Shown here piece by piece: positions 1 to 64,000 of a DNA stretch of 64,000 nucleotides; positions within the stretch are counted from its first letter, which is position 1, and the number at the start of each line of letters is the position of its first letter. Under the pieces are notes generated by a model. That model was not told where the DNA came from and searched no databases. It worked only from the letters and a program-made list of their open reading frames with translations. The stretch is from the IMG/VR virus record IMGVR_UViG_3300037089_000251, positions 1 through 64,000 of that record; one strand, written 5' to 3'. The position numbers and the translations under genes are program-made. The DNA comes from a virus.

Positions 1-13
1 GCAAACTTGCTGT

Positions 14-113
14 GAACGGCTTGACGACGGGCAGCGAATGGCAACCGGACGCCGGGTGTAACGCCGGACGGAAAGTTGGTTACACCCACCCCCTACCCAG
101 CGTCGAGCCGTTC
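14..113 (-). ncRNA. Unidentified ~100-nt rod/branched structured RNA inside the tRNA array
   Basis: Terminal stem GAACGGCUCGACG/CGUCAAGCCGUUC, extended by UGGGUAG/CUGCCCG; internal GGGUGUAAC/GUUACACCC. G-U pairs favour the minus strand. Follows the tRNA-Ala CCA after a short AGUUUUU spacer. Confidence 0.55.
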
Positions 114-120
114 AAAAACT

Positions 121-196
121 TGGTGGAACTGAAGGGATTCGGACCCTCCGCCTCCTGATTGCAAGTCAGGCGCTCTCCCAAATGAGCTACAGTCCC
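121..196 (-). tRNA. tRNA-Ala(TGC)
   Basis: Cloverleaf; acceptor GGGACTG/CAGTTCC with G3:U70; anticodon loop CTTGCAA; encoded CCA; T-loop reads TCCGAAT. Confidence 0.93.
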
Positions 197-203
197 AGAA
201 AAT

Positions 204-329
204 CGGTGGCGCTAACGGGCCTCGAACCCGTCTCATAACATGGCGTCGTAAGCAAGGGTTCTATGCTGCGAACGCCTCTCTTAATACGCAACCACGTCAG
301 GTTTTATCCATCCCTACAACTATAGCCCC
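204..329 (-). ncRNA. tRNA-like RNA (Ala-like ends) with a ~50-nt insertion in the anticodon arm
   Basis: 5' GGGGCTATAG; T-arm ACGGG-TTCGAGG-CCCGT; 3' TAGCGCC-A-CCG; extended stem TGACGTGG/CCATGTTA encloses a 48-nt insert; G3.G70 mismatch. Confidence 0.65.
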
Positions 330-337
330 ACAAAACT

Positions 338-412
338 TGGAGCGGGCGGAGGGGTTCGGACCCTCGACCTCTGCCTTGGCAAGGCAGCATTCTACCACTG
401 AACTACGCCCGC
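338..412 (-). tRNA. tRNA-Gly(GCC)
   Basis: Cloverleaf; GCGGGCG/CGCCCGC; anticodon loop CTTGCCAA region with GCC; U73; CCA; T-loop TCCGAAC. Confidence 0.95.
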
Positions 413-420
413 TCAAAACT

Positions 421-495
421 TGGTGCGCCGTGAGGGAATCGAACCCCCGACCTCTCCCGTGTGAAGGGAACGCTCTACCGCTGAGCCAACAGCGC
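421..495 (-). tRNA. tRNA-Val(CAC)
   Basis: Cloverleaf; anticodon loop TTCACAC; TTCGA T-loop; ends ACCA. Confidence 0.95.
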
Positions 496-506
496 ACATC
501 CAAACT

Positions 507-581
507 TGGTACACCAGATAGGACTCGAACCTATGGCTTCTTCCTTGTAAGGGAAGCACTCTGCCGCTGAGTTACTGGTGC
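507..581 (-). tRNA. tRNA-Val(TAC)
   Basis: Cloverleaf; CTTCC-CTTACAA-GGAAG anticodon arm; ends ACCA. Confidence 0.95.
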
Positions 582-593
582 TCAATCTCTCCT

Positions 594-627
594 AAAATGC
601 AAAAGGCGCTCGGTGTTCTGAGCGCCT
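594..627 (-). terminator. Intrinsic terminator (attenuator 3:4 hairpin) upstream of the left tRNA array
   Basis: AGGCGCTC/GAGCGCCT 8-bp stem followed by TTTGCATTTT on the minus strand. Confidence 0.75.
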
Positions 628-650
628 CCGGGTTGCTGGATTGGGATTTT

Positions 651-761
651 CTACCCAATCACCCCCGAAGGCGATGTATCGCCTCCCTCACACACGACTG
701 CGGCTTCGGCTATGCCTACTGCTTCGATGTCGCCTAGCGTTATGTGAGTGGCCATATTCAT
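651..761 (-). CDS. Putative attenuator leader peptide, 36 aa (MNMATHITLGDIEAVGIAEAAVVCEGGDTSPSGVIG)
   Basis: ATG 761 to TAG 651, just downstream of the promoter; 16 of codons 10-28 are GNN; overlaps the 1:2 and 2:3 hairpins. Confidence 0.7.
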   Translation of the reverse strand: MNMATHITLGDIEAVGIAEAAVVCEGGDTSPSGVIG

Positions 762-780
762 AGCATTCTCTCGCTGTCTA

Positions 781-820
781 TATAATACCCCCGGTAGTCG
801 TGTTTTTCAGGAAAATTTTA
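781..820 (-). promoter_or_regulatory. Promoter of the left tRNA operon
   Basis: AAAAACACGACTACCGGGGGTATTATA (807-781) is 26/27 identical to 55279-55305; ends in a -10-like TATTAT. Confidence 0.75.
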
Positions 821-1165
821 TTTTCCCGCCGTGGCCACCGTATTGGGGGTGGGTGCTGAGGGTGGCTTTTGAGCCTCCTTGGAGTGGATGACATGCTGGC
901 GAAGCTCGTCGATGGTGAAGATGTTGTTCTGCCACAAGACACCTTGTACGAAGCCAATCCAACGACTTACCTTGAGGGCATCCTGCACGGTCCACTTCTG
1001 GCTCTCTTCCATGAAACGAACCATCTCGTCAATCATCCAGGCGGCATGCTGGCTGGAAACCATAGAGTTTTTGGGGAGGAAGTCATCCTTACCCTCGAAC
1101 CGGACTGGCCGCAAACTAAGTTTCTTGAACTCCTCTTGGTAAAACTTTAGAAGCTTATATTCCAT
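818..1165 (-). CDS. Hypothetical protein
   Basis: 115-aa ORF coupled to the upstream NADAR gene; RWIGFVQGVL motif seen in small phage proteins. Confidence 0.7.
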   Translation of the reverse strand: MEYKLLKFYQEEFKKLSLRPVRFEGKDDFLPKNSMVSSQHAAWMIDEMVRFMEESQKWTVQDALKVSRWIGFVQGVLWQNNIFTIDELRQHVIHSKEAQKPPSAPTPNTVATAGK

Positions 1166-1616
1166 GCTGAGCCTCCGAGCGTACCTTCATGAGAATCTTT
1201 CCCAAGTGATTGAACTGGGGCTTGTTCTTGCACTTGGAGCAGGTGCATTTACCCCAGAAGTTGTCATGCCAGTAGTTCCCCTCAACAATCTCCACGGTTC
1301 CCGTGCCCACGAGCATCCTCAGTAAAGTGACACTGCGGAACTTCTGGCGGACCAAGTCCTCCATGATGGGGATGTTGACTTCCCACCAGTCTGGCCGCAA
1401 CAGCCCATGCTCCTGAAGCTCCTTGGCCAGCCTCTTTGCCTCCCCCGGCTTGAGGGAGTGACCTTGGAACTTCCTCCTAACCTCCGGGTCGAGGAACTTG
1501 GAGGCTTGGTAGGCGTGCTCCACCGAGACGTACTCCACCCCGTCGAACACCACGGTGACGTAGTAGAAGTTCGACATGAACTGCCAGTCTCCCCGGAATG
1601 TCGGCTCGGTTCTCAT
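1155..1616 (-). CDS. NADAR (YbiA-like) family protein
   Basis: Motifs FMSNFY, SVEHAYQASKF, EGNYWHDNFWG, NHLGKILMKVR. Confidence 0.9.
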   Translation of the reverse strand: MRTEPTFRGDWQFMSNFYYVTVVFDGVEYVSVEHAYQASKFLDPEVRRKFQGHSLKPGEAKRLAKELQEHGLLRPDWWEVNIPIMEDLVRQKFRSVTLLRMLVGTGTVEIVEGNYWHDNFWGKCTCSKCKNKPQFNHLGKILMKVRSEAQHGI

Positions 1617-1625
1617 GCCCCTGCC

Positions 1626-2204
1626 CTAAGCTGCCTTCCCCCCGTCGTGCTCTTCCTCGCTCCTGACCACGTAGGGCGGCCGCACATGGGCGCTGAAATG
1701 GTGGGATGCCTCCAGTGCCCTCTTGACCCGCTGGCAGGCTGGCTCGTCCGTCTTGGTGAACAGGGTGCCGAGGGCATAGGGGCTTCCGCATCCGATGGCC
1801 TCGTACCCCTCCGCCCTTTCCACCATCTGGAGGTCTCCCTCCATGCGGAACAGGTGCCCATGGTATCCGATGAGGGAAACGCCCTCGCTGGTGTGGTCAT
1901 CCCGGAACAGGGAGAACCCATTGTCATGGAATACCTTCTGGATTGAGTCCACGAAGACCGTGGCCATGTACCTGGAAAGGTCGAAGTTATCGTCGTTGGA
2001 GTCGGAGCCGAGGAAGGCCGGAACCTGCAACTTGTACTGGAGAAGCTGGGTCATGCGGATGGAGCCGACGCACCCAATCAGGAAGGGACCGTTGAAGAAT
2101 ATCTTCTGGTTGACAAGGGAAATCATGTCCTCGCCGTCCGAGGCTGCGCTGTCCGCCCCCATCCATACTTTCCCCTTTGACACCACTCCTACGACACAAG
2201 ACAT
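1626..2204 (-). CDS. HslV/proteasome-beta-like Ntn-hydrolase peptidase
   Basis: N-terminal (M)SCVVG...MGADS, conserved K, and AIGCGSPYALG motif. Confidence 0.75.
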   Translation of the reverse strand: MSCVVGVVSKGKVWMGADSAASDGEDMISLVNQKIFFNGPFLIGCVGSIRMTQLLQYKLQVPAFLGSDSNDDNFDLSRYMATVFVDSIQKVFHDNGFSLFRDDHTSEGVSLIGYHGHLFRMEGDLQMVERAEGYEAIGCGSPYALGTLFTKTDEPACQRVKRALEASHHFSAHVRPPYVVRSEEEHDGGKAA

Positions 2205-2246
2205 AGTCTCTCCTTTATCACTACCTTGATTGAATACTGAGGATTG

Positions 2247-2612
2247 TCAATATTCTTCATCCTCGTCCAAATCTGGATTGTTCTTGCAGCTACGGGAATG
2301 GGGATACCCCGGAGTTCCCTTGGCACCGCACTGGAGGCACAAGCCCTCCTTCTTGCGCTGCTTCATCACGAGGCTGGACTGGGTGGGCTGCTTGCGGAGC
2401 TTGGGGAGGGTGACCTCATAGAGGTCGTCGATGTCGTCAAGCTGGTGGTGGACGACCTCGGATAACGGGACCTCAAGGCACAGCCCAAACCACTCCCTCG
2501 TGAACCTGCCAAGCTGCCAGCCGAAGTCCGTGTGGGCGAGGTACCACTGCCTGCTCTTGATTGCCTTGTTTTCCAAGGTGCCGTCAAGCCTGATGCGCTT
2601 CTTGATTCTCAA
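2247..2612 (-). CDS. Hypothetical protein with C-terminal Cys/His cluster
   Basis: 121-aa ORF in the minus-strand run; CLQCG...H..SC. Confidence 0.55.
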   Translation of the reverse strand: MRIKKRIRLDGTLENKAIKSRQWYLAHTDFGWQLGRFTREWFGLCLEVPLSEVVHHQLDDIDDLYEVTLPKLRKQPTQSSLVMKQRKKEGLCLQCGAKGTPGYPHSRSCKNNPDLDEDEEY

Positions 2613-2934
2613 GGGCTTCCTCCTTATTGGCGTATGCCAGTCCCGCCTTGGTCAGCCATACGAACCCATTCACGCCGGTCGCAAAACCCTTAACGATGGC
2701 GTCCTCCATAATCCAGTGGAAGTTTTCGCTCAGGGGGAGGTTGGTCTTCCCGCCCTCGTCCTTGAGGTACATGAGGAAGTGCCCCATGGGATTCCAGTAG
2801 GGATGGGAAAGGTGCATCTCCAGCATGTCGTTTACGCACAGCCAGTGCTTCTCCCCGTCCAGGTTGCAGGCGAACGGATACAGAGGGCCGACCTCACCAA
2901 ACTCTTTTATGGGAGGTTCGTTTATAGGTTTCAA
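2584..2934 (-). CDS. Hypothetical protein
   Basis: 116-aa ORF with an upstream GAGG RBS, in the minus-strand run. Confidence 0.6.
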   Translation of the reverse strand: MKPINEPPIKEFGEVGPLYPFACNLDGEKHWLCVNDMLEMHLSHPYWNPMGHFLMYLKDEGGKTNLPLSENFHWIMEDAIVKGFATGVNGFVWLTKAGLAYANKEEALENQEAHQA

Positions 2935-3067
2935 GGCACCACCTCGTCGGTTAAGATAGGTACACTCCTACTCCCTCTTAGTATACATCGTGCGGAAGGG
3001 ACGCCGGGAAAAATATTCTCGGCGTCCCTCGGGGGGGTGGGTTCGGTAGGGGTGTTTGGTGCGAAGC

Positions 3068-3361
3068 TTAGGCGACAATCTTACGCAGGTTGTCTGCCAT
3101 CTGGCCGACGGCCTGTGCATCCAGGCTGGAGGCGATGGTAATCTTGGGCATGTCAACCTCGACACGAGCAATCTGGTTGGCAGGCACCAGGATGAACCGG
3201 TTCTCCACCTCCATCTTCTTGAGCATGCCAAGCTGGGCATACTGGAAGAGTGCCTTCATGACGAAGCCCTCCACCTGCTCCGGGGGCATCTGGAGCGGAA
3301 GCTCCTGTACCTCCTGCGTCCCGTCAGTAAAGCTTATCGTGAACTTTATCACTGATTGCAT
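3068..3361 (-). CDS. Hypothetical protein
   Basis: 97-aa ORF with GGAGG RBS. Confidence 0.7.
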   Translation of the reverse strand: MQSVIKFTISFTDGTQEVQELPLQMPPEQVEGFVMKALFQYAQLGMLKKMEVENRFILVPANQIARVEVDMPKITIASSLDAQAVGQMADNLRKIVA

Positions 3362-3391
3362 GATTCCTCCATAGCCTAATACTCTGGTCTC

Positions 3392-5296
3392 CTACACTAC
3401 TGCGCAGGAGCCGTTCGAGCAGGCATACTCCTTCATCGCCGTGGTGTGGTCCTCGCTCTCGAACTCCGCCAGCTTGGACCAGTCGATGACCGGCATCTTG
3501 GCGGCCGCATCAAGGTACTGCTGCTCGGTAAGCTCGGTGTAGGGGGCTTGCTTGTAGATGTGGTCGGTGTGCGGAAGGAACGCTACCCCGCCGATGTTGT
3601 CGAAGTTACGGTACACCCAGGCGGCGACCTCCAGCCACTCGCTGTCCTTGATGTAGATGGTGCAGCTTGGATTGTGCTCCGTCCAGTGCTGCCGGTAGGT
3701 GAGGTAAAGCTCAAGCTGCTGTACCGCCGTGAGGGCGTTGCGGGTAACCGACCCCTCGGGGGACGCCAGCGGGAAGTAGAAGACATCGACATCATTGGGC
3801 TTGCTCTGCTCTGGCTCGCACGGGACTCCGCAGGTCTTGAGGAACGCCCCGATGGGGTTCTTGCGGTCTTCCCTAATGGTGCGCATGAGGAAGTCGCTGT
3901 AGCGGGTGTGGATGCCGGGGGAGCAGTTGACAAGCTGCGAGACGGTGCCGCTGGGCTTAACGCAGGTGACTGCCACGGAGGGGTTGATTCCCAGCTTCTC
4001 CGCCCACTTGGCGTTGACCTCCACGGAGTAGGTACGAAGCTCGTCCAGGAGGGTGGCCAGCAGGGGGTTGTTGGTGCTGGTCATCTTGCAGTCCATGATG
4101 CCGGAAAGGCTGACGCCCAAGAGGCGCTCCTCCTCGGCGTTCTTCTGCCAGTCCTTGCGGAGGTAGCGGAAGTCGGTCAGGGTCGATTGCAGGGTGCCGA
4201 GGATGGAGGCGATGCGTATTTTCCCCTTGAGGCTCTCCTTGGTGTCGTCCGGGCGGACGATGACCTCGGTGAGGTTGCACAGCCCCTTGCTGCGGAGGAT
4301 GATTTCCCCGCACGGATTGACACCGAAGTCAATCTCCTTCCACTTGCGGCGGCCGACTGCCTGTGCCTTCTTGATGGCGGCGGCACGGTTGTAGATGCCC
4401 CGCTCGCCGGAACGTGACTCGTAGAGGCTGAGCCACTCTTTCATGAACACGCCGATTTCAGGCTTCTCCGTGTAGACGGCGGAGTTGTTGGCGAGCGCCC
4501 GCTGCGGGTTCTCAATCCACCACTGACCACCCTTCGCCCCACGCATGCGGTCGTCGGAGAGGTTGGACAGGGAAATCATCGCCGAGCGGCGTACCCCGCC
4601 CGAGACTACGATGTCCGCCACGAAGCACATGAGGTCGTGGCATTCGAGGCTGGTGAGCTTTCTTCCTGCGGCATTCTTGAAGAGTTGGACGGTGAACTTG
4701 AAGAGCCGGTCGAGAGGCTCGGGGCCGGATGCTCTTCCCCCGAAAGTCTTAAGGGGGCTGCCTGCCGGTCGGACGGAACTCAGGTCCCAACTGGGAACAG
4801 AGCCTCCATAGAGCAGGGCGATAAGCTGGCGGAATCCAGAGGCCCATCCAATCTTTGAGTCACGAACCTTGATGGTGGTATCGACGGGAAAGAAGTTTTC
4901 GGCAACGATGGGAAGCTGGTTGACATACTGGCGTTCAACACTGAATCCAAGACCTACTCCGCACATGCTGATATACATGGCCTCATCGAAAGCACGGGGG
5001 TCGTCAATAGCGAGATAAGAGCAGTTATAAGCGGCGATTTCGTCTTTTTCCAGTGCCTTGCCTGCGGTCATCATGGCACGCATGCTCGGCATGACCTCGA
5101 AGTTCAAGATGGCGTCTTCAAGTTCCTTGACGGTGTTTTCTCTGACATCCTCGGGAATTCTCTTCGATATGAATTCTATGTATCTGTGAACGGTTTCCGC
5201 CCAATCCTCCCTGCGGCTCTTATCAGGAAGCCACCGGGCGTAGCGTGATTTGTAGATGTAACTCTGAAACGGCGTGATTCCAATGCTCTTCGGCAT
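3392..5296 (-). CDS. nrdJ: Class II (adenosylcobalamin-dependent) ribonucleotide reductase
   Basis: NPCGEI, TCVKPSGTVS, VVSGGVRRSA and C-terminal CSNGSC redox pair; no adjacent beta-subunit gene. Confidence 0.92.
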   Translation of the reverse strand: MPKSIGITPFQSYIYKSRYARWLPDKSRREDWAETVHRYIEFISKRIPEDVRENTVKELEDAILNFEVMPSMRAMMTAGKALEKDEIAAYNCSYLAIDDPRAFDEAMYISMCGVGLGFSVERQYVNQLPIVAENFFPVDTTIKVRDSKIGWASGFRQLIALLYGGSVPSWDLSSVRPAGSPLKTFGGRASGPEPLDRLFKFTVQLFKNAAGRKLTSLECHDLMCFVADIVVSGGVRRSAMISLSNLSDDRMRGAKGGQWWIENPQRALANNSAVYTEKPEIGVFMKEWLSLYESRSGERGIYNRAAAIKKAQAVGRRKWKEIDFGVNPCGEIILRSKGLCNLTEVIVRPDDTKESLKGKIRIASILGTLQSTLTDFRYLRKDWQKNAEEERLLGVSLSGIMDCKMTSTNNPLLATLLDELRTYSVEVNAKWAEKLGINPSVAVTCVKPSGTVSQLVNCSPGIHTRYSDFLMRTIREDRKNPIGAFLKTCGVPCEPEQSKPNDVDVFYFPLASPEGSVTRNALTAVQQLELYLTYRQHWTEHNPSCTIYIKDSEWLEVAAWVYRNFDNIGGVAFLPHTDHIYKQAPYTELTEQQYLDAAAKMPVIDWSKLAEFESEDHTTAMKEYACSNGSCAVV

Positions 5297-5530
5297 CGTG
5301 GTTCTCTCCTGAGTTGTTAGCCCTTCGGACCTCTTGCGTGATTTGAAAAACTTGTGGTCATAGCGTGCGGCTGTCTATGGGTCCGGTAGCGAAAATCTTA
5401 AATCACCGGCAAACTTTCCAAGAGTGGGTGGATTTTGCGGGGGCTATGGGGATTTCTGGGAGAGGGAAATTTTGTGTGGCCAGTTTGGGATAGTTGGGCA
5501 TAGATAATTTTTCGGCAAAGGATAATACCG

Positions 5531-6079
5531 CTAGCGTCGGCAATCGCACGGGATGACATCGGTGGTGAAGCTCCCCGGAAACTTTCCGGGAATCCTCACG
5601 TCACGGCTTCCGGTGCGACGGCACTTGGGGCAATCTGGGTCAGCCTTGGGGGGTCCGGTGATGCAGGAGCACATCCTGAAGTCGTGCGCCTTGGTTCCCC
5701 GGATGACCAACTCCAGCCCGCCCTCCCCCTTGCAGTTGGGGCAGTGCAAATCAGGAATTCTCTTCCAGGGGTTCCACGGGTGTTCCTTCATGAGGTAGTC
5801 CGGGGGGACAGCCTCGAACATCCTCCACCCGTACCGCTCCAGCGTCTCTTTCTTCAGACCCTTGTTGCGGTAGAACGGGTCGGGCGGAACCTCGTTCAGG
5901 TTGAAGTGGTAGTGGATGAGAATACGCACATCCTCGGCTGACAGCCGTCCTTCGTCCGTGCGTATGTCCTCTTTCCAAGTGGAGGCGGCAAACGGCCACT
6001 TGGGGGACAGTCCGTCTTGGCTGAGCCGACCCTTGCTCCGCAGTTTCTCGATGATGATTTTCTTCTCTTCGGTTGTCAC
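5531..6079 (-). CDS. Hypothetical protein with C-terminal Zn-binding motifs
   Basis: CPNC, CSC, CPKC, CDC; overlaps the upstream gene stop. Confidence 0.65.
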   Translation of the reverse strand: MTTEEKKIIIEKLRSKGRLSQDGLSPKWPFAASTWKEDIRTDEGRLSAEDVRILIHYHFNLNEVPPDPFYRNKGLKKETLERYGWRMFEAVPPDYLMKEHPWNPWKRIPDLHCPNCKGEGGLELVIRGTKAHDFRMCSCITGPPKADPDCPKCRRTGSRDVRIPGKFPGSFTTDVIPCDCRR

Positions 6080-6681
6080 TGTATCTCCTCGTTAATCACG
6101 ACTGATTCGTTCTGGTTGCTGATTTCAGTAATTGGAGTGGAGGAGGCGTCTACCTCTACTACTCTTCTCTTTCTATCTACTCTCTTCTGTCGTTTGACAG
6201 TGGGAGAATTTCTCAGTAAATTCCAGAATTTCACTAGCTTCGGAACTGTAAAGTTCCAGGGAGTTTCCAGTAACCCCCCAAAGATAGAGCCAACTTCTCG
6301 TTTAATTCCAGTAAAGTTACTGGAAGTTTCCGGTATGTTTACCGAGGGTTCCAGTAAGTATCCTTTCGCATCACACGGCTCCAAGAGGTCGGAGTGGCGT
6401 TGCAGCCATCCCTTAAGGGTTCTGATGTCCAGCTTGGGGAAGTGGGTGACGAGCTTCCTCGGGTCTGCCGGGAGCATCCGGTCGGGGCTGTCGGCGATGA
6501 GGCAGAGGAGGGTGATGTACAGACCCTTGTCCGCATACGTCATGTCCCTGACCTTCTCGGAGTGCAGCCAGCGCTTGTAGAACATCGGGAACCACTCCAT
6601 CTTCACCTTCTCGTCGTCAGGGAAGGTATCCCCGTCGTCGAAGTCCACAAGCTCCTCGGGTTTTAGCGTTTCTTCGCTCAT
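6076..6681 (-). CDS. YdaU/DUF1376-like replication-associated protein
   Basis: WFPMFYKRWL...MTYADKGLYITLLC...LPAD N-terminal pattern; adjacent to the helicase. Confidence 0.6.
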   Translation of the reverse strand: MSEETLKPEELVDFDDGDTFPDDEKVKMEWFPMFYKRWLHSEKVRDMTYADKGLYITLLCLIADSPDRMLPADPRKLVTHFPKLDIRTLKGWLQRHSDLLEPCDAKGYLLEPSVNIPETSSNFTGIKREVGSIFGGLLETPWNFTVPKLVKFWNLLRNSPTVKRQKRVDRKRRVVEVDASSTPITEISNQNESVVINEEIQ

Positions 6682-6687
6682 AGTCTC

Positions 6688-8289
6688 CTAATACTGCGGC
6701 ATGTCCCCCACGGTCTCATTGTCGATGTTGCGAATCTCCCTGATGCCCTCGGCAATCTGGGGAGTCAGCGGGCGCTGGTCGGAGCCTGGCTCGCTCCCCT
6801 TCCGGGCGAATGCCCCGGTGTTGGGGGACAGCACCATGATGCGGGCGGGCGGCTGCCTTCCGACCCTCTTCTTGACGCAGCCTACCTCCACCTCGTTCCT
6901 CGACGCATCCTTCATCTCCACGTCCGACCAGACGGTCAGGAGCAGGTCCATGTCGTCCTTGAGTTCGCTGAAGGTGCGGATGGAGTCGATGGTGTAGTGG
7001 CCGACGCCTTCCTTGAACTCGCCCTTCATGGCGTCCTTGTAGGACTCCTTGGTAATCTGGATGGGGCTGGCGACGATGATGCCCTTACCATCGTCGAAGT
7101 TCCGGGTGAACCTCTGTATCCGGTGGATGAGCCGCTTGATTTCCTGGTCTATCCACTTGGGGTCGCCTGTCACCTCGAAGCGGGTGATGTAGTCCAAGAG
7201 GATGAAGTCATAGTGGTTCTTCTGATGGTGAATCTTCACCCAGTCCTCAATGGTGTCCCAGTCGAACGGCCGGAACTCCTTGACCTCCAGAAGACCGGGA
7301 AGGTTCTTGCGGGTTTCGATGTCGTAGCAGATGTCCTGCATGTGCTTGATGTCTTCCGGGGTGACCCTGCGACTCTCCCAATCCTCGGTGCCGGGCAGAA
7401 CCATCCCCTTGTAGTCGGGGTGGGAGCTATGCAGGTAGGTCATGGCGTCCCAGATGTGCTGGGCGCTGTGCTCGGTCGAGGCATACAGCCCGTTGAACCC
7501 CTGGCTGAGCCACTGGTACACCATGTAGTTGGCAAGCGTGGTCTTGCCGTCGCCCGCCTGACCGACGATGCCCACGAACTTCATGTCGGAGTTCTTGCTG
7601 ATGATGACGTTGTCGTCGATGTGGGGGATGCCGATGGGCATCTGGCTGTCCACCGACTTCTCATCCATGCGGCTGGCAAAGCCCTCCCTGACCGCCTGCA
7701 TGTTCTCGTGCAGCATCCCGTCCAAGGGCGGGGCCTCGTCGGCGTAGTCACGGAGCCACGCCATCCTCAGGGAGCGCATGGCGGCGGTCGGTCCCTTCTC
7801 CTCCAGGTTCTCCGCCCCCACCCGGTGCTTCCATGCCTCTGCTCCTATGGAAATCTTTCCTGCCCGTGCATAGAGGAGTTCATGCCAGTTGTTCCTGACC
7901 TCGTTGAACGACATCTCCAGCAGGAGGAGGGTGTCGATGGTCTTGAGGCTCGCCGGGGTAGGCTCCCATGTCCCCAGCAGTTCAAGCTGCTCGATGATGC
8001 TGGTGGTGTTGTCCTTCTCCCCGTCGCCTCGGGCGAAGTCCTTGATGTTGTGGGGATTGTCTATGACGTACTTCTTGACATCCTGCGGGCCAGTGGGGAG
8101 GCAGCCTATCTTCTCGACGTATGTCCAGATTGCCCTCAGGGTCCCGCTGGTGATTACCTCGTCGCTTCCCGGCTTGAAGTCCAGATGCTTGGCGTATTGA
8201 AAGGTCCAAGCCAGCTTTTTCTTGTTTTGCAGCACGAACGAAGCAAGGTCCTGAGAACAAAGTCTCCGGGCAAGCTCAGATAGATACAT
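6688..8289 (-). CDS. dnaB: DnaB-like (SF4) replicative helicase
   Basis: Walker A GQAGDGKTT, STE, Walker B ILLDYI, SPIQ and ELKDDMD motifs. Confidence 0.8.
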   Translation of the reverse strand: MYLSELARRLCSQDLASFVLQNKKKLAWTFQYAKHLDFKPGSDEVITSGTLRAIWTYVEKIGCLPTGPQDVKKYVIDNPHNIKDFARGDGEKDNTTSIIEQLELLGTWEPTPASLKTIDTLLLLEMSFNEVRNNWHELLYARAGKISIGAEAWKHRVGAENLEEKGPTAAMRSLRMAWLRDYADEAPPLDGMLHENMQAVREGFASRMDEKSVDSQMPIGIPHIDDNVIISKNSDMKFVGIVGQAGDGKTTLANYMVYQWLSQGFNGLYASTEHSAQHIWDAMTYLHSSHPDYKGMVLPGTEDWESRRVTPEDIKHMQDICYDIETRKNLPGLLEVKEFRPFDWDTIEDWVKIHHQKNHYDFILLDYITRFEVTGDPKWIDQEIKRLIHRIQRFTRNFDDGKGIIVASPIQITKESYKDAMKGEFKEGVGHYTIDSIRTFSELKDDMDLLLTVWSDVEMKDASRNEVEVGCVKKRVGRQPPARIMVLSPNTGAFARKGSEPGSDQRPLTPQIAEGIREIRNIDNETVGDMPQY

Positions 8290-8379
8290 AGGATTCCTTT
8301 GCGGCGGTATTCCATGCCAGACTCACTGTGGATAAATACCAGCTTGCTGGTGATTTGCCGGAAACCGGCTTTCCTGAGC

Positions 8380-8904
8380 ATGGATATGGCCAAGGAAACT
8401 AATACCGCCGACTTCGTTAACGTCAAGCTCCTGCGGTTTGACTTCCGCTTCAAGCGGCTCCAATGGCGGGAGGAGATGGCCATCAAGCTGAGCAAGGAGG
8501 AGAACCCCCTGCGCACCATCCTTGCCCATGCCCTCGTCGGGGTATCGGGGCTTCAGCCCGAGTCGCTGGATAAAGCCAAGCAGGTAATCGAGGCCATTCC
8601 CGAGGCGATAGCCGAGAGGGTGTGGAAGGTCTACCGTGGCTCCTTTCCCGCTGCCCGCCGCTTCAGCACCGCCAACCTCTACCAGGCACCGGAGCCTTCC
8701 GAGTACATGAACAAGGTGGTGGAGGAGACGGTGGAGGAGGAAACCACCCACGACCGCACCATCCGGGAGATGGAGGCCCGGTTCGGGAAGCAGGAGGTAG
8801 CCGAGGAGGCAGAGCTAAGCCGCCAGATACTCCGGGCGGCAAGGAAGGAAGGCAAGCGGTTCGCCCCCGCCTCGCCGGACGGGAGGACCAGTGGGAAACA
8901 ATAA
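8380..8904 (+). CDS. Hypothetical protein (possible tail assembly factor)
   Basis: First gene of the plus-strand morphogenesis run; start chosen at an internal ATG (uncertain). Confidence 0.6.
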   Translation: MDMAKETNTADFVNVKLLRFDFRFKRLQWREEMAIKLSKEENPLRTILAHALVGVSGLQPESLDKAKQVIEAIPEAIAERVWKVYRGSFPAARRFSTANLYQAPEPSEYMNKVVEETVEEETTHDRTIREMEARFGKQEVAEEAELSRQILRAARKEGKRFAPASPDGRTSGKQ

Positions 8905-9979
8905 TCCCTTCCCCTCCAAGCTCACCTTCGGTTCCGAGCTTGCCAAGAAGCTCAACGAGGGCATCCTCAACCGGGTTCCCACCCACCATGTCCAGACGGT
9001 CAGGGACGAGGTCACCGAGGCGTGCGAGGAGCTTGTCAGCATCGGCGCAAGGATACGCCCCCTGATGATAGACGGGCGGCAGGCGGGATGGGTGCGTGGG
9101 TTCCACGACACGGAGAAGCGGATGCTCAGGCGGTGGGTCCCCAACTCCCACGACTACATCTTCCGGTGCCTCCAGCTTGTCACCTCCCTATCGGAGGACG
9201 AGATATCCTCCCTGTCCTCGCTGGAGCTTCGCAGGCTCATACTCCTCATCACCACCATGGGCGACCGGGACGCCTCCCTCTACCCCTACCTGTCGGCCTT
9301 CTCCACCACGAGGGACTCGGAGAACCTCTGGCACGGCGGGGGGGCTTATTCCAGCTTCGAGAACAAGTCGGTGCTGCTCCCGGACGGAAAACTGCTCCGG
9401 GTCTTGTGCCCGCCGAACCACGCCCGCCTGTGGGCATCCCTATGCACCTACCGGGAGCAGGCGAAGAAGCGCCTGGACGAGTCGTGGAACGCCGTGCTCA
9501 TCATGCGCCCGTGGGCGGGGAAGAGCGTGGACGGTCTGGCGGCGGAGCTAAAGGACGCCACCAAGAGGATGCGGGTGGACGCCCTTGAGCCATGGGAAAA
9601 CATCGTGGCGTCCGGTCCCGACAAGTCCCTTGACGACGGGTGGGCGCACCTTGAGAACATGGAGACGAGGGAGGGGATGCTCAAGGAACTCTATGGGATG
9701 CTCGGGAACGACCGGCACGAGCAGCTTATGGCGAGGTTTGAGAAGCAGCAGCTTGAGGCAGCGGAGAGGGAGAAGATGGAAATCGAGAAGCTGGTAACAC
9801 GCCGGGGAGGCATCGGAATCAACAAGGAAACCATCACGGTCATGACCGAGGCGGAGGTTCGCCAGCGGGAGCAGGACTTGAGGAAGGGGAAGGTCGCCCC
9901 CTCCCCGCCCGTCAACCGGGACAAGGCCGAGGACGGCAACCCGATTGACGCTAGGAAGAAAATCCAGAAGTACCAGTGA
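8891..9979 (+). CDS. Hypothetical protein (possible tail assembly chaperone)
   Basis: 362-aa ORF upstream of the tape-measure-like gene; function inferred from position only. Confidence 0.65.
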   Translation: MGNNNPFPSKLTFGSELAKKLNEGILNRVPTHHVQTVRDEVTEACEELVSIGARIRPLMIDGRQAGWVRGFHDTEKRMLRRWVPNSHDYIFRCLQLVTSLSEDEISSLSSLELRRLILLITTMGDRDASLYPYLSAFSTTRDSENLWHGGGAYSSFENKSVLLPDGKLLRVLCPPNHARLWASLCTYREQAKKRLDESWNAVLIMRPWAGKSVDGLAAELKDATKRMRVDALEPWENIVASGPDKSLDDGWAHLENMETREGMLKELYGMLGNDRHEQLMARFEKQQLEAAEREKMEIEKLVTRRGGIGINKETITVMTEAEVRQREQDLRKGKVAPSPPVNRDKAEDGNPIDARKKIQKYQ

Positions 9980-9980
9980 C

Positions 9981-11003
9981 CTAAACCGGGGTCACCTTCT
10001 TGCCCTTCAAGGCGTAGTGGGTTCCCACCAGCAACCCCGCAGAGGTCAAGGCAAGCAGGTGAGGATGCTTGACGAGGGGGCGGTTATTTACGCCGTCCGA
10101 GCGGTCCTCCTCCCATTGCAGGTTAAGCTGTATCCCCCTGAGAAGTGGATAGAGAGTCCAGAGCCAAATCCAAAATGCCCTCCAAGCCGCCGAGGGGTGG
10201 CTGGTCCCATACTCTATGGTGCTCACCGCTGCATAGAAAATCCAGAAGGGGATTACACTCAGCATGGTGTACCACGGGGCATACTTCACCATCACGAACA
10301 TCACGGGGATTATCAGGAGAAGGGAAAGCTGTGCCATCGACCCTATCGGGTGTGCCATAACACATGGGGGGAGCAGCAGCAGGAACGCCAGTAGACCCAT
10401 CATCAGCCAGTTTCCCCCACCCTGAAACACCGAATAGAGCCGAGGGTACATACGCCGCACTTCCCCCGGACTAAGGAGGTTCATGGCTAGGATGAAGGGG
10501 AAGTACAGGATGTCACGGACGACCTCTTGCCCCTTCTGGATTGGGCTGAGGCTCCTCCAATGCTTCCGGTCATGCTCCGCCATCCCATTCTTGACAGCCC
10601 TGTCAGTGACCCGCTGCTTGGCCCTCTCGATGGGGATGCGGTGCTTGGCGGCAAAGTCTTCACACTCTTGGTTATACTCCGCCTCGTCCCTCTCCTCGTC
10701 CTCGAAACTCCTGTCCTCAACGGCACTATAGAATTTCAACTGGTTGGGAGTCAGAACCTCCCATATGGCTCCGTCAAGATACCCGCCCCACTCCTTCTCT
10801 ACCTTGTTCAGGGAGAGCCAGCAGTCGTTGAAGTCGTCCTCCGACATCTTCCGGGGGTCCGGATACTCATCGCTGCCGGGCGAGGCGTCCTTGTCCAAGG
10901 CGAACTCCATGGAAACCCAGAGGGCAAAATGGCTGGGATACCCCATCCTCAGACCCTCTGACTCGTTTTTCAGGTACCGGGTGCGTTCTCCTGCTCCAAT
11001 CAT
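9981..11003 (-). CDS. Membrane protein (C-terminal TM helices), inverted relative to its neighbours
   Basis: ATG 11003 with GGAGG RBS and an upstream CCGGTGTATACT promoter-like motif; several hydrophobic segments. Confidence 0.65.
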   Translation of the reverse strand: MIGAGERTRYLKNESEGLRMGYPSHFALWVSMEFALDKDASPGSDEYPDPRKMSEDDFNDCWLSLNKVEKEWGGYLDGAIWEVLTPNQLKFYSAVEDRSFEDEERDEAEYNQECEDFAAKHRIPIERAKQRVTDRAVKNGMAEHDRKHWRSLSPIQKGQEVVRDILYFPFILAMNLLSPGEVRRMYPRLYSVFQGGGNWLMMGLLAFLLLLPPCVMAHPIGSMAQLSLLLIIPVMFVMVKYAPWYTMLSVIPFWIFYAAVSTIEYGTSHPSAAWRAFWIWLWTLYPLLRGIQLNLQWEEDRSDGVNNRPLVKHPHLLALTSAGLLVGTHYALKGKKVTPV

Positions 11004-11100
11004 AGAATCCTCCACTGATAGTATACACCGGGCGGAGCGGGATTCGGGGGTAAAGTGATTCCCACATAACCGACTGTCGCTCCACTTATTAGGAGGAAAC

Positions 11101-11751
11101 ATGAGCGAAGCTACACTTGACGGAGCCGGGGTCCTTACGGACACCCCCCAGTCCCTTGACGAGGTTATTCTCGGTCTGAAGGGGTTTGGCATCGAGGAGA
11201 ACGAGGAAATCCTTAATTTTGAGGCATCTGGGAGGAAAGTAAGCCTCCGTATCTCCAACATACCCACCGACAGCGAGATGAAGGCTCTGCTGGCCGCAGA
11301 GGAGCTAAAGGGGTATGCCTGGGTCCAGCGCATCCGTTGCGAAATCCTCTCTCGGGCCATTACTTGGGCGAACGGCATCACCATCCGGGACCTGACCGAC
11401 GAGCAGCGGTTGGTGGTTGACCCCACCTCCAAGGACGGCTCCAAGGTGGACATCCAGGTCGCCCTCCGCAATATCCTCCTCGGGTGGGGGCAGGAGGTTC
11501 TCCAGACCCTCTGGAAGATTCTCATGGTTCACTCCGAGAACATCGCCAAGCGCATGCAGAAGGACTTCCCCCAGTCCACGATGATGACCGAGGTGGAGCG
11601 CCGGTTCTTCGAGGCTGCGCTCAAGGAAATCCATGACGCCAGCAAGGAGGTCATTGAGGACACGGTGGCCAAGTCGTTGGAGGAGGAGCTTACCCCGGAA
11701 GAGCGGGCGGAGCTTGTGAAGGAACAGAAGGCATCCCAGAAGAGGTCATAA
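11101..11751 (+). CDS. Probable tail assembly chaperone
   Basis: AGGAGG RBS; lies directly before the tape-measure-like gene. Confidence 0.6.
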   Translation: MSEATLDGAGVLTDTPQSLDEVILGLKGFGIEENEEILNFEASGRKVSLRISNIPTDSEMKALLAAEELKGYAWVQRIRCEILSRAITWANGITIRDLTDEQRLVVDPTSKDGSKVDIQVALRNILLGWGQEVLQTLWKILMVHSENIAKRMQKDFPQSTMMTEVERRFFEAALKEIHDASKEVIEDTVAKSLEEELTPEERAELVKEQKASQKRS

Positions 11752-11754
11752 TAG

Positions 11755-14700
11755 ATGGCTCCCCAGAACTTCGACCCCAAGCAGTTGCAGGACTTCCTCA
11801 ACCTGATGGGGCAGGTCAACACGACGATGCAGGGAACGCTGGACATGCTCACCGTGCATGGCCAGCAGGTCCGTGATATCTTCGAGAAGATTGCCGACGA
11901 GTTCGGGAACCTGAACACGGATGCCAAGCAGTTCGTCACCCACCTGGAGGATACGAGGCAGGAGTTCGCCCAAGTCGCCAAGTTCGCCAACAGCATAAAC
12001 CTGAAGAAGGTGCTGGAGACCCAGCACTTGGACAAGGTGCAGAAGTACTTCGAGAACATCGCCCGCATTGCCGAGAAGGTTCGGGACACCAAGAGCTACG
12101 CCGCCACCGACCGTGACGCCGCCGCCAAGACGCTGGAGGTCGTCAGGAAGCAACTGGAGGAAATCAACAAGATAGCAGCCGCCACGCCCGCCAAGATGCA
12201 CAAGGCTCTGGACGCAGATGTCGCCAAGAAGTTCAACAGGGAGATTGAGAACTTGGAGAAGCGCCTGGGGCTGGTCACCAAGAAGCTGGATGAGATGCGA
12301 CACCCACTCATGGCGGTCGGGGAGGCGATGCGGGAGACCTTCGGCGACGTGCGCATGTTCGCCCCTTTCACGCAGGCATGGGACAAGCTCCAGAACCGCA
12401 AGGCAAGGGCGCAAATCACACAGCAGCGGGCACAGGAGAACATGGAGAAGGGGGCGGCGATATTCCAGACGAAGATTGCCGACCGCAAGGGACCGATGGG
12501 CGACCTCCTGCGGGGCATACCCTTGAAGAAGAGCGGGGATGTAGACAGGGAATTCTTGGAGGGGATGAACCGGAAGCAGCGAACCGAGCTTCGCAAAAAC
12601 GCCAAGAAGGTCTTGGGGATGGACCGTGGGGACTTGGAGGCGGAGGTAGGAAAGCTCAGCGGGTACACCGGGGCAGGAGCAGGGGTTGAACGCAAGGCGA
12701 TGGCCAACCGCCTCATGAACGCCGCTAAAAGCCTGGCGGGCAAGGGAGCGGACATAGGCGCTGATGTCGAGGGTATAGGCGGGATTGCCAAGGGTGGCGG
12801 CTCGCTCTTCGCCGGGTTAGGGGAGGGAGCAGCGGGTGGCTTGGGGAAGCTTGCCGAGGGTGCCGGTCCCTATCTGATGATAGCCGGTCTCCTTCGTGAC
12901 GGGTTTGACTCCATGATTGACAGCAACCAAAACATCTTCAAGAGCATAGGAACCAGCGGGCTGTTTGCCGGTAGGGGGCAAGGACCTGCCGGGGTGTTCC
13001 AGAACGTGCGTACCAACCTTACGCCCATGATGAACCTCTACGGGCAGACCTACGAGAGCAACCTCAAGATGGCGTCGGCAATCGACAAGTTTGGCGTGAG
13101 CGTCCGGGACCTCGGGGACCAAGGCAACGACTTGGGCAGGAACATGATTGGGCTGGCGGGCGGGCAGGTGGGTCAGGGCATCGCCACGACCGTATTCGGC
13201 GGGGCGAGGCTAGCCGGTCTGGATGAGACGCAGGCGACGGAGCAAATCATGAAGCTGCTCCAGCAGTACCATATGTCGCTCCAGTCCACGGACGTGTTCT
13301 TCAACAAGCTCAATGCCGATATCGCCGCTTCGGGGATAACCTCCACCAAGTACCTGCAAATCATCGACGAAATCACCACCCAGTTCGACCATATGGCACG
13401 GGGGATTAACGATGTTACTGGCACCCTGCGGGTCCTCGGTCACACCGGCACCCTGACCTCTGAGCAAATCAAGGACGCCATGGACTCCATGCTCACCACC
13501 AAGGCTCCCCCGGAGTGGAAGGCATACCTGACGATGCAGGCGGAGAACCAGGGGAACGTGGCCTCCTACCAGAAGGGGCAGCAGTATAATGTGGAGCAGC
13601 AGGCGCAGAACGTCCGTGGAACCCTGAAGACCCTGCTCAAGGCGCAGACCCCCGGCATGACGGATGACGAGGCGGAAAAGCTCATGGACAGCCAAGGCGT
13701 GACCATGGACGCCCTTAAGGATGTCCATGACCAGAGCGGCATTGCCCGTGCCAAGGCGATGGCCATGAATATTCCCCAAGATATTGGTCCCCCGGCAATC
13801 AGGCAGCAGATAGGTGCCACTACCGAGCAACTCAGGCGGGACAAGCTCGCCTTGGCTTATACCAACTTCGCCATGGGCAACAAGGGTCCGGGAGGGGCGG
13901 TGCCCTTTGCGTTCCAGCCCAACCAAGGACCGGGGACGGCTGAGTTCCTCAACATGACCAACCTCCTGAGCACCATGCAGATGGTATCCGGGATGGACCA
14001 GAAGGAGGCATGGCGGACGCTCAATATCAACCCCACGGATGAGCGGTTAATCCGTGCCACCCCCCAGATAGCGATGCGGCTTGCCAAGACGGGCAACACC
14101 ATAGAGCAGCTTCAAGCCATCCCCACCGTCACTGGGGCGGTAGCCTCCGAGGCGGTCAAGCGGGCGCAGATGGGAGACCTCGAAGGACCAGAGGCTACGG
14201 ACATATACCAGCAGATTGCCACCTCCCTGAAGATAGCCACGCAAGGGAGAAGCCCGGAGGCGGTCGCCCAAGATGTCAAGGCTGCCCTCACCGACAACAC
14301 CAAGAACCAAGCTACCGCCCAGCAGGACATAGCAGGCAACTTCGACACCATGAGGGAGATTTTCACCACCCACTCGAAGCTGCAAGAGTATGCGCAGAAG
14401 AAGGCAGAGGAGGCCGGTAAGGACACCAAGGACGACATGTCCAAGGCTCTCGGCGAGGCACTCAGCAAGACCGACACCTACTTGGAGCAGATAAAGAACC
14501 TCCTCCAGAACGAGATTTACGGCACCATCAGCGACATCCTCGATGTCCTCCCCGGAGGCAAGTCCAAGGCTTACCGGGACAGGGAGACCGCCCGCAACAA
14601 CATGGGAGGACCGGACACGGGGGGATTCACAGCCGAGGACCACCGGAGACGCCTTGAGGAAGAGTTCGGGATGGGGGCGGATGTCCAAGGGAGCCTGTCT

Positions 14701-15276
14701 TACAATATCAACAAGACCAAGGGCGTCGTGCAGGACCTTTCTGATGACATCGGGCGTGCGAATGACGAGCTTGTCGCTGTCAAGGCTAAGGGAGACCCCA
14801 AGGAGATAGCAGCGGCGGAAAGCAAGGTCAAGGACTTGGTTTCTCGCCGTGAGCGCATTCAGCGGACCTCCGAGGCGCTCCTTGCCATGGTGCCGAGGAT
14901 AAAGGGCGGAGGTAAGGACATCGGTCTTGACGTGGCAAAATCCACGGAGGGCGATGAGGGCTATCTTGCTGCCCTCTTGGCTTCAGAGAACGCCTACCGG
15001 AAGACTCACCCAGCCCAGCCCTATGTCCCGAACGCCGCCAAGCCAGGGGAGGCTCCCCAGACGCCGGGCGGACAGAGCGTCAAGGGCAAGGAGGGCAAGG
15101 GCGGAAACGTGAGCGTGAGCACCAAGAACGACACTACCATCACCCATGTGAAGACCGACCCCCCGCAGCACAACACCGATTATACCAAGGGGAAGGAGAT
15201 AACCCCTGACGATGCCAGGCGGCAGGCGGCAGCGGCAGCGGCAGCATCCCATAAGCGGACGATGGTGAGCAATTAA
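11755..15276 (+). CDS. Tape-measure-like protein
   Basis: 1173 aa, helical/coiled-coil, A/G/Q/K-rich; precedes the baseplate genes. Confidence 0.7.
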   Translation: MAPQNFDPKQLQDFLNLMGQVNTTMQGTLDMLTVHGQQVRDIFEKIADEFGNLNTDAKQFVTHLEDTRQEFAQVAKFANSINLKKVLETQHLDKVQKYFENIARIAEKVRDTKSYAATDRDAAAKTLEVVRKQLEEINKIAAATPAKMHKALDADVAKKFNREIENLEKRLGLVTKKLDEMRHPLMAVGEAMRETFGDVRMFAPFTQAWDKLQNRKARAQITQQRAQENMEKGAAIFQTKIADRKGPMGDLLRGIPLKKSGDVDREFLEGMNRKQRTELRKNAKKVLGMDRGDLEAEVGKLSGYTGAGAGVERKAMANRLMNAAKSLAGKGADIGADVEGIGGIAKGGGSLFAGLGEGAAGGLGKLAEGAGPYLMIAGLLRDGFDSMIDSNQNIFKSIGTSGLFAGRGQGPAGVFQNVRTNLTPMMNLYGQTYESNLKMASAIDKFGVSVRDLGDQGNDLGRNMIGLAGGQVGQGIATTVFGGARLAGLDETQATEQIMKLLQQYHMSLQSTDVFFNKLNADIAASGITSTKYLQIIDEITTQFDHMARGINDVTGTLRVLGHTGTLTSEQIKDAMDSMLTTKAPPEWKAYLTMQAENQGNVASYQKGQQYNVEQQAQNVRGTLKTLLKAQTPGMTDDEAEKLMDSQGVTMDALKDVHDQSGIARAKAMAMNIPQDIGPPAIRQQIGATTEQLRRDKLALAYTNFAMGNKGPGGAVPFAFQPNQGPGTAEFLNMTNLLSTMQMVSGMDQKEAWRTLNINPTDERLIRATPQIAMRLAKTGNTIEQLQAIPTVTGAVASEAVKRAQMGDLEGPEATDIYQQIATSLKIATQGRSPEAVAQDVKAALTDNTKNQATAQQDIAGNFDTMREIFTTHSKLQEYAQKKAEEAGKDTKDDMSKALGEALSKTDTYLEQIKNLLQNEIYGTISDILDVLPGGKSKAYRDRETARNNMGGPDTGGFTAEDHRRRLEEEFGMGADVQGSLSYNINKTKGVVQDLSDDIGRANDELVAVKAKGDPKEIAAAESKVKDLVSRRERIQRTSEALLAMVPRIKGGGKDIGLDVAKSTEGDEGYLAALLASENAYRKTHPAQPYVPNAAKPGEAPQTPGGQSVKGKEGKGGNVSVSTKNDTTITHVKTDPPQHNTDYTKGKEITPDDARRQAAAAAAASHKRTMVSN

Positions 15277-15279
15277 CCT

Positions 15280-16797
15280 ATGCCACAGACACTCGACAAC
15301 GTGTTCAGCAACTACCCAGGAATGAACAGCGTCATCAGCGCTAGGGCAGTGGGGGAGGGCTATACCGCCAACAACGGCAACTCCGTCTCCAATATCAGCA
15401 ACAATCCTGGGGACATCCGCTCGTTCAACGGGCACACGGCAGGGCTGGGCACCTATGGTCCCGAGCAGCAAATCATCTACCCCGACATCGACACGGGGCG
15501 CTTGGCGCAGGCGAACAATGTCCTGTCCTACCTCAAGCAGAACCCCGATATCACCTTCGGCGAGTATGTGACCAAGTGGGTAGGTTCTAAATCATCCGCC
15601 GCAGCCGTGGCAGGGGATAGTGCGGCTTTGGGGATAAACCCCAACACCCCCCTCAAGGATGTCTTGGCGAACCCCAACCTTCCCAACATCGGTGTCAACT
15701 ACGCCACGCACGACCCCCCGGCTAGCACCATGAACGTGGGTGTGGCAGGAAGCGGGGCAGGCGGCTCCCTGTTCACCCGCAATGCCACGCAGGCGCAGCC
15801 CGTGGAACTGGACAGCCCCACGGTGAACTATGACAGTCTCTTCCCGGATGTGGTCATCAACACGGGATTGAACGAGACGCCGTGGTATGCCGACCCGGAC
15901 CTCGTCACCGGCAATCCCAAGGTTCGGGGGTCAATCAACCCTGTGGTCTTCGAGTTGGTTCTCAAGGGGAGGGACGAGTACCTCCTGTCCACCAGCCCTG
16001 ATGGTCCCACCTATACGCCGGGCACTCCCCTCCAGATACAGCTTAACGCCTCCATGAAGACCTTCAACACCACGATGAAGCATGTCTACCACCCGCAGCG
16101 CACCCGTGTGGGCTGGCACATCACCTTCTGGGGGATGCAGGCAGATGTCATCGAGGGGAACTGCACGACCGGCGTCTTCATGAACCAGTTTGGGCTGACC
16201 GACTTCTTCAGCACCAACCAGATGACCGACGACATCGCCCAGCTATTGGAGAGTGGATTCAGGACGTTCACGGCGGGCGGCAATGTCACCTCCACGCTCT
16301 CCTCCAACTTCCCCACGGCAAGCTCCCAGCTTAACCAGCAGATTCAGGCGCAGACCAAGCAGGACCCCATGAAGGCTTTCCGGGTTGCTGCGCAGGATGC
16401 CTTCGTGGAGTTCCTGTCGCTGTTCAAGAATAACGGCAACGTGTGGTTCAACACCCAAGCCTCGCCACTGGGGACAACCACCGATGCTTCCGGTCAGATA
16501 AACCAACAGGTAGGGGTGGACGAGTGGTCCCCGCAGACTGCCCTCACCGCCACCAACATGAACGCCCGTAACAACGACATCATGACGAGGGGTTCGGTCG
16601 TCATGAAGTTCAAGGGAACGACCTACTTGGGCTACTTCAAGAGCCTCTCCTGGCAGATGGATGCCAATAATCCGTTCCAGTGGACTTTCAATTTCACTTT
16701 CCAAGTGGAGAAGACCATCGGGTACATCTTCAGTCCGGGCTACCAGCAGCAGGCGGTGGTGACCACGAAGATTATCACGACGGTACCGACGAGCTAA
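15280..16797 (+). CDS. Virion protein: N-terminal NNPGxIR lysozyme-like motif plus tube-initiator-like C-terminus
   Basis: NNPGDIR...YVTKW; C-terminal YLGYFKSLSW...PFQWTFNFTFQVE. Confidence 0.55.
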   Translation: MPQTLDNVFSNYPGMNSVISARAVGEGYTANNGNSVSNISNNPGDIRSFNGHTAGLGTYGPEQQIIYPDIDTGRLAQANNVLSYLKQNPDITFGEYVTKWVGSKSSAAAVAGDSAALGINPNTPLKDVLANPNLPNIGVNYATHDPPASTMNVGVAGSGAGGSLFTRNATQAQPVELDSPTVNYDSLFPDVVINTGLNETPWYADPDLVTGNPKVRGSINPVVFELVLKGRDEYLLSTSPDGPTYTPGTPLQIQLNASMKTFNTTMKHVYHPQRTRVGWHITFWGMQADVIEGNCTTGVFMNQFGLTDFFSTNQMTDDIAQLLESGFRTFTAGGNVTSTLSSNFPTASSQLNQQIQAQTKQDPMKAFRVAAQDAFVEFLSLFKNNGNVWFNTQASPLGTTTDASGQINQQVGVDEWSPQTALTATNMNARNNDIMTRGSVVMKFKGTTYLGYFKSLSWQMDANNPFQWTFNFTFQVEKTIGYIFSPGYQQQAVVTTKIITTVPTS

Positions 16798-16798
16798 C

Positions 16799-17851
16799 AT
16801 GGCAGACAACACCAGCAACGTGTCCGTGAACGATGTCAGCGACATCCGCATAGCCAACCCGCAGACATCGCCCCTCCAGCCTCTCCTCCTCCCTATCCGG
16901 GGAGAGAAGAGGTTCATACCCGAAGACCCTCTGTCGCTCATCGGGGAGGCATTCAGGACTACCTCGATGTTGGGGCAGACCACGACCTCCGGGGCACCCT
17001 CCTCCGACTTCTTCGTCACGGCGGCGAAGGCGGAGTTCACCGACTATGTTATGGTCCGAATCCCCCACCGGGGAGTGGACCCCGCAACCGGCAACCCCGA
17101 CCCGAGATACACGGCCACTTATCGTTTTCTCATCAGCCCGCAGACGGCACAGGTATCGAGGAATACCGAGGACTCCCAGACCTTCGCCCGTGGGGGATGG
17201 CAGTTCGGGCTATGGGGAGAAGGTCTTATAAGCGTGAGCCTTTCAGGTCACACCCCCGGATACTACTGGTCGAAGGGGCTTACCGACGAGTACGCCTATT
17301 TCTCTGAGTCGTGGAGGAACCTCCAGCAGCTTATCATCGTTTTCGAGAATAACGGCTATTGGTTTGAGGGTGAGGAGGCAAACGAGGGTCCCTTGGCTCC
17401 GGGCTTTACCCGCAGGCGCATCAAGAAGCACCAGGATATCCAGCTTATCGTAGGGAACTACGTGTGGTACGGGATGTTTGACACCCTTACCGTCAACCTT
17501 GATGCCGAGCATCCCTTTCGGGCGGAGTTCAGCCTCAGCTTTTTGGCGTGGAAGGAGCGCTTCAGGAACACATCTCCCTATGCCCAGTGGGGCATACAGA
17601 ACAACGTAGAGAGAGGACACGCCTACGGGGCTAGCTCCTACCCGGCAGCGGAGACGGTGCCTACGCAGAACAAGGCCGGACAGTTGACGATACTGCCCCT
17701 GAGCGTACAGCAGAACCAAGCAAACCTCACTGCCCTGTCCCCGGCCGTGAAGTCGGACCAGTCTATCCAGTATTATATGGGTGCGGAGGTATGCAGTTCC
17801 ACGCCCAACTTGGGGCTTTTCAATCCCGGCTCGGTGTTCGGCGGCTCATAA
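16799..17851 (+). CDS. Baseplate/tail tube initiator-like protein
   Basis: WYGMFDTLTV...HPFRAEFSLSF resembles the C-terminus of the preceding gene. Confidence 0.55.
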   Translation: MADNTSNVSVNDVSDIRIANPQTSPLQPLLLPIRGEKRFIPEDPLSLIGEAFRTTSMLGQTTTSGAPSSDFFVTAAKAEFTDYVMVRIPHRGVDPATGNPDPRYTATYRFLISPQTAQVSRNTEDSQTFARGGWQFGLWGEGLISVSLSGHTPGYYWSKGLTDEYAYFSESWRNLQQLIIVFENNGYWFEGEEANEGPLAPGFTRRRIKKHQDIQLIVGNYVWYGMFDTLTVNLDAEHPFRAEFSLSFLAWKERFRNTSPYAQWGIQNNVERGHAYGASSYPAAETVPTQNKAGQLTILPLSVQQNQANLTALSPAVKSDQSIQYYMGAEVCSSTPNLGLFNPGSVFGGS

Positions 17852-17852
17852 C

Positions 17853-20678
17853 ATGGCGAATCAAATCAGGAACATCGCACAAACCGTGCAGGAAAGGGAG
17901 ATAATCAAGACCGCTCCCGACGTGGTCATCTACGTCGAGGGCAGGCCCTATCTCATCAACCCCTACATCAACCTCAAGAGTTCCAAGAACCAGTCGGACG
18001 GGCAGTACACCATCGTCCCCTTCAACGACTATGTGGACTCCTTCACCGTCGCCTACCAAGTGGACAACCTGATTCCCTCGGGGAGCTTTACCATGTCTGT
18101 CCCCGCCGCCCAGAAGTACCTCTTCTTGGCTCCGGGGGGAAACAATATCATTGAGCCGATGCAGCAGGTGCAGGTCTTCGCCAAGGGATACTTCCCTTCC
18201 CAGAACGGGAACACTCTCTACTACCGGGTCTTCAAGGGTCTCATCAGCAGCGTCTCACATTCGGACACAGGCACCTCCGTGCAGATTTCCGTTAGCTGCC
18301 TCGGGATGCTCCACTTCCTCGACCTGATGTACGTTGACCTCTCCCCGGCGAACATGACCAACTCCCCGCTTGGCCCCACGGCCTTCAGCACCAACCAATA
18401 CTCGATGAACCCCTACCAGATGCTTGCCGACACCTTCCTGCGTGCCGTCACCCCGGAGGGATTCCAGCTAGCCTCCATCCAGCAGGACAACATTCAGAAT
18501 AACACCTCCGACTGGGCGGATGCCGTCAAGGCTGGGTACATAAACCGCTGGCAGATAATCCTTACCAACATCATGCGGGATGTTCGCATCCTCGGGTATG
18601 CCGTGCAGGATGCCACCAAGACCAACCCCACCGGCACCGAACTGGAAGGGTACGACCCGAGCCTCTACCATGAGACCTTTACCAAGGAGTCTGACGACGC
18701 ACTGGGGCAGATGGCCTTGAACATGCGCTCCGCCCAGAACAGCCGGGTTCCGCAGAAGTCGGTCATCGACCAGAAGAACGATGCCAGCTTCTATGTGGAC
18801 ATCATGAGGAAATATCTTCCCGACTACAGCATCGGGAACCTTCAGCTTATCGGCGGGAAGATTGTGTCCCGCACGGAGCGCCTGCGCACCGTGGTCAACC
18901 TCATCGCCTACGAGGGTTATCAGGACCTCGACGGGGCAATCATCTTCAAGCCACCGTTCTACAACCTCGATGTGAACAATGACAACCTCGGGACGCTCCC
19001 CAACCTGTCCGGCACGGCGACCTCCGGGACCTCCGGGGCGCTGAGCGCAGCCAGCTATATCCGTCCCAATGCCAATCCCTTCGTAGTCTACCTCAGCGAG
19101 ATAGAGAACGAGACAGAGACGGAGGACGAGGGCAACGTCCGGGCCACCCGCATGCAGATTCAGCCTGACTGGCTCTCAGAGTTCCACGGGCTGGGGGACT
19201 CCTCCAACATCCTCCCCATTGCCGACCACATTGACATCCCCAAGCTTGCCAAGTTTGGTCTCCGGGAGCAGCCCCCACGCCAGCTTTCGTATTTGGCGGC
19301 GGGTGACAAGCTCTATATGTATGCCTATGCAGTCAGCGAGCTTAACCGTGCCAACCGAGGCTACCGGACATACTCTTTCACCATTCCTATCCGGCCGGAG
19401 CTTCGTCTTGGCTTCCCGATGTACATCCCGCACCGGGACATGTACGGGTACATCAACAGCATAAACATCTCCTATCAGCAGGCTGGCACCGCCACGATGC
19501 ACATCACCCTCGACACGCTGCGGAAGCGCCTCCTTGTTCCTGGGTACACCGATATAACCGACGAAAAGGGACAGCAGAAGAAGGTCATCACCTACCAGAG
19601 CCAGCCGAACTTGGTGATGCAGTGGACGGTGCCCCCCGGCAGCAGCCCCAACCCGACCCCGGCGACACCCGCCACTCCCCCGCCCCTTCCCGCCACGGTG
19701 GTACCGGCGACAGGGGGTTATAGCAACCCCGCCGCCAGCAAGGGGGGTACGGGAGCCTCGGTAGTCGGGAAGATATCCAGCAATCCCGTGGTCAACCAAG
19801 TCAATAACCCCGCCACGATACCCCAAGTGGAAAAGACCCCGTTCCACCCGCAGGAGTGGGAGTACATCATGCACCAGAAGGAGAAGCTGGGGTCGTTGTT
19901 TGCCACCAGGTTCGATACCAAGACCAAGAGCTTCCGGGTGCAGAACGACAAGGCCACGGCCGACGACGCCAAGGGGATAGCAGACAGTGGCTCTACCTCC
20001 TCCACAGGCATTCAAGTGGGTCAGCCGTTCTTCAGCAAGGACAACTGGGGGGAGGGCATAAACATCTGGTACTACCACAAGATACTTACCACCCAGCCCT
20101 ACACGGACGAGAAGGGCTACGAGGTCATCACCCCCTTCCCATGGGGAAGGTGGCAGGATGTGAACACCGCCATCCGGGAGTCCCGCTTGGGTATCCTGTC
20201 GAACACCGCCAATATCCAAGGGGCGGGCAATGTGCAGGCTATGAACGTGTTCCTGTTCGCAGGGCTGGCTACCCCCAATTCCGGTGACATAACCACGGCG
20301 CTTAACACGGCGCTTAGCTCGGGGCTGGGCGTTACCGTCAACGGGTTGCCTGCCACGGGCTACGACTCGGTGGAGCTTGACTCCGTCATCGAGCTTGTCA
20401 CCCCGCAGCCGGGGGATGTCGGGAGCGACGATGCCCTGACCAACTATACGCAGCCGGACATGCAGAAGCAGTCGGCTATATCCGACATCACCAACATCCA
20501 GCAGAGGATTAACACCTTTATCACGGGCGGGGCAACGCTTCCCGACAGCCAGCCCTTGAAGGGGGCGAAGAGCATCGTGACCCCCAGCCCGACCGCCCCG
20601 GCGCTCAGAACCCCAGGTGCCCCGTTCACCATACCCGCAGCGGAGCCGGGGAGCGGGGACGAGCCGATAGCAGGATAG
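17853..20678 (+). CDS. Baseplate hub-like protein
   Basis: RVFKGLISSVSHS, YQDLDGAIIFKPPFYN, TIPIRPELRLGFP; position in the module. Confidence 0.65.
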   Translation: MANQIRNIAQTVQEREIIKTAPDVVIYVEGRPYLINPYINLKSSKNQSDGQYTIVPFNDYVDSFTVAYQVDNLIPSGSFTMSVPAAQKYLFLAPGGNNIIEPMQQVQVFAKGYFPSQNGNTLYYRVFKGLISSVSHSDTGTSVQISVSCLGMLHFLDLMYVDLSPANMTNSPLGPTAFSTNQYSMNPYQMLADTFLRAVTPEGFQLASIQQDNIQNNTSDWADAVKAGYINRWQIILTNIMRDVRILGYAVQDATKTNPTGTELEGYDPSLYHETFTKESDDALGQMALNMRSAQNSRVPQKSVIDQKNDASFYVDIMRKYLPDYSIGNLQLIGGKIVSRTERLRTVVNLIAYEGYQDLDGAIIFKPPFYNLDVNNDNLGTLPNLSGTATSGTSGALSAASYIRPNANPFVVYLSEIENETETEDEGNVRATRMQIQPDWLSEFHGLGDSSNILPIADHIDIPKLAKFGLREQPPRQLSYLAAGDKLYMYAYAVSELNRANRGYRTYSFTIPIRPELRLGFPMYIPHRDMYGYINSINISYQQAGTATMHITLDTLRKRLLVPGYTDITDEKGQQKKVITYQSQPNLVMQWTVPPGSSPNPTPATPATPPPLPATVVPATGGYSNPAASKGGTGASVVGKISSNPVVNQVNNPATIPQVEKTPFHPQEWEYIMHQKEKLGSLFATRFDTKTKSFRVQNDKATADDAKGIADSGSTSSTGIQVGQPFFSKDNWGEGINIWYYHKILTTQPYTDEKGYEVITPFPWGRWQDVNTAIRESRLGILSNTANIQGAGNVQAMNVFLFAGLATPNSGDITTALNTALSSGLGVTVNGLPATGYDSVELDSVIELVTPQPGDVGSDDALTNYTQPDMQKQSAISDITNIQQRINTFITGGATLPDSQPLKGAKSIVTPSPTAPALRTPGAPFTIPAAEPGSGDEPIAG

Positions 20679-20679
20679 C

Positions 20680-22998
20680 ATGAGAGTAGACTACAAGCCG
20701 CCGATGTCCGAGCACACCAGGGATATGGAGCAGTTCGGTGTGTTCATCGGAACCGTCATGTCCGTTGACTGGGAGAGGCAAGTCTGTTCCGTCGAGGACC
20801 TGCGTTCACGCTACGTCTACCGTGAGGTCGGGCTTTTCCCGGCAGCCCATAGCACCTTTGAGTCCACCGATGTTCAGATGCCCGAGGAAGGGTCCACCTG
20901 CCTCTGCGTGCCTGTCAACTATGTCGGCGGGCATGCCCAGATAGCCATCATGACATGGGTCGTGTCCCACACCAAGACTGCCGTGGACTCCATCGCCCGC
21001 AAGGACTACGAGAGCATCCCCGGCCTCAATGCCCGCAAGCGGGGCAACTACCGCAAGGCTTGGTCCGGCGACCATGCCGTCTCCACCTCGCAGGGCTACA
21101 CGGAAAAGACGGATACCGGGTGGGACAGGTCGTCCCGTGGCTTCGACAGGGAGGACGTGGATGCCTCCCGGCGCACATGGAAGACCGTCACCTCCCGTCA
21201 GGTCAGCTATTCCGACGCCGGTCTGACCTTTGAGGGGCCAGCCGTCCGCCCGGACGCCAGCAACATCAACCCTTCGGTGATGATGGACGGCTCCCGTGAA
21301 TACGCCCTCTACCTACAGCCGGGGGCGCAGCTTTCCGACCGGTACCTCAACGGCCAGAAGGATGTGACCCCGTTCTCCGAGAGCGTCACCCGTGTGCAGG
21401 AGTTCGCCCTCGACTACCCCCTGCCCCCGGAGGTATTGCAGACCAGCCTCATCGACAGCATCCTCGGAACCACCCAGAATCCTTGGACCCGGACTACCGT
21501 CAAGGCACAGGGCAAGTTCCAGGTCGATAGCACCACCTATTTCGCCAACCAAGACTTTGACCATCCGACCAACAACCAGGTGCCTCCCCTTGGTCCCACC
21601 CTGAACGAGGGACCGACGCCCCTGCGCAAGGGCTTCATCGTCGAGCGCAGCGAGGGCACGCTGGTGGGGTTCAACCGCTTTGACCAAGTCACCTACGGGC
21701 AGGTCCTCAAGCCCGTCCTCTCCCCCCTCACCGGGCTGGGGACGCCTACCAACGGGCGCTTCGGGGCCAACTTCACCAGCGGCTACATCCCGGTGGTGGA
21801 TACCGAGCCGGACCACATCGAGGCACGCCTTGCCGCCTCCTGCCATTCCGTCAGGTTCCCGAGCGAATACAACACCACCCGCTGGGATGTCTCCAAGGAG
21901 GGCATGCTGACCTTCGAGATTGGCAGCACCATGCCCAAGGAGAACATCCAGTTCCTCCCGGCCAATGCCTACGAGCACCCGCACGGGGCGGGCAGGAGCG
22001 TGGAGGGGCACCTCGTGGGCAGCCTCAAGCTGGTCATCGGCAAGAACCGGGACGAGGAGGATGCCATCGACCTACAGGCGCTCGGCCAGTCGGTCCTGCG
22101 CCTCGGGTGCGACGATGCCAGCCTGCCGGATGCAGGCAGGTCCATAAAGACCCAGATACGGGGCAGCAATGACGCCTCCCAGCAACGAACGATGCAGTAC
22201 TGGGCTTCCCCCAAGTTTGGCCTTGGGGACCCCGTCAATCTGGCAAACAAGCAGGGCATGGAGCGGGTCAGCATCAGGATGGCCACAGATGGCTCGGTCG
22301 TCGCCCGGCTGGGCGGCAGGGCGGACAATTCTACCCTTAGCGTCCCAGTTCTCCGCCGTCACCTCATCAACGGCTACTCGGACCCGCAGGGCATCCAGTT
22401 TGACCCGAGCGCCCAGAACTCCCACAGCCCCGGTCGTCCGGCATACGCTGCGGGGGATGCCTCCTACCGCTTCCATGACCTCAGCACGGCGGGTCAGCCG
22501 GTCCTTAACTTCGTCCCGTACAATGCCTGGCTGGGGAACCCCGTCCTGCCGAGCATGGACGCCCATGGGATGTCCTTGGACCTCCATGCCGTCCGGGACA
22601 TCCTCCTGCGCATCGGCAAGAACCCGTCCTCGGGGCAGTCTCTCCTCCTCGACCTAAACGGGGGAATCGTGGTTGCGGCCGGTGCGGACAACCAAGGACG
22701 CTCCCTCACTGGGGCGCTGGACGGCGGCATCGAGCTTACGGTCGGACAGAGCAGCGCCAAGAAGGGGTTGCGCTTGGAGATAAACGGGGACGTGGACTGG
22801 GTGGTGAAGGGGAACTTCCACCATCATGTCACGGGGGACTATATCCTTGAATGCACCAACTTCCGGCAGGTCACCAAGCTTGACCATGTGGTGACAGCCC
22901 AGAACGTCAATCATACGGCTCTGTCGGCGCATGTCGTGAACTCCCCGCAGATTCTCAAGAACTCGGGAACCACGACTATGCAGACAACAGGATACTAG
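20680..22998 (+). CDS. Baseplate central spike (gp5/gpV-like)
   Basis: N-terminal OB-fold pattern (GTVMSVD...MPEEGSTC); C-terminal beta-helix-like VKGNFHHHVTGDY. Confidence 0.65.
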   Translation: MRVDYKPPMSEHTRDMEQFGVFIGTVMSVDWERQVCSVEDLRSRYVYREVGLFPAAHSTFESTDVQMPEEGSTCLCVPVNYVGGHAQIAIMTWVVSHTKTAVDSIARKDYESIPGLNARKRGNYRKAWSGDHAVSTSQGYTEKTDTGWDRSSRGFDREDVDASRRTWKTVTSRQVSYSDAGLTFEGPAVRPDASNINPSVMMDGSREYALYLQPGAQLSDRYLNGQKDVTPFSESVTRVQEFALDYPLPPEVLQTSLIDSILGTTQNPWTRTTVKAQGKFQVDSTTYFANQDFDHPTNNQVPPLGPTLNEGPTPLRKGFIVERSEGTLVGFNRFDQVTYGQVLKPVLSPLTGLGTPTNGRFGANFTSGYIPVVDTEPDHIEARLAASCHSVRFPSEYNTTRWDVSKEGMLTFEIGSTMPKENIQFLPANAYEHPHGAGRSVEGHLVGSLKLVIGKNRDEEDAIDLQALGQSVLRLGCDDASLPDAGRSIKTQIRGSNDASQQRTMQYWASPKFGLGDPVNLANKQGMERVSIRMATDGSVVARLGGRADNSTLSVPVLRRHLINGYSDPQGIQFDPSAQNSHSPGRPAYAAGDASYRFHDLSTAGQPVLNFVPYNAWLGNPVLPSMDAHGMSLDLHAVRDILLRIGKNPSSGQSLLLDLNGGIVVAAGADNQGRSLTGALDGGIELTVGQSSAKKGLRLEINGDVDWVVKGNFHHHVTGDYILECTNFRQVTKLDHVVTAQNVNHTALSAHVVNSPQILKNSGTTTMQTTGY

Positions 22999-23000
22999 GT

Positions 23001-26000
23001 ATGGGTGGATTCACAACACAGCTACAAGCCGCAGAACTCTGGCCGATTCGTGCCAAGAAGGCAGTCACCAACTGGCACCCCCTCGGTGACCCAAGGGTGG
23101 AGAAGAACTACCATGCCGCCTTGGAGGACGGCAGGGAACTCCAGAAGTCCATCACCGACGCCAACAACTGGCTGATGGAGGAGAAGAAGCACGCCCTCGA
23201 CCATATCCAGCAGCTTTTCAACCATGTCAAGATAGGCACGGACGGCAAGCTGGACAACCCCGTCCGGGCGATAAAGTACGGGTATGACATCATCAACTTC
23301 ATGCAGCAGGTCTCGACATTCCAAGGGAATGTCATCAAGCTCATCCAAGCATTGACGCAGAACATCGGCATCCTCCAGTCCATGGAGGCTAATATCCTTG
23401 CAATGGTGCAGGAGAACCTCAATGCCGTGGCGAGCCTCCTCCACGACATCTGCAACTGGGGACTCCCAGACCTTCCTGCCATTCCCAACCTCTTCTCGGA
23501 CAATATCTGGAACTGGAACGGGTTCAACTTCTTCCCGCTGGCGTCCTTCATCCCGCACCCGAACTTTGACACCAACTTCTCCTTCGGGCAGTGCAATGTC
23601 CATCTCCCGAATGTGGATGTCCTGAGGAACTTCCCGTCCACCGTCAACTCCTACAACGGGCTTACCTATGGGGCACCGCCCATCGTCCCGCCGCTCGGCG
23701 GCATCATCCCGAACACCGGGGTGAACCTAAGCACCGGTCCATTTTTCCAGAAGATGCAGACCACGACGGACACGCCATACTACACCGTTGACCCCTCCTA
23801 TGCCCATCCGTTCAACCCCTTCACCTCGATGCAGGGAAGCCTTCCCGACCCCCAGACGGTCATCAGCAAGTACCAGATGCCCCCGGCGACCTATGCGGCG
23901 AACATCCTGAGTGCAGTCCCCAGCCTGCTCCCCGATGTATTGAACCAAGTCCCGGCCACCCTGCGCAAGGACCTCATCCGGTATGTCACGCTCGGTCAGG
24001 TGGTTTCCAGCAACTTCGACCCCAACCTGACGGCGGCGTGGATTTTCTACGTGAGCGGGGCACGCAACAACACGGGCGGAACAGGCAGGCAGGGCCAGTG
24101 GCTCCAGAACTTCGAGGCGGCATTCCAAGCGTATGTTCAGCCGTCCGTGAGCTACCTCGGGAGCAACCCCGTGCCTTGGAATGCGGTTCTTCCCGGAACC
24201 ACGCTCAGCGCCGGACCAACCGGCCTGCCGTTCATCTCCACCCTGACCTCCCTAGACCCCGAGACGCAGGGCAATGCCCTGTGGAGGCTCTCGTATGTTG
24301 AGGCGGCCATTCTGGGCTACACCCGTGATACCACATGGGACGGGTTCGCCGACAACAACTATGTGGGGACGTTCACCGGCAAGGACCTCGACTATGCCTC
24401 GCTGGCTATCGTCAAGAGCGAGACGACGACCATCATCCTCGGCGAGGGCACGGCGGCATATCCCGTAACCTGCACCTTCCCTTCCGCCCTCACCAACAAC
24501 CTTGTCCAGGTCATCGCCATGGCAACACCCAGGATTCTCCTGGACACGACGTACCAGAGTCCGCAGCCCCAATACCGCTTCACCTACGACCAGTTTGCCA
24601 TTGCCACGGTGGTGGACAGGTTCAGCCAGTTCTGGCGGGAGTTCAACGGCAACTTGCAGGCGCTCCTCGTGCAGGACCCCTATCTCGTCGGCATCGTGTG
24701 TGCCTACCCGGCGTCCTTGGACTCCGCCATCGACCCGCTCGGGGACCCGACCATCTTCAACACCGTGCAGGCGGACGTAGCCAGCCGTAACCGTACTTGG
24801 GTTCCCGGCTTCCCGCTGCTGCCCTTCCCGACCATCCCCGTCGTGGTCTTCACGACCAACACCACGACCACGCCCGCCGCCAGCGGATGGACCGGCACGA
24901 GCTTTGACCCCGTGGCCTTCCTCTCCCGCCCGGACATCCAAGTACAGCCCATCCCCGTGCAGGCGGCGATGCTCCAGTGCAACATGGCTGCCGCCAGCCT
25001 GATGGCATACGGAACCGCTATCAAGGGGGAGTTTGACGATGCCATAACCCTTGCCCGGCAGCAGGCACAAGCAGCGACGAACTTCGGCTTCCAAGTGGAG
25101 TCCGCCAATGTCATCACCTCCGTCCCACCGGGAAACACCGGGGCACTGGTGGAGTTCGACCAGATTGACTTTGACCAGACAAACTATGTCACCACGACGG
25201 ACACCTTCACCATACAGGCGAGCGGGGCATATGCGGTTACCGGGCAGCTTGTGTGGAGCGGACCCGGCAGCCCGCCGATAGGCGGGGGCGAGGCGGGGGT
25301 GCGCACCGTCACCGTCTATCTAACCCCGATTTCCGGCTCCCCCCCTTACCCGGTTGCCATCCTCACGGCATCGACCCCCAACCAATCTGGTCCCGTGACG
25401 CTGCCGTTCGGGGAGACCGTCAACCTTACTCAAGGGGACATCCTCACGGTCGTGGCGACCCACAGCCTTCCTGATGACCAGTTTGTCGTCGCCGGTAGCC
25501 TCTTCAGCGCCGTCATGTACCAGTCCGCTCCCGATGTCACGCCCCCGATACCGCCGTCCCCCACCTCTGGGGGCACGGCCAACTTCATCGCCTCCGTCAG
25601 CATGCCAGCGCTCACGGCGGTCTATGTTGACCCCTCGGGCGGGGTTTCACCCATCGACCCCACCACGGTCAACCTCAACCCCAGCGGTCTCATCCCCCCG
25701 TTCGCCTACGATGTCTATCCGTATGTTGACGGGATAACTCTTTCGGCCGTGGCGGCTGGCGGGGTCGTGACTGTCGCCATCGGGTATGGCTCCGTCTTCC
25801 AAGTCCCCGGAGCGGGATGGACGCCGGGCGGCCTGCTGTATGCCGGGGTCTTGGGCACTTCCCCCATCACCGACATCGGGTTCGTCACCCAGAACTTCGA
25901 GGGAATCATCCTCCAGCATTGCCAATGGGTCATCGTCGTGGGTCGTGCCCTTGACTCCGAGACCTTCTCGTATGAACCCCACATCCCAACTAGGGTCATT

Positions 26001-26030
26001 TTGTCATGGCCCATGTCTCCCCCGAGCTAG
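23001..26030 (+). CDS. Large virion structural protein with a C1q/TNF-like segment
   Basis: 1009 aa; VEFDQIDFD...TFTIQASGAYAVTGQL. Confidence 0.6.
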   Translation: MGGFTTQLQAAELWPIRAKKAVTNWHPLGDPRVEKNYHAALEDGRELQKSITDANNWLMEEKKHALDHIQQLFNHVKIGTDGKLDNPVRAIKYGYDIINFMQQVSTFQGNVIKLIQALTQNIGILQSMEANILAMVQENLNAVASLLHDICNWGLPDLPAIPNLFSDNIWNWNGFNFFPLASFIPHPNFDTNFSFGQCNVHLPNVDVLRNFPSTVNSYNGLTYGAPPIVPPLGGIIPNTGVNLSTGPFFQKMQTTTDTPYYTVDPSYAHPFNPFTSMQGSLPDPQTVISKYQMPPATYAANILSAVPSLLPDVLNQVPATLRKDLIRYVTLGQVVSSNFDPNLTAAWIFYVSGARNNTGGTGRQGQWLQNFEAAFQAYVQPSVSYLGSNPVPWNAVLPGTTLSAGPTGLPFISTLTSLDPETQGNALWRLSYVEAAILGYTRDTTWDGFADNNYVGTFTGKDLDYASLAIVKSETTTIILGEGTAAYPVTCTFPSALTNNLVQVIAMATPRILLDTTYQSPQPQYRFTYDQFAIATVVDRFSQFWREFNGNLQALLVQDPYLVGIVCAYPASLDSAIDPLGDPTIFNTVQADVASRNRTWVPGFPLLPFPTIPVVVFTTNTTTTPAASGWTGTSFDPVAFLSRPDIQVQPIPVQAAMLQCNMAAASLMAYGTAIKGEFDDAITLARQQAQAATNFGFQVESANVITSVPPGNTGALVEFDQIDFDQTNYVTTTDTFTIQASGAYAVTGQLVWSGPGSPPIGGGEAGVRTVTVYLTPISGSPPYPVAILTASTPNQSGPVTLPFGETVNLTQGDILTVVATHSLPDDQFVVAGSLFSAVMYQSAPDVTPPIPPSPTSGGTANFIASVSMPALTAVYVDPSGGVSPIDPTTVNLNPSGLIPPFAYDVYPYVDGITLSAVAAGGVVTVAIGYGSVFQVPGAGWTPGGLLYAGVLGTSPITDIGFVTQNFEGIILQHCQWVIVVGRALDSETFSYEPHIPTRVILSWPMSPPS

Positions 26031-26154
26031 GAAATTTTTCCTCAAACTTAGTATTGACCAACTATCAGACCTTAAGCATGTGCCTGTTGCCCGGTGTATC
26101 CGGGCGGAAAGGGATAGAGTACTAGGCGTAAAATTCGCAGTAAAAGGAGGAAAT

Positions 26155-26793
26155 TTGAGCATATTAAGGACTATCCTTTTTGCTCTCCTGACGTTCTCTG
26201 GCGTTGCCTTGCCAGCAATGTCGAGACCCGCCGAGGTCAAGTGGGAATCGGTGGGGCAGGCTTCCACGTATGGGAAGGAACGTCAGGGCAAACACACCTC
26301 AAGTGGGGAAGTGTTTGATTATCACAAACTTACAGCCGCCCACAGGACTCTCCCGTTTGGGAGCATTGTCCTCATCACCAACCTGCACAACAACAAACAG
26401 GTCAAAGTCCGTATTAACGACCGTGGACCCGGAATACCCGACAGGGTCATCGACGTTTCCACGGCGGCGGCCCAGCGGCTCGGTTTCAGCGGGCTGACGG
26501 ATGTAAAGATGGACGTTTTGTACTATGGGGAGGTGAAACCTGACTATTTTTACCTCGCCCTTAGCTGCAAGTCCAACCGGAAGCCGTGGGACCCTTGCCG
26601 GTCATACTTTTCAAGGGATACCAGCCTAGCCTTAGTTACGGAGGAAGTGCATGAGAATCTTGATGTTGCAAGACGACCTCTACGGGTATCTTCAGTTCGT
26701 GGTAAAGACCTACGCCCGAGGGGGAATCGACCCAAAGGAGGGACTCGCATTGTATCAATTGGACAAGGCAGTGGGAGCCGCTCGGGCGGTTGA
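26155..26793 (+). CDS. rlpA: RlpA-like (DPBB) lytic transglycosylase with signal peptide
   Basis: GQASTYG, TAAHRTLPFGS, VRINDRGP, IDVS; TTG start after AGGAGG. Confidence 0.85.
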   Translation: MSILRTILFALLTFSGVALPAMSRPAEVKWESVGQASTYGKERQGKHTSSGEVFDYHKLTAAHRTLPFGSIVLITNLHNNKQVKVRINDRGPGIPDRVIDVSTAAAQRLGFSGLTDVKMDVLYYGEVKPDYFYLALSCKSNRKPWDPCRSYFSRDTSLALVTEEVHENLDVARRPLRVSSVRGKDLRPRGNRPKGGTRIVSIGQGSGSRSGG

Positions 26794-26932
26794 CGACACG
26801 CAGGTAGCCAAGCTGGCCACGGACGACTCGGGTAATACCAAGCTCTCCGTGGAGCCAGCCAGCGACGAGACTTGGCCCCTCCAAGAGGTGGAGCACCCCA
26901 GAGTTCCACTTAACGTCACGGAAGAGGGTTAG
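26651..26932 (+). CDS. Hypothetical protein
   Basis: GGAGG RBS, 93 aa; overlaps the 3' end of rlpA. Confidence 0.55.
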   Translation: MRILMLQDDLYGYLQFVVKTYARGGIDPKEGLALYQLDKAVGAARAVDDTQVAKLATDDSGNTKLSVEPASDETWPLQEVEHPRVPLNVTEEG

Positions 26933-27465
26933 CTCAGGCTGCGCTCGAACGCCTTGGCATACCCGGCTATAGCATCAGCACAGTCCAATCCATTGATTAT
27001 CCTGCGAGCGTCGATGTAGTCGCAGGTGGTGTCATGGATATACCTGCCGAAACCAACTCCGGTAAATGTCCCGTGAACCATGCCGTAGGCGGCTATCTTG
27101 TAGGCGATGGAGGGGTTGAGGGCGTATTCCGGGTGGTTGACCAAGTCCTCTCCCACCAGTGTCGAGAACTTCTGGTAGTTACCCTTCCAGGTTATCTGGA
27201 CATAACCCCTTCCGTAATAGACCTTTCCGGTTATGGGGTCGGGGGTGCCATAGGGCTTCCCTGACCCATGTCCAACCTCCTCCACCGGGGCAAAAGTGTA
27301 CCCGGTCTCATGCCGGGTGGTCGCCAGCAGGTATGCGACCCACCTCTGGTCCTTAAGGCTGTCGTCGGCGGCGATGAAACCAAGAAGCTGACGGAGATTG
27401 GCTTCGTGCCCCAGCGGTGGCCACGGATAGGCGGCAACAATCTGGTCTATCGTCTTTGTGAGCAT
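26929..27465 (-). CDS. GH19 family endolysin
   Basis: YLLATTRHETG, YYGRGYVQITWKGNY, ARRIING. Confidence 0.9.
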   Translation of the reverse strand: MLTKTIDQIVAAYPWPPLGHEANLRQLLGFIAADDSLKDQRWVAYLLATTRHETGYTFAPVEEVGHGSGKPYGTPDPITGKVYYGRGYVQITWKGNYQKFSTLVGEDLVNHPEYALNPSIAYKIAAYGMVHGTFTGVGFGRYIHDTTCDYIDARRIINGLDCADAIAGYAKAFERSLS

Positions 27466-27476
27466 TTGGAAACTCC

Positions 27477-28034
27477 TTATACCGCCACGTCAAGGTAGGC
27501 GGAATCGGTTGAAAAGTCTATGTTTACCACCAAGGTGCTGGCTTTTCCAGAGGGAGGGGACAGCCCGATGTCCTCCGCTCCGGGGTCGGGGTTGTAGACT
27601 ACCGATATGACCCCGTTGGCATACGCCAGCCCAGAGGGGGTGAATCCGATGGGGGCATCGGCGGGATAGTTGGGGTTGTTGAGGGCAAAGTTGTCGGCCA
27701 GAAGCAGGGAGTTGCCCAAGAGGAAGGTCATCCAGAGGTTCAGTGCCCTGGTGCTCTCGTCCAAGATGGTGAGGCTCGCCCTCCCGAGGAGGATGAGACC
27801 ATAAGAGGGGAACGGGGCGGAGGAGCCACGATATAAACCCTCCCCCTCGGCATACCAAGAGGCAACGACGGGAGGAGAAAGGTCCTCAACACCGTTGGTG
27901 TAATGCGAGCCGTTGAAGGCAAACCCGGTATGTCCATTATCCTCAGGGAAGTAGAAACTGTCGCTGTCGGCTATCTGCACAAGGGCAGTGGCCACGACCG
28001 GTTGCGAGATGTAGTTGTAAGGAACGACTGCCAT
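27477..28034 (-). CDS. Hypothetical (probable virion) protein
   Basis: 185 aa, beta-rich; composition like the structural genes. Confidence 0.6.
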   Translation of the reverse strand: MAVVPYNYISQPVVATALVQIADSDSFYFPEDNGHTGFAFNGSHYTNGVEDLSPPVVASWYAEGEGLYRGSSAPFPSYGLILLGRASLTILDESTRALNLWMTFLLGNSLLLADNFALNNPNYPADAPIGFTPSGLAYANGVISVVYNPDPGAEDIGLSPPSGKASTLVVNIDFSTDSAYLDVAV

Positions 28035-28092
28035 CCTGAATCCTCTGACTTTCCCCTACTAAGTAGATGAGAAGTCAGGGCGCAGGTGAATA

Positions 28093-31000
28093 ATGGCAGA
28101 TAACACTTTTCAGTATCCATCGGTGGTTTCACGGACGCTAGACCCGACCGGCAAGAGTCTCCTGACCGTCGTCGGGCTGCATGACCATGAGCTTTCCGAT
28201 GCGGACATAAACCTGATTCAGGACCTCCAGAGGCTAAAGCGGGACCAGCTTTCCCAGAATAGCCCCGCCACTTCCGGGTGCCTCACCTGGCAGCCGATGA
28301 CCTTCGACACCACCACCCCCAACGCCCTCACCATTCCGGGATTCGATATCCTGTTCAGCGGCGAGGTCGTCTCCATCACGGGGTCCGACCCCCGCTCCAT
28401 CCTGAATAACCAAGCCGTCAACAGCGTGGTGCTTCCGGCACCTGCGTTCTGGAACACTGCCTCCAGCGACGAGCCTGCCCGCATCTATGTGGTCTTCCTT
28501 GAGCTTTGGTACCAGTCCCTCGACCCGACCAAGGGTGCGACCACCGGCTATTATGTGGACCCCGTCACCGGGCAGAACTACTTCTACCCCTATGGATGCG
28601 TGACTCCCTCCTTCGCCTTCCTTGAGTCCGTGCCGGACGACTCCGTGGACATCTTCAACAATGGTCTCAGCACCACCCAGCGGGCGCAGATTCAATGGCG
28701 GCTCAATGTCCAGAGGGTGAGCCTCACCTACGACTTCACGAGGTACCGTTATGGGCTGGACCCGGTCGGGCTGAACACCAACCAAGCCGTCTATGCGCAG
28801 GCAGGACAGGTATTCCCGGTCAACTCTTCGGGAGCCTCCTATCAGTTCCAGAACCTTGGTCCCATCACCGGGGACACCGGGCTGTGGCGTGCCGGGGACG
28901 GTAACCCCACCAACCTCCTGGGGACCATGGACGGCTACAGCTATGCCATGCCGGTGGCGGTGGTCTTCCAGCGCAACTTCGGCGGGTTCTCCACCTCCAA
29001 CAACATCTTCGGCTGCGCCGACCCCCAGAACCTCAATGCCTCCGGGCTTCTCCAGTTCAACCTGTCCGGGCGCTTCGACGCCCGGCTGGCAGACCAGATA
29101 TACCCCGATGACACCGTGGACACGAGGCAGACGGTCAGTTTCGATAGCTGGGAGTATGACAAGCTCGTGGACGAGGGCTTCGTTGACCTCATCACCGGTA
29201 ACCTCCGCAGCGCCATCGGCAGGGGACAGTCCCCCGGCATGAGCACCGCCGCTCTGGGTTCCGCCCTGGACTACTATGTCTCCGTGGCCCCGCCCGCTGC
29301 CGGGGTCATCAACACCGTGGGGCAGTTCGACGGGTTCTTCAACGGGTTTAGCTCCGACCAGAGGACCTTCTTCGTCAGCAAGCAAATCACCATCAACAAC
29401 AAGTCCGTGGGAACCAACGGTGCGGCATGGGCGCTCAACGATGCCTTCACCATCTCCCTGCCCAGCACCACCAACGCCACGATAACCTCCGTATTCGTGC
29501 AGGGGTTCAACACCTCCTCTTCCGGGGTAAAGACCCCCATCAACCTGCTCGGGAGCCAGATTCTCATCGTCGGGGTAAACTCCAAGACCATCGTCGTATC
29601 GTTTCCAAATGCCCCGGTGTTCAGTTCCGGCAGCTACGTCTCGTCCTTCGACCCCGGCGTCAACAACATCTATGTGCATCTCGGGGTGACCTACCCGGCA
29701 GGCGGGAGCACGAACCTAGTCAAGAACCCCATCGCCATCGACGGCGGCAGCCTTTACGACTCCACCACGGGTGTCACGATGCCCGTCTATGGCATCTCCG
29801 AGTACGCCTTGCAGGCCCGGCAGCTTACTGCCGACTTCGAGACCTACCAGCTATGGACCACCAACCCCGCATACTCCAGCGTCCAGTTTGGGACGAGGGC
29901 TTATGTCAAGGTGCCCGGCTCTTCCGGCATCCAGCAGACCGTGGCGGGCAGCCCCGTCACCACCTTCGTGGTATCCGGTCTGAGCGTCAACGGGAACGGT
30001 AACGGCATCTACATCGTCAATGCCTTCGACCTGGTGTCCGGGGTGCCCTACTCTGTCATCTCCCGCACCATCAGCGGAAGCAACTGCATCATCACCATCC
30101 AAGGCGGCGTCGTTTCGACCTCAACGATGGTGGTTGAATTCCTAGCCTATCCCACTGCCCAAGTCTCCTACAATGCCCCGGTCAGGGGCGTCACGAACAT
30201 CGAGGAGACCGTGCTGTTCGGTAACTACATCCCCTCCCTCGGCCCGTTCAGGATGGACCCCCGTGTCACCGTGGAGGCAGTCTCTTTTGACAACACCACG
30301 AATGCCAGCACGGTCGTCCTCGGGGCAAACGGATGCTTCATCGACAGCATCTCGGGCGATGACACGGTCAAGATGGTGTGGGTACTGGGGCAGGGAAACA
30401 ACCTCAATGCCGTCCAGATAAGCACTGCCGAGTTCAACAACGGGCTTGTCACCGTGGTGGTCCCCGGCGTCAACCTTGATATCACCAATGGCGGCAGCTA
30501 CTTCTTCTTCGTGGGGGCCATCCATCCTGCCTTTGACCAGAACTCCATCTTCACGGTCGAGGAACGGTATATCCCTTATCAGGGCGAGGGAAGAATCGGG
30601 CACAACTACGAGATTCTCTATACGATTGACAATGCCCTCATCACCACCAACGGAACCGGGGCCGCCCCGGTGGTCGGTCTCTCCGATGTGTACCCGTACA
30701 ACCGTGAGCTTCCCATCTCCATCAGCCTGCCCAGCCAGGTCAACTGGGCGGACTCCACGCTCACCAACACCCCGCTCTCCACCCTCTTTGACAACAACTA
30801 CGTGGCGATGCGGCAGAACAACGTGGAGACGACCCTTGAGGCACCGCTCCATGTGAACGATTTCATCCTGCCCATGAACAAGGACATCAGGAAGGTCATC
30901 ACGCTCTTGCAGGGCGGCTCGGGCGGACGGGGATTTGCCCAGTCCAACCCGCATCTTGGGTTTGCCATCACCGCCCCTACCCCCCGCACGGTACTGGGTC

Positions 31001-31923
31001 AGAACCTCCAGTCCACCACCGCCCCCATCGTCCTGTACGTCAACAACGTGAGCGGCAACGACTCCAACTCGGGCTTGGACCCGAGCACCGCCAAGCTCAC
31101 CATCACGGCGGCCGTGGCGACCCTTCCACCCGTCCTCCGCCACCCGTGCTCTGTCCAGCTTGTCACCACTGGAGTGCCCTACACGATTGCCAACATCTCC
31201 ACCACCATGCAGGTCATCGCCCTCGGCGACGGCTCCATCCGTACCGCCAAGTGGTATGCCCTTGCCAACCTTGCCTTCAGCATCCAGGAAGAGGGACGTG
31301 TGGTCATCACCAGCACGGCGACGGCGACCAGCCCCATCATCATCGACGCCACCGGCTGGGCTGGATTCGGCGACGGTCCCACCTCGGCGTTCTTCATGGA
31401 CAACAGCCGGGTTCTCTTCAACAACATCCAGTTCCAGGGATTCGTAAACCCCGCCGTCTATGGCATCGACTCCGATGTGGAGTTCATCAACTGCGTGTTC
31501 CAGAACAACACCCAGGCGGGCGGCTTCGAGCAGGGATGCGGGGTCATCATCAGCGGCGGGTCGATATCCCTGCCGAACTATGGCAACGGCTTCGTCATGG
31601 CCCAGTCCGAGCTTACGGTGTCGGGCGTAGCCCTCATCGTTCCCCCCAGTGTCACGCCCGGCTCGTTCTTCATAGCGGAGCGTGGCTCGTGCATCAACCT
31701 TACCACCCACTCCACGGCGGCAGGGCAGGAGACGAACATCTCCCCCTCGACCGTTGTCGCCTATGCCCAGCTTAACTCCAACATCGTGGCGGACGGGAGC
31801 TTCCAGACCAAGGGGGAGGCAACCCTGACGGCAAACTCGGTATTATCACGCTCTGCGACTATCGACCCTTTCCTTGGAGGCATAACGAAGGACTCCACCT
31901 CGTCGGTGGTTACACAGATATAA
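28093..31923 (+). CDS. Tail fibre/baseplate-attached protein with C-terminal beta-helix-like region
   Basis: 1276 aa; LYVNNVSGNDSNSG motif followed by parallel-beta-like repeats. Confidence 0.65.
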   Translation: MADNTFQYPSVVSRTLDPTGKSLLTVVGLHDHELSDADINLIQDLQRLKRDQLSQNSPATSGCLTWQPMTFDTTTPNALTIPGFDILFSGEVVSITGSDPRSILNNQAVNSVVLPAPAFWNTASSDEPARIYVVFLELWYQSLDPTKGATTGYYVDPVTGQNYFYPYGCVTPSFAFLESVPDDSVDIFNNGLSTTQRAQIQWRLNVQRVSLTYDFTRYRYGLDPVGLNTNQAVYAQAGQVFPVNSSGASYQFQNLGPITGDTGLWRAGDGNPTNLLGTMDGYSYAMPVAVVFQRNFGGFSTSNNIFGCADPQNLNASGLLQFNLSGRFDARLADQIYPDDTVDTRQTVSFDSWEYDKLVDEGFVDLITGNLRSAIGRGQSPGMSTAALGSALDYYVSVAPPAAGVINTVGQFDGFFNGFSSDQRTFFVSKQITINNKSVGTNGAAWALNDAFTISLPSTTNATITSVFVQGFNTSSSGVKTPINLLGSQILIVGVNSKTIVVSFPNAPVFSSGSYVSSFDPGVNNIYVHLGVTYPAGGSTNLVKNPIAIDGGSLYDSTTGVTMPVYGISEYALQARQLTADFETYQLWTTNPAYSSVQFGTRAYVKVPGSSGIQQTVAGSPVTTFVVSGLSVNGNGNGIYIVNAFDLVSGVPYSVISRTISGSNCIITIQGGVVSTSTMVVEFLAYPTAQVSYNAPVRGVTNIEETVLFGNYIPSLGPFRMDPRVTVEAVSFDNTTNASTVVLGANGCFIDSISGDDTVKMVWVLGQGNNLNAVQISTAEFNNGLVTVVVPGVNLDITNGGSYFFFVGAIHPAFDQNSIFTVEERYIPYQGEGRIGHNYEILYTIDNALITTNGTGAAPVVGLSDVYPYNRELPISISLPSQVNWADSTLTNTPLSTLFDNNYVAMRQNNVETTLEAPLHVNDFILPMNKDIRKVITLLQGGSGGRGFAQSNPHLGFAITAPTPRTVLGQNLQSTTAPIVLYVNNVSGNDSNSGLDPSTAKLTITAAVATLPPVLRHPCSVQLVTTGVPYTIANISTTMQVIALGDGSIRTAKWYALANLAFSIQEEGRVVITSTATATSPIIIDATGWAGFGDGPTSAFFMDNSRVLFNNIQFQGFVNPAVYGIDSDVEFINCVFQNNTQAGGFEQGCGVIISGGSISLPNYGNGFVMAQSELTVSGVALIVPPSVTPGSFFIAERGSCINLTTHSTAAGQETNISPSTVVAYAQLNSNIVADGSFQTKGEATLTANSVLSRSATIDPFLGGITKDSTSSVVTQI

Positions 31924-31932
31924 GGAAAACTC

Positions 31933-34900
31933 ATGAGCATCCCGCTTCTTCCCGTATCCCCGACCGTAGCAAACATTGACCAGAACTACCTGCTCACGGT
32001 CAATTGGGTGCCGCCTTTCGCTCCCCTTACGGGGGGCTTGCCCTATTCTGGATACAGCGGATGGGATATCAACCTTGCCCACCCTCCCGGAAACATCCCC
32101 GTAACGAGCTTCACTGACGGTCTTGGCTCGGGCGGAACGGTAAGCAGCCGTGCCTTTGAACTGGTTCTGGCGGCTGGCGACTACACCATCGACATGCAGG
32201 CCTTGTCGTCCGACTTCGCCCAGTACTCCAACAGCCCCCTCTGGGGAAGCCCCCTCCAGTTCCCCGAGGACCTTGCGGGAATGGTCACGCTCAGCCTCAC
32301 CACCTTGGAGCTTGGTCAGGTATTGACCGTAACCCTCAGCAACCTCTACAACGGCACCGGGGTAAGCAACTGGCAGGTCACTGCCGCCCTGGTCAGCAAC
32401 CCCCAGATTACCATATCCTCGGGACCGCTGCCCGTCACCAGCCGTACCTTCACCACCATCTTCACCACCCCAGGCTCATGGGTCATCACGGTCCAGACGC
32501 TCAGCGACTTCAGCACATTTGAGCCGCCCGTGAAGCTGACCCGTTCCACCTCTGCATCGGTGTTCGTGGTCAACCAGCAGTTTAGCTCCGCCCCCCAGAC
32601 CTCCATCACCGGAACGCTGGGAGTCGGCGGCGAGGCGGGCTTCGAGCTTGTTGACAACTCATCCGCCAACGCTACCCCTCAGCCCTACGAGGTCATCGCC
32701 CGCAGCCTCGTCCGGGATACCATGACCAACGAGCTTAAGCTCCTCGTGGCGACCAGCCGGTACAGCAACGCAAGCTCCCTGCTCGGCACCATGGCACTGG
32801 ACGTGTTCCCGTTCTCGGGACGGCCGCAGGCAAGGGAGCTTCTGGAGCCTCTCTCCGAGGTCTTCCCCGTCAGCGGGACGCTGTCCCCGGTAAAGATACA
32901 GACGACCTCCTTGCCCAGCAACGCCTACATCGGGCAGTCGCAGGAGTACTTCAAGTTCATGGTCGCCACGGGCGGCAATGCCCCGTATACTTGGTTTGCC
33001 AACGGGCTTCCCCCTGGTCTGAACATGAGCCTCGACGGCACCATCAGCGGTACGCCCACACAGCTAGGCAACTTCACCGTGAACGTGTCGGTCATGGACA
33101 GCACCTCCCCGGCGTTCATCGCCGAGCAGACCTACACCTTCACCATCCCGACCAACTTGGTAATCTTCACCACCTCGCTGCCGGGTGCGACGGTGCTTAC
33201 TCCCTACTCCTTCACCCTCCTGAATAACGGCGGGCTGCTGCCCTTCACATGGTCGGTACAGGGAGGAACACTGCCTGTCGGCCTTGTCCTCAACCCCAGC
33301 ACCGGGATTATCTCCGGGGTGCCCTGCTCTTATGCGGCGACCGACTTCACCACTCCGTTCTCGGTTACCGTGCAGGTGCAGGATGCCGTGGGGGCACTCG
33401 CTTCTGCCACCTTCTCCCTTGTCTTGTCCCCGGCAGCCCTCCAGTTCGGAGCGCCGGACCAGCCCACCATCTTTGCGGGGCAGGACTTCAAGATTGCCAT
33501 CCCGGTGTTCGGCGGCGTCTCGCCCTACAGCCTGATATCCTCCAGCGACGACCTCAGCCTTGGCACCATCGTCTTGGAGAACGGAACCCTGCAATACACC
33601 GTCAATGCCCCTAACGACAAGCTGGGGGTCCACAGCCTCACAGCGACCGTGCAGGACAGCGCCCTCAACTCCGCCACCAAGACCATCTACTTCACCGTGG
33701 CCACCGAGGTCAGCAACATCCTCGTCGTGCAGGCGGCATTCGAGCATGACTGGGCAAACGGGGACACTACCTCCATAGCCGAGCCGATAGTCGGGGCGCT
33801 ACAGGGCTTCCTTATCAACCAGGGCAACCTCCTCACCGTGCCTGGGGGCGACTTCGTCAACCCCAACGGTCTGGTCGTGACGGTCAACCCGGATGCCTCG
33901 GTCATCACCTCGCCCCCGCTTTCCCCGCCCGTCGTCGGACCCGTGGTGGAGGTGGCTGGTCCGCCCACGACCTTCGGGAACACCGAGGTGCATGTACCCA
34001 TACCGCTCACCAACGGGACATCGACGGTGGCTACCCTCATCCGTGCGTTCTCCCTGCTCTCCCATGACGACACCGGGGAAGTGGCGGGGGATGCCGGGAT
34101 ATCTTCTGCCTTCACCCGGCCTTACTTGGTGAATGATGCAGTGGGACTCAACCCGCAGCGCCCATACTTCAACTCCCCCGAGGTCGTCAACCCCGAAACC
34201 CTCACGGTTCGCCTCAAGACCGGCAGCGTGCTGCCCACCGGGCTGTCGCTCGACCAAGTCAACGGGCTTGTCTATGGAAAGCTGCTCAGGACCTTCGGCT
34301 CCCTCTCGGGGGGAAGCAACACCAGCATCTTGGAGTATATCGACTCCAGCCAGGTCGTGCATGGAACCGTCACCGTTTACTGGGACACGCAGACCACCGC
34401 CCCGTTCTCGCTCAACGGTACTCTCCCCAATGGCACTCTCCAGACGCCCTACAACAATTCCCTGACGAGCAATTCCCCCTCTGCTCTGGCCACGGCTTCC
34501 GTCTATCGTGGGCACCTGCCTGCCGGGCTGACCCTCGGGGTATCGGGCACCAGTGTGACACTCATCGGCACCCCCATGGAGTCGGGGTACTTCGACCTCT
34601 GGATTCAGGCAACCAACGCCGGGGGCGATGTCTCCTATATCTACCAGCGTCTCTCCATAGTCTACATCACTCCCCTTACCATCCTGACAAGTGCATTGCC
34701 TGCCTGTGTCGAGACTGTTGCATACAGCCAAGCCTTGCAGGGATACGGCGGGGTTGTCCCCTACACGTGGACCAGCGATATCGCCACGAGCTTTGCCGGT
34801 CTGGCAGCCTATATCAGCCTCAACCCGTCAACCGGGATACTCTCAGGCACCGTCCCGATGGCCTCCGGGCTTAACGGGCAAAGCCACACCGTGACCTTCA

Positions 34901-37900
34901 CCCTCACGGACAGCAATGGAAACACCATCTCGAAGGGCATCACGATGAGCGTGAACAATGCTCTGTCCATCACCACTAACTCAGTCGCCCCAATGACCCT
35001 CAGCCAAGCCTACACCTTCCAGATGCAGGCTGTCGGGGGTATCCCCCCGTACATGTGGGCTACGACAGCAGGCACATTGCCCACTGGTTCTCCGGGTGTC
35101 ACCATTGACCCCTCGACGGGCATCCTCTCAGGGACCCCGACCCAAGTCGGTTATGGTACGCAGTCTGTCACTTTCCAAGTCACCGACTCTACATTCGTCT
35201 CTGCGGTCAAGGCTCTTCCTGTCACCGTGGGGGTGGTTTCGGGAATGATTATCAACTCCAGCGGCGTGGGCACCATCAACCGTGGGTCTTTCTATCTTGG
35301 CACCCTTGCCGTGAACGGAAGCTACACAACCCCTGTCTCTTGGGCGGTCACCGGGGATTCACCCAACCCCCTCCCGTCCGGTCTCAATCTTGCCGCCAGC
35401 GGCTCGGACAACGGGGCGACGGCGAAGATTACCGGCCTCTACACTGGGGCTGCCTTCACAGGGCTTCTGGTCAAGGTGCAGGCTGTTGACAATGCCGGTC
35501 ACCTTGCCACCGCCACCCTGAGCCTTTCGGCCTCCACTAACTTGGCAATCACCTCGACCTCTCCCCTGCCACAGGGGCTTATCAACATCGCCTACAGCCA
35601 GCAGCTTACCGCCAGCGGAGGAGGGTCGCCTACGGGTGCTGCGCCTGTCTACACATGGTCCCAGACGGGGCTTCCGGGGGGCTTCAGCCTCAGCGGCAGC
35701 GGTCTCCTCACCGGCACTTCCGCCACGGCCATCAACACGACGTTCAATGCCCAAGTGGTGGACTCACTGTCCCCGGCAGACTCGGTCAACAAGAACCTGC
35801 AACTCATCATCTCCGCCAGCACTCTCGCCATCACTACCTCCTCCCCCCTGCCGCAGGGCACGGCAGGTGTAGCCTATAACGTGACCTTGGCGGCGAGCGG
35901 CGGGACACCCCCGTACACATGGCAGCTAGTCGGCGGAGCCTTGCCCAGCGGGCTTAACCTTGGCTCCAACGGGGTCATCAGCGGCACGACATCCAGCGTC
36001 GGGACCTTCAACTTCACCATCCAGGTCACGGACAATGTTAGCTCGGTCTCCCAGAAGGCGTTTGTCCTCACCATCATCACGGGAATGACGCTGCATACCG
36101 GGATAGACTACACCCTCTCCGTTTCCACGGGTTCCATCGGGTATGCGGGCGACGGCAGCGTCGATACCATCAACCCCCGGCTGAACAACTCCTTCTATGT
36201 CGTGGCCACGGGGGTCATCGCCACTTCCCCTGCCCAGCTTAGCGCCACGGTTCCGTCCGGGTACACCTATGTGGTGCAGTCGGTGTCCAGCGGCATAGCA
36301 TTCATCAGGCTCAGCGGTCCGTTTGCGGCCGCCGGGGTGGGCACGCACAACTTCAACATCACCGTAACGGATGTCGGCGGCGTCAATGCCTCTGCCACCT
36401 TCACTTGGACAGTATACGCCAACGGCGCTCTCCGTGTAGCCCCCGGCAGCGGCAGCATCCCTGCCTATGGTGTGCCTCTCCTTGAGGGGACGGTGGCGAG
36501 CCTGCCGGTCTACAACGACCCCAGCAACCCGCTGTTCAACTTCCAGACCTACAACGGCACGGTCGTGCCCCCGGCAGCGGCAGCCACGGCGGACTTCACC
36601 CTCGCTGGAGACACGACCAACTTCCAGGGCATCATCAGCTTCGGGTATGTCAACCCCAACTTCCAGTTCACCTATGCTGGCGGGTCGTTCACCTCGGGGG
36701 TAGCCGCCAACATCCTCACCCTGACGGATGCCGACATCGCCTGGTACAGCACCGCCAAGCAGTTCGACACCTTCACGCCCGGCTCCGGGATTGGCGGAAA
36801 GACCCTCGCCCTGCCGTTCCTCTACATGGTCAAGCCCACCATCCCGTCCAGCGGTGTGGCCCCGCTTGCCCTTACCATCCCCTCCAGCAACGTGACCGTC
36901 GTCACGGTAGCCTCGGGTCCTCCCCAAACCGAGACGGAGGTTCCCAGCAGCTTCGTGGGATGGACATCCTTCGGAAACCTGAAGAACTCAGGTCAGGACA
37001 CCATCACCCTGTTCGGCTCCAACAACACTGTTGACACGTCCCAGACGCTCAACCTGACCAACTTCCTCCTCGGCCTACCATCCAATGCCACGATTTCCCA
37101 AGTCAGGGTCAACCTGACCCTGAACCAGAGCAGCGGGACGAGCGCCGTCTACGTCAACACCAACCTGGTAGGGGTATCGGGGACGAGCTTCCAGAGCCAG
37201 TTGCACTCCAACAGCGGCAACACCTTCTCCTTCATCGGGACTTGGACGGCGGCCCAGCTTAACAACATCGGCTTCGGGGCGGCCTTCTATGCCAACTGCA
37301 CCAACTCTCCGGGCACCGGGGCTGTAATCCAGTTGACCGCCTTCACCTTGCAGGTAACCTACTCGGTGCCGAACTATAACGCCATCACGGTCAACCTGAG
37401 CAAGCCCTTCAGCCCGCAGCAGCAGGGCACGGCGAGCAGCACGGGGGACAGCATCACGGCATCCGCCTCCTTGGACGCCGGGGTATCCCTCATCAGCATC
37501 ACCCCAACCTATGGCAGCGGGGCCACGGCAGGCTGGCTGACCGGATGGACCTTGCAGGTTGCCTTCCCGAGCGGGACGGGCAGCATCACCACGCACCTGA
37601 GCATGACGGTGCAGGGAACCCTGACCTACCTGAACGGGACAAGCATGGTGACGCAGAGCATCACCTACATAAGCGGGGTCATCGCCACCATCGTCGGCAC
37701 ATACTCGGGCGGTGGTGGAGGTGGCGGTTCACCACTGAGCATCACCACAGCTTTCCTGCCCAATGCCACCAGCGCAGAAGCCTATAGTTTCCAGATGCAG
37801 GCTACCGGTGGAACTCCTGGCTATGCTTGGTCCATGACCCCTGTCAGTGCTTCCGGCATAGACTGTGATACTACCGGGCTTTTGAGCGGATTTGCCAGGT

Positions 37901-37992
37901 CAGCGGGAAGTTTCAACCTGACATTCTCGGTGAGCGACTCTAGCACCCCGGTGCAGACGGTCACCAAGAACCTGACACTCACGGTGAACTAA
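31933..37992 (+). CDS. Ig-like repeat (He_PIG-type) virion adhesin
   Basis: 2019 aa with roughly ten ITTxxLP...GGxxPYTW...LPxGLxL...GxISGTP repeats. Confidence 0.85.
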   Translation: MSIPLLPVSPTVANIDQNYLLTVNWVPPFAPLTGGLPYSGYSGWDINLAHPPGNIPVTSFTDGLGSGGTVSSRAFELVLAAGDYTIDMQALSSDFAQYSNSPLWGSPLQFPEDLAGMVTLSLTTLELGQVLTVTLSNLYNGTGVSNWQVTAALVSNPQITISSGPLPVTSRTFTTIFTTPGSWVITVQTLSDFSTFEPPVKLTRSTSASVFVVNQQFSSAPQTSITGTLGVGGEAGFELVDNSSANATPQPYEVIARSLVRDTMTNELKLLVATSRYSNASSLLGTMALDVFPFSGRPQARELLEPLSEVFPVSGTLSPVKIQTTSLPSNAYIGQSQEYFKFMVATGGNAPYTWFANGLPPGLNMSLDGTISGTPTQLGNFTVNVSVMDSTSPAFIAEQTYTFTIPTNLVIFTTSLPGATVLTPYSFTLLNNGGLLPFTWSVQGGTLPVGLVLNPSTGIISGVPCSYAATDFTTPFSVTVQVQDAVGALASATFSLVLSPAALQFGAPDQPTIFAGQDFKIAIPVFGGVSPYSLISSSDDLSLGTIVLENGTLQYTVNAPNDKLGVHSLTATVQDSALNSATKTIYFTVATEVSNILVVQAAFEHDWANGDTTSIAEPIVGALQGFLINQGNLLTVPGGDFVNPNGLVVTVNPDASVITSPPLSPPVVGPVVEVAGPPTTFGNTEVHVPIPLTNGTSTVATLIRAFSLLSHDDTGEVAGDAGISSAFTRPYLVNDAVGLNPQRPYFNSPEVVNPETLTVRLKTGSVLPTGLSLDQVNGLVYGKLLRTFGSLSGGSNTSILEYIDSSQVVHGTVTVYWDTQTTAPFSLNGTLPNGTLQTPYNNSLTSNSPSALATASVYRGHLPAGLTLGVSGTSVTLIGTPMESGYFDLWIQATNAGGDVSYIYQRLSIVYITPLTILTSALPACVETVAYSQALQGYGGVVPYTWTSDIATSFAGLAAYISLNPSTGILSGTVPMASGLNGQSHTVTFTLTDSNGNTISKGITMSVNNALSITTNSVAPMTLSQAYTFQMQAVGGIPPYMWATTAGTLPTGSPGVTIDPSTGILSGTPTQVGYGTQSVTFQVTDSTFVSAVKALPVTVGVVSGMIINSSGVGTINRGSFYLGTLAVNGSYTTPVSWAVTGDSPNPLPSGLNLAASGSDNGATAKITGLYTGAAFTGLLVKVQAVDNAGHLATATLSLSASTNLAITSTSPLPQGLINIAYSQQLTASGGGSPTGAAPVYTWSQTGLPGGFSLSGSGLLTGTSATAINTTFNAQVVDSLSPADSVNKNLQLIISASTLAITTSSPLPQGTAGVAYNVTLAASGGTPPYTWQLVGGALPSGLNLGSNGVISGTTSSVGTFNFTIQVTDNVSSVSQKAFVLTIITGMTLHTGIDYTLSVSTGSIGYAGDGSVDTINPRLNNSFYVVATGVIATSPAQLSATVPSGYTYVVQSVSSGIAFIRLSGPFAAAGVGTHNFNITVTDVGGVNASATFTWTVYANGALRVAPGSGSIPAYGVPLLEGTVASLPVYNDPSNPLFNFQTYNGTVVPPAAAATADFTLAGDTTNFQGIISFGYVNPNFQFTYAGGSFTSGVAANILTLTDADIAWYSTAKQFDTFTPGSGIGGKTLALPFLYMVKPTIPSSGVAPLALTIPSSNVTVVTVASGPPQTETEVPSSFVGWTSFGNLKNSGQDTITLFGSNNTVDTSQTLNLTNFLLGLPSNATISQVRVNLTLNQSSGTSAVYVNTNLVGVSGTSFQSQLHSNSGNTFSFIGTWTAAQLNNIGFGAAFYANCTNSPGTGAVIQLTAFTLQVTYSVPNYNAITVNLSKPFSPQQQGTASSTGDSITASASLDAGVSLISITPTYGSGATAGWLTGWTLQVAFPSGTGSITTHLSMTVQGTLTYLNGTSMVTQSITYISGVIATIVGTYSGGGGGGGSPLSITTAFLPNATSAEAYSFQMQATGGTPGYAWSMTPVSASGIDCDTTGLLSGFARSAGSFNLTFSVSDSSTPVQTVTKNLTLTVN

Positions 37993-38687
37993 TGGCATTC
38001 CAGTATGCTTATCCCGGACCGCCGTTTCACTGGCTTGGGAACGTCTCCAAGACCCAGTGGACGACCTTCAAGACATGGGCGAACCAACGACAGGAGGATG
38101 CCTCCTCCGTGTCGCTCCTCCATCGCATCAAGGCGGAGCAGCTAAGGAAGACCGCAGGACTGCTGGAGCAGTATTACTCCTCGGTGTATCCCAACGAGGC
38201 AGGAAGCTATGGGGAGACTCTCGCCCCTACTTTCCAGAAGGCTCCTTGGAAGCCGGGGACGAGCGGGCACTTCAACTACACCTATGGGGACGACCAGCTT
38301 CCCATGGTGATGGTCAGCCGGGTCAAGGGCAACATGAAGGAGATGGTTCAACGGCACGAGGATGCCGTCTACACGATGAACCAAATCCGGTGCATGATTG
38401 AGAAGCACGAGGACACGGCCCAGTATGTCAACGACTTCGTGCAGCCCACTTCGGCGGTGCCGAGCAACCCCACGACCCTGACGGAGCTTCTCGCCAAGGT
38501 TGACAGCTATTTCACGAAGCCTGAGTATCAGAATGTATTAGTGAACGACACGGCGCTCTACAAGGGTCAACCTTACTTCCGTGTCCACCCGGCGGACCTG
38601 CCGACCCAGTATGAACTGGAGCAGGCCAACCACAGCAACCCCTCGGTTCCCATCAGCATCGTGGACAGGGGCGTGGTGACAGCATGA
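37992..38687 (+). CDS. Hypothetical structural protein
   Basis: Translationally coupled within the baseplate module. Confidence 0.65.
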   Translation: MAFQYAYPGPPFHWLGNVSKTQWTTFKTWANQRQEDASSVSLLHRIKAEQLRKTAGLLEQYYSSVYPNEAGSYGETLAPTFQKAPWKPGTSGHFNYTYGDDQLPMVMVSRVKGNMKEMVQRHEDAVYTMNQIRCMIEKHEDTAQYVNDFVQPTSAVPSNPTTLTELLAKVDSYFTKPEYQNVLVNDTALYKGQPYFRVHPADLPTQYELEQANHSNPSVPISIVDRGVVTA

Positions 38688-39475
38688 GCTATGACTTCAA
38701 CACGGGTATAGAGCCTTGCCCCCATGTAATCCTTGGGGAGAGGTATGTGGTTAATACCATTGATTTTAGGACTCTAAACCTGGCGGCGGACACCTCTATC
38801 AACATGCGTGCCCCCATCAATGGGCAGTCGGTGGTGACGGTGCGCATCAGCGGGGAGCTTGTGGAGTCGGACGACCCAACCTATGGGTACTCCATAGTGG
38901 CCGACCCCAACCGCCTGACAGAGCAGGGGATACAGTTCTACAAGATTGTGTTCAACAAGACTGTCCGGTGGTTCATCCCTCTCATCGAGGTAGGGTACAT
39001 CACCTTTCAGCCTTATTGCCTGCGATGCTCGGCGCAGGGGCAGTTCAATGACTTTGAGGAGTCCTCGACGGGGAGCTTCATCCGGGTGGTGGATACGGAC
39101 AAGCTGGTGCAGAGGGTGCTCAAGTTCGTGCTCACCTCCAAATGCACCTTCTACCCCCAGTTCACCTGCCCCATCAAGGACTACATCGGGCATAAGTTTG
39201 GAGGGGCTATCACGCAGGAGGACATAGCCTCGGCGGTCATGGCATCCTTGCAGGACCTCAAGACGGTGCAGCAGGCGCAAAGAACCGTGCAGCCCTTGAG
39301 CCAGAAGGAGATGCTGAAGGACATAACCGGGATATCCACGACCCAGCCCGACCCGACCTCGGTCTTCGTGCAGGCGTCGATTACCAGCTATGGGGTGCAG
39401 TCCAGCCCGGTACCGGTCAATTTCTCGATGTCCTCCACCAGGAACCTGGTAGGACCACAAGTGGGGAGTAACTAA
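38684..39475 (+). CDS. gp25-like baseplate wedge protein
   Basis: KLVQRVLKFVLT...FYPQF...IG.K; precedes the J-like gene. Confidence 0.6.
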   Translation: MSYDFNTGIEPCPHVILGERYVVNTIDFRTLNLAADTSINMRAPINGQSVVTVRISGELVESDDPTYGYSIVADPNRLTEQGIQFYKIVFNKTVRWFIPLIEVGYITFQPYCLRCSAQGQFNDFEESSTGSFIRVVDTDKLVQRVLKFVLTSKCTFYPQFTCPIKDYIGHKFGGAITQEDIASAVMASLQDLKTVQQAQRTVQPLSQKEMLKDITGISTTQPDPTSVFVQASITSYGVQSSPVPVNFSMSSTRNLVGPQVGSN

Positions 39476-42400
39476 TGCAGCCGCCCAGTGTAGGGAATAC
39501 GCTCTCGTTCGTGACGCCGACCATCTTGGTCGGTAGCCCCCCTGTGCAGATTAACGCCATGTCGGTGGACTCCAATGTCCTCCCGTATATCGTGCAGGGC
39601 AGCGAGGGTTATGTGCGCCTGGAGGTTTCCCTCTACGGCACCCTCACCGCCAACTCCTCCCCCGTCGTTTCCGGCACCATAGCCACCTTCACCGGGACGG
39701 CCGCCGTCAACCTCAATGCCGGGAATGCCGTCATCCAGTTCCTTGCTCGCAACTACGACCCTTCGCAGATTGGGTGGAACGCCAGCATCACAAGGGCGAT
39801 AGGCTACCGTTTCGTTGACGACAATGCCCATGTACAGATGGTGGTAGCCGCCACTGGTGCGACCGGGAGCGTCGAGCCTACCGTGTTCACCCTGGCAGGC
39901 CAGTTCCAAGACGTGTCGGCGACGGTCACGGGAGTCTCCATCAGCAGCAATGTCCTGACCGTGCAGGCAGAGAACAACTTCTCGGTGGGGATGACGGTAG
40001 GGTTCAACAACATCCAGCTTGCCACCTTCCTCAATGGCATGTCCGTGGTCATCACCTCGGTGACCTCCACCAGCTTTACGGCCATCTTCGCCGCCTCCGA
40101 CTACTCTTCCGTCCAGCAGGAATCGGGAACTGTCGGGGTCGTGACGGCTGACGGCGGGGTGACATGGCTCAATATCGGATTCTACCAGATAAGCCCCACG
40201 GTGCAGTTCACCATCATCCCCTTCGTCAGCGGCTCCAGTGCCGTCATCGGGCCGCCTTCCGCCGTGAACTCCTACAAGTCCCAGATTGCCTGCCGGGTTG
40301 AGTGGTTGCAACCGACCTTCGCCGGGACGGTGGGCACCAGAGTGGTGTTCTCCACCGACCCTGCCGGGGTCAATCCACCCTTCGTCCAGTACGGTGACAT
40401 CGTTCCGCCCAGCCAGGTAAGCCGGGTGGCTACCCAGATTACCGACAGCACGACCACCACCAGCCTCGACCCCACGACCGGGCTGCAAGTCATAACGACG
40501 ACCAACCAGACGCAGGAGTTCACCTTCAACTATGTGGACATCCCGCCCAGCGCCGTGGCCGGTGCCTCCCCGTTCTATGTCATGCTGAGCACCGTGGTTC
40601 AGGACCCGCTCACCAACGCCGAGTTTGAGTCGCAGCAGAACGGACCCATCACCTGCGGGTTCGTCAACCTGTCACTGGTAAGCCCCACGGACTTCCTCGC
40701 CCTCCAGCGCAAGGAGGACATCGCCGGGCGTCTCATCGCCTACATGACCCAGCTATACCCCAACCTCGACCTCTCGCCCCGGTCGGAGATGCGTGACCTG
40801 CTCATCGACCCCGTGGCCATCGAGCTTTCCAACATGAGCGTCCGGGAATGGTTCGCCCGTTGCAGCACCTCGGTGTCGGCGATGAGCCAGATAGACGATG
40901 CCAACGGTGACGGCATCAGCGACGATTTCAATTCCTCGCCCATCAAGCAGCAGATTGCCCGTGCCTTCGGCCTCAACGCCAACGACACGCAGACCCTCAT
41001 CGACAACCAGTTCAATATCCTCGGGGAGAATGCGGGGCTTACCCGTGCCGGGGCGGCAGCGTCCGTGGTAACCCTGACCTTCTACAACTACACCAAGCCG
41101 ACCCAGACGTTCTCCTTCCCGCTGGGGATTCTCTGCACCACCACGGCCGACTCCGTCACCCCGGCGCTGAGCTTCATCACCACCGGCTCGGCGTCCCTGA
41201 CCCCCAACTCGGCAGCCTCCTTCTACAACCCGGTCGCCGGGCGGTGGGAGGTCAGCATCCCGGCCAACTGCCAGAGCACCGGCAGCAGCACCAATGCCGG
41301 GGCAGGCACCATAAGCACGGTAAGCTCGGGCGGTCCGGGTGGATGGAGCGTGACCAACCTCGTGGCCGCCGCCTTCGGGCAGGACCAAGAGATAAACTCC
41401 CACTTCGCCTCCCGTATCGCCAACAAGCAGGTTACCGGGGTTGACTCCGGTACCCGCAACGGCTACTATACGGCAGCACAGGCGACTCCGGGAATCGTGG
41501 CCACGCAGGTCGTGGCGGCGGGGGACTTGGAGATGGTTCGTGACTGGGACCCCATCCGCCAGAAGCATGTCTTCGGATGCGTGGACATCTACTGCCAAGG
41601 AACCTCCTCCTCGGAGGAGGACGACATCGTGGCGTTCCAGTACCAGAACAACGGGACTCTCGGCCTGTACACGTCCTACATCCCCCTGACCATAGCCTCG
41701 GCCACCGGGACTCTCCTCAAGCTACAAGCTGGCAGCCTTGCCTTCCAAGCCCTCGACTGGCCGCTCTATCAAGGGGTGGAGATTATCGTCACTGGGAACA
41801 CCGGCTCCTTCTACCTTAATGTCACCAACGCCCAGTTCAACACGGCTACCGGGGCGATTATACTCGACCCTGCCGCCCTGTCGTACCAAGTGCCGGTTAC
41901 CGGCGTGGGGCAGGTGAGGATTCCCTACCTTTCCAACCTTGCCGCCGTGCAGGCGGCGGGCGGCAATGTCACCTACGGGCTGCTTGCCCGGCTCCAGTCC
42001 CCCTTGACCGATGTCCCCACGAACCAGCCGGTGGTGGGCGTCAATGATGTCATCGGGCAGCCGACCCAGACAGGAACCGTTCCTACAACGCTGCTGGAGC
42101 TTATCCACAACTCCGACTTCCTCCTGAACGGAGGCTCCAACCAAGCCGGGGACGAGGTTCAGGTAGCCTCCACGGTAAGCTCCCCCATCACCGTTACCTT
42201 GACGGCAAGCACCAGCGTGCCCGTGACCATCGGCACCGCCGTGGATATCCCCATCGACCTCAACGGCAACATCGGCAACATCCTCTCCGTGCGCTCCACC
42301 GACCTCTCCACCCTCTACACCTTCGGACCGGGTGGGGACTACGCTATCGTCGCCACCGGACCCTACCGTACCTATGGTCTTGCCTTGCAGCAGTCGTCGG

Positions 42401-43992
42401 CGACCATAACCAACATCTCCATCACGGGCGGCATCCTCACGGTTACGGGCAAGAACCGGTTTGGTACTGCCATCGGTGGCTCAACGCTGACCCTCAACGG
42501 CATCACTAATGCCACGTTCCTCAACGGCCAGCAGGTCTCGGTCATTGCCTCTACCGGGAATGCCTTCACCGCCTTCTTCCCCCATGCCGACTATGCATCC
42601 GCTGCCGACACCGGGACTGCCTCCGGGTTCGCTATCCAAGACGGGCAGCAGGTGGTTGTGTCCTTCAACCAGTTCATCCTGTACGAGCGCCTCAGCTTTG
42701 CCTCGAACGAGGTCCAGACGCTCAACGGAGGGGTTGCCAATACCCTCAACAACAACGGGTTTGTCCACAACACATGGCTCCCGGAGAGCTATGGGACATC
42801 ATATGGTCCCAGCCTCCTCAATGGCTTCTCCCTCACTCTGGATGGGGCGGTTCTCAACCCCGATGGCTCTGTCAACATCCCTGCCTCCACGGGATTGGTA
42901 GGGGCGGGCGTGCCGCATGACAGCCGCTACATCAAGGTGCTTTTCCAGACAGCCTCCAGCCCCCCCGTCTACGAGGTCATGCTGGAGAATGTGGACTTCG
43001 TGCTCAATGTGGATGCCGTCTCGGGGACTGCGGCCATCGCCCGCAACCTGGCGACCAATGCCACCAGCCGCATCCCGGACGGTGGTCAGGTGCTCGTGAG
43101 CTACTTCTACAACGAGGCATTCGATGTCTCGTCAGAGTTCCCCTCGTTCGTGCCCATCCTTGCCGCCCAGATAAACAAGACGAAGCATGCGGCGGCCGAT
43201 GTCCTCATCAAGGCGATGGTCGCCAACCCCATCGACATCACCCTCTCGGTCACGCTCAACCCAGGCGTCTCGGCGAACACCTTGGACTCGGACATCCGCA
43301 CCGCCATCGACCGGGTCTTGGATACCGCCACGACCACCCTCTACCAGTCGGAGGTCGTCTCCCAGATACAGAACATCACGGGGGTAAAGTCCGTATCCAT
43401 CCCGCTCATCAAGTGTGCCAAGTCGGACGGCAGCTATGACATCGGGTTCGTCATCCCCACGGGAACCCTCTGGACGCCTCTGGACAATGACCCTGCCTTC
43501 TCCTCGCTGGCGTTTGTCACGACCCCGACCGGGACCATAAGCTATATCCCCAAGAACAGCTTCATCACGACCAGTCCCATATTGCCGGACTCGACCGTGC
43601 CCTCGGGGGGACCTGCCAATGTGTTCGTCGGTCTCCTCTACGAGGGGCAGGCCTATTCCCGCACGTTCTCAGTGCAGAACTTCCTGACCAGTGCCGTCAC
43701 CCCCCCAGTGTCCTCCGGGAACGGCTCCTTCTACATCATCGGCTCGAACGATAAGATATTCATCCCGAACTATAACGGCAACAACCAAGACTACAGCGTG
43801 GTGCTCAATTCCACCTACCCGCAGCGGGTAATCCTCACCATTCCCTTGGACACACCGACGCCTTCCCTGAAGAGCTACTTCGTCACCTACCAGGTATTCG
43901 GGGAAAGCTCGGCAAAGGACATCACTTTGTCCGCTACCGAGTACTTCGTTCCAGGCAGGGTGACCATCAACTACATCACAACGGGGGCATAA
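39475..43992 (+). CDS. Baseplate J/gp6-like wedge protein
   Basis: RDLLIDPVA, GLTR, GQDQE, GTRNGY, GCVDIY, SEVVSQIQNITGV; 1505 aa with inserted repeats. Confidence 0.8.
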   Translation: MQPPSVGNTLSFVTPTILVGSPPVQINAMSVDSNVLPYIVQGSEGYVRLEVSLYGTLTANSSPVVSGTIATFTGTAAVNLNAGNAVIQFLARNYDPSQIGWNASITRAIGYRFVDDNAHVQMVVAATGATGSVEPTVFTLAGQFQDVSATVTGVSISSNVLTVQAENNFSVGMTVGFNNIQLATFLNGMSVVITSVTSTSFTAIFAASDYSSVQQESGTVGVVTADGGVTWLNIGFYQISPTVQFTIIPFVSGSSAVIGPPSAVNSYKSQIACRVEWLQPTFAGTVGTRVVFSTDPAGVNPPFVQYGDIVPPSQVSRVATQITDSTTTTSLDPTTGLQVITTTNQTQEFTFNYVDIPPSAVAGASPFYVMLSTVVQDPLTNAEFESQQNGPITCGFVNLSLVSPTDFLALQRKEDIAGRLIAYMTQLYPNLDLSPRSEMRDLLIDPVAIELSNMSVREWFARCSTSVSAMSQIDDANGDGISDDFNSSPIKQQIARAFGLNANDTQTLIDNQFNILGENAGLTRAGAAASVVTLTFYNYTKPTQTFSFPLGILCTTTADSVTPALSFITTGSASLTPNSAASFYNPVAGRWEVSIPANCQSTGSSTNAGAGTISTVSSGGPGGWSVTNLVAAAFGQDQEINSHFASRIANKQVTGVDSGTRNGYYTAAQATPGIVATQVVAAGDLEMVRDWDPIRQKHVFGCVDIYCQGTSSSEEDDIVAFQYQNNGTLGLYTSYIPLTIASATGTLLKLQAGSLAFQALDWPLYQGVEIIVTGNTGSFYLNVTNAQFNTATGAIILDPAALSYQVPVTGVGQVRIPYLSNLAAVQAAGGNVTYGLLARLQSPLTDVPTNQPVVGVNDVIGQPTQTGTVPTTLLELIHNSDFLLNGGSNQAGDEVQVASTVSSPITVTLTASTSVPVTIGTAVDIPIDLNGNIGNILSVRSTDLSTLYTFGPGGDYAIVATGPYRTYGLALQQSSATITNISITGGILTVTGKNRFGTAIGGSTLTLNGITNATFLNGQQVSVIASTGNAFTAFFPHADYASAADTGTASGFAIQDGQQVVVSFNQFILYERLSFASNEVQTLNGGVANTLNNNGFVHNTWLPESYGTSYGPSLLNGFSLTLDGAVLNPDGSVNIPASTGLVGAGVPHDSRYIKVLFQTASSPPVYEVMLENVDFVLNVDAVSGTAAIARNLATNATSRIPDGGQVLVSYFYNEAFDVSSEFPSFVPILAAQINKTKHAAADVLIKAMVANPIDITLSVTLNPGVSANTLDSDIRTAIDRVLDTATTTLYQSEVVSQIQNITGVKSVSIPLIKCAKSDGSYDIGFVIPTGTLWTPLDNDPAFSSLAFVTTPTGTISYIPKNSFITTSPILPDSTVPSGGPANVFVGLLYEGQAYSRTFSVQNFLTSAVTPPVSSGNGSFYIIGSNDKIFIPNYNGNNQDYSVVLNSTYPQRVILTIPLDTPTPSLKSYFVTYQVFGESSAKDITLSATEYFVPGRVTINYITTGA

Positions 43993-44282
43993 TGAGCTTA
44001 ACCAACAGCATCAGCAGTTTCATCGAGAAGATGGCTTATGATTACACCCACTTCCTCACGGCGACAACGGTCGTGAGTTGGGGGTATATCCTCGGGAAGG
44101 GGCACGGGTCTGCATGGGCCTCGGCGGGAGTCCTCGTCTTCGCTCTGGCGAAGGAGTTTTACTGGGACCTTCGCTATGAAACGCCTGCCCTCAGTGGAGG
44201 CTACCTTGGTGGACTGAGGGACTTCTCCGGGTATCTGGTCGGAGTTGCAAGCTCTCTGTCACTCCTGAAGCTTTTGAAATAA
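43992..44282 (+). CDS. Small membrane protein
   Basis: 96 aa with 2-3 hydrophobic segments. Confidence 0.55.
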   Translation: MSLTNSISSFIEKMAYDYTHFLTATTVVSWGYILGKGHGSAWASAGVLVFALAKEFYWDLRYETPALSGGYLGGLRDFSGYLVGVASSLSLLKLLK

Positions 44283-44283
44283 T

Positions 44284-45768
44284 ATGGCGACCAACAACAT
44301 CCCGGACCTTCTCTACCAGCAATCGAGGGAGTCGCTCCTCACCCTTGAGGACACCCGCCTGTTCTTCCTGCTGGCGGCGGTGGCCAACTACTACCTCCCC
44401 CGCAACGACCAGCCCCAGTGGGGCACGATGATGCGTGCCATCGCACAAGAGATGGCCCGGCTGGACTACGACTACCAGTATGACATCGCTGCCAAGGCTC
44501 CCCAGTACCTCACCCCACCCGACATCAAGCGGGAATATGCCGCCCCGCTGCACATCAAGAGCGCCTATCCCTATCCTGCCCAGTTCGACAAGGGGGACTT
44601 CACTGGACCCTTCAACTCCTCGGACAACCCCGTGGGCTACAGGGACATGCTCGTTGACCTATTGAAGGCATACAACGAGGGGGCGATACCGCAATCCATC
44701 ACTGATGTCATCTATGCCTATACGGGCAAGACCATCACCGTGGTGGAGCTTTACAAGCTCATCGGGCAGGGGGTGTATGACCAGAGCGACCGGAACGCCA
44801 TCCAGGTGTCCGTCAATGTCGGCGGCAACAACTCCCTCACGAACATCCAGAGCCTTACCCAGCTACAGGAGATTGTCCAGAACCTCTACGGGGCCATCGA
44901 CCTTGCCAAGCCCGCCCATGTGGGGCTGGAGTTCACGACGGTGTTCGCCGAGACGGAGAACGTCAGCCTCAGCATCAAGGACACGCTCCGCATCATCATC
45001 CGGCAGGTGGAGGCACCACCGCTCGACCCGATGCTGTGGATTGCCCCCATCTTCAACCTCAAGCACCCCAAGACCACGCTGGCGGCATGGGGCAGGCGTC
45101 TGGAGCCTACCATCTCATATGAGACTTGGTTCAACATGCAGCCGATAGCCCCGTCGCTGTCCCCCCCGGTCATCGTTCCGCCCTCCGCCGTCCCGCCTGT
45201 GTGGAATCCTGACCAGACCTACAGCCGTGGCAACCTTGTCGCCCCCTTCTCGGGCAGCTACCAGATGTACCGGGCGGTCAAGAAGAGCACGGGGCAGTCC
45301 CCGATAAGCACCAGCCCCCCGACCAGCCCCCCGACCGTGAACAGCGCCTACTGGAAGCTCCTCCCCTCCCCTGCCGCCTGGCAGGCATACTACCCCATCG
45401 CCTCCGGGATGTACACGGTGGGCATGGCCCCGTGGACGGCGGACACCGAGTTCTACACGGGACAGTTCATCGTTGACCCGAACGGAAACCTTGAGATTGC
45501 GGTGCAGGGCGGTACCTCCGGACCCTCCGTCGCCTTCAACACGGAGGTGGGCGGGAACACGGACGACGGCAGCGTGGTCTGGCTGAACCTCGGGGCAAAC
45601 TACCTTGTTGACCCGAGCCAGTGGATAATGGTCGTTGACCAGACGGGCATCCCCACGGGCGAGGTCGCAAACTGGAACGTCAACAACCCGATGGGTCTCG
45701 TCGCCCCGAGGGAGAGCACGGCGTGGGAGATAAAATCAGACTCATGGCAGATTTTGAATTACGATTGA
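44284..45768 (+). CDS. Baseplate wedge (gpI/gp7-like) protein
   Basis: YRDMLVDLLKAY.EGA, IDLAKPAHV; follows the J-like gene. Confidence 0.65.
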   Translation: MATNNIPDLLYQQSRESLLTLEDTRLFFLLAAVANYYLPRNDQPQWGTMMRAIAQEMARLDYDYQYDIAAKAPQYLTPPDIKREYAAPLHIKSAYPYPAQFDKGDFTGPFNSSDNPVGYRDMLVDLLKAYNEGAIPQSITDVIYAYTGKTITVVELYKLIGQGVYDQSDRNAIQVSVNVGGNNSLTNIQSLTQLQEIVQNLYGAIDLAKPAHVGLEFTTVFAETENVSLSIKDTLRIIIRQVEAPPLDPMLWIAPIFNLKHPKTTLAAWGRRLEPTISYETWFNMQPIAPSLSPPVIVPPSAVPPVWNPDQTYSRGNLVAPFSGSYQMYRAVKKSTGQSPISTSPPTSPPTVNSAYWKLLPSPAAWQAYYPIASGMYTVGMAPWTADTEFYTGQFIVDPNGNLEIAVQGGTSGPSVAFNTEVGGNTDDGSVVWLNLGANYLVDPSQWIMVVDQTGIPTGEVANWNVNNPMGLVAPRESTAWEIKSDSWQILNYD

Positions 45769-45815
45769 CGACTGAACAAATGAACTTTCTAAAGTATTTA
45801 TATGAGGAAGTTGTC

Positions 45816-46739
45816 ATGTTCATCTATCTGATTGTCAACCACGAGACCGGGAAGTACTATGTTGGCCAGCACAAGGGAAACAACCTAAAGAAGTATCTTC
45901 AAAAAAAGCTTTCCAGTGCTAGACACCAGCACAGTGGTCAGTCTCATCTCTTCAATGCGATGCGGAAATACCCACAATCATCCATCTGGTCAATTCATGC
46001 TCTTCGGGATGACATCCAAACCCGTACAGAGCTTGACGAAACCGAACGAGACTTCATTAAGTTCCTGCGGTCACAAGACCCAGAGTACGGTTACAATATC
46101 TGCCAAGGTGGGGAGGGATTCACAGGACCGCATACAGAAGAAACTAGAGCCAACATAGCTGAAGCTACCCGTAAATATTTTGACCTCAACCCGGAAGTTA
46201 GCCGACTTCGGGGCTTAAAAATTAGTGAGACCAAGCAGAAAAACAAAAAGCCACTGATAATGAAGGGTTGCCCTATATGCAATAAGACCTTCTTTATGCC
46301 ATTTGGGCGGCGTGGTGTCATTTACTGTTCTCAGACATGTTATCAGCGTAGCCCAAGAAGAATAGAGGTGGAACAAACTCGGATAGAAAGCCACCGCATC
46401 GCTATGCAATCTCCCACAACTCGTCGTAATTTAGCTGTAGCCCAATCTGCACGGCGCATGGAAGAAAAAAGACTGGGCATCAAACCAACTATGCCCGTTC
46501 GTATTTGGACTAAACAGGCAAGGCAAGAACAAGCTGAACGGATGAGATTGCAACGAAGGGGGAAGCCGATGCCAGAAACTCAAAGACTTGCTATATCTAA
46601 TGCACTTAAAGGCTTGGTGTGCGACGACACAAGAAAGTTATCGCTTGATAGAGGCAGGCATACCCGATGGCACTCCTCGAAAGGAGTTGTTGCCGATACT
46701 TGTCGGTTTTGCCTAGAGGGACTTTCCAAGCCTAATTAG
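45816..46739 (+). mobile_element. Free-standing GIY-YIG homing endonuclease with NUMOD3-like repeats
   Basis: MFIYLIVN...YYVGQH, YGYNICQGGEG, HTEETRANIAEA; lower GC than flanks. Confidence 0.85.
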
Positions 46740-48848
46740 GTGAGTATGGTGACTATAAAGACGGCCTACCTTTCCCCCTCGACTGGGACGCTGGAGATAA
46801 CGGCGGTCCGGTCCTTGCAGCCGACTGCCTCCATCGTGCTTGACCTCGGCATACCAAATTTTACCGTCTTTTCAATCAAATTCCCCATCTCCTCCAGCGA
46901 CCCCATGGAGTTCAGGCAGGTGAGCAGCGAGGCTCTGGGGGTCATGCTGGACGAGATGACGGCGTTCATGATAAGCACCGGCTACAAGCAGAACGTCATC
47001 GCCGGAATATACGCCCTCGCCCTCGACTGCTACAAGGGCATGATTGCCAACGACAACCCCGCCAAGCGGGAGAAGGACCCCACCATTGGCAGCATTAGGG
47101 GAGCCTTCCGGCTGCCCCCGGAGTTCATCAACGAAACCCAGAAGTGCGTGGTTACGGCGGCAAAGACCGTCAAGCGGTCACCAAGGGAGCGCAAGCTGGA
47201 GTTCACCCCCTCCCGTCCCCTGACCCCCTCGAAGAACGATGTCCTCAAGGCCATCAAGCGGTACCGTTTCCAGAGCATCAAGAGCCAGCCCTACCCGCTC
47301 TACCTGGTGGTCTACGACAACATGGGTCGCCCCAAGGGGACGCTGTCCTTGGGACCGGGGTTCCACAACGAGCTTCTCAAGATGCAGTACAAGAAGAAGG
47401 GGTCCGAAAACCCACAGACTGAGCAGGCCAAGACGATAGTCGAGCAAGGCGGAGGGGTGTTCAAGGGCATGTCCGAGGGCATCAACCCCGGCGAGATGCT
47501 GGCGTGGTTCGACACACCTCATCGTTCTACTCTATTCATCCCACTCCAAGGACTTACGGTAGAGGCTGTGGAGCAAGCGATTGAACAGAGCGAGGCTCGG
47601 TATGCACAGGTGGTGAAGCGTGCAGGGCAGTGGGGGCTGCGCTCCTACGACGGGGACAGCGCCCACGACATCCTCGACCGCTACCGCCCGAAGGGCGAGG
47701 ACACACAGGGCTTCGACGAGCCGGTACCGGAGGACAGGCTCCCCGACCTTGTCGCCGAGCTTAACTCCATGGACCTCGGCACCCCGGACGCCAAGCAGGA
47801 CTACCTCGCCGTGGTGGTGTTCCTCGTCACCCACGGCTCCGACATCCCCGACGACCTCCGCCAGTGTGCCCTTGGCATCGCCCATGAGCTTCACGGCGAC
47901 ACCGAGGGCAGGAATCCGGGCGGGACCACCGACCGGGGCTACAAGCTCTGGAAGGACCCCTTGGGGCGCAAGAAGGAGCTTGAGAAGGAGATGGCCATAC
48001 TTGAGGGCGACAGTGCCAAGGTGGCCAGCCTGTGGGGGATAGAGAAGCAGGTGAAGGAGGACTTCGACCCGGATGTCCTCATCGACCCCCTGACCAACAT
48101 CTTCGGCAAGCTCCAGCCGGAATACCGCAACAAGCTCAAGCGGCTCCTCCTTAAGCCCAGCCACAAGACCTGGAACGACGCCTTCAGCATCATCGTGAGC
48201 GGCGGCGGGAAGTTCATGACCCTATGGCAGGCGGTCATCGCCGTGGACCCGTGGTTCCCGAGGACTGGCCCACGTGAGGACTTCAAGGGCAACCTGATAT
48301 CCGGCTGGGAGAAGATTCCCGACCGCAAGACCATCATCCAAGCGCTGCGCTATGCCAACCCGGTCAAGCACGAGAAGAAGTTCAACCCGGACGACCTCAA
48401 GTTCCTTGAGTCCATGGGCATCAAGACCAGCAGGTTCCTCCGCACCGAGGAGATGCGGGCATGGGGTCAGGGTAGGCAGGACGAGTATTACTCCCAGCAC
48501 CCCGAGCTTGGGAGTCCGGGAAAGAAGCTCAACCTGATGGTTACAGAGCCGGATGGCACCTCTGTGCCCTTGGCGAAGGCAGTCAGGGCAGACCACACCA
48601 ACGCCGAGGGCTACTGGGCGGGCGAGGGCAATGCGGCCAGCGGCATACTCCCCATATGTACAACCACCGGAAGGATTTGCCTTGCTTGGCGCAGTCCCTA
48701 TGTGAACGAGGGAAGCTGCTGGGGAACCATCGGTGGGGCGGTCAAGAGAGGGATGCAGCCCGGTCCCAGCGCCGAGGAGGAGCTTGCGGAGGAGACGGGG
48801 TATACGGGCGATATCAAGTTGTATCCAGCTTTTGTCTTTACTGCTTAA
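46740..48848 (+). CDS. Multi-module protein ending in the N-terminal part of a Nudix hydrolase
   Basis: ASGILP...RS...WGTIGGAV...AEEELAEETG Nudix box, then a stop at the endonuclease insertion. Confidence 0.75.
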   Translation: MSMVTIKTAYLSPSTGTLEITAVRSLQPTASIVLDLGIPNFTVFSIKFPISSSDPMEFRQVSSEALGVMLDEMTAFMISTGYKQNVIAGIYALALDCYKGMIANDNPAKREKDPTIGSIRGAFRLPPEFINETQKCVVTAAKTVKRSPRERKLEFTPSRPLTPSKNDVLKAIKRYRFQSIKSQPYPLYLVVYDNMGRPKGTLSLGPGFHNELLKMQYKKKGSENPQTEQAKTIVEQGGGVFKGMSEGINPGEMLAWFDTPHRSTLFIPLQGLTVEAVEQAIEQSEARYAQVVKRAGQWGLRSYDGDSAHDILDRYRPKGEDTQGFDEPVPEDRLPDLVAELNSMDLGTPDAKQDYLAVVVFLVTHGSDIPDDLRQCALGIAHELHGDTEGRNPGGTTDRGYKLWKDPLGRKKELEKEMAILEGDSAKVASLWGIEKQVKEDFDPDVLIDPLTNIFGKLQPEYRNKLKRLLLKPSHKTWNDAFSIIVSGGGKFMTLWQAVIAVDPWFPRTGPREDFKGNLISGWEKIPDRKTIIQALRYANPVKHEKKFNPDDLKFLESMGIKTSRFLRTEEMRAWGQGRQDEYYSQHPELGSPGKKLNLMVTEPDGTSVPLAKAVRADHTNAEGYWAGEGNAASGILPICTTTGRICLAWRSPYVNEGSCWGTIGGAVKRGMQPGPSAEEELAEETGYTGDIKLYPAFVFTA

Positions 48849-48897
48849 ATGAACTATCACTTCTACTATTATAGGGGTATCTTTATAGGGGTGGTAG

Positions 48898-49659
48898 ATG
48901 AACAAAACATCAGGGTATGTTCAGGCTAAGCCGATTCCATACGAAGGGCTTGACCTTTGTTTCTACAAATGTGGCTCCGTGGCAAAGTATCGGCAGAAAA
49001 ATGGCAAGTTATGCTGTAGCCGACACTTTATGTTATGCCCGACCATGACGACCAAAAAAGCCAAGCCAGATATCGACTTGACGGGTCAGGAGGTGGGATA
49101 TTGGAGGGTGCTTGCCTATGCCTTCAACGGGAAATGGGCTTGCCGTTGCATATGTGGAGTGGAAAGACCTGTCAAGACTCAAGCCTTGGTCGAAAAGACC
49201 AGCAAGTCGTGTGGGTGTAGGAGGGAAGAATTTGTAAGTGCGGCTTTCACGAAAAGGCACGGGTTGAGGGCACGGTACTCCATTTTTAACAATTACAGGG
49301 GGGCTGCCCGCCGTCGAGGGTATGAGTGGGGATTGTCCTTTGAACAGTTTTGTGGTTTTTTAGAAAAGCCTTGTTTTTATTGCGGTATCAAGCCTAGCTC
49401 GCTGTGGAACGATTCCTACATGGACCGTGCGGGAAAGCATTTTGGTAAGCGCCAAGATTTCTACTATAACGGGGTAGACAGGCTTGACAACTCTGCTGGA
49501 TATGCTGAGGGAAATTGCGTTACAGCGTGTTGGCGTTGCAATTTTTCTAAGAATGATTTAAGCCGGGAGGAATGGTTGACTTGGGTTAAGCGGCTGTATG
49601 AGCATCAGGAATTGGACAAAGGAGTATTGGTGTGCCTTTCAAATATCACAACTTCATAG
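48898..49659 (+). mobile_element. HNH-type homing endonuclease inserted in the Nudix gene
   Basis: WACRCICG...SCGC; CFYCG; YNGVDRLDNSAGY...NCVTACWRCN; lower GC. Confidence 0.85.
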
Positions 49660-49925
49660 GCACCGTCTCGCATGAATTTGGTCTCCATCCTAATGAAGAG
49701 CATGGCTGGGAGACTGAGGCACTTGAGTGGTTCACTTTTGAGGAGGTCCAAGAGATGATGAGGACCGACCCCGGAAGTTTTCATCCCGGTCTTATAAAGC
49801 TGTTCAAGCAGTCCGGCAAGCTCATCCAGCAAATTTGTAACCGGGAAAGAAGAGGGAAGGGAAAAGGCAATGAGAAACCAGATACAGGCAACGCCGATGC
49901 CAGCACCACCGGCAACGCTGCTTAA
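49632..49925 (+). CDS. C-terminal part of the split Nudix hydrolase
   Basis: FKYHNFIG...WETEALEWF...HPGL; GTG start 7 nt after AGGAG. Confidence 0.7.
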   Translation: MPFKYHNFIGTVSHEFGLHPNEEHGWETEALEWFTFEEVQEMMRTDPGSFHPGLIKLFKQSGKLIQQICNRERRGKGKGNEKPDTGNADASTTGNAA

Positions 49926-50583
49926 GTTTGACGGGTCGGACAAGGTACCGAACCCCATCAGGAAGGGAGCGCTCCGCATCTACCGGAAGGACACCGGGGA
50001 AGTGCTCTTCGAGGACCACAACATCATCACGTCCATCAGCAGTTGGCTGTTCGCCCAGTTCATGGCGTGCGCCAGCCCGCTCAGCCTCTCCCCGCCGCAG
50101 GTACAGCCCGTCAGCATCCCTGCCACGGAGCCTGCCTGGGGCGTCTGGGGGCTTGCCCTCGGGGCGGGAAGCCCTACATGGGCACCAACCACCCAGCCGG
50201 TCGAGACAGCGGCTCAAATCGAGCTTATACAGCCCCTCGCCCGTGTCCAGCTTTCCCGTGTGAACTTCGTCACGCAAGACAACAGCGGCAACTGGAACGC
50301 CGTGGCCGTCCTCTCCCAGAATGTGGAGTTCCAGACCACGGTGAACAGCACCACCAACAACATCACGCAGGCAGTGAGGGAGATGGGGCTTATCGGCGGG
50401 GGCATTGCCGACATGGGTTCCTACACCATGCTCACGGCACCGTACTTCAACGGAAACCCGTCCAGCTACGCTACGGTCAAGGCATCGCAGCAGACGGTAG
50501 TGCTTTGTAACTACAAGACCCTACCCCCACTTTTATTACCTCCTGGGATTGATATAATTTTCAGTTGGATTTTTTCCTTTTAG
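49870..50583 (+). CDS. Baseplate/tail-collar-like structural protein
   Basis: HNIIT...LALGAG...VREMGLIGG...NYKT...FSWIFSF pattern. Confidence 0.65.
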   Translation: MRNQIQATPMPAPPATLLKFDGSDKVPNPIRKGALRIYRKDTGEVLFEDHNIITSISSWLFAQFMACASPLSLSPPQVQPVSIPATEPAWGVWGLALGAGSPTWAPTTQPVETAAQIELIQPLARVQLSRVNFVTQDNSGNWNAVAVLSQNVEFQTTVNSTTNNITQAVREMGLIGGGIADMGSYTMLTAPYFNGNPSSYATVKASQQTVVLCNYKTLPPLLLPPGIDIIFSWIFSF

Positions 50584-50595
50584 CCCCTAAACTTT

Positions 50596-50805
50596 ATGAC
50601 TTTCAGACGGCTAACCGTAGAGAGTCCAGCCGGGGTAAACTATCGTGGCTTACGGCAATGGAATTGCCTGTGCAAGTGCGGTGGTCATAAGGTCGCAACA
50701 ACGACCTGCCTGCGCAGCGGCAATGTAAGGAGTTGCGGTTGCTTGGCACGGGAATCCTCGATAGCTAACCTACATAATTGGGTTTATCCCCTTTCGGTTC
50801 CTTAA
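50596..50805 (+). pseudogene. Remnant of an HNH-endonuclease N-terminal domain
   Basis: RLTV...WNCLCKCG...LRSGNVRSCGCL with no nuclease domain following. Confidence 0.6.
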
Positions 50806-50819
50806 GCAGGAGACCTATA

Positions 50820-51320
50820 ATGGCTGGCAAGGTACTGGCAATCAAGCTCGGTCCGTGGCATGAGTTCGGCGACGGCATCGTCAGCACCGGCTATCGGGTA
50901 ATCCTGTCTGTTAGCCAAGTCCGCATCGACGTGCAGACCACCACCTTCTTTGGCCAGAACCTCTTCCAGATGACCTACTCCCCGTGGGGCGTGGGCATGG
51001 TGGATGTCGGCTCGCTCAACTCTACCAGCCTCTTCATGAACTTCCTTGCCCCCTACAAGAACCGGTGCTTGGAGTGGGCGCAATTCGTCAATCCCCCTTA
51101 TAATGCAGCCTTCTACCTTGGGCGCAGCTACACCCTGATTCCCCCTCCCCCGGAGCCTCCCGAGTCCACGGGCAACATGGTTCTCGACGAGGCAAGCTAC
51201 GATGCCGCAAAGGGTTGGTGGGTGAGGTTCAAGGGGAACTTCAACATCGCCATCCCCATATTCCACGACTTCCCCAACATCTTGGACTGCACTCCCAACT
51301 TCAGCATCAAGATTAAGTAG
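50820..51320 (+). CDS. Hypothetical protein
   Basis: ATG after AGGAG; 166 aa. Confidence 0.65.
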   Translation: MAGKVLAIKLGPWHEFGDGIVSTGYRVILSVSQVRIDVQTTTFFGQNLFQMTYSPWGVGMVDVGSLNSTSLFMNFLAPYKNRCLEWAQFVNPPYNAAFYLGRSYTLIPPPPEPPESTGNMVLDEASYDAAKGWWVRFKGNFNIAIPIFHDFPNILDCTPNFSIKIK

Positions 51321-51350
51321 GTTTTACCATAAAAACCGGTATTATCCGCC

Positions 51351-51497
51351 ATGGTCATGAGTTATGGAAAAGCATTCTCCTTGGGGATGATAACGCTGTC
51401 CGTTTTGGCCAGCCTGTCGTACTTCGCCGCCAAGGACTATCGCCGGGGAGTATACTGGGCGGCATCCGCCGTCCTCATCACCTCCGTGACCTTCTAG
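51351..51497 (+). CDS. Small membrane protein (48 aa)
   Basis: MVMSYGKAFSLG...YWAASAVLITSVTF; downstream of a CGGTATTAT motif. Confidence 0.55.
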   Translation: MVMSYGKAFSLGMITLSVLASLSYFAAKDYRRGVYWAASAVLITSVTF

Positions 51498-51502
51498 GAA
51501 CG

Positions 51503-51721
51503 ATGCCTATGTGCCGGAACCCCGAGCAAGTCAAGATGGTGGACCGCCGAAAGGGTGCGATTAGGGCGGCGGTCGCCGCCTACCTCATCATCCTCATTCT
51601 CGTCATCATGGTCTCATGCTTGGTGATAGCCCTGACGGTGCAGAAGGCCAAGACCCTACAGCTTATGGTGAGACCACCCTGTTCTCTGGTCATAAAGGAG
51701 ACCCCATGCGCATATTCCTGA
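51503..51721 (+). CDS. Small single-TM protein
   Basis: Long hydrophobic stretch. Confidence 0.5.
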   Translation: MPMCRNPEQVKMVDRRKGAIRAAVAAYLIILILVIMVSCLVIALTVQKAKTLQLMVRPPCSLVIKETPCAYS

Positions 51722-52275
51722 TTTGCCCCGTCCGGTTCGCCAGCGAGGAGCAGACCCGAGCCATCGCCGACTGGGTTCGCTATCAAGAGAACGTGGAGGG
51801 AAATGCCGTCCATTGGCCTGCCCGAGATACCCGGCAAGGCCAGGACAGCCTCAAGATATGCGAGGACAACCGCTTCGCCATGGAGCACTCCGACGAGGTC
51901 CATGTCTGGTACGAGCCGACCAGCCAAGGCAGCGTGTTCGACATCGGCATGGCGTTCGTCATGCGCAAGCCGGTATTCCTCGTCAACCCCTCCGCCGTGG
52001 TGCCCACCGAGAGCAAGTCTTATAACAATCTTGTTATAATCCTCGACAAGCAGGCACGGGAGTGGAAGCAGACTATGGTAGATTTGACGAAGGTCAGCGC
52101 CGGGCAGGTGGGATTCTGCGAGTACGACGAGGACCACCGCATGCGGGTGCCGGTCAGCCGTAGGGAGTTCCAAAGGATGGTAGCGGGGATAAACCATAAC
52201 GAGTCTGAGATTGAGGGTGAGTTGGCGGGTATGCCCTATGACGAAGACCCCGCTCAGGAGGCGGCGAACCGATGA
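51706..52275 (+). CDS. Nucleoside 2-deoxyribosyltransferase-like protein
   Basis: IFLICPVR, HWPARDT, SDEVHVWY, SQGSVFDIGMAF..RKP. Confidence 0.7.
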   Translation: MRIFLICPVRFASEEQTRAIADWVRYQENVEGNAVHWPARDTRQGQDSLKICEDNRFAMEHSDEVHVWYEPTSQGSVFDIGMAFVMRKPVFLVNPSAVVPTESKSYNNLVIILDKQAREWKQTMVDLTKVSAGQVGFCEYDEDHRMRVPVSRREFQRMVAGINHNESEIEGELAGMPYDEDPAQEAANR

Positions 52276-52805
52276 AGGCATGGACGCTGAGAGAGCCTTG
52301 GGCTAGCCTCGTGGTCATCGGAGAGAAGAAGTGGGAGACCCGCTCCCGGCCGAACTGGAAGCTCGTGGGCACGAGGGTCGCCATCCATGCCGCCAAGAAG
52401 TTTGACAAGGGCCTGCTGGACGAGGACAGCGGCATCTTCAAGAATGACTTCTTCAACACCGCACTGGCCAAGTACGACATCGACCCCGACATGTTCGCCC
52501 TCGGCAGCGTCATAGGGTTCGTCCGAGTGATGTCCTGCGACAGGGTTGAGTCTATCAGGGGGTTTCTTCGCTCTGACCAGTTGGCCTTCGGGGACTGGTC
52601 TGACGGGAGGTACTGCTTCCGCCTGGTGGACCCAGAGATGATTGAGCCTGTTCCCGCCAAGGGGGCGCTGTGCGTCTGGGAATGGGACATGAAAGGCTAC
52701 TACCCCGGCAGCGACCCGCTGGCAGGATATAGGAACCTAAGGGTGCCTGCGATGGGGCTGGAACCCAGTACATCCCTCCTAGATTTGGAATACCCACACC
52801 TTTAG
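52272..52805 (+). CDS. ASCH domain protein
   Basis: MKAWTLREPWASLVVIGEKKWETRS, AIHAAK, GSVIG, PVPAKGAL. Confidence 0.88.
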   Translation: MKAWTLREPWASLVVIGEKKWETRSRPNWKLVGTRVAIHAAKKFDKGLLDEDSGIFKNDFFNTALAKYDIDPDMFALGSVIGFVRVMSCDRVESIRGFLRSDQLAFGDWSDGRYCFRLVDPEMIEPVPAKGALCVWEWDMKGYYPGSDPLAGYRNLRVPAMGLEPSTSLLDLEYPHL

Positions 52806-52820
52806 GTGAGGAGCACCGAT

Positions 52821-53813
52821 ATGGCCACACCCAGCCCGTTCAAGTCCGCCTTTCTCAAGAGCGCCGAGCCTCTTCTTTACGTCGTCAAGCGGGATGGGAA
52901 GCCCCTTACCGACCCGATGTCCCACAACGAGTGCTTCGAGTGGCTCCAGAAGGCACATCCTGCCTATTCCGTGTCCCATGCCACCCAGTACGAGGGGTTC
53001 TCCATAGACCCCGCCCAGCCCGGCGATGCCGCCGGACCCGAGGACCCGACGCTCGCCCCCAACTTCTTCAAGACCGACGACAAGGACTTCCTGAGGGAGA
53101 TGGGGATATCGTCATCGCTCAAGCGGCGTCCCGACTATGGGCTGGCCAGACCGATAGACCCCCTTGCCAAGAAGGCAGGGTTCAAGTTTGAAACCCCTGG
53201 ATTGGACAGGCAGCAGCTTACGAAGGATGTGGCCAAGTATAGGGAGCTTCTGGCAAAGACCAAGGACAACAAGGAGTCGGAAGACCTGGCATTCAAGCTC
53301 TCGCTGGCGGAAGCAAAGTTGAAGATGCTGAGCCAAAAGCAGGCTGCGGGCATATCCGCCGCCCCGAGGGACTACCCGGTCAAGAGGCAGAAGGACGGGT
53401 TCTGGTACATCATCGGCTTACAGGGAGAGGAGCTTAGCGAGAACGCCGAGGGTTCCCCCACGATAAAGACCCCGGACTCGTGGCTCAATGTCCACCAGAA
53501 CGCCAAGAACCTCGACCTTTCCGAGCAGATTTACCGGGAGCTTTATGCCGAGTTCCAGACCAACGACAACCTCAAGGACGGGGACACCTTCAGCACCCCC
53601 ATTGGCCAGTTCATATGCAAGGGGGTGGATGTCATCCCCGCCGACGATATGGCCAAGCAGGCGATAGCCGAGGTCGATGAGAGCTACCGGTGCGCTAACT
53701 GCGGGTGTGACCAAGGGATGCACCGCAAGGGCTATGACGACAACGGCTATCAAGTGTATGGCCAGTGCTCAGACCATCCCGAGTGCAAGGAATATGTACG
53801 CCGTGGTGAGTGA
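52821..53813 (+). CDS. Multi-module hypothetical protein
   Basis: 330 aa; shares the DDxxFLxxMGI motif with 46740..48848; C-terminal Cys/His cluster. Confidence 0.65.
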   Translation: MATPSPFKSAFLKSAEPLLYVVKRDGKPLTDPMSHNECFEWLQKAHPAYSVSHATQYEGFSIDPAQPGDAAGPEDPTLAPNFFKTDDKDFLREMGISSSLKRRPDYGLARPIDPLAKKAGFKFETPGLDRQQLTKDVAKYRELLAKTKDNKESEDLAFKLSLAEAKLKMLSQKQAAGISAAPRDYPVKRQKDGFWYIIGLQGEELSENAEGSPTIKTPDSWLNVHQNAKNLDLSEQIYRELYAEFQTNDNLKDGDTFSTPIGQFICKGVDVIPADDMAKQAIAEVDESYRCANCGCDQGMHRKGYDDNGYQVYGQCSDHPECKEYVRRGE

Positions 53814-53843
53814 AATTTCCCATAAAACCTAGTATTTTCTGGT

Positions 53844-54215
53844 ATGGCCAGAAAGCATTACACCCAGATGTCCGTGCCCGAGTTGGTGGAGGTGCGGAAC
53901 TATGTAAATGACCTGCGCCTGAGGACTACTCAGCCCCATTACTACAACCGGAAGCAGGAGCGGTCGTTCTCTCAGGGTCAGGTCTACGCTGCCGTCAAGA
54001 TGGGGAAGCTCATCGAGGTCCATAACGACAGGGAGCCGGATATCCGGGCGCTTTTCCGGGACGATACGGGAACTTGCGTGGTCATCGACTTGGGCAGCGG
54101 GGACATCATCACGGTCTACTACAATGACCCCGAGGACAAGCACTTCACCCTCAACAAGGGGTTGTACCGGTGGCAGGTAGACCTGTGCTCGATAGTCATC
54201 GGGCTTAGAAAGTAG
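53844..54215 (+). CDS. DUF4258-like protein
   Basis: HYYNRKQER...G.LIE...VVID...IITVY pattern. Confidence 0.55.
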   Translation: MARKHYTQMSVPELVEVRNYVNDLRLRTTQPHYYNRKQERSFSQGQVYAAVKMGKLIEVHNDREPDIRALFRDDTGTCVVIDLGSGDIITVYYNDPEDKHFTLNKGLYRWQVDLCSIVIGLRK

Positions 54216-54221
54216 GCAACC

Positions 54222-54548
54222 ATGGGAGCAAAAGCAGCAGTAGCGCCGATAGCGCCGATAGTTATGGAACAGGTCACCTACGACCGCTGGGACCCCGTCT
54301 ACGAGCTTGACATGCGGGGCAAGAAGCCCCCCATCCTTGTCTGGAAGTACGAGGATGCCCCCGAGGAGATAAAGGCGAGGATTATCGCCGAGAACTTCTG
54401 GTTCACCCCCGACTGGGTGGCGCTAAGGCCACCGCAGATAAAGAGCGGGGACATCCCCTGCATGCTGGAGGAAGGCTCCTTCCTCTTCATATCCTCGGGC
54501 ATCGTTGACCTTGAGGACGGCGGGGCCATCTTGGTGGGGAACAAGTAA
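54222..54548 (+). CDS. Hypothetical protein
   Basis: 108-aa ORF in the plus-strand run. Confidence 0.6.
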   Translation: MGAKAAVAPIAPIVMEQVTYDRWDPVYELDMRGKKPPILVWKYEDAPEEIKARIIAENFWFTPDWVALRPPQIKSGDIPCMLEEGSFLFISSGIVDLEDGGAILVGNK

Positions 54549-54680
54549 GGAATCTATGAGCATGCTTGCCGACATCCTGCTGTCTCGTATCCTTTGCCTT
54601 GGGGCAAGCATCTAATGTTGGAACTCAGTATTATCGCTTAGACTGGCTTGGCCAGAATCAAACTACATGGAATGGTTAAT

Positions 54681-55268
54681 ATGAGCACCACCTACTACAA
54701 GTCCAAACGGGCATTTGACGTATCCCTCACTCTTTTGGCGATGCTGGCTGGCCTCCCCCTTTTCCTGGTAATCGCTGCCTCCATCTGGATGACCTCCAAG
54801 GGTCCCATCATCTTCCGGCAGAAGCGGGTGGGGTGGAAGGGCAGGGATTTCATGATGTACAAGTTTCGTACCATGAGGCCCGGAACGAGCAGGCGTCTTG
54901 ACCTCGTCACCAAGAACGACCCACGGGTTACGTGGGTGGGAAGGTTCCTCCGGGCGACCCACCTGGACGAGCTTCCTCAGCTTTTCAACGTCCTCAAGGG
55001 GGACATGAGCTTGGTTGGTCCCCGCCCCGAGGAGTACAATCTGGCACAGCACCTCTCCGAGAACATCCCCGGCTATACCGAGGCTCTCGACATGATGCCG
55101 GGTCTGACGGGTCTTTCGCAGCTTTGCGGCCGGGAAAAGGTAAATGCGCTGGGACGTAGGTTCGAGGTGAGGCTCCACAGGTGGTACAGGCGCAATAGAA
55201 GCTTCGCTTATGACGCCCTTTTGGTTCTGGCCACCGTCCCGCACGTGATTTTGCGCCGGGGCGTGTAA
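54681..55268 (+). CDS. Bacterial sugar transferase (PglC/WcaJ-type phosphoglycosyl transferase domain)
   Basis: KRAFDV, YKFRTM, DPRVTWVGRFLR..LDELPQLFNVLKGDMSLVGPRPE, PGLTG; start uncertain. Confidence 0.92.
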   Translation: MSTTYYKSKRAFDVSLTLLAMLAGLPLFLVIAASIWMTSKGPIIFRQKRVGWKGRDFMMYKFRTMRPGTSRRLDLVTKNDPRVTWVGRFLRATHLDELPQLFNVLKGDMSLVGPRPEEYNLAQHLSENIPGYTEALDMMPGLTGLSQLCGREKVNALGRRFEVRLHRWYRRNRSFAYDALLVLATVPHVILRRGV

Positions 55269-55305
55269 AATAATTCCGAAAAACACGACTACCGGGAGTA
55301 TTATA
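55266..55305 (+). promoter_or_regulatory. Promoter of the right tRNA operon
   Basis: AAAAACACGACTACCGGGAGTATTATA, 26/27 identical to the left copy. Confidence 0.75.
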
Positions 55306-55457
55306 TGAGTGGAGGGAATCACGGGACACCGAGACACCCTCCATATTATAGCCCACGACTCCTACATTCCCCGGCAAGACCGTGGATGGCACCAAGGGGG
55401 GTCGGAAATTCTGAGGGGGCGGACGCCCGGCGACTGCCCCCTCTTAGAGATTGCACC

Positions 55458-55535
55458 ATGCTGATGAACGTCACCATGCCGCACACACAAACGCAGACCC
55501 AAATTAGGGCTGGCGGCGGAGCCTGCTCGGGATAA
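55458..55535 (+). CDS. Putative attenuator leader peptide, 25 aa (MLMNVTMPHTQTQTQIRAGGGACSG)
   Basis: Contains ACA CAA ACG CAG ACC CAA ATT; overlaps the antiterminator; terminator begins 24 nt after the stop. Confidence 0.78.
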   Translation: MLMNVTMPHTQTQTQIRAGGGACSG

Positions 55536-55558
55536 TAAAATCCGAGCCGAGACTCTTC

Positions 55559-55588
55559 AGCCGCCCAAAAGGCGGCTTTCGTGTTTTT
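55559..55588 (+). terminator. Intrinsic terminator (attenuator) upstream of the right tRNA operon
   Basis: AGCCGCC-CAAAA-GGCGGCT followed by TTCGTGTTTTT. Confidence 0.75.
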
Positions 55589-55754
55589 AGGGGGGTTATG
55601 GGCAGCGTGAGCTTGACCGAGGTTGACAGGAACGACCCTTGGGATGTATTCTTGGACAAGCACCTTCCCGAGAAGGAAGATACTCAGGAGGCAGGTGCTC
55701 CAAGGCGGGGCGGTATCCGCTTGGTAAAAAGCGGCGGCACCGGGATGCGGAGGC

Positions 55755-56123
55755 ATGATGGCCAAGTTCGAGCAGCATTGCTTCGATTGCAAGGCTATCC
55801 TCGGCAATAGGCATGAGGAAGTCAATCGGTGGATGGACGGGCTGTTCTGGAAGAAGGGACCCGCCCACAGGCGCTTCCGGCACCACATGCACGGGGTCAG
55901 GAAGGCACAGGAGCTTTTCGGTCCCGAGGGAGCCAAGGCAGCCATCGTCCACATCGTCAGGGACATGGGTGCGGTGCCGAGGGAGAGGGACTACGACGAG
56001 GTACCGGAGGGGGTCACGATTTTCCCCACTTTCTGTGCCCCGCCGCTAGGCTTCGACCAGCACTTTGACATGTTTCAAGAGAAGACCGAGGAAGAGATTA
56101 AGAGGATTCTGGGGGAGACGTAA
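55755..56123 (+). CDS. Hypothetical protein (DUF6915-like His-rich motif)
   Basis: H...WMD...HRRFRHH..G....FG......HI..D.G; GGAGG RBS. Confidence 0.6.
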   Translation: MMAKFEQHCFDCKAILGNRHEEVNRWMDGLFWKKGPAHRRFRHHMHGVRKAQELFGPEGAKAAIVHIVRDMGAVPRERDYDEVPEGVTIFPTFCAPPLGFDQHFDMFQEKTEEEIKRILGET

Positions 56124-56205
56124 GGGATAGACCATGGGGTTTCCGGGCAGTATTGAGCCGTGCAATGAGGCTCCATAGCCCCCTTTTCCTCCCCCATCAG
56201 GTTTT

Positions 56206-56281
56206 TGGCGGGTAGCTCATCTGGCAGAGCGCAGTCCTGATAAGACTGAGGTGATGGGTTCAACTCCCATACCGCCAACCA
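56206..56281 (+). tRNA. tRNA-Ile(GAT)
   Basis: CAGTC-CTGATAA-GACTG anticodon arm; ends ACCA; G7.A66 mismatch. Confidence 0.88.
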
Positions 56282-56285
56282 TATT

Positions 56286-56618
56286 ATGGAAAAACGGCTC
56301 CTGTTCTCGCTCACGAAGAGCGATTTCGACTTCGAGACGTTCTGTACGGGAGGCAAGGGAGGACAGCACCGCAATGCCAAGCAGAACGGGGTGCGCTGCA
56401 TCCATCCTCCGTCCGGGGCACGGGCGGAGCACCGTGACGGGCGGGACCAGTACCGTAACAAGCAGGAGGCTTTCCGCAAGTGCGTCGGGTCCCCGGAGTT
56501 CAAGGCATGGCACCGGCTGGAAGTGGCCAGAAGGCTGGGGCAGCTTGGTGACATCGAGCGCAGGGTAGATGAGATGATGCGCTCGGAGAACCTGAAGTTT
56601 GAGTTAGTGGAAGCATAG
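56286..56618 (+). CDS. GGQ-motif peptidyl-tRNA hydrolase (PrfH/ArfB-like mini release factor)
   Basis: TGGKGGQHRNAKQNGVRCIHPPSG...R.QYRNK; 110 aa, no stop-codon recognition domain. Confidence 0.88.
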   Translation: MEKRLLFSLTKSDFDFETFCTGGKGGQHRNAKQNGVRCIHPPSGARAEHRDGRDQYRNKQEAFRKCVGSPEFKAWHRLEVARRLGQLGDIERRVDEMMRSENLKFELVEA

Positions 56619-56624
56619 TTTTGT

Positions 56625-56699
56625 GGCACCGTCGTCCAGCGGCTAGGACCTCCGCCCGATTAGCGGAAGACCTCGGTTCGAGTCCGAGCGGGGCTACCA
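56625..56699 (+). tRNA. Atypical tRNA, anticodon GAT on a Glu/Gln-like body
   Basis: Cloverleaf with loop CCGATTA (C33, U37), A4.G69 mismatch, ends ACCA. Confidence 0.6.
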
Positions 56700-56702
56700 A
56701 GT

Positions 56703-56812
56703 TTGTGGGGCGGTAGGACTCCGCTTAATCGAGCGAGCCGAGGGAGTGACCCCGGCAGTGTCGTACCTTAAAGTGGCGTACACACGCAAGAATTCAATAG
56801 ACTCGCCCACAA
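56703..56812 (+). ncRNA. Unidentified ~110-nt multibranch RNA inside the tRNA array
   Basis: Closing stem TTGTGGG(G)CG/CGCCCACAA plus three internal hairpins. Confidence 0.5.
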
Positions 56813-56868
56813 GGTTTAGCTCGCCTGCCATGCGCAGGAGGAGTTGAGGTCGCCTTAGGCGTCCTTTG

Positions 56869-56944
56869 GCCGGTGTAGTTCAGTTGGCAGAACGCACGCC
56901 TCGTAAGCGTGAAGTCGCAGGTTCGATGCCTGTCACCGGCTCCA
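56869..56944 (+). tRNA. tRNA-Thr(CGT)
   Basis: Canonical cloverleaf; loop CTCGTAA; CCA. Confidence 0.95.
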
Positions 56945-56950
56945 TTTTCT

Positions 56951-57025
56951 GCTGCCGTATCACAGTGGTAGTGAGCCTGCTTGGTAAGCAGGAGGTCGCT
57001 GGTTCGAGTCCAGCCGGTAGCTCCA
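56951..57025 (+). tRNA. tRNA-Thr(GGT)
   Basis: Cloverleaf; loop TTGGTAA; CCA. Confidence 0.93.
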
Positions 57026-57031
57026 TTTTAA

Positions 57032-57106
57032 GCCTTCGTAGCTCAGTGGCAGAGCGCTTCCTTGGTAAGGAAGAGGTCGTGGGTTCGATTCCCACCTTCG
57101 GCTCCA
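57032..57106 (+). tRNA. tRNA-Thr(GGT) with a 3-nt acceptor-stem bubble
   Basis: Acceptor GCCTTCG/CTTCGGC (positions 4-6 unpaired); otherwise canonical. Confidence 0.8.
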
Positions 57107-57110
57107 TTTG

Positions 57111-57185
57111 GTCGGTGTAGCTCAGTTGCAGAGCGCCGGTCCCGTAAACCGGAGGTCGGGGGTTCAAAACCCCTCATCGGCTCCA
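57111..57185 (+). tRNA. tRNA-Thr(CGT), atypical (C33, no D-loop GG)
   Basis: CCGGT-CCCGTAA-ACCGG anticodon arm; CCA. Confidence 0.75.
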
Positions 57186-57198
57186 TCTTGAGGTTATC

Positions 57199-57408
57199 AT
57201 GTGGCGTCAGGGAAGATTTCGGAAGACGAACGATGGCCAAGCCCCACGCTTCACCTATATGATATGCTGGGTGGAGGACAGGGCAGCCCTGAAGGTCGGG
57301 AAGTTCGTTAACTTCAAGGATGTCGAGGGTCTGTGGGAGGTCACTTGGCTATCGACCATAACCAGCAAGACCCGCCCCCGTCAGACCTGGCATGTCGGGG
57401 GACTATAA
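57199..57408 (+). CDS. Small hypothetical protein within the tRNA array
   Basis: 69 aa, GAGG RBS; fills the gap between two tRNAs. Confidence 0.6.
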   Translation: MWRQGRFRKTNDGQAPRFTYMICWVEDRAALKVGKFVNFKDVEGLWEVTWLSTITSKTRPRQTWHVGGL

Positions 57409-57412
57409 GTTT

Positions 57413-57497
57413 GCTACCGTGGCTCAGCGGCGACAGCACCGGTTTTGTAAACCGGCAGAGAAATCTCACAGCGGTTCGAGTCCGCTCGGTAGCTCCA
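57413..57497 (+). tRNA. tRNA-Thr(TGT) with a long variable arm
   Basis: Loop TTTGTAA; 14-nt variable region CAGAGAAATCTCAC; CCA. Confidence 0.85.
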
Positions 57498-57553
57498 GTT
57501 TGTGGTTGCCATCTGCATGGTTTATGATGCGTCTGGCAACCAAGTAAGGTTGT

Positions 57554-57629
57554 TCCGGGGTCACTTCTAACGGTAGGAAACTGGGCTTTGAACCCAGGAA
57601 TGGGGGTTCGACTCCCTCCCCCGGAACCA
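57554..57629 (+). tRNA. tRNA-Gln(TTG)
   Basis: U1-A72; CTGGG-CTTTGAA-CCCAG; ends ACCA. Confidence 0.88.
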
Positions 57630-57636
57630 AGATTGT

Positions 57637-57710
57637 TCCAGAGTCGTCTAACGTAGGATGCCGCTCTTTGAAAGCGTGCGATGGGGGTTCGATTCCACCC
57701 TCTGGAACCA
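57637..57710 (+). tRNA. tRNA-Gln(TTG), atypical
   Basis: Loop CTTTGAA; no D-loop GG; mismatches in the anticodon and T stems; ends ACCA. Confidence 0.75.
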
Positions 57711-57785
57711 AAGTTAAAGTCCATTATACGACACCTTAAGTTTTCCCGAAAAATCAGTTCTGGCCACGGTATTATGACTTGCAGT

Positions 57786-57856
57786 GCTGAGGCTATGGGG
57801 GCGCTTCCTTCTAAATTGACTCATACTCAAACCCTAGCTCCCCCGGTTTCCTCAGC
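57786..57856 (+). ncRNA. UCCUUCUA-loop RNA motif, copy 1
   Basis: GCTGAGG/CCTCAGC, CTAT.GGTTT internal loop, GGGGG/CCCCC, GCT/AGC; preceded by CGGTATTAT. Confidence 0.72.
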
Positions 57857-57892
57857 GTAATTTTTGGATTTACCCGGTATTCTATAAGTGGT

Positions 57893-57955
57893 GGCTGGCT
57901 ATGGGGGCGCTTCCTTCTATTCCTTTGGCGAAAATAGCTCTCCTGATTTCCAGCC
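57893..57955 (+). ncRNA. UCCUUCUA-loop RNA motif, copy 2
   Basis: GGCTGG/CCAGCC, CTAT.GATTT, GGGGG/CTCCT, GCT/AGC; preceded by CGGTATTCT. Confidence 0.72.
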
Positions 57956-58045
57956 CCGTTCTCATCCCAGTTCCTAGTGATTAGTCCGCATCAAGGTCAC
58001 GGTTGCTACAGCCGAGGCATAGCCTCGTGCCCGAGGAGGCTGAAA

Positions 58046-60238
58046 ATGGAGAACAAGAAGCTGAACACCATACTGATTCGCCGCAAGGGACTCGTGTTGG
58101 TCCCGGATGCGACTACGCCGTTCCCCACTGGGGCTGATGCCGTCGTTCATCGTGACCGCATGAAGACCCTTCTCGCCACCTTCAACCGGAACCTTCAGGA
58201 CATCGGCTACACCCTGTCGGCGAAGCTCATCAAGGCACTCTGCCTTGCGGACGAGCGCTATGCCCTCAACACCATGAAGTCCATCCTTGAAATCGTCAAG
58301 GAACTCGGCGGCGTCAAGCACTATTACCCGATGTACCCGAACTTCCCCGAGCAGGTCATCCAGATGGAGGAGGCGGAGCTTTACCTGAACGCCGTCTTCC
58401 ACTACTTCTCCGACTGGCTCGCCGATATCTCGGGCGACCGGGACTACATCTGGATGCCCCGCTACCACAAGGACCACCGGGAGCCGCTGCACGAGAAGGT
58501 CAAGCTGCGTGTGCTCGACCTCGGCACCGAAGATTATGTGAACACCCTGGCGACCCAGCTTGCCACCGCCAATACCTCCCTGTCGCCGACCGACAAGGCA
58601 GACCTGGCAGTCCTCATCGCCGATTTCAGGAAGCTGCCGGAAGGCATCCCCAACAAGGAGAACCTTGCCTTCGTGGCTTCCGTCCTGTTCCAGAGGGTGG
58701 AGGACCTGACCCCGTACTTCAAGACCGCCACCGATGTCCTTCGGCTCGCCACGGCGCTGAGCGAGGGGGACGTGTCCCTTGCCGCCCCGTCGAAGTTCCG
58801 CAAGTTCAAGAGGGTCGAACGGCGCAGGCTGCTTGACCTGATTGACCACTGCGGCAACCTTCAGGAGGACATGCTGCGCTTCGAGGGACGGTGGGTGAAG
58901 CTCTCCGAGCGCCTGCACCCCGGCGACTACTGGGACAAGTACCAGAAGGCGTTCTCGGCGATTCAGGCCATCCGCAACGGGCACACCGACCAGACCTTCC
59001 GCTCCAAGGTGGAGGAGGCTGTCCGGGGCGGGAAGGTTAAGGCTGCCGTCGAGCTTCTGGGGGACCGCCCCGGCGAGTTCGGCCGCCGTCTCGACCACTT
59101 GGTTCGGAAGGCCCGCACCAAGGATGCCAAGGTTGCGGCCATCCAGGGATTCCTTGACGTTGCGTCCGTCGCCTCGACCCCCGTGCTGCTCCAGATGATG
59201 GCGCACTTCGACCACCGTCAGGACGGAACGGACAGGACCATCTTCCCCAAGGGGAACGTGGCCAAGGTCATGAGCATCGACCCTCTCCCGGAGATGGACG
59301 GGGAGCTTTCCAAGCTGGTGTCCCGTGGCATCCGCCGTGTCCTCCGCAAGCGGTTCAGCGAGCTACCGGAGCTTGGGAACGTATACCTCGACCCGGCGCT
59401 CAAGGACTACCTGCTCCCTTTCAGCCAGAGGAGCGCCTCGAAGGCATTGAGGACGCTCGTCCGGGGCAGCCACATCCCGTTCGGATTTTCGGACAAGAAC
59501 ACCATCCGCCTGTTCATCTGGTGGAAGGAGCCGAAGGGGGGGTTGCAGGGGGAGTGGTCCGACCGTGTGGACCTCGACCTGTCGGCGGTCGCCTATGCCG
59601 ATGGCTGGAGGAACTTGGGTGCGGTCGCCTACTACGACTTGCGGAACGACTATGCCCGGCACTCCGGGGACATCACGTCCGCCCCGAAGGGAGCGAGCGA
59701 GTTCATTGACATCGACATCAACAAGGCGCTTGCGGCCGGTGTCCGCTACATCGTCATGAGCGTCAACAGCTACACCGAGCAGAACCTCTGTGACCTTCCT
59801 GAGTGCTATGCCGGTTGGATGCTCCGGGAGAAGCCGCAGTCCGGGGAGGTCTATGACCCTCGTACCCTTGAGGACAAGGTTGACCTCGCCATGCAGGCGA
59901 CGGCGGGAATCCCGCTCATCGCCGACCTGGTGGAGCGCAAGCTCATCTGGTGCGATGCCGCCATGTCGGTAAACCGCTACCGCTGGAACAATGTCGAGAG
60001 CAACAAGGGGACCATCGAGCTTCTCGGCAAGGCTCTGGAGAATGTCACCAAGCCGAGCATCTACGACCTGCTCTACCTGCACGCCAAGGCCCGTGGGACG
60101 CTCGTGGAAGACCGTAAGAAGGCGGATGTGGAGTTCTCCGTCGCCAAGGGCACCCAGTATGACCTTGAGAGGCTTGCCTCCGAGTTCATGGCGGATGCCC
60201 CCAAGGCGATGCCGAAGGCACACACCGCAGCGGCGTAA
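58046..60238 (+). CDS. Large helical-repeat protein with C-terminal TerD-like domain (possible Ro60/TROVE relative)
   Basis: PMYPNFP, ENLA, TATDVLRLA, RPGEFGRRLDHL; C-terminal RVDLDLSA...HSGDITSAPKGASEFID; GAGGAGG RBS. Confidence 0.8.
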   Translation: MENKKLNTILIRRKGLVLVPDATTPFPTGADAVVHRDRMKTLLATFNRNLQDIGYTLSAKLIKALCLADERYALNTMKSILEIVKELGGVKHYYPMYPNFPEQVIQMEEAELYLNAVFHYFSDWLADISGDRDYIWMPRYHKDHREPLHEKVKLRVLDLGTEDYVNTLATQLATANTSLSPTDKADLAVLIADFRKLPEGIPNKENLAFVASVLFQRVEDLTPYFKTATDVLRLATALSEGDVSLAAPSKFRKFKRVERRRLLDLIDHCGNLQEDMLRFEGRWVKLSERLHPGDYWDKYQKAFSAIQAIRNGHTDQTFRSKVEEAVRGGKVKAAVELLGDRPGEFGRRLDHLVRKARTKDAKVAAIQGFLDVASVASTPVLLQMMAHFDHRQDGTDRTIFPKGNVAKVMSIDPLPEMDGELSKLVSRGIRRVLRKRFSELPELGNVYLDPALKDYLLPFSQRSASKALRTLVRGSHIPFGFSDKNTIRLFIWWKEPKGGLQGEWSDRVDLDLSAVAYADGWRNLGAVAYYDLRNDYARHSGDITSAPKGASEFIDIDINKALAAGVRYIVMSVNSYTEQNLCDLPECYAGWMLREKPQSGEVYDPRTLEDKVDLAMQATAGIPLIADLVERKLIWCDAAMSVNRYRWNNVESNKGTIELLGKALENVTKPSIYDLLYLHAKARGTLVEDRKKADVEFSVAKGTQYDLERLASEFMADAPKAMPKAHTAAA

Positions 60239-60244
60239 AGCTTA

Positions 60245-60321
60245 GCTGGCTAATCTGGACCCTTCCTTCTATACTTTGAGAGCCGAAAGGCTCCCGCCAA
60301 ACAGGTTCCGGGGTTTCCAGC
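60245..60321 (+). ncRNA. UCCUUCUA-loop RNA motif, copy 3
   Basis: GCTGG/CCAGC, CTAAT.GGTTT, CTGGA/TCCGG, CCT/AGG (compensatory changes); extra GAGCC-GAAA-GGCTC hairpin. Confidence 0.72.
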
Positions 60322-60328
60322 GGATACT

Positions 60329-60389
60329 AGAGGGTGGCTCAAGGGGTATCATTAAATTGAAAACCCCATCGGCTGCCCTCTTTTATTTT
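60329..60389 (+). terminator. Probable intrinsic terminator
   Basis: AGAGGGTGGCT/GGCTGCCCTCT followed by TTTATTTT. Confidence 0.55.
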
Positions 60390-60428
60390 ACAACACCCGT
60401 ATGAATACAAAATATTTAATTCGTCTAT

Positions 60429-61037
60429 ATGACTAAGGAAGTCTTCCTCTATCGGTATCTGCATCCCTTCTTCTCAGAATCTTGGATTTATGTGGGTCAA
60501 ACAACAAATCCAGACTACAGGGACTCTTCCCATCGTCGGGGGACTAGGGCGTTCGGTCATCGTTTTAATGAGCGGTTTCCTGGTACTCCACTACCTAAGC
60601 CCGAAATTTTTGGAAATTCCTTCTCTACCAAAGCCAATGCTGATTGGGCTGAGATAGAGGCGATGTTCCGATTCCACACTTGGCATGGCTATCCAGGCGG
60701 GATGAACCTAACCCTTCCTGGCTCTCAGGATTATACTAATATCGGTCGTATCGGTGGTTTAAGTGTCTCTACTGAGGCGGCTATTTTGCGTGGCAAGAAG
60801 GGAAACAAAGGACTATCCCGTGAAGACAAAGTCAAGGGGGGAAGAATGGGAGCCAGAAACCAGCCCTTGGAAGCTCGGTCCCGTGGTGGGAAAAACCAAC
60901 CGTGGGAAACAAAGGTTCGTATCGGTCGTATTGGCGGTCTGCTGGGCGGACCGATTGGGGGGAAAATTACGGCTTGCCTCCGCTGGAACGTCAACCGTGG
61001 CAAGCCCTGCACCTGCGGGAAGCATGTGACTCCTTAA
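60429..61037 (+). mobile_element. Degenerate GIY-YIG-like endonuclease with Gly-rich basic repeats
   Basis: FLYRY...IYVGQT, GGMN; RIGG/RGG repeats; lower GC. Confidence 0.55.
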
Positions 61038-61092
61038 AAATCCCCCGTAAAACTCGGTTATGCTGTGTATACTATGGGTGGAGGCAATCACC

Positions 61093-61308
61093 ATGGCTTT
61101 TGATTCCTTGCTAAACTTCGAGCCTGACCCTCCCGACCATATGGCCACCCAGAAGGAGGCCGACCAGGAGTATGCCCGCAATGTGGGGCATGAGCGCCGT
61201 GGCCAAGCTTGGATTCTGGCGGATACCGACGTGTGGTACCGCAACCCCTACTACAGCGGGCCTCCTGTCCCCCACCCGGAGGAAGAACCGGAAGGAGCCT
61301 ATGCCTAA
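61093..61308 (+). CDS. Hypothetical protein
   Basis: GGAGG RBS; AWILADTDVWYRNPYYSGPPVPHPE motif. Confidence 0.7.
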   Translation: MAFDSLLNFEPDPPDHMATQKEADQEYARNVGHERRGQAWILADTDVWYRNPYYSGPPVPHPEEEPEGAYA

Positions 61309-61492
61309 AATCATCAAGGTCAGCGACCTCAGGGTCGGGGACATCCTGCACCACCGGAACATCGGGCTGGTCCAGTATACGGACGATGCGGCCGAGTTAC
61401 AAAGAACCAACCCCGACCCTACCTCCATCTTCGTGCAGTACCGGGGGGCGGTCATCGAGGTCAGCGTCCATCTGGTGGACAAGTCCGCCTGA
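61301..61492 (+). CDS. Small hypothetical protein
   Basis: AAGGAG RBS; VSDLRVGD. Confidence 0.6.
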   Translation: MPKIIKVSDLRVGDILHHRNIGLVQYTDDAAELQRTNPDPTSIFVQYRGAVIEVSVHLVDKSA

Positions 61493-61991
61493 GGGGTGTG
61501 AGTGGAATTAGCCTGTATCGTCCCCAACTGACTCGTTCGAGCCATTTCTTCCGCCGTAGAGATTCGATTACATTGTCGGCGGCTTTTTTACTGGAGCCTA
61601 GCAGGGCGATGATTTCGGTTCTGTTTACCTTTGTCCTTTTCTGCTCCTCCATCGTGAGCACGACCTTGGCTTCTTGTCGTGACAAAGTCCGTGGAAGGGC
61701 AGGTTTAATGGGCTTTACGGGAGGAAAATGGACTCCGATGCTTCTGATGTCATCAGGAGATAGGCGGAACCACTCATAGTGGACATGTTTTTCAGAGAAT
61801 TGCTGATGTAACCGTTTCTCTCCTGCTGGAGCGTTGTCTGAGTATGCTGTGGCTGCTATCCTTAGGATAACCGGTGAGCCTACCTGCAAGTGATGGAGCC
61901 TGTTTTCCTGAGGGTGGCGACGAGAATACCCAATTTTATAGACGCCAAGCTCGTCATTGCCGATGACATACACATAGCCTTTAAGTCGCAT
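61461..61991 (-). CDS. T5orf172/GIY-YIG family protein with a C-terminal AbiEi-like wHTH segment
   Basis: YVYVIG...YKIGYS...RL..LQVGSP...EWFRL; C-terminal LRRKKWLERVSWGRYRLIPL. Confidence 0.75.
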   Translation of the reverse strand: MRLKGYVYVIGNDELGVYKIGYSRRHPQENRLHHLQVGSPVILRIAATAYSDNAPAGEKRLHQQFSEKHVHYEWFRLSPDDIRSIGVHFPPVKPIKPALPRTLSRQEAKVVLTMEEQKRTKVNRTEIIALLGSSKKAADNVIESLRRKKWLERVSWGRYRLIPLTPLRRTCPPDGR

Positions 61992-62085
61992 TTTTATCTC
62001 CATTAGATAATAATGGAAGTCAATTATTTTCAATACTCTGTGCAAATAACCCCCCTTTGTAGGGGTTTTTGATGAAAGGAATAAC

Positions 62086-62457
62086 ATGAAGAAACCCATC
62101 GACGACACCTGCAAGGACTATCCCATCCAGCCCAAGGACATCAATACCTCGGAGCACTTCTGGTCGGCGTTCGGAGAGCACGACACGGAGGTATCCGCCG
62201 CCTACATCGTCATGCTCTGCCAGAATAACAAGGGATGGAAGCCCTTCACCTTCGAGGAAATCAACCGGTTGTACAAGTGCAACAAGGACCCGGAGACGCT
62301 GGACTATGACTTCAACAACCTCAGGGCGTGGAATATCCCCCTCAACCAAGAACAATACCAGTACATTCAGCATGGCGAGGACGGCAAGTTCCGGGTCACG
62401 CACGAGTTCGTCACCGCCTGCTTCGGGTCGTCCCCCAGTAAGGACAGGCTGAGATAG
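62086..62457 (+). CDS. Hypothetical protein
   Basis: AAAGGA RBS; 123 aa. Confidence 0.7.
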   Translation: MKKPIDDTCKDYPIQPKDINTSEHFWSAFGEHDTEVSAAYIVMLCQNNKGWKPFTFEEINRLYKCNKDPETLDYDFNNLRAWNIPLNQEQYQYIQHGEDGKFRVTHEFVTACFGSSPSKDRLR

Positions 62458-62512
62458 GCGGAATCCTCTAAGATTAGGGTTTTCCCGGTGTATACTGTAC
62501 TTGGGAGAATAC

Positions 62513-63334
62513 ATGGCAAAGAGTGTTCGACAACCAAAATACGTTGCGCCCACGACCTATGAGGGGTGGCTGGCGGAGGCGCACGCCGAGTGGGCCAGCC
62601 GCAACCGGCACTTCCATCCGTCCCCCGACCCCACCTACCAGTATGTCGTGGGGGAAGAGGTTGAGTTCCACGGGTACAAGGATGTCCGGGTCGAGGAAAT
62701 ACTGGACGGCGGGATGCGCCTGCACCTGAGCTATCAGGACATCAGCAAGACCTCCGATGGCTTCTTCGACCGTGGCCGCAAGCCCAAGCTGGCTTGGTGG
62801 TTCGATGTCATCCCCAAGAAGCATATCGAGCCGACCGCCTTCTCCCGTGAGCGCATCCGTGCGCAGTATATCGGGACATCCTTGGACAGCCTTATCCACA
62901 CCTGCTACTTCCGGGGTCTGCTTGACAACCCCGACTACCAGCGGGACTACGTGTGGACGCTGGAGGACAAGCAGCGGCTAGTCCGCAGCATCTTCAACCG
63001 CTGCGACATCGGCAAGTTCGTGCTCATATCCTTCCCCGAAACCGAGGAACTGGAGGTCGTGGACGGCAAGCAGCGGCTCCGGGCGATACTCGACTTCATC
63101 GAGGGGCGCTACCCGTTCGAGGGGAAGTACTGGAATCAGCTTTCTTGGAAGGACCGCCACTCCTTCAACGACATCATGGTGCAGTACTGCGAACTGGATA
63201 GTACTATGGTGAAGAAGTCCGATATCCTGTGGCTCTTCCTGAGCATCAATGCCGGGGGCGTGCCGCAGACCGAGGAGCACATCGCCAAGGCTAAGAGGAT
63301 GTACGAGGCAGAACTGGCGAAGGAGAATAGCTAA
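62513..63334 (+). CDS. DUF262 (ParB-like) domain protein
   Basis: NPDYQRDYVW, VVDGKQRL, F..IN.GG. Confidence 0.88.
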   Translation: MAKSVRQPKYVAPTTYEGWLAEAHAEWASRNRHFHPSPDPTYQYVVGEEVEFHGYKDVRVEEILDGGMRLHLSYQDISKTSDGFFDRGRKPKLAWWFDVIPKKHIEPTAFSRERIRAQYIGTSLDSLIHTCYFRGLLDNPDYQRDYVWTLEDKQRLVRSIFNRCDIGKFVLISFPETEELEVVDGKQRLRAILDFIEGRYPFEGKYWNQLSWKDRHSFNDIMVQYCELDSTMVKKSDILWLFLSINAGGVPQTEEHIAKAKRMYEAELAKENS

Positions 63335-63528
63335 TGGCAATCAGGGTCATCAGGAAGCCTCCCGAGGAGAAGCCACAGGAAATCGAATGCCCCGAGTGCC
63401 ATGCAGCCTTGGAGTACCTGCCCTCGGATGTCAAGCACCAGAGCGACTACGGGGAGAGTTGGGACGAGATTACATGCCCCAATTGCAGCAAGAGAGTCTA
63501 CATGAACAGCGATAGCAACTGGAGGTAG
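63334..63528 (+). CDS. Zn-ribbon protein
   Basis: CPEC...CPNC. Confidence 0.7.
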   Translation: MAIRVIRKPPEEKPQEIECPECHAALEYLPSDVKHQSDYGESWDEITCPNCSKRVYMNSDSNWR

Positions 63529-63530
63529 CC

Positions 63531-63848
63531 ATGGCAAAGAAACGGCAAGCCAGACCCATGAAACCGGATGAGGTGGGGGCAAAGAAAAGAGGGCTGTTCC
63601 CTTCCGAGGTCTTCCACGCCTTCGACGAGCTTATCGCCAAGGACTTCCAGGACGGTCAGGCGGTGGTCGGCCAGTGGAAGGTCATCGACCTCATGGTCAA
63701 GAAGGGGCTTAAACGGGATAAGATATTCAGCGAGGGGTGGCTCAACATCGAGAGCGTCTACGAGGACGCCGGGTGGGACGTGTACTACGACAAGCCGGGG
63801 TTCAATGAGGACTACGAGCCGAGCTTCCACTTCACCAAGAAGGAGTAA
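63531..63848 (+). CDS. Hypothetical protein
   Basis: GGAGG RBS; WLNIE..Y..AGWDVYYDKPGFNE motif. Confidence 0.7.
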   Translation: MAKKRQARPMKPDEVGAKKRGLFPSEVFHAFDELIAKDFQDGQAVVGQWKVIDLMVKKGLKRDKIFSEGWLNIESVYEDAGWDVYYDKPGFNEDYEPSFHFTKKE

Positions 63849-63850
63849 CC

Positions 63851-64000
63851 ATGTTCTCGACCAAGACGAAGAGGCAGATTGCCGACGCCGTGCAGAGAAT
63901 CCTCCGGGACACCAAGGACTGGGAGCTACCGCAGGGCGAGATTACCTTCCACCTGCATGTGGACGGGGATGACCCGAACATGTCGTGGGCGGACATCCGC
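63851..64000 (+). CDS. Hypothetical protein (runs off the window end)
   Basis: AAGGAG RBS, ATG at 63851, open to the end of the window. Confidence 0.55.
   Translation, partial: MFSTKTKRQIADAVQRILRDTKDWELPQGEITFHLHVDGDDPNMSWADIR

Follow-up and report, generated by a model that had tools for sequence, protein, structure and literature searches.

It is well known that leader-peptide attenuation, a textbook mechanism, governs operons that make amino acids or encode synthetases. In enterobacteria, thrL (containing Thr and Ile codons) and the leaders of ilvGMEDA and ilvBN (Ile, Val and Leu) are multivalent attenuators of this kind. Escherichia coli pheST, with its pheM leader, represents leader-peptide attenuation of phenylalanyl-tRNA synthetase, in which the cognate charged tRNA is sensed. 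T-box elements bind uncharged tRNA directly; they carry a conserved T-box sequence and a Stem I specifier, need no ORF, and control genes for aminoacyl-tRNA synthetases, biosynthesis and transport.

Control of an accessory set of tRNA genes has been described in Anabaena PCC 7120, whose long tRNA array (the trn operon) is normally silent and is induced by translational stress (PMC8421152), its promoter being controlled by the ribbon-helix-helix repressor TrcR (PMC10272220). The text of PMC8421152 contains none of the terms "attenuat", "leader" or "terminator". It has also been found that phage tRNAs counter host defences which cleave tRNA (PMC10264068, PMC11555353); these studies cover the function of phage tRNAs, not their transcriptional regulation. 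Such defences could plausibly select for phages that retain tRNAs of their own and deploy them when those of the host fail. Our literature search found no published account of trp-operon-style leader control of tRNA genes.

Here we analyse a locus within a 64,000-nt stretch of DNA from a giant uncultured phage (the window; IMG/VR record IMGVR_UViG_3300037089_000251) that has the parts of an attenuator. The class of target that attenuators usually have (amino-acid biosynthesis or aminoacyl-tRNA synthetase genes) is not met, as the downstream genes encode tRNAs. In our opinion, the locus is probably a multivalent attenuator of transcription, of the ribosome-mediated (leader-peptide) type, which gates a phage tRNA operon and exerts feedback on tRNA supply; no expression data are available. 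What is new is a family of leaders rich in GNN codons (with Cys and Ile-ATA codons in addition), known in 7 variants, and the partition of 60 of the 61 sense codons among four operons in a related genome, designated G001.

Anatomy of the leader and its in silico switching

All parts of the system lie on the minus strand. Its upstream portion comprises a promoter-like element and a short ORF:

778-810, minus strand: promoter-like element, with a -35-like hexamer (810-805), the box CGACTACCGG (800-791), the block GGTATTATATAG (789-778) and a -10-like TATTAT (787-782)
766-772, minus strand: Shine-Dalgarno-like purine stretch GAGAGAA, read from the sequence, 4 nt 5' of the start codon
651-761, minus strand: leader ORF taken from the ORF list, 36 codons plus TAG (ATG 761-759, TAG 653-651)
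678-734, minus strand: sensor run, codons 10-28, composed of 16 GNN codons plus ATA, TGT and ATC

The first-pass annotation had reported a 36-aa ORF in which 16 of the 19 codons from 10 to 28 (734-678) are of the GNN type, representing 11 different GNN codons, followed by four tRNA genes and by three alternative pairings, together with a nested hairpin whose loop holds the stop codon. Every one of these elements was recovered where it had been placed, the tRNAs by both ARAGORN and Rfam. The three sensor codons outside the GNN class are ATC, ATA and TGT. The helices and the genes behind them are as follows:

684-695, minus strand: critical stall window, codons 23-26 (GTG TGT GAG GGA), predicted by a ribosome-footprint masking model
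667-686, minus strand: helix 1:2 (anti-antiterminator and possible pause hairpin), 686-679 paired with 674-667, loop 678-675
639-660, minus strand: nested stop-codon hairpin, 660-654 paired with 645-639, stop codon 653-651 in the loop
623-673, minus strand: antiterminator 2:3, 673-664 paired with 632-623, enclosing the nested hairpin
594-629, minus strand: intrinsic terminator 3:4 found by a terminator scan, stem 629-620 paired with 611-602, loop 619-612, T tracts 604-601 and 597-594
507-581, minus strand: tRNA-Val (TAC), first gene of the array, about 13 nt past the last T run (ARAGORN; Rfam RF00005, 69.1 bits)
421-495, minus strand: tRNA-Val (CAC) (ARAGORN and Rfam)
338-412, minus strand: tRNA-Gly (GCC) (ARAGORN and Rfam)
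121-196, minus strand: tRNA-Ala (TGC), the last tRNA before the contig end at base 1 (ARAGORN and Rfam)

The predicted antiterminator is mutually exclusive with each of the other two helices, since it has 7 nt (629-623) in common with the terminator and shares 673-667 with helix 1:2. The stop codon lies 11-20 nt past segment 2. The region 692-596 folds with an energy of -45 kcal/mol (z = -4.7 against 200 dinucleotide-preserving shuffles). Helix 1:2 is present in the ViennaRNA minimum-energy fold (-12.5 kcal/mol as an isolated hairpin), and the free RNA adopts 1:2 together with the terminator. Masking of segment 1 makes the 2:3 antiterminator (a duplex of -21 kcal/mol) the minimum-energy fold, and masking of segment 2 restores the terminator.

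In the footprint model, only a ribosome with its A-site at codons 23-26 would yield the antiterminator (the terminator falling from 9 to 4 pairs), and the equivalent TGT-GAG window of two other variants, L125 and L124, behaves in the same way; with the A-site anywhere from codon 27 to the stop codon, the predicted outcome is termination. In silico, therefore, the geometry is that of a classical three-state attenuator. In this equilibrium model only about 4 codons have an effect, and what the remaining 12 GNN codons do is unexplained. In cotranscriptional folding, as proposed in the first-pass annotation, the 2:3 antiterminator forms once segment 3 has emerged; in the growing transcript it is the minimum-energy state from that point, beating 1:2 even without a ribosome. 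The polarity of the switch in the absence of translation is thus uncertain.

Codon specificity of four tRNA operons

Since base 1 of the window is also base 1 of the contig, the array beyond this position cannot be read in this record, which represents about 33% of the complete phage sequence. The first-pass annotation had predicted further tRNAs for GNN codons (Asp, Glu, Gly-TCC, Ala-GGC and Val-GAC), and this holds in the homologous arrays that are not cut by a contig end. There, Val-TAC, Val-CAC, Gly-GCC and Ala-TGC are followed by Gly-TCC/CCC, Ala-GGC/CGC, Asp, Val-GAC, Glu-CTC/TTC and Cys, and in some contigs Ile-TAT is also found. Common to all untruncated arrays are Val-TAC/CAC/GAC, Gly-GCC/TCC, Ala-TGC/CGC, Glu-CTC and Cys-GCA; most add Gly-CCC, Ala-GGC and Glu-TTC, and Asp-GTC is missing only from that of L125. 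The presence of Cys-GCA and Ile-TAT tRNAs accounts for the TGT and ATA codons of the leader, which, added to the GNN codons, bring the operon-matched portion of the sensor run to 18 of 19 codons. Taken together, the tRNAs of the homologous arrays read these 18, leaving ATC as the sole unread codon. A tRNA-Gln with a 301-nt intron, proposed at 7612-8000 by the intron mode of ARAGORN, was treated as a probable false positive.

It had also been suggested that the tRNAs are grouped into separate operons, each with its own sensor. This is the arrangement present in G001, a 317-kb relative (99% complete), in which 62 tRNAs reading 60 of the 61 sense codons are distributed among four operons, each located after its own leader and each leader being enriched only in the codon set of its operon; expression data are lacking for this genome as well. 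When all codons of each ORF were included, so that no window had to be selected, own-set enrichment in G001 amounted to 18/29 for operon A (P=4e-7), 22/28 for B (P=9e-7), 17/32 for C (P=0.03) and 10/23 for D (P=9e-4), and in the two leaders of the window to 21/35 for C (P=3e-3) and 8/24 for D (P=0.02). All off-diagonal leader/operon comparisons in both sequences were not significant, including those of the GNN leader with the other codon sets. The same enrichment was obtained when leaders were chosen by geometry alone, blind to codon content. GNN codons are common, with a fraction of 0.345 in long ORFs. Taken alone, the GNN type of leader has the weakest statistical support of the four (whole-ORF P of 3e-3 here and 0.03 in G001).

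The observed match between codons and tRNAs extends to synonymous choice. In G001, the operon with Gln-CTG has CAG in its leader and the one with Gln-TTG has CAA, and ATA is found in every GNN leader and in neither of the D-type leaders (Ile/Thr/Gln) examined. In a more distant phage (L017), the Cys tRNA is located in the Leu/Ser/Tyr array, whose leader has two Cys codons. The ORF upstream of the Leu/Cys/Ser/Tyr array of L021 showed no convincing codon match, and no recognisable leader was found for many arrays of more distant phages (L019, L036, L040 and the plus strand of L017). The leader-gated system is a feature of a clade and is not universal.

The tRNA operons have a dedicated type of promoter in common. 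The site at 810-782 matches the consensus at 9 of 12 positions in a consensus scan, and the region shares 88% identity with the promoter (55266-55306) of the sister leader, which is of the Ile/Thr/Gln type and occupies 55458-55590 on the plus strand. The box CGACTACCGG is conserved, the 12-nt block GGTATTATATAG is invariant in 7 of 7 leader variants, and the 16-nt motif ACCGNNNGTATTATRT is confined to leaders of tRNA operons (2 sites in the 104.5-kb contig G000 and 3 in the 317-kb G001). No promoter was found in the gap of about 20 nt between the T tract of the terminator and the first tRNA. A plus-strand promoter-like match at 757-786 was judged incidental, as it corresponds to the AT-rich -10 block read in reverse complement and is aimed in antisense into a gene.

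A single promoter type suggests common control, and it might be argued that the same hardware reads general translation capacity or amino-acid charging (e.g. as a timer of host shut-off or of starvation), the codon match not setting its specificity. Any slowing of the leader ribosome would favour 2:3, and given the behaviour of the growing transcript the default may be ON, with fast translation needed for OFF. We nevertheless consider this explanation unlikely. A capacity sensor has no need of four codon sets, each confined to the leader of its own operon within one genome, nor of a match that distinguishes CAA from CAG and ATA from ATY, and the synthesis of tRNA gives no relief of amino-acid starvation.

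Conservation of the leader and comparative signatures of inferred translation

Besides the window, we identified 6 other distinct leader variants in 22 contigs (9 viral and 13 metagenomic), so that 7 are available, representing only 3 subfamilies. Among 19 metagenomic matches to a 19-base core pattern, 6 (L137, L142, L147, L149, L150 and L155) were discarded as chance occurrences without leader or tRNA context. The NADAR proteins adjoining the leader variants are only 57-58% identical. Searches of public phage records with blastn gave tRNA-to-tRNA matches only and no relative of the leader, and the 115-aa upstream protein, used as a search probe, gave only two weak partial matches.

All variants have an attenuator layout, i.e. 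a short ORF with a start codon and a Shine-Dalgarno-like run directly 3' of the promoter-like site. The run is a GAG/GGAG-type purine stretch, found in the same place in 7 of 7 variants, and in the leader under study it is weaker than the GGAGG that precedes neighbouring genes. The homologous ORFs have 30-36 codons, and their frame is kept throughout, the indels within them being of 3, 12 or 15 nt. Codons 1-33 of the window leader differ from those of L130 at 7 sites, all 7 of which are third-position and synonymous, while just 5' of the start codon 8 of 16 aligned positions differ. Between subfamilies the leader peptide varies by both indels and substitutions and the codon class is retained; for example, the ninth codon passes from Val to Ala to Val in L124, L138 and L141, remaining GNN throughout. 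Such frame-preserving indels, the restriction of change to third positions and the conserved in-frame stop are signatures of leader translation, which is itself inferred: this evidence is comparative only, without ribosome profiling or proteomics.

Conservation is also observed at the level of RNA. Each variant keeps the three competing helices, with a 2:3/3:4 overlap of 3-7 nt and an antiterminator duplex of -21 to -25.5 kcal/mol, and has the stop codon within the nested-hairpin loop, at its 5' edge, although the stems of this hairpin comprise four different sequences. The terminator also occurs with four different stem sequences, and RNAalifold identified 4 stem pairs changed on both sides across the 7 variants. 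We relied on these data and on the listed stems; a count of compensatory pairs from the loop outward was set aside, as loop sizes differ and the positions are not strictly homologous. Helix 1:2 is invariant in sequence in all variants and hence provides no covariation evidence.

These results bear on the possibility that the locus is an ordinary small gene or small RNA whose own terminator acts as a leaky insulator before a constitutively read-through tRNA array, the pairings and codons being incidental. Leaky terminators are known 5' of stable-RNA genes, and DNA of 58% GC can yield short ORFs rich in GNN: in real genes, 39 of 28,871 windows of 19 codons reach at least 16 GNN codons. The six frames of the 104.5-kb contig contain 684 ORFs of 25-60 aa, of which the leader alone has such a density (binomial P of at least 16/19 = 1.2e-5, uncorrected for window choice). 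Moreover, the 2:3/3:4 overlap and the position of the stop codon have survived sequence change in the 7 variants, three other leader types match their own arrays, and a peptide that changes while its codon class stays is unlike the evolution of a functional small protein. We therefore regard an insulator as very unlikely.

A ribosome-independent switch, in which 2:3 would be stabilised by a small ligand, by a protein antiterminator or, in the manner of a T-box, by uncharged tRNA, and the ORF would remain untranslated, is hardly tenable: leader codon triplets could in principle pair with anticodons, and the sensor run lies inside an outer helix that is conserved (alignment columns 47-51 with 104-108) and shows one compensatory change, A-U to C-G, but the signatures listed above point to translation, one RNA is unlikely to bind at least 12 different tRNAs, and an Rfam cmscan of 1-2000 and 55200-58100 at E up to 1 detected only tRNAs and sub-threshold noise, with no leader family or riboswitch and no match to T-box RF00230. 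On the Rfam results and the signatures of translation, the T-box or other riboswitch reading was rejected.

Proposed mechanism and comparison with known systems

A GNN-rich leader and a switchable stop placed before matching tRNAs imply that these tRNAs are probably made only when their codons decode slowly. In the ribosome-mediated attenuator that we propose, transcription would begin at the promoter type reserved for tRNA operons, and a ribosome would translate the 36-codon leader, composed mostly of codons of its own operon (GNN, plus TGT and ATA). If decoding is fast, the ribosome would reach the end of the ORF, where the stop codon lies in the hairpin loop, and occlude segment 2, allowing the 3:4 terminator to form about 20 nt before the first tRNA. 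Should a shortage of charged cognate tRNA make the ribosome lag, with the strongest effect at codons 23-26, segments 2 and 3 would pair and take the base of the terminator, so that RNA polymerase could read into the Val, Gly and Ala (and by homology Asp, Glu and Cys) tRNA genes. The new tRNAs would then quicken leader translation and shut the operon again, a negative feedback on tRNA supply. The anatomy, its conservation and the match of codons to tRNAs are shown by the data; the coupling of stalling to read-through is inferred, as are translation of the leader and the physiological trigger (loss of host tRNAs or a mismatch of codon usage), and since the host and its RNA polymerase are unknown, coupling of transcription to translation is assumed.

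More tentatively, and without as yet being persuaded of it, we suggest that the phage carries a codon-resolved monitor of the entire decoding pool, in which the leader would form one channel. With a four-operon split such as that of G001, a phage could replace exactly those host tRNAs that are failing (e.g. by anticodon-nuclease cleavage or host shut-off), after which feedback would throttle each operon. Such a switch is possibly ON by default: 2:3 is thermodynamically stronger than 1:2, and thus OFF may be reached only by fast translation. Under a default of this type, all of the approximately 20 sensor codons could count, beyond the four of the footprint window. As each leader predicts which tRNA depletion should open which operon, the proposed attenuation of tRNA genes is itself directly testable. 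If confirmed, this attenuation would mean that huge phages regulate large tRNA sets on demand and not constitutively, would provide a mechanistic link between phage tRNA arrays and tRNA-targeting host defences, and would yield a natural codon-specific reporter of tRNA availability, transferable to reporters.

The phage element thus has points in common with several described systems and is identical to none of them. Under the proposed mechanism it resembles the trn operon of Anabaena in that an accessory tRNA operon is turned on when translation is impaired, and differs from it in that the latter is governed by a repressor at the promoter, without a codon-matched leader. With T-box elements it would share transcription attenuation in which competing terminator and antiterminator helices report the state of specific tRNAs; however, it has no T-box match and contains an ORF with signatures of translation. 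The pheST operon is a further parallel, combining leader-peptide attenuation of a gene of the translation apparatus with sensing of cognate charged tRNA, but it is a cellular operon that responds to one amino acid and has a protein-coding target, whereas the phage leader carries many codons and is proposed to gate tRNA genes.

There is also similarity to the leaders of thrL, ilvGMEDA and ilvBN. In common with these, the phage locus has a promoter-proximal short ORF, in which a stretch of some 15-20 codons is rich in those for several regulatory amino acids, as well as exclusive 1:2, 2:3 and 3:4 helices, a terminator just before the structural genes, and a fold that, by prediction in the phage, is picked by the position of the ribosome. 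In contrast to them, it is phage-encoded, with no detected similarity to Rfam leader families (Trp, His, Thr, Leu and similar), and its stop codon lies in the loop of a hairpin nested in the antiterminator. Its sensor contains 11 different GNN codons, which specify five amino acids, together with Cys and Ile-ATA, and the sister leaders sample up to nine amino acids. Finally, the element would regulate tRNAs instead of biosynthetic enzymes, and hence the product would act directly on the sensor, through the effect of tRNA on decoding speed. Attenuation logic applied to tRNA genes in this way would have the ribosome measure the operon's own product.

The GNN leader and its tRNA array

The contig is a linear IMG/VR viral sequence of 104.5 kb (58% GC; 33% complete according to CheckV), of which the window comprises the first 64 kb. 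It carries only two tRNA arrays recognized by ARAGORN, 581-121(-) and 56206-57710(+). The first of these is preceded by:

810-782, minus strand: promoter-like site, upstream of the leader ORF
761-651, minus strand: leader ORF of 36 codons
629-602 plus T tracts, minus strand: intrinsic terminator, ending some 20 nt short of the first tRNA

The first-pass annotation had described this ORF as a leader in which codons 10-28 (the sensor run) include 16 GNN codons of 11 kinds, upstream of tRNAs Val(TAC), Val(CAC), Gly(GCC) and Ala(TGC). We recovered the ORF, its codon content (the exceptions being ATC, ATA and TGT) and all four tRNAs, together with every other feature that it had listed, at the same coordinates. 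Helix 1:2 is the anti-antiterminator, 2:3 the antiterminator, enclosing a nested hairpin, and 3:4 the terminator. No promoter was found between the terminator and the first tRNA. None of the other ORFs of 25-60 aa in the contig (684 in all) has 16 GNN in 19 codons (the GNN fraction in long ORFs is 0.345), and segment 692-596 folds with an energy of -45 kcal/mol (z = -4.7 versus shuffles).

In both arrays nearly all tRNA genes include the CCA, and a short T-rich spacer comes next (always AGTTT, CCAAGTTT, in the GNN array); this could be a signal for processing or spacing that the tRNAs share. The 141-nt spacer 197-337(-), between tRNA-Gly and tRNA-Ala, is strongly structured (-46.9 kcal/mol) and its 3' end resembles a tRNA T-arm plus acceptor strand; it was not called as a tRNA by ARAGORN or Rfam. 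This spacer and spacer 56700-56868(+) begin alike (AGTTTTGTGGGG). The 120-nt element after tRNA-Ala, 1-120(-), forms a single long irregular hairpin (-55.8 kcal/mol) with a terminal CAAGTTTGC, as in the tRNA spacers, and is interrupted by the contig end. The upstream neighbours encode a NADAR-domain protein (1155-1616(-); Pfam E=2e-20) and a weakly proteasome-subunit-like protein (1626-2204(-); E=2.5e-4, just below the Pfam cut-off).

Homologous leaders and the predicted switch

Relatives were identified via the neighbouring NADAR-domain gene (Pfam-confirmed) and then the 19-base core of helix 1:2. Homologous leaders are present in 9 viral and 13 metagenome contigs and represent seven distinct sequences, including that of the window, in three subfamilies (window/L130, L125/L128 and L124/L138/L141, named after their contigs). 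Since the adjoining NADAR proteins are only 57-58% identical, neutral intergenic DNA would be expected to be saturated with change. Across the seven variants the 12-nt -10 block does not vary, indels of 3, 12 and 15 nt leave the ORF frame intact, and the loop of the nested hairpin carries the stop codon (TAG or TAA) at its 5' edge without exception. Helix 2:3 retains 10-13 pairs (-21 to -25.5 kcal/mol) and overlaps the terminator by 3-7 nt; four different stem sequences are used for the nested hairpin and four for the terminator, and RNAalifold detected four terminator pairs changed on both sides. Helix 1:2 is invariant in sequence and therefore provides no covariation evidence. All seven differences between the window and L130 in codons 1-33 are third-position and synonymous; just upstream of the start codon, 8 of 16 aligned positions differ. 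The ninth codon in the L124 subfamily changes from Val to Ala to Val, remaining GNN throughout. Frame-keeping indels, synonymous changes and the preserved stop position and structures are the marks that a translated ORF under selection for its codon class would leave, and we regard the leader as putatively such an ORF, its translation being inferred without expression data. An N-terminal Thr-His-(Ile/Val)-Thr-Leu preface (746-735(-) in the window) is common to GNN leaders (window, L130) and to Tyr/Leu leaders of other phages (L030, L034), which suggests that leaders are built from modules, with an exchangeable sensor run set between a preface (5') and a switch (3') that stay constant.

The first-pass annotation had also predicted that the array continues with tRNAs Asp, Glu, Gly-TCC, Ala-GGC and Val-GAC. 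Position 1 is the contig end, so this portion is absent from the record; the predicted tRNAs are nevertheless present in the relatives. Every homologous leader is followed, as in the window, by Val-TAC, Val-CAC, Gly-GCC and Ala-TGC and, where the contig permits, by Gly-TCC, Gly-CCC, Ala-GGC, Ala-CGC, Asp-GTC, Val-GAC, Glu-CTC, Glu-TTC and Cys-GCA, with Ile-TAT additionally in L042, L141 and L152. The order in the closest relative (G002; leader identity 83%) is Val, Val, Gly, Ala, Gly-TCC, Gly-CCC, Ala-GGC, Asp, Val-GAC, Ala-CGC, Glu-CTC, Cys, Glu-TTC. The "odd" sensor codons TGT and ATA, each conserved in 7/7 leaders, are accounted for by the Cys tRNAs and by the Ile-TAT of some arrays, so that 18 of the 19 sensor codons are cognate to the operon.

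The free leader, folded with ViennaRNA, forms 1:2, the nested hairpin and the terminator. When everything through segment 1 is masked, the minimum-energy fold is instead the 2:3 antiterminator, with four terminator pairs left; when the mask extends through segment 2, the terminator returns. When a 28-nt ribosome footprint was moved along the leader one codon at a time, the antiterminator formed only with the A-site at codons 23-26 (GTG, TGT, GAG, GGA), a critical window that contains the invariant TGT; positions beyond it, stop codon included, gave the terminator. In a transcript growing without a ribosome, 1:2 (-12.5 kcal/mol) is displaced by 2:3 (about -21 kcal/mol plus the nested hairpin) once segment 3 emerges; on this modelling, no or late translation may mean read-through rather than super-attenuation. 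If true, default read-through would explain why the full 19-codon run, and not just four codons, stays in the operon's codon class. An outer helix (alignment A1 columns 47-51 with 104-108; window about 755-751 with 698-694, minus strand) pairs the first ORF codons with those just before the critical window. It is conserved, with one compensatory A-U to C-G change, and may limit re-initiation or close the sensor loop.

Codon match across tRNA operons

The second array of the contig belongs to a sister operon:

55458-55590, plus strand: Ile/Thr/Gln leader with a run of seven Thr/Gln/Ile codons, stop codons in a hairpin loop, and a terminator
56286-56618, plus strand: gene inside the tRNA operon, encoding a protein of 110 aa in which Pfam recognizes an RF-1 (GGQ) domain (E=2.5e-10)

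Downstream of this leader, whose 5' UTR of about 150 nt is unlike that of the GNN leader, are two protein genes, the Ile/Thr/Gln tRNAs and the GGQ gene; the attenuator would therefore gate a mixed protein/tRNA operon. The GGQ protein resembles a peptidyl-tRNA hydrolase or ribosome-rescue factor, and 35 viral contigs encode homologues of it (55-82% identity); tRNA genes are present in the fetched flanks of roughly two-thirds of these contigs. A ninth tRNA, missed by ARAGORN, is called by the Rfam tRNA model at 57032-57103(+) (58.8 bits; Thr-GGT-like anticodon loop), with acceptor-stem mismatches seen by eye.

A relative of 316,945 bp (G001; 99% complete) has 62 tRNAs, reading 60 of the 61 sense codons under standard wobble rules, and four arrays, each with a same-type promoter, short ORF and terminator upstream. 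Codon matches were scored on whole ORFs, without choosing a window, against the codon usage of the window's contig.

Own-operon codons in leader ORFs
G001 leader A (Tyr, Leu, Ser): 18/29, P=4e-7
G001 leader B (His, Arg, Asn, Lys, Phe, Met, Pro, Gln-CTG, Trp): 22/28, P=9e-7
G001 leader C (GNN decoders plus Cys): 17/32, P=0.03
G001 leader D (Ile-GAT, Thr, Gln-TTG): 10/23, P=9e-4
Window GNN leader: 21/35, P=3e-3
Window Ile/Thr/Gln leader (55458-55535): 8/24, P=0.02

In all six leaders enrichment was restricted to the codon set of their own operon, no off-diagonal comparison being significant. The match extends to synonymous codons: leader B of G001 has CAG with Gln-CTG in its operon and leader D has CAA with Gln-TTG, and ATA is found in GNN leaders and in neither D-type (Ile/Thr/Gln) leader examined. 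Leaders chosen on geometry only had the same codon bias. In a more distant phage (L017), Cys-GCA lies within a Leu/Ser/Tyr array whose leader has two Cys codons. A 16-nt promoter motif is confined to tRNA-operon leaders (two sites in the window's full contig, three in G001). A distant phage (L056, about 5900-6086(+); NADAR 45% identical) has a 19-codon ORF with Tyr, Gln and Asn in that order, then a terminator and tRNAs Tyr, Gln and Asn (P=0.04); the design may have arisen here independently, on a small scale.

Proposed mechanism and known systems

What is observed is the anatomy and its conservation, compensatory changes included, together with a substitution pattern of the translation type and the operon-specific codon match. 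Their most economical reading, which we consider probable, is a multivalent ribosome-mediated attenuator: the leader ORF would be translated, loss or shortage of host tRNAs would be the trigger, a stalled ribosome would open the terminator, and the tRNA made (output) would feed back on decoding speed (input). Translation, the effect of stalling and the trigger are inferred, there being no expression data and both host and polymerase being unknown. The evidence is further limited by a weak SD-like run, the invariant 1:2 and the small number of subfamilies (only three).

In architecture the window leader corresponds to the multivalent attenuators of thr and ilv and to the leader of pheST; its regulated genes, in contrast, are tRNAs. 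It matched neither Rfam leader families nor the T-box, and full-text searches of the literature turned up no account of tRNA genes controlled by a leader peptide. A plausible selective context comes from studies of phage tRNAs as a counter to anticodon nucleases (PMC10264068, PMC11555353). The nearest published case is the trn array of Anabaena, which is induced by translational stress (PMC8421152) and controlled by a repressor, TrcR (PMC10272220), rather than by an attenuator.

Follow-up and report, generated by a model that had tools for sequence, protein, structure and literature searches.

The window analyzed here is a stretch of 64,000 nucleotides (positions 1 to 64,000 of the IMG/VR record IMGVR_UViG_3300037089_000251) within a 104.5-kb contig of a giant phage, the relatives of which are uncultured. 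At 55278-57710, a promoter, a short open reading frame (ORF) containing consecutive Thr, Gln and Ile codons, and a terminator precede two small protein genes and nine tRNA genes. The features of this locus are as follows.

55278-55306, + strand: phage promoter with an extended -10-like box (55297-55304)
55311-55342, + strand: 5' hairpin at the predicted transcript start (read from the sequence)
55415-55441, + strand: G+C-rich hairpin directly 5' of the leader ORF (read from the sequence)
55446-55450, + strand: purine run, weakly Shine-Dalgarno-like, 8 nt 5' of the leader ATG
55458-55535, + strand: leader ORF, 25 codons (alternative start, in-frame ATG at 55464)
55478-55482, + strand: segment 1, pairing with 55513-55517 across the regulatory codons (anti-antiterminator)
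55485-55505, + strand: regulatory run of seven codons (Thr, Gln, Thr, Gln, Thr, Gln, Ile)
55512-55521, + strand: segment 2, antiterminator 5' strand, within the ORF
55525-55547, + strand: inner hairpin whose loop contains the stop codon, 55533-55535 (folds)
55559-55588, + strand: intrinsic terminator with a 7-bp stem, a 5-nt loop and an interrupted T tract (terminator scan)
55598-55810, + strand: small ORF overlapping the next gene, present only in some relatives (L019, L050)
55755-56123, + strand: gene of a DUF6915-like protein, the operon's first conserved gene (Pfam match weak and below the cut-off)
56206-56281, + strand: tRNA-Ile(GAT) (ARAGORN, Rfam)
56286-56618, + strand: 110-aa protein with a stand-alone catalytic (GGQ) domain of the release-factor type (Pfam RF-1 domain, 2.5e-10; PHROG 3122)
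56625-56699, + strand: second tRNA with anticodon GAT, atypical in that position 33 is C and the acceptor stem contains A.G
56869-57185, + strand: four tRNA-Thr genes, CGT, GGT, GGT and CGT (ARAGORN and Rfam)
57413-57497, + strand: tRNA-Thr(TGT) of 85 nt, the extra arm being long
57554-57710, + strand: last two genes of the array, both tRNA-Gln(TTG)

The promoter was kept upstream of the leader in all relatives, irrespective of the gene further upstream. Between 55298 and 57769, no other box of its type occurs on the + strand; no phage-type box was found on that strand between the terminator and the last tRNA, and the next one after the array lies at 57769. A sigma-70-like consensus match at 55623-55652, 3' of the terminator, could bypass the terminator; such matches occurred at chance frequency. 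In relatives, a hairpin of other sequence occupies the equivalent of 55311-55342, and L006 has a hairpin with a different sequence at the position equivalent to 55415-55441.

The regulated genes would be the nine tRNA genes, the DUF6915-like gene and the GGQ-domain gene, and not amino-acid biosynthesis or related genes. The tRNA set reported in the first-pass annotation, including the atypical GAT copy, was confirmed with ARAGORN (eight genes) and Rfam (which added the second Thr(GGT) at 57032-57103) and consisted of Ile(GAT) x2, Thr(CGT) x2, Thr(GGT) x2, Thr(TGT) and Gln(TTG) x2. In the atypical copy, which is 98.7% identical to that of L004, C replaces U at position 33 and an acceptor pair is mismatched. 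The DUF6915-like protein had 29 homologues, many of them encoded inside a phage tRNA operon, beside or among the tRNA genes. NCBIfam and PHROG searches with this protein gave no match; its structure model was all-helical (pLDDT 81.5), Foldseek returned nothing for the model at E up to 0.001, and the best VIA-align Z (4.7) was at the level of a common arrangement. The GGQ-domain protein aligned only with the catalytic domain of RF1, RF2 and PrfH, and the small ORF at 55598-55810 was without a family match in Pfam, PHROG and NCBIfam searches. In most relatives, the next gene begins right after the T tract of the terminator, and the T tract overlaps the ribosome-binding site of that gene.

The leader ORF was present at 55458-55535 with the TQTQTQI run, as had been annotated. 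The frame is open further upstream, to 55305 (76 codons), which corrects the first-pass annotation; this long form was rejected, since its ATG at 55305 is inside the -10 box of the promoter and the frame is interrupted by a stop codon in the nearest relative (L007), conservation being limited to the short ORF. The purine run at 55446-55450 was a poorer match to the consensus than the sites preceding 55598 and 55755, and a comparable run was seen 5' of every leader ORF examined. A run of at least seven Thr, Gln or Ile codons occurred only here in the six frames of the contig (expected number per contig, 0.037; mean in shuffled genomes, 0.04). The codons are cognate to what the operon supplies, a Thr/Gln/Ile run preceding Ile, Thr and Gln tRNAs, and the two-way match claimed earlier held for all nine tRNAs: each codon of the run is decoded by a downstream anticodon (CAG and ATT through wobble), and each downstream anticodon has at least one codon in the run.

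The terminator, proposed in the first-pass annotation to follow the ORF, was recovered independently by the terminator scan. Its stem spans 55559-55577, the 5' arm being segment 3 and the 3' arm segment 4, and its T-rich tail reaches 55588. It begins 23 nt past the leader stop codon, as read from the coordinates, and the corresponding gap was 18-27 nt in 16 of the 17 other leaders (geometry table of 17 leaders). In RNA folds, the inner hairpin spanned 55525-55547 and enclosed the stop codon in its loop, as had been suggested, and this arrangement was common to all six leaders folded. The pairing of segment 1 with 55513-55517 was found in the minimum-free-energy fold, and the alternative pairing of segment 2 with the 5' arm of the terminator, also proposed earlier, was the minimum-free-energy fold when a ribosome was placed on the first regulatory codon. 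The Ile/Thr/Gln leader RNA folded better than its shuffled versions (z = -3.0; 1 of 200).

Folds with the ribosome footprint masked, which are model computations, were performed for six leaders. The antiterminator was favored only with the A site on the first regulatory codons and the terminator was favored otherwise; in these models, the antiterminator is free while a ribosome is stalled on the regulatory codons and is blocked by a ribosome at the stop codon. In ribosome-free truncated transcripts, the 5' arm of the terminator was already mostly paired upstream. This upstream pairing was above the shuffle background in clusters B and C of G006 (see below) and not above it in the two leaders of the window, for which 78 and 72 of 200 shuffles performed as well. 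The folding check that had been called for found both structures, and the upstream pairing of the terminator arm did not exceed shuffles in the window. Because the leaders of the window did not beat this control, we did not count the masked-fold profiles as independent evidence, and we regard the folding as compatibility with a switch and not as its proof.

Conservation was computed on seven distinct sequences of the Ile/Thr/Gln leader type (D-type). The short ORF was kept at 24-25 codons in six distinct relatives, and within the regulatory run the order and the synonymous codons shifted while 48 of 49 cells were still Thr, Gln or Ile. The run of one relative includes a Ser codon; no Ser tRNA is present in the cluster of this relative, and the codon was considered to be simply foreign and not a case of covariation between leader and cluster. 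In the 5' half of the ORF, the variable columns at codon positions 1, 2 and 3 were 10, 9 and 13 of 17, respectively, with Thr, Gln and Ile retained, and the 3' half was nearly invariant including the third positions (0, 2 and 1 of 7 columns), which were frozen within segment 2. This pattern fits selection on codon class and RNA structure over selection on the peptide. As for the helices, the terminator was 100% paired in all seven sequences and contained two pairs with compensatory changes on both sides, and the inner hairpin had one compensatory pair change, in L001/L004. The antiterminator helix was 97.6% paired and invariant, without covariation. Both strands of the segment 1 pairing were invariant though the flanking codon varies, again with no covariation. 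Homologous loci keep both the ORF and the alternative pairing, as the reading in the first-pass annotation requires.

That annotation had also suggested a search for short ORFs before the tRNA arrays of related phages and a comparison of their codons with the anticodons, and such ORFs were found. The relative G006 (317 kb, 99% complete) has four tRNA clusters, each with its own promoter, short leader ORF and terminator. When the codons of the four leaders were tabulated against the clusters, the diagonal held 18, 22, 17 and 10 (chi-square, 76.5; p = 8e-13). Even the spelling of Gln followed the cluster, with CAG in the leader of the Gln(CTG) cluster and CAA in that of the Gln(TTG) cluster. More distant relatives (DUF6915-like protein 50-60% identical) were found by a metagenome scan and protein alignment. 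Their leaders were unalignable, yet 10-15 of 25-30 codons were Thr, Gln or Ile and Ile, Thr and Gln tRNAs followed, and in distant phages Leu/Tyr/Ser-rich leaders precede Tyr and Leu tRNAs. The distant leaders also contain Arg and Ser codons, which are foreign. The design of predicted attenuator and tRNA genes is probably widespread and recurs in distant phages. A distant DNA search of the phage collection matched only tRNA genes and one release-factor-domain gene and gave no cultured relative; Tunturi_4, the Acidobacteriota phage with the release-factor-domain match, lacks both a tRNA cluster and a leader there. In PHROG scans of ten large proteins, only ribonucleotide reductase and helicase were named.

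A second unit of the same layout lies on the other strand near the start of the window, with the following features.

780-808, - strand: promoter, differing from that at 55278-55306 at one of 29 positions
651-761, - strand: second leader ORF, 36 codons (kept in L082, L083, L098 and L103)
594-686, - strand: second attenuator, with a 1:2 hairpin (667-686), an inner hairpin (639-660) whose loop contains the stop codon and a terminator (594-629)
121-581, - strand: tRNA-Val(TAC), Val(CAC), Gly(GCC) and Ala(TGC), the array running off the contig start

Codons 10-28 of the second leader are GNN-rich, 17 of the 19 being Gly, Asp, Glu, Ala, Val or Cys. The same codon density was reached at 12 loci of the contig, so the run of the second leader alone is only modestly unusual. 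The same array extends further in the nearest relative, where Gly, Ala, Asp, Val, Glu and Cys tRNAs follow. The RNA folded with z = -4.7 (0 of 200 shuffles), the stem of the terminator differs in sequence among the relatives with its pairing kept, and in the footprint-masked folds the antiterminator emerged when Val, Cys, Glu and Gly codons were occupied by the ribosome.

We consider it likely, judging from these sequence data, that the locus is a ribosome-mediated leader-peptide transcription attenuator gating the tRNA operon. This reading, put forward in the first-pass annotation, is supported by the make-up of the ORF and the rarity of its codon run, by the conserved stop-codon hairpin and terminator, by the constant spacing of stop codon and terminator, by the lack of a phage-type promoter box before the tRNAs, and by the recurrence of the design with other amino acids and in distant phages. 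The sequence features, their conservation, the match of codons to tRNAs and its replication in other clusters and phages were observed directly; we infer that the leader is translated, that the terminator acts as such, that the switch has the direction described here and that the tRNA genes are co-transcribed. Transcription would start at the promoter at 55278-55306, and a ribosome would load on the 25-codon leader and trail the polymerase. If 55485-55505 is read fast, the ribosome would enter segment 2 and the stop-codon hairpin, the 5' arm of the terminator would be left unpaired, the terminator at 55559-55588 would form, and transcription would stop. If the aminoacyl-tRNA for any codon of the run is scarce, the ribosome would linger, segment 2 would pair with the 5' arm of the terminator, and the polymerase would read into the DUF6915-like gene, the GGQ-domain gene and the nine tRNA genes. 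The outcome would be a negative feedback in which the output of the tRNA block follows the decoding speed of the block's own codons, and the unit at 594-808 would exert the same control over the tRNAs for GNN codons. Speaking against the reading are the weak Shine-Dalgarno-like site, the interrupted T tract, the invariance of the antiterminator helix, the shuffle control of the two leaders in the window, the foreign codons and the sigma-70-like match, and such an attenuator would answer amino-acid starvation as well as tRNA loss.

Other explanations were weighed against codon-specific attenuation. The leader might report overall translation capacity or transcription-translation coupling (e.g., at host shut-off) instead of the supply of particular tRNAs, or the switch might act on RNA processing, RNA stability or the translation of the next gene. 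As the terminator arm is already mostly paired in ribosome-free transcripts, the absence of translation alone may give readthrough, and the overlap of the T tract with the ribosome-binding site of the next gene and the weak fold-based support for a codon-specific switch in the window also speak for such a sensor. It would not need, however, leaders whose codons mirror their own cluster, even in the choice between CAG and CAA for Gln, or a codon make-up that is retained while the sequence diverges, and we judge it to be unlikely.

Less probable still is that the product of the short ORF is a micro-protein with a function, or that this is a neutral upstream ORF, beside an ordinary terminator at which a short transcript ends, the tRNAs having an unrecognized promoter of their own. 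The C-terminal half of the peptide is indeed conserved, but it is frozen at the nucleotide level including the third positions, which points to RNA structure, whereas the variable half retains codon class and not sequence, and the layout is common to four unrelated leaders, each matching its own cluster. The consensus match at 55623-55652 would serve as the separate promoter, but most relatives leave no room for one between the T tract and the next gene. Finally, the run overlaps an A- and C-rich stretch of low-complexity appearance and could be a chance in-frame stretch beside an unrelated terminator; with 0.04 such runs expected in the contig, the run conserved and the design replicated, this coincidence is extremely improbable.

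Attenuation by leader peptides, a mechanism found in textbooks, has been known for some fifty years and is linked to amino-acid supply. In enterobacteria, the leaders of thr (Thr and Ile codons) and ilvGMEDA (Ile, Leu and Val) are multivalent, and others are those of trp, his, leu and phe. Like these attenuators, the phage unit has regulatory codons clustered in a short ORF close to the promoter, an intrinsic terminator preceding the first structural gene, and a predicted alternative helix that uses the 5' arm of the terminator; the stall position would decide between the two structures, and the distances are comparable to those of the trp leader. Unlike them, it would regulate tRNA genes and two small proteins instead of biosynthetic enzymes, is carried by phages in several copies per genome, and one leader can carry codons for up to nine amino acids, mirroring the whole cluster. 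T-box riboswitches, which control aminoacyl-tRNA synthetase and amino-acid genes, bind uncharged tRNA through a specifier codon and the conserved T-box sequence without translation. The phage unit would resemble them in coupling terminator readthrough to the state of a specific tRNA; its conserved unit, in contrast, is a predicted translated ORF with start and stop codons. Scanning of 54500-58500 and 1-1200 with Rfam gave only tRNA models above the threshold, and neither the leader families (Thr, Trp, His, Leu and others) nor the T-box matched at E up to 1.

No published case of leader-peptide (trp-operon-style) attenuation of tRNA genes was found in the literature searched, in agreement with the statement in the first-pass annotation that none had been described. 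The accessory tRNA array of Anabaena sp. PCC 7120, the trn operon, is silent by default and induced by impaired translation, and it is controlled at the promoter level through direct repeats and the repressor TrcR; these papers, in contrast to what is proposed here, mention no leader, attenuator or ribosome stalling (PMC8421152, PMC10272220). In the phage units, the logic of attenuation has apparently been turned onto the tRNA pool itself. If confirmed, no earlier transcriptional feedback would be known in which decoding speed is measured per codon and answered by making the matching tRNAs; it would explain how dozens of tRNA genes are dosed in giant phages and why they are sorted into clusters by amino-acid group, and it would provide a modular sensor of tRNA availability for synthetic biology.

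That the trigger is a host defence nuclease or toxin is speculation. Phage-encoded tRNAs are reported to replace host tRNAs lost in infection, as an escape from tRNA-targeting defence (PMC11555353); the rationale is the same as that of the proposed trigger, the link to defence being speculative in the present case. Each tRNA block might then be an inducible counter-defence cassette against a host anticodon nuclease or another tRNA-depleting response, a reading that we put forward tentatively and consider doubtful. Loss of tRNAs would cause stalling on the matching leader, and the replacement tRNAs would be released only then; some atypical anticodon loops might resist cleavage, the GGQ-domain factor might free stalled ribosomes, and the four cassettes together would keep decoding under surveillance for all 20 amino acids. 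The inducer of each leader could tell whether the phage tRNAs serve codon-usage compensation, survival of host shut-off or escape from tRNA-cleaving defence.

The contig whose first 64 kb form the window is 104.5 kb long (G+C content, 58%) and is classed as a virus record; the window holds 12 tRNA genes and very large ORFs. The leader ORF, codon run, terminator and tRNA set reported in the first-pass annotation were accurate, since all of them are present in the sequence and the terminator was picked up independently by a terminator scan. The features of this first unit, in order, are as follows.

55458-55535, plus strand: leader ORF of 25 codons, read from the sequence
55485-55505, plus strand: regulatory run Thr, Gln, Thr, Gln, Thr, Gln, Ile, read from the sequence
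55525-55547, plus strand: hairpin with the stop codon of the leader ORF in its loop
55559-55588, plus strand: terminator, a G+C-rich hairpin of 7 bp and a T-rich tail
55755-56123, plus strand: DUF6915-like gene, the first of the downstream genes listed
next after the DUF6915-like gene, plus strand: tRNA-Ile(GAT)
56286-56618, plus strand: release-factor catalytic GGQ domain alone, 110 residues
56625-56699, plus strand: second, atypical GAT tRNA, 3' of the GGQ-domain gene
then, plus strand: four Thr tRNAs in the order CGT, GGT, GGT, CGT
then, plus strand: 69-codon ORF, Thr(TGT) and two Gln(TTG), which close the list

The codon/anticodon match claimed in both directions was borne out for the run and the Ile, Thr and Gln tRNAs: all run codons are readable by the downstream anticodons, and each anticodon has at least one run codon. 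When the six frames of the 104.5-kb contig were searched for runs of at least seven codons drawn from the eight codons read, this run was the only one obtained (expectation, approximately 0.04, from triplet frequencies and shuffled genomes). For the leader RNA (161 nt), 199 of 200 dinucleotide shuffles form a less stable fold than the native sequence. The ribosome-binding site of this leader is weak, and the T tract of the terminator is interrupted.

A promoter-like cassette of 29 nt (55278-55306) precedes the leader, and a second copy, different at one position, is found at 780-808 on the minus strand. The cassette is kept upstream of the leader in all relatives, irrespective of the gene further upstream. 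No other promoter box of the same type was found on the plus strand between 55298 and 57769; most simply, therefore, expression of the tRNAs would require the 55278-55306 promoter and transcription past the terminator. A sigma-70-like consensus match (10/12) is located at 55623-55652, in a small ORF just 3' of the terminator, and the number of such matches in the region is what chance would give (3 found against 2.1 expected). A 76-codon frame that opens at ATG 55305 was rejected as a real ORF, and the short ORF was taken as the unit to consider, because that ATG lies inside the -10 box of the promoter and a stop closes the frame in the nearest relative.

IMG/VR was scanned with the DUF6915-like protein, the leader word and the promoter word as queries, which gave six more leader variants, each distinct and all from uncultured phage contigs. 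Short ORFs ahead of the tRNA arrays of related phages, which the first-pass annotation had proposed to look for, were indeed present: an ORF of 24-25 codons, the stop-codon hairpin and the terminator were kept in all six. In five of the relatives the downstream tRNAs were legible as well and were Ile, Thr and Gln, save that no Ile tRNA was found by ARAGORN in the cluster of the relative L007; the sixth locus, L050, is not long enough to include them. The order of the Thr and Gln codons and the choice of synonymous codons differ among the runs, in which occasional foreign codons occur; Thr, Gln or Ile occupies 48 of 49 run cells. In the 5' half of the ORF, 10, 9 and 13 of 17 columns were variable at codon positions 1, 2 and 3, respectively; in the 3' half, the part that folds into the RNA helices, the corresponding numbers were 0, 2 and 1 of 7, the third positions being nearly frozen. 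Judged by sequence comparison, such a pattern is characteristic of a leader peptide, with selection apparently on codon class and RNA structure and not on protein sequence. The terminator is paired in all sequences, with two pairs changed on both sides, and one compensatory change was found in the inner hairpin. The proposed antiterminator pairs 55512-55517 with 55560-55565 and is extended by 55518-55523 against 55549-55556; 97.6% of its cells are paired, and covariation is mute on this helix because it never varies.

A second unit with the same layout is read on the minus strand upstream of another tRNA array.

780-808, minus strand: promoter near-identical to that of the first unit
761-651, minus strand: second leader ORF of 36 codons
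639-660, minus strand: hairpin with the stop codon of the second leader in its loop
594-629, minus strand: second terminator
121-581, minus strand: tRNA array Val(TAC), Val(CAC), Gly(GCC), Ala(TGC), which runs off the contig start

Codons 10-28 of the second leader encode Gly, Asp, Glu, Ala, Val or Cys at 17 of 19 positions. The array of the nearest relative goes on with Gly, Ala, Asp, Val, Glu and Cys tRNAs, and thus the second leader matches the entire cluster. As 12 loci of the contig have equal GNN density, the GNN-rich run alone is only modestly unusual. The unit is kept in four more contigs, in which the terminator stems differ in sequence and are still paired, and it folds with far greater stability than shuffles (z = -4.7). 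A two-codon mini-ORF (start, one codon, stop; 758-766, minus strand) overlaps the start codon of the second leader. The 141-nt spacer between tRNA-Gly(GCC) and tRNA-Ala(TGC) (197-337, minus strand) has a tRNA-like fold (z = -1.9) in which the T arm is well formed and a long insert takes the place of the anticodon arm. Only about 5 nt separate the two tRNAs in the related locus L083.

The match was replicated in a larger relative, G006 (316,945 bp; 99% complete by CheckV), whose 62 tRNA matches lie in four clusters, each preceded by a promoter box, an ORF of 24-33 codons and a terminator. The leaders and the tRNAs downstream of them are as follows.

Leu/Ser/Tyr-rich leader: Tyr, six Leu and three Ser tRNAs
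leader with Arg, Asn, Lys, Pro, Met, Gln, Trp, His and Phe codons: precisely the corresponding tRNAs
leader with Val, Asp, Glu, Ala, Cys and Gly codons: GNN-codon tRNAs plus Cys
leader with Thr, Gln and Ile codons: Ile, Thr and Gln tRNAs

Each leader codon was assigned to the cluster decoding it, and the resulting 4 x 4 table had a diagonal of 18, 22, 17 and 10 (chi-square, 76.5; p = 8e-13). Even the spelling of Gln follows the cluster (CAG in the leader of the Gln(CTG) cluster, CAA in that of the Gln(TTG) cluster), and the match, as read from the genome, holds at the codon level. The contig of the window is evidently a fragment of a G006-type genome carrying two of the cassettes. The G006 clusters (L092-L095) are sorted by type (Tyr/Leu/Ser; GNN-codon and Cys; Ile/Thr/Gln(TTG); the remainder), and combined they read every sense codon but ATA; the Leu and Ser tRNAs of the first type are 85-93 nt long. 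At another locus, L116 (IMG/VR contig 3300018019_000005), the promoter and 5' untranslated region are the same as those of the Tyr/Leu/Ser cassette, there is no leader, and the first tRNA is preceded by about 1.4 kb of other sequence, so that an insertion may have removed the attenuator.

For more distant relatives, an alignment of 23 DUF6915-like homologues was used as the query, which gave 54 metagenome loci. At loci whose DUF6915-like protein is 50-60% identical and that continue with Ile, Thr and Gln tRNAs, the leader is not alignable with that of the window, and an ORF of 25-30 codons, including 10-15 Thr, Gln or Ile codons, is followed by a terminator. Where the DUF6915-like gene lies within a Tyr/Leu array, a Leu/Tyr/Ser-rich leader and a terminator stand at the array head. 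The distance from the stop codon to the terminator stem was 18-27 nt in 16 of 17 leaders across families (23 nt in the first leader of the window). Seven distant Thr/Gln/Ile leaders (L166, L167, L169, L174, L175, L183 and L192) begin the run with CGA (Arg), then Ile and Thr codons; here the nucleotides are conserved, and the remainder is not alignable. In L166 and L167, one or two CTA-anticodon (amber-reading) tRNAs were predicted by ARAGORN just upstream of the leader.

For the folding analysis, a ribosome footprint of 12 nt on either side of the A site was moved codon by codon and the RNA was refolded. Both of the alternative folds proposed earlier for the first leader were recovered, dependent on the ribosome position: the antiterminator replaced the terminator only with the A site on one of the first three regulatory codons, where the probability of the terminator was 0.12-0.24 (approximately 0.55 elsewhere in the same measure). 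The second leader switched on Val, Cys, Glu and Gly codons (0.37-0.56 versus 0.93). In transcripts ending before the 3' arm of the terminator, the 5' arm was paired upstream with the ribosome on or before the run and was freed after the ribosome had passed it, in all six leaders analyzed. These results are compatible with the classical attenuation model, and the arrangement is geometrically similar to the trp leader. In the shuffle control, however, the G+C-rich arm paired upstream as well as in the native sequence in 78 and 72 of 200 shuffles for the two leaders of the window, and the native sequence clearly beat the shuffles only in G006 clusters B and C. Folding is thus evidence of compatibility only, as shuffled upstream sequence pairs almost as often for the leaders of the window; the case for the putative attenuator is built on the match between leader codons and tRNAs, the recurrence of that match and the pattern of conservation.

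Under this model, the leader would be translated by a ribosome that follows the polymerase; fast reading of the run would lead to the terminator, and a ribosome stalled on the run would allow the antiterminator and readthrough into the tRNA operon. Such a sensor would respond to amino-acid starvation too, and the host-defence trigger put forward in the first-pass annotation is speculative. In agreement with its statement that leader-peptide attenuation of tRNA genes is not known to have been described, no account of it, in phages or elsewhere, was found in full-text literature searches, and the Rfam leader and T-box models gave no match. The closest system in the literature is the accessory tRNA operon of Anabaena, which is induced by translational stress and differs in being controlled by promoter repeats and the repressor TrcR (PMC8421152, PMC10272220); these papers do not mention leaders or attenuation.

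As for the proteins of the first operon, the match of the GGQ-domain protein is confined to the catalytic domain of RF1, RF2 and PrfH, and a role in freeing stalled ribosomes is plausible. Many DUF6915-like homologues sit in phage tRNA operons, adjoining or among the tRNA genes; the model of the DUF6915-like protein is confident and all-helical, and a search for its structural neighbours gave none that was informative. The second GAT tRNA (56625-56699) has C33 and an A.G acceptor pair, and Thr(TGT) (57413-57497; 85 nt) has a long extra arm, unusual for a Thr tRNA; both oddities are kept in relatives (Thr and Gln tRNAs of 82-88 nt). The two ends of a 169-nt spacer within the tRNA array (56700-56868) are complementary, and the spacer contains several hairpins (fold z = -2.1); it gave no match in Rfam and aligns with relatives in its last 55 nt alone. 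Finally, 3' of a promoter box at 57769, an exact 18-nt direct repeat (57795-57812 and 57901-57918; 0.09 expected) was found, each copy of which opens a small ORF with the first six residues identical; both stretches are kept in relatives, and these ORFs may be another kind of leader, ahead of the 753-residue gene at 57977.
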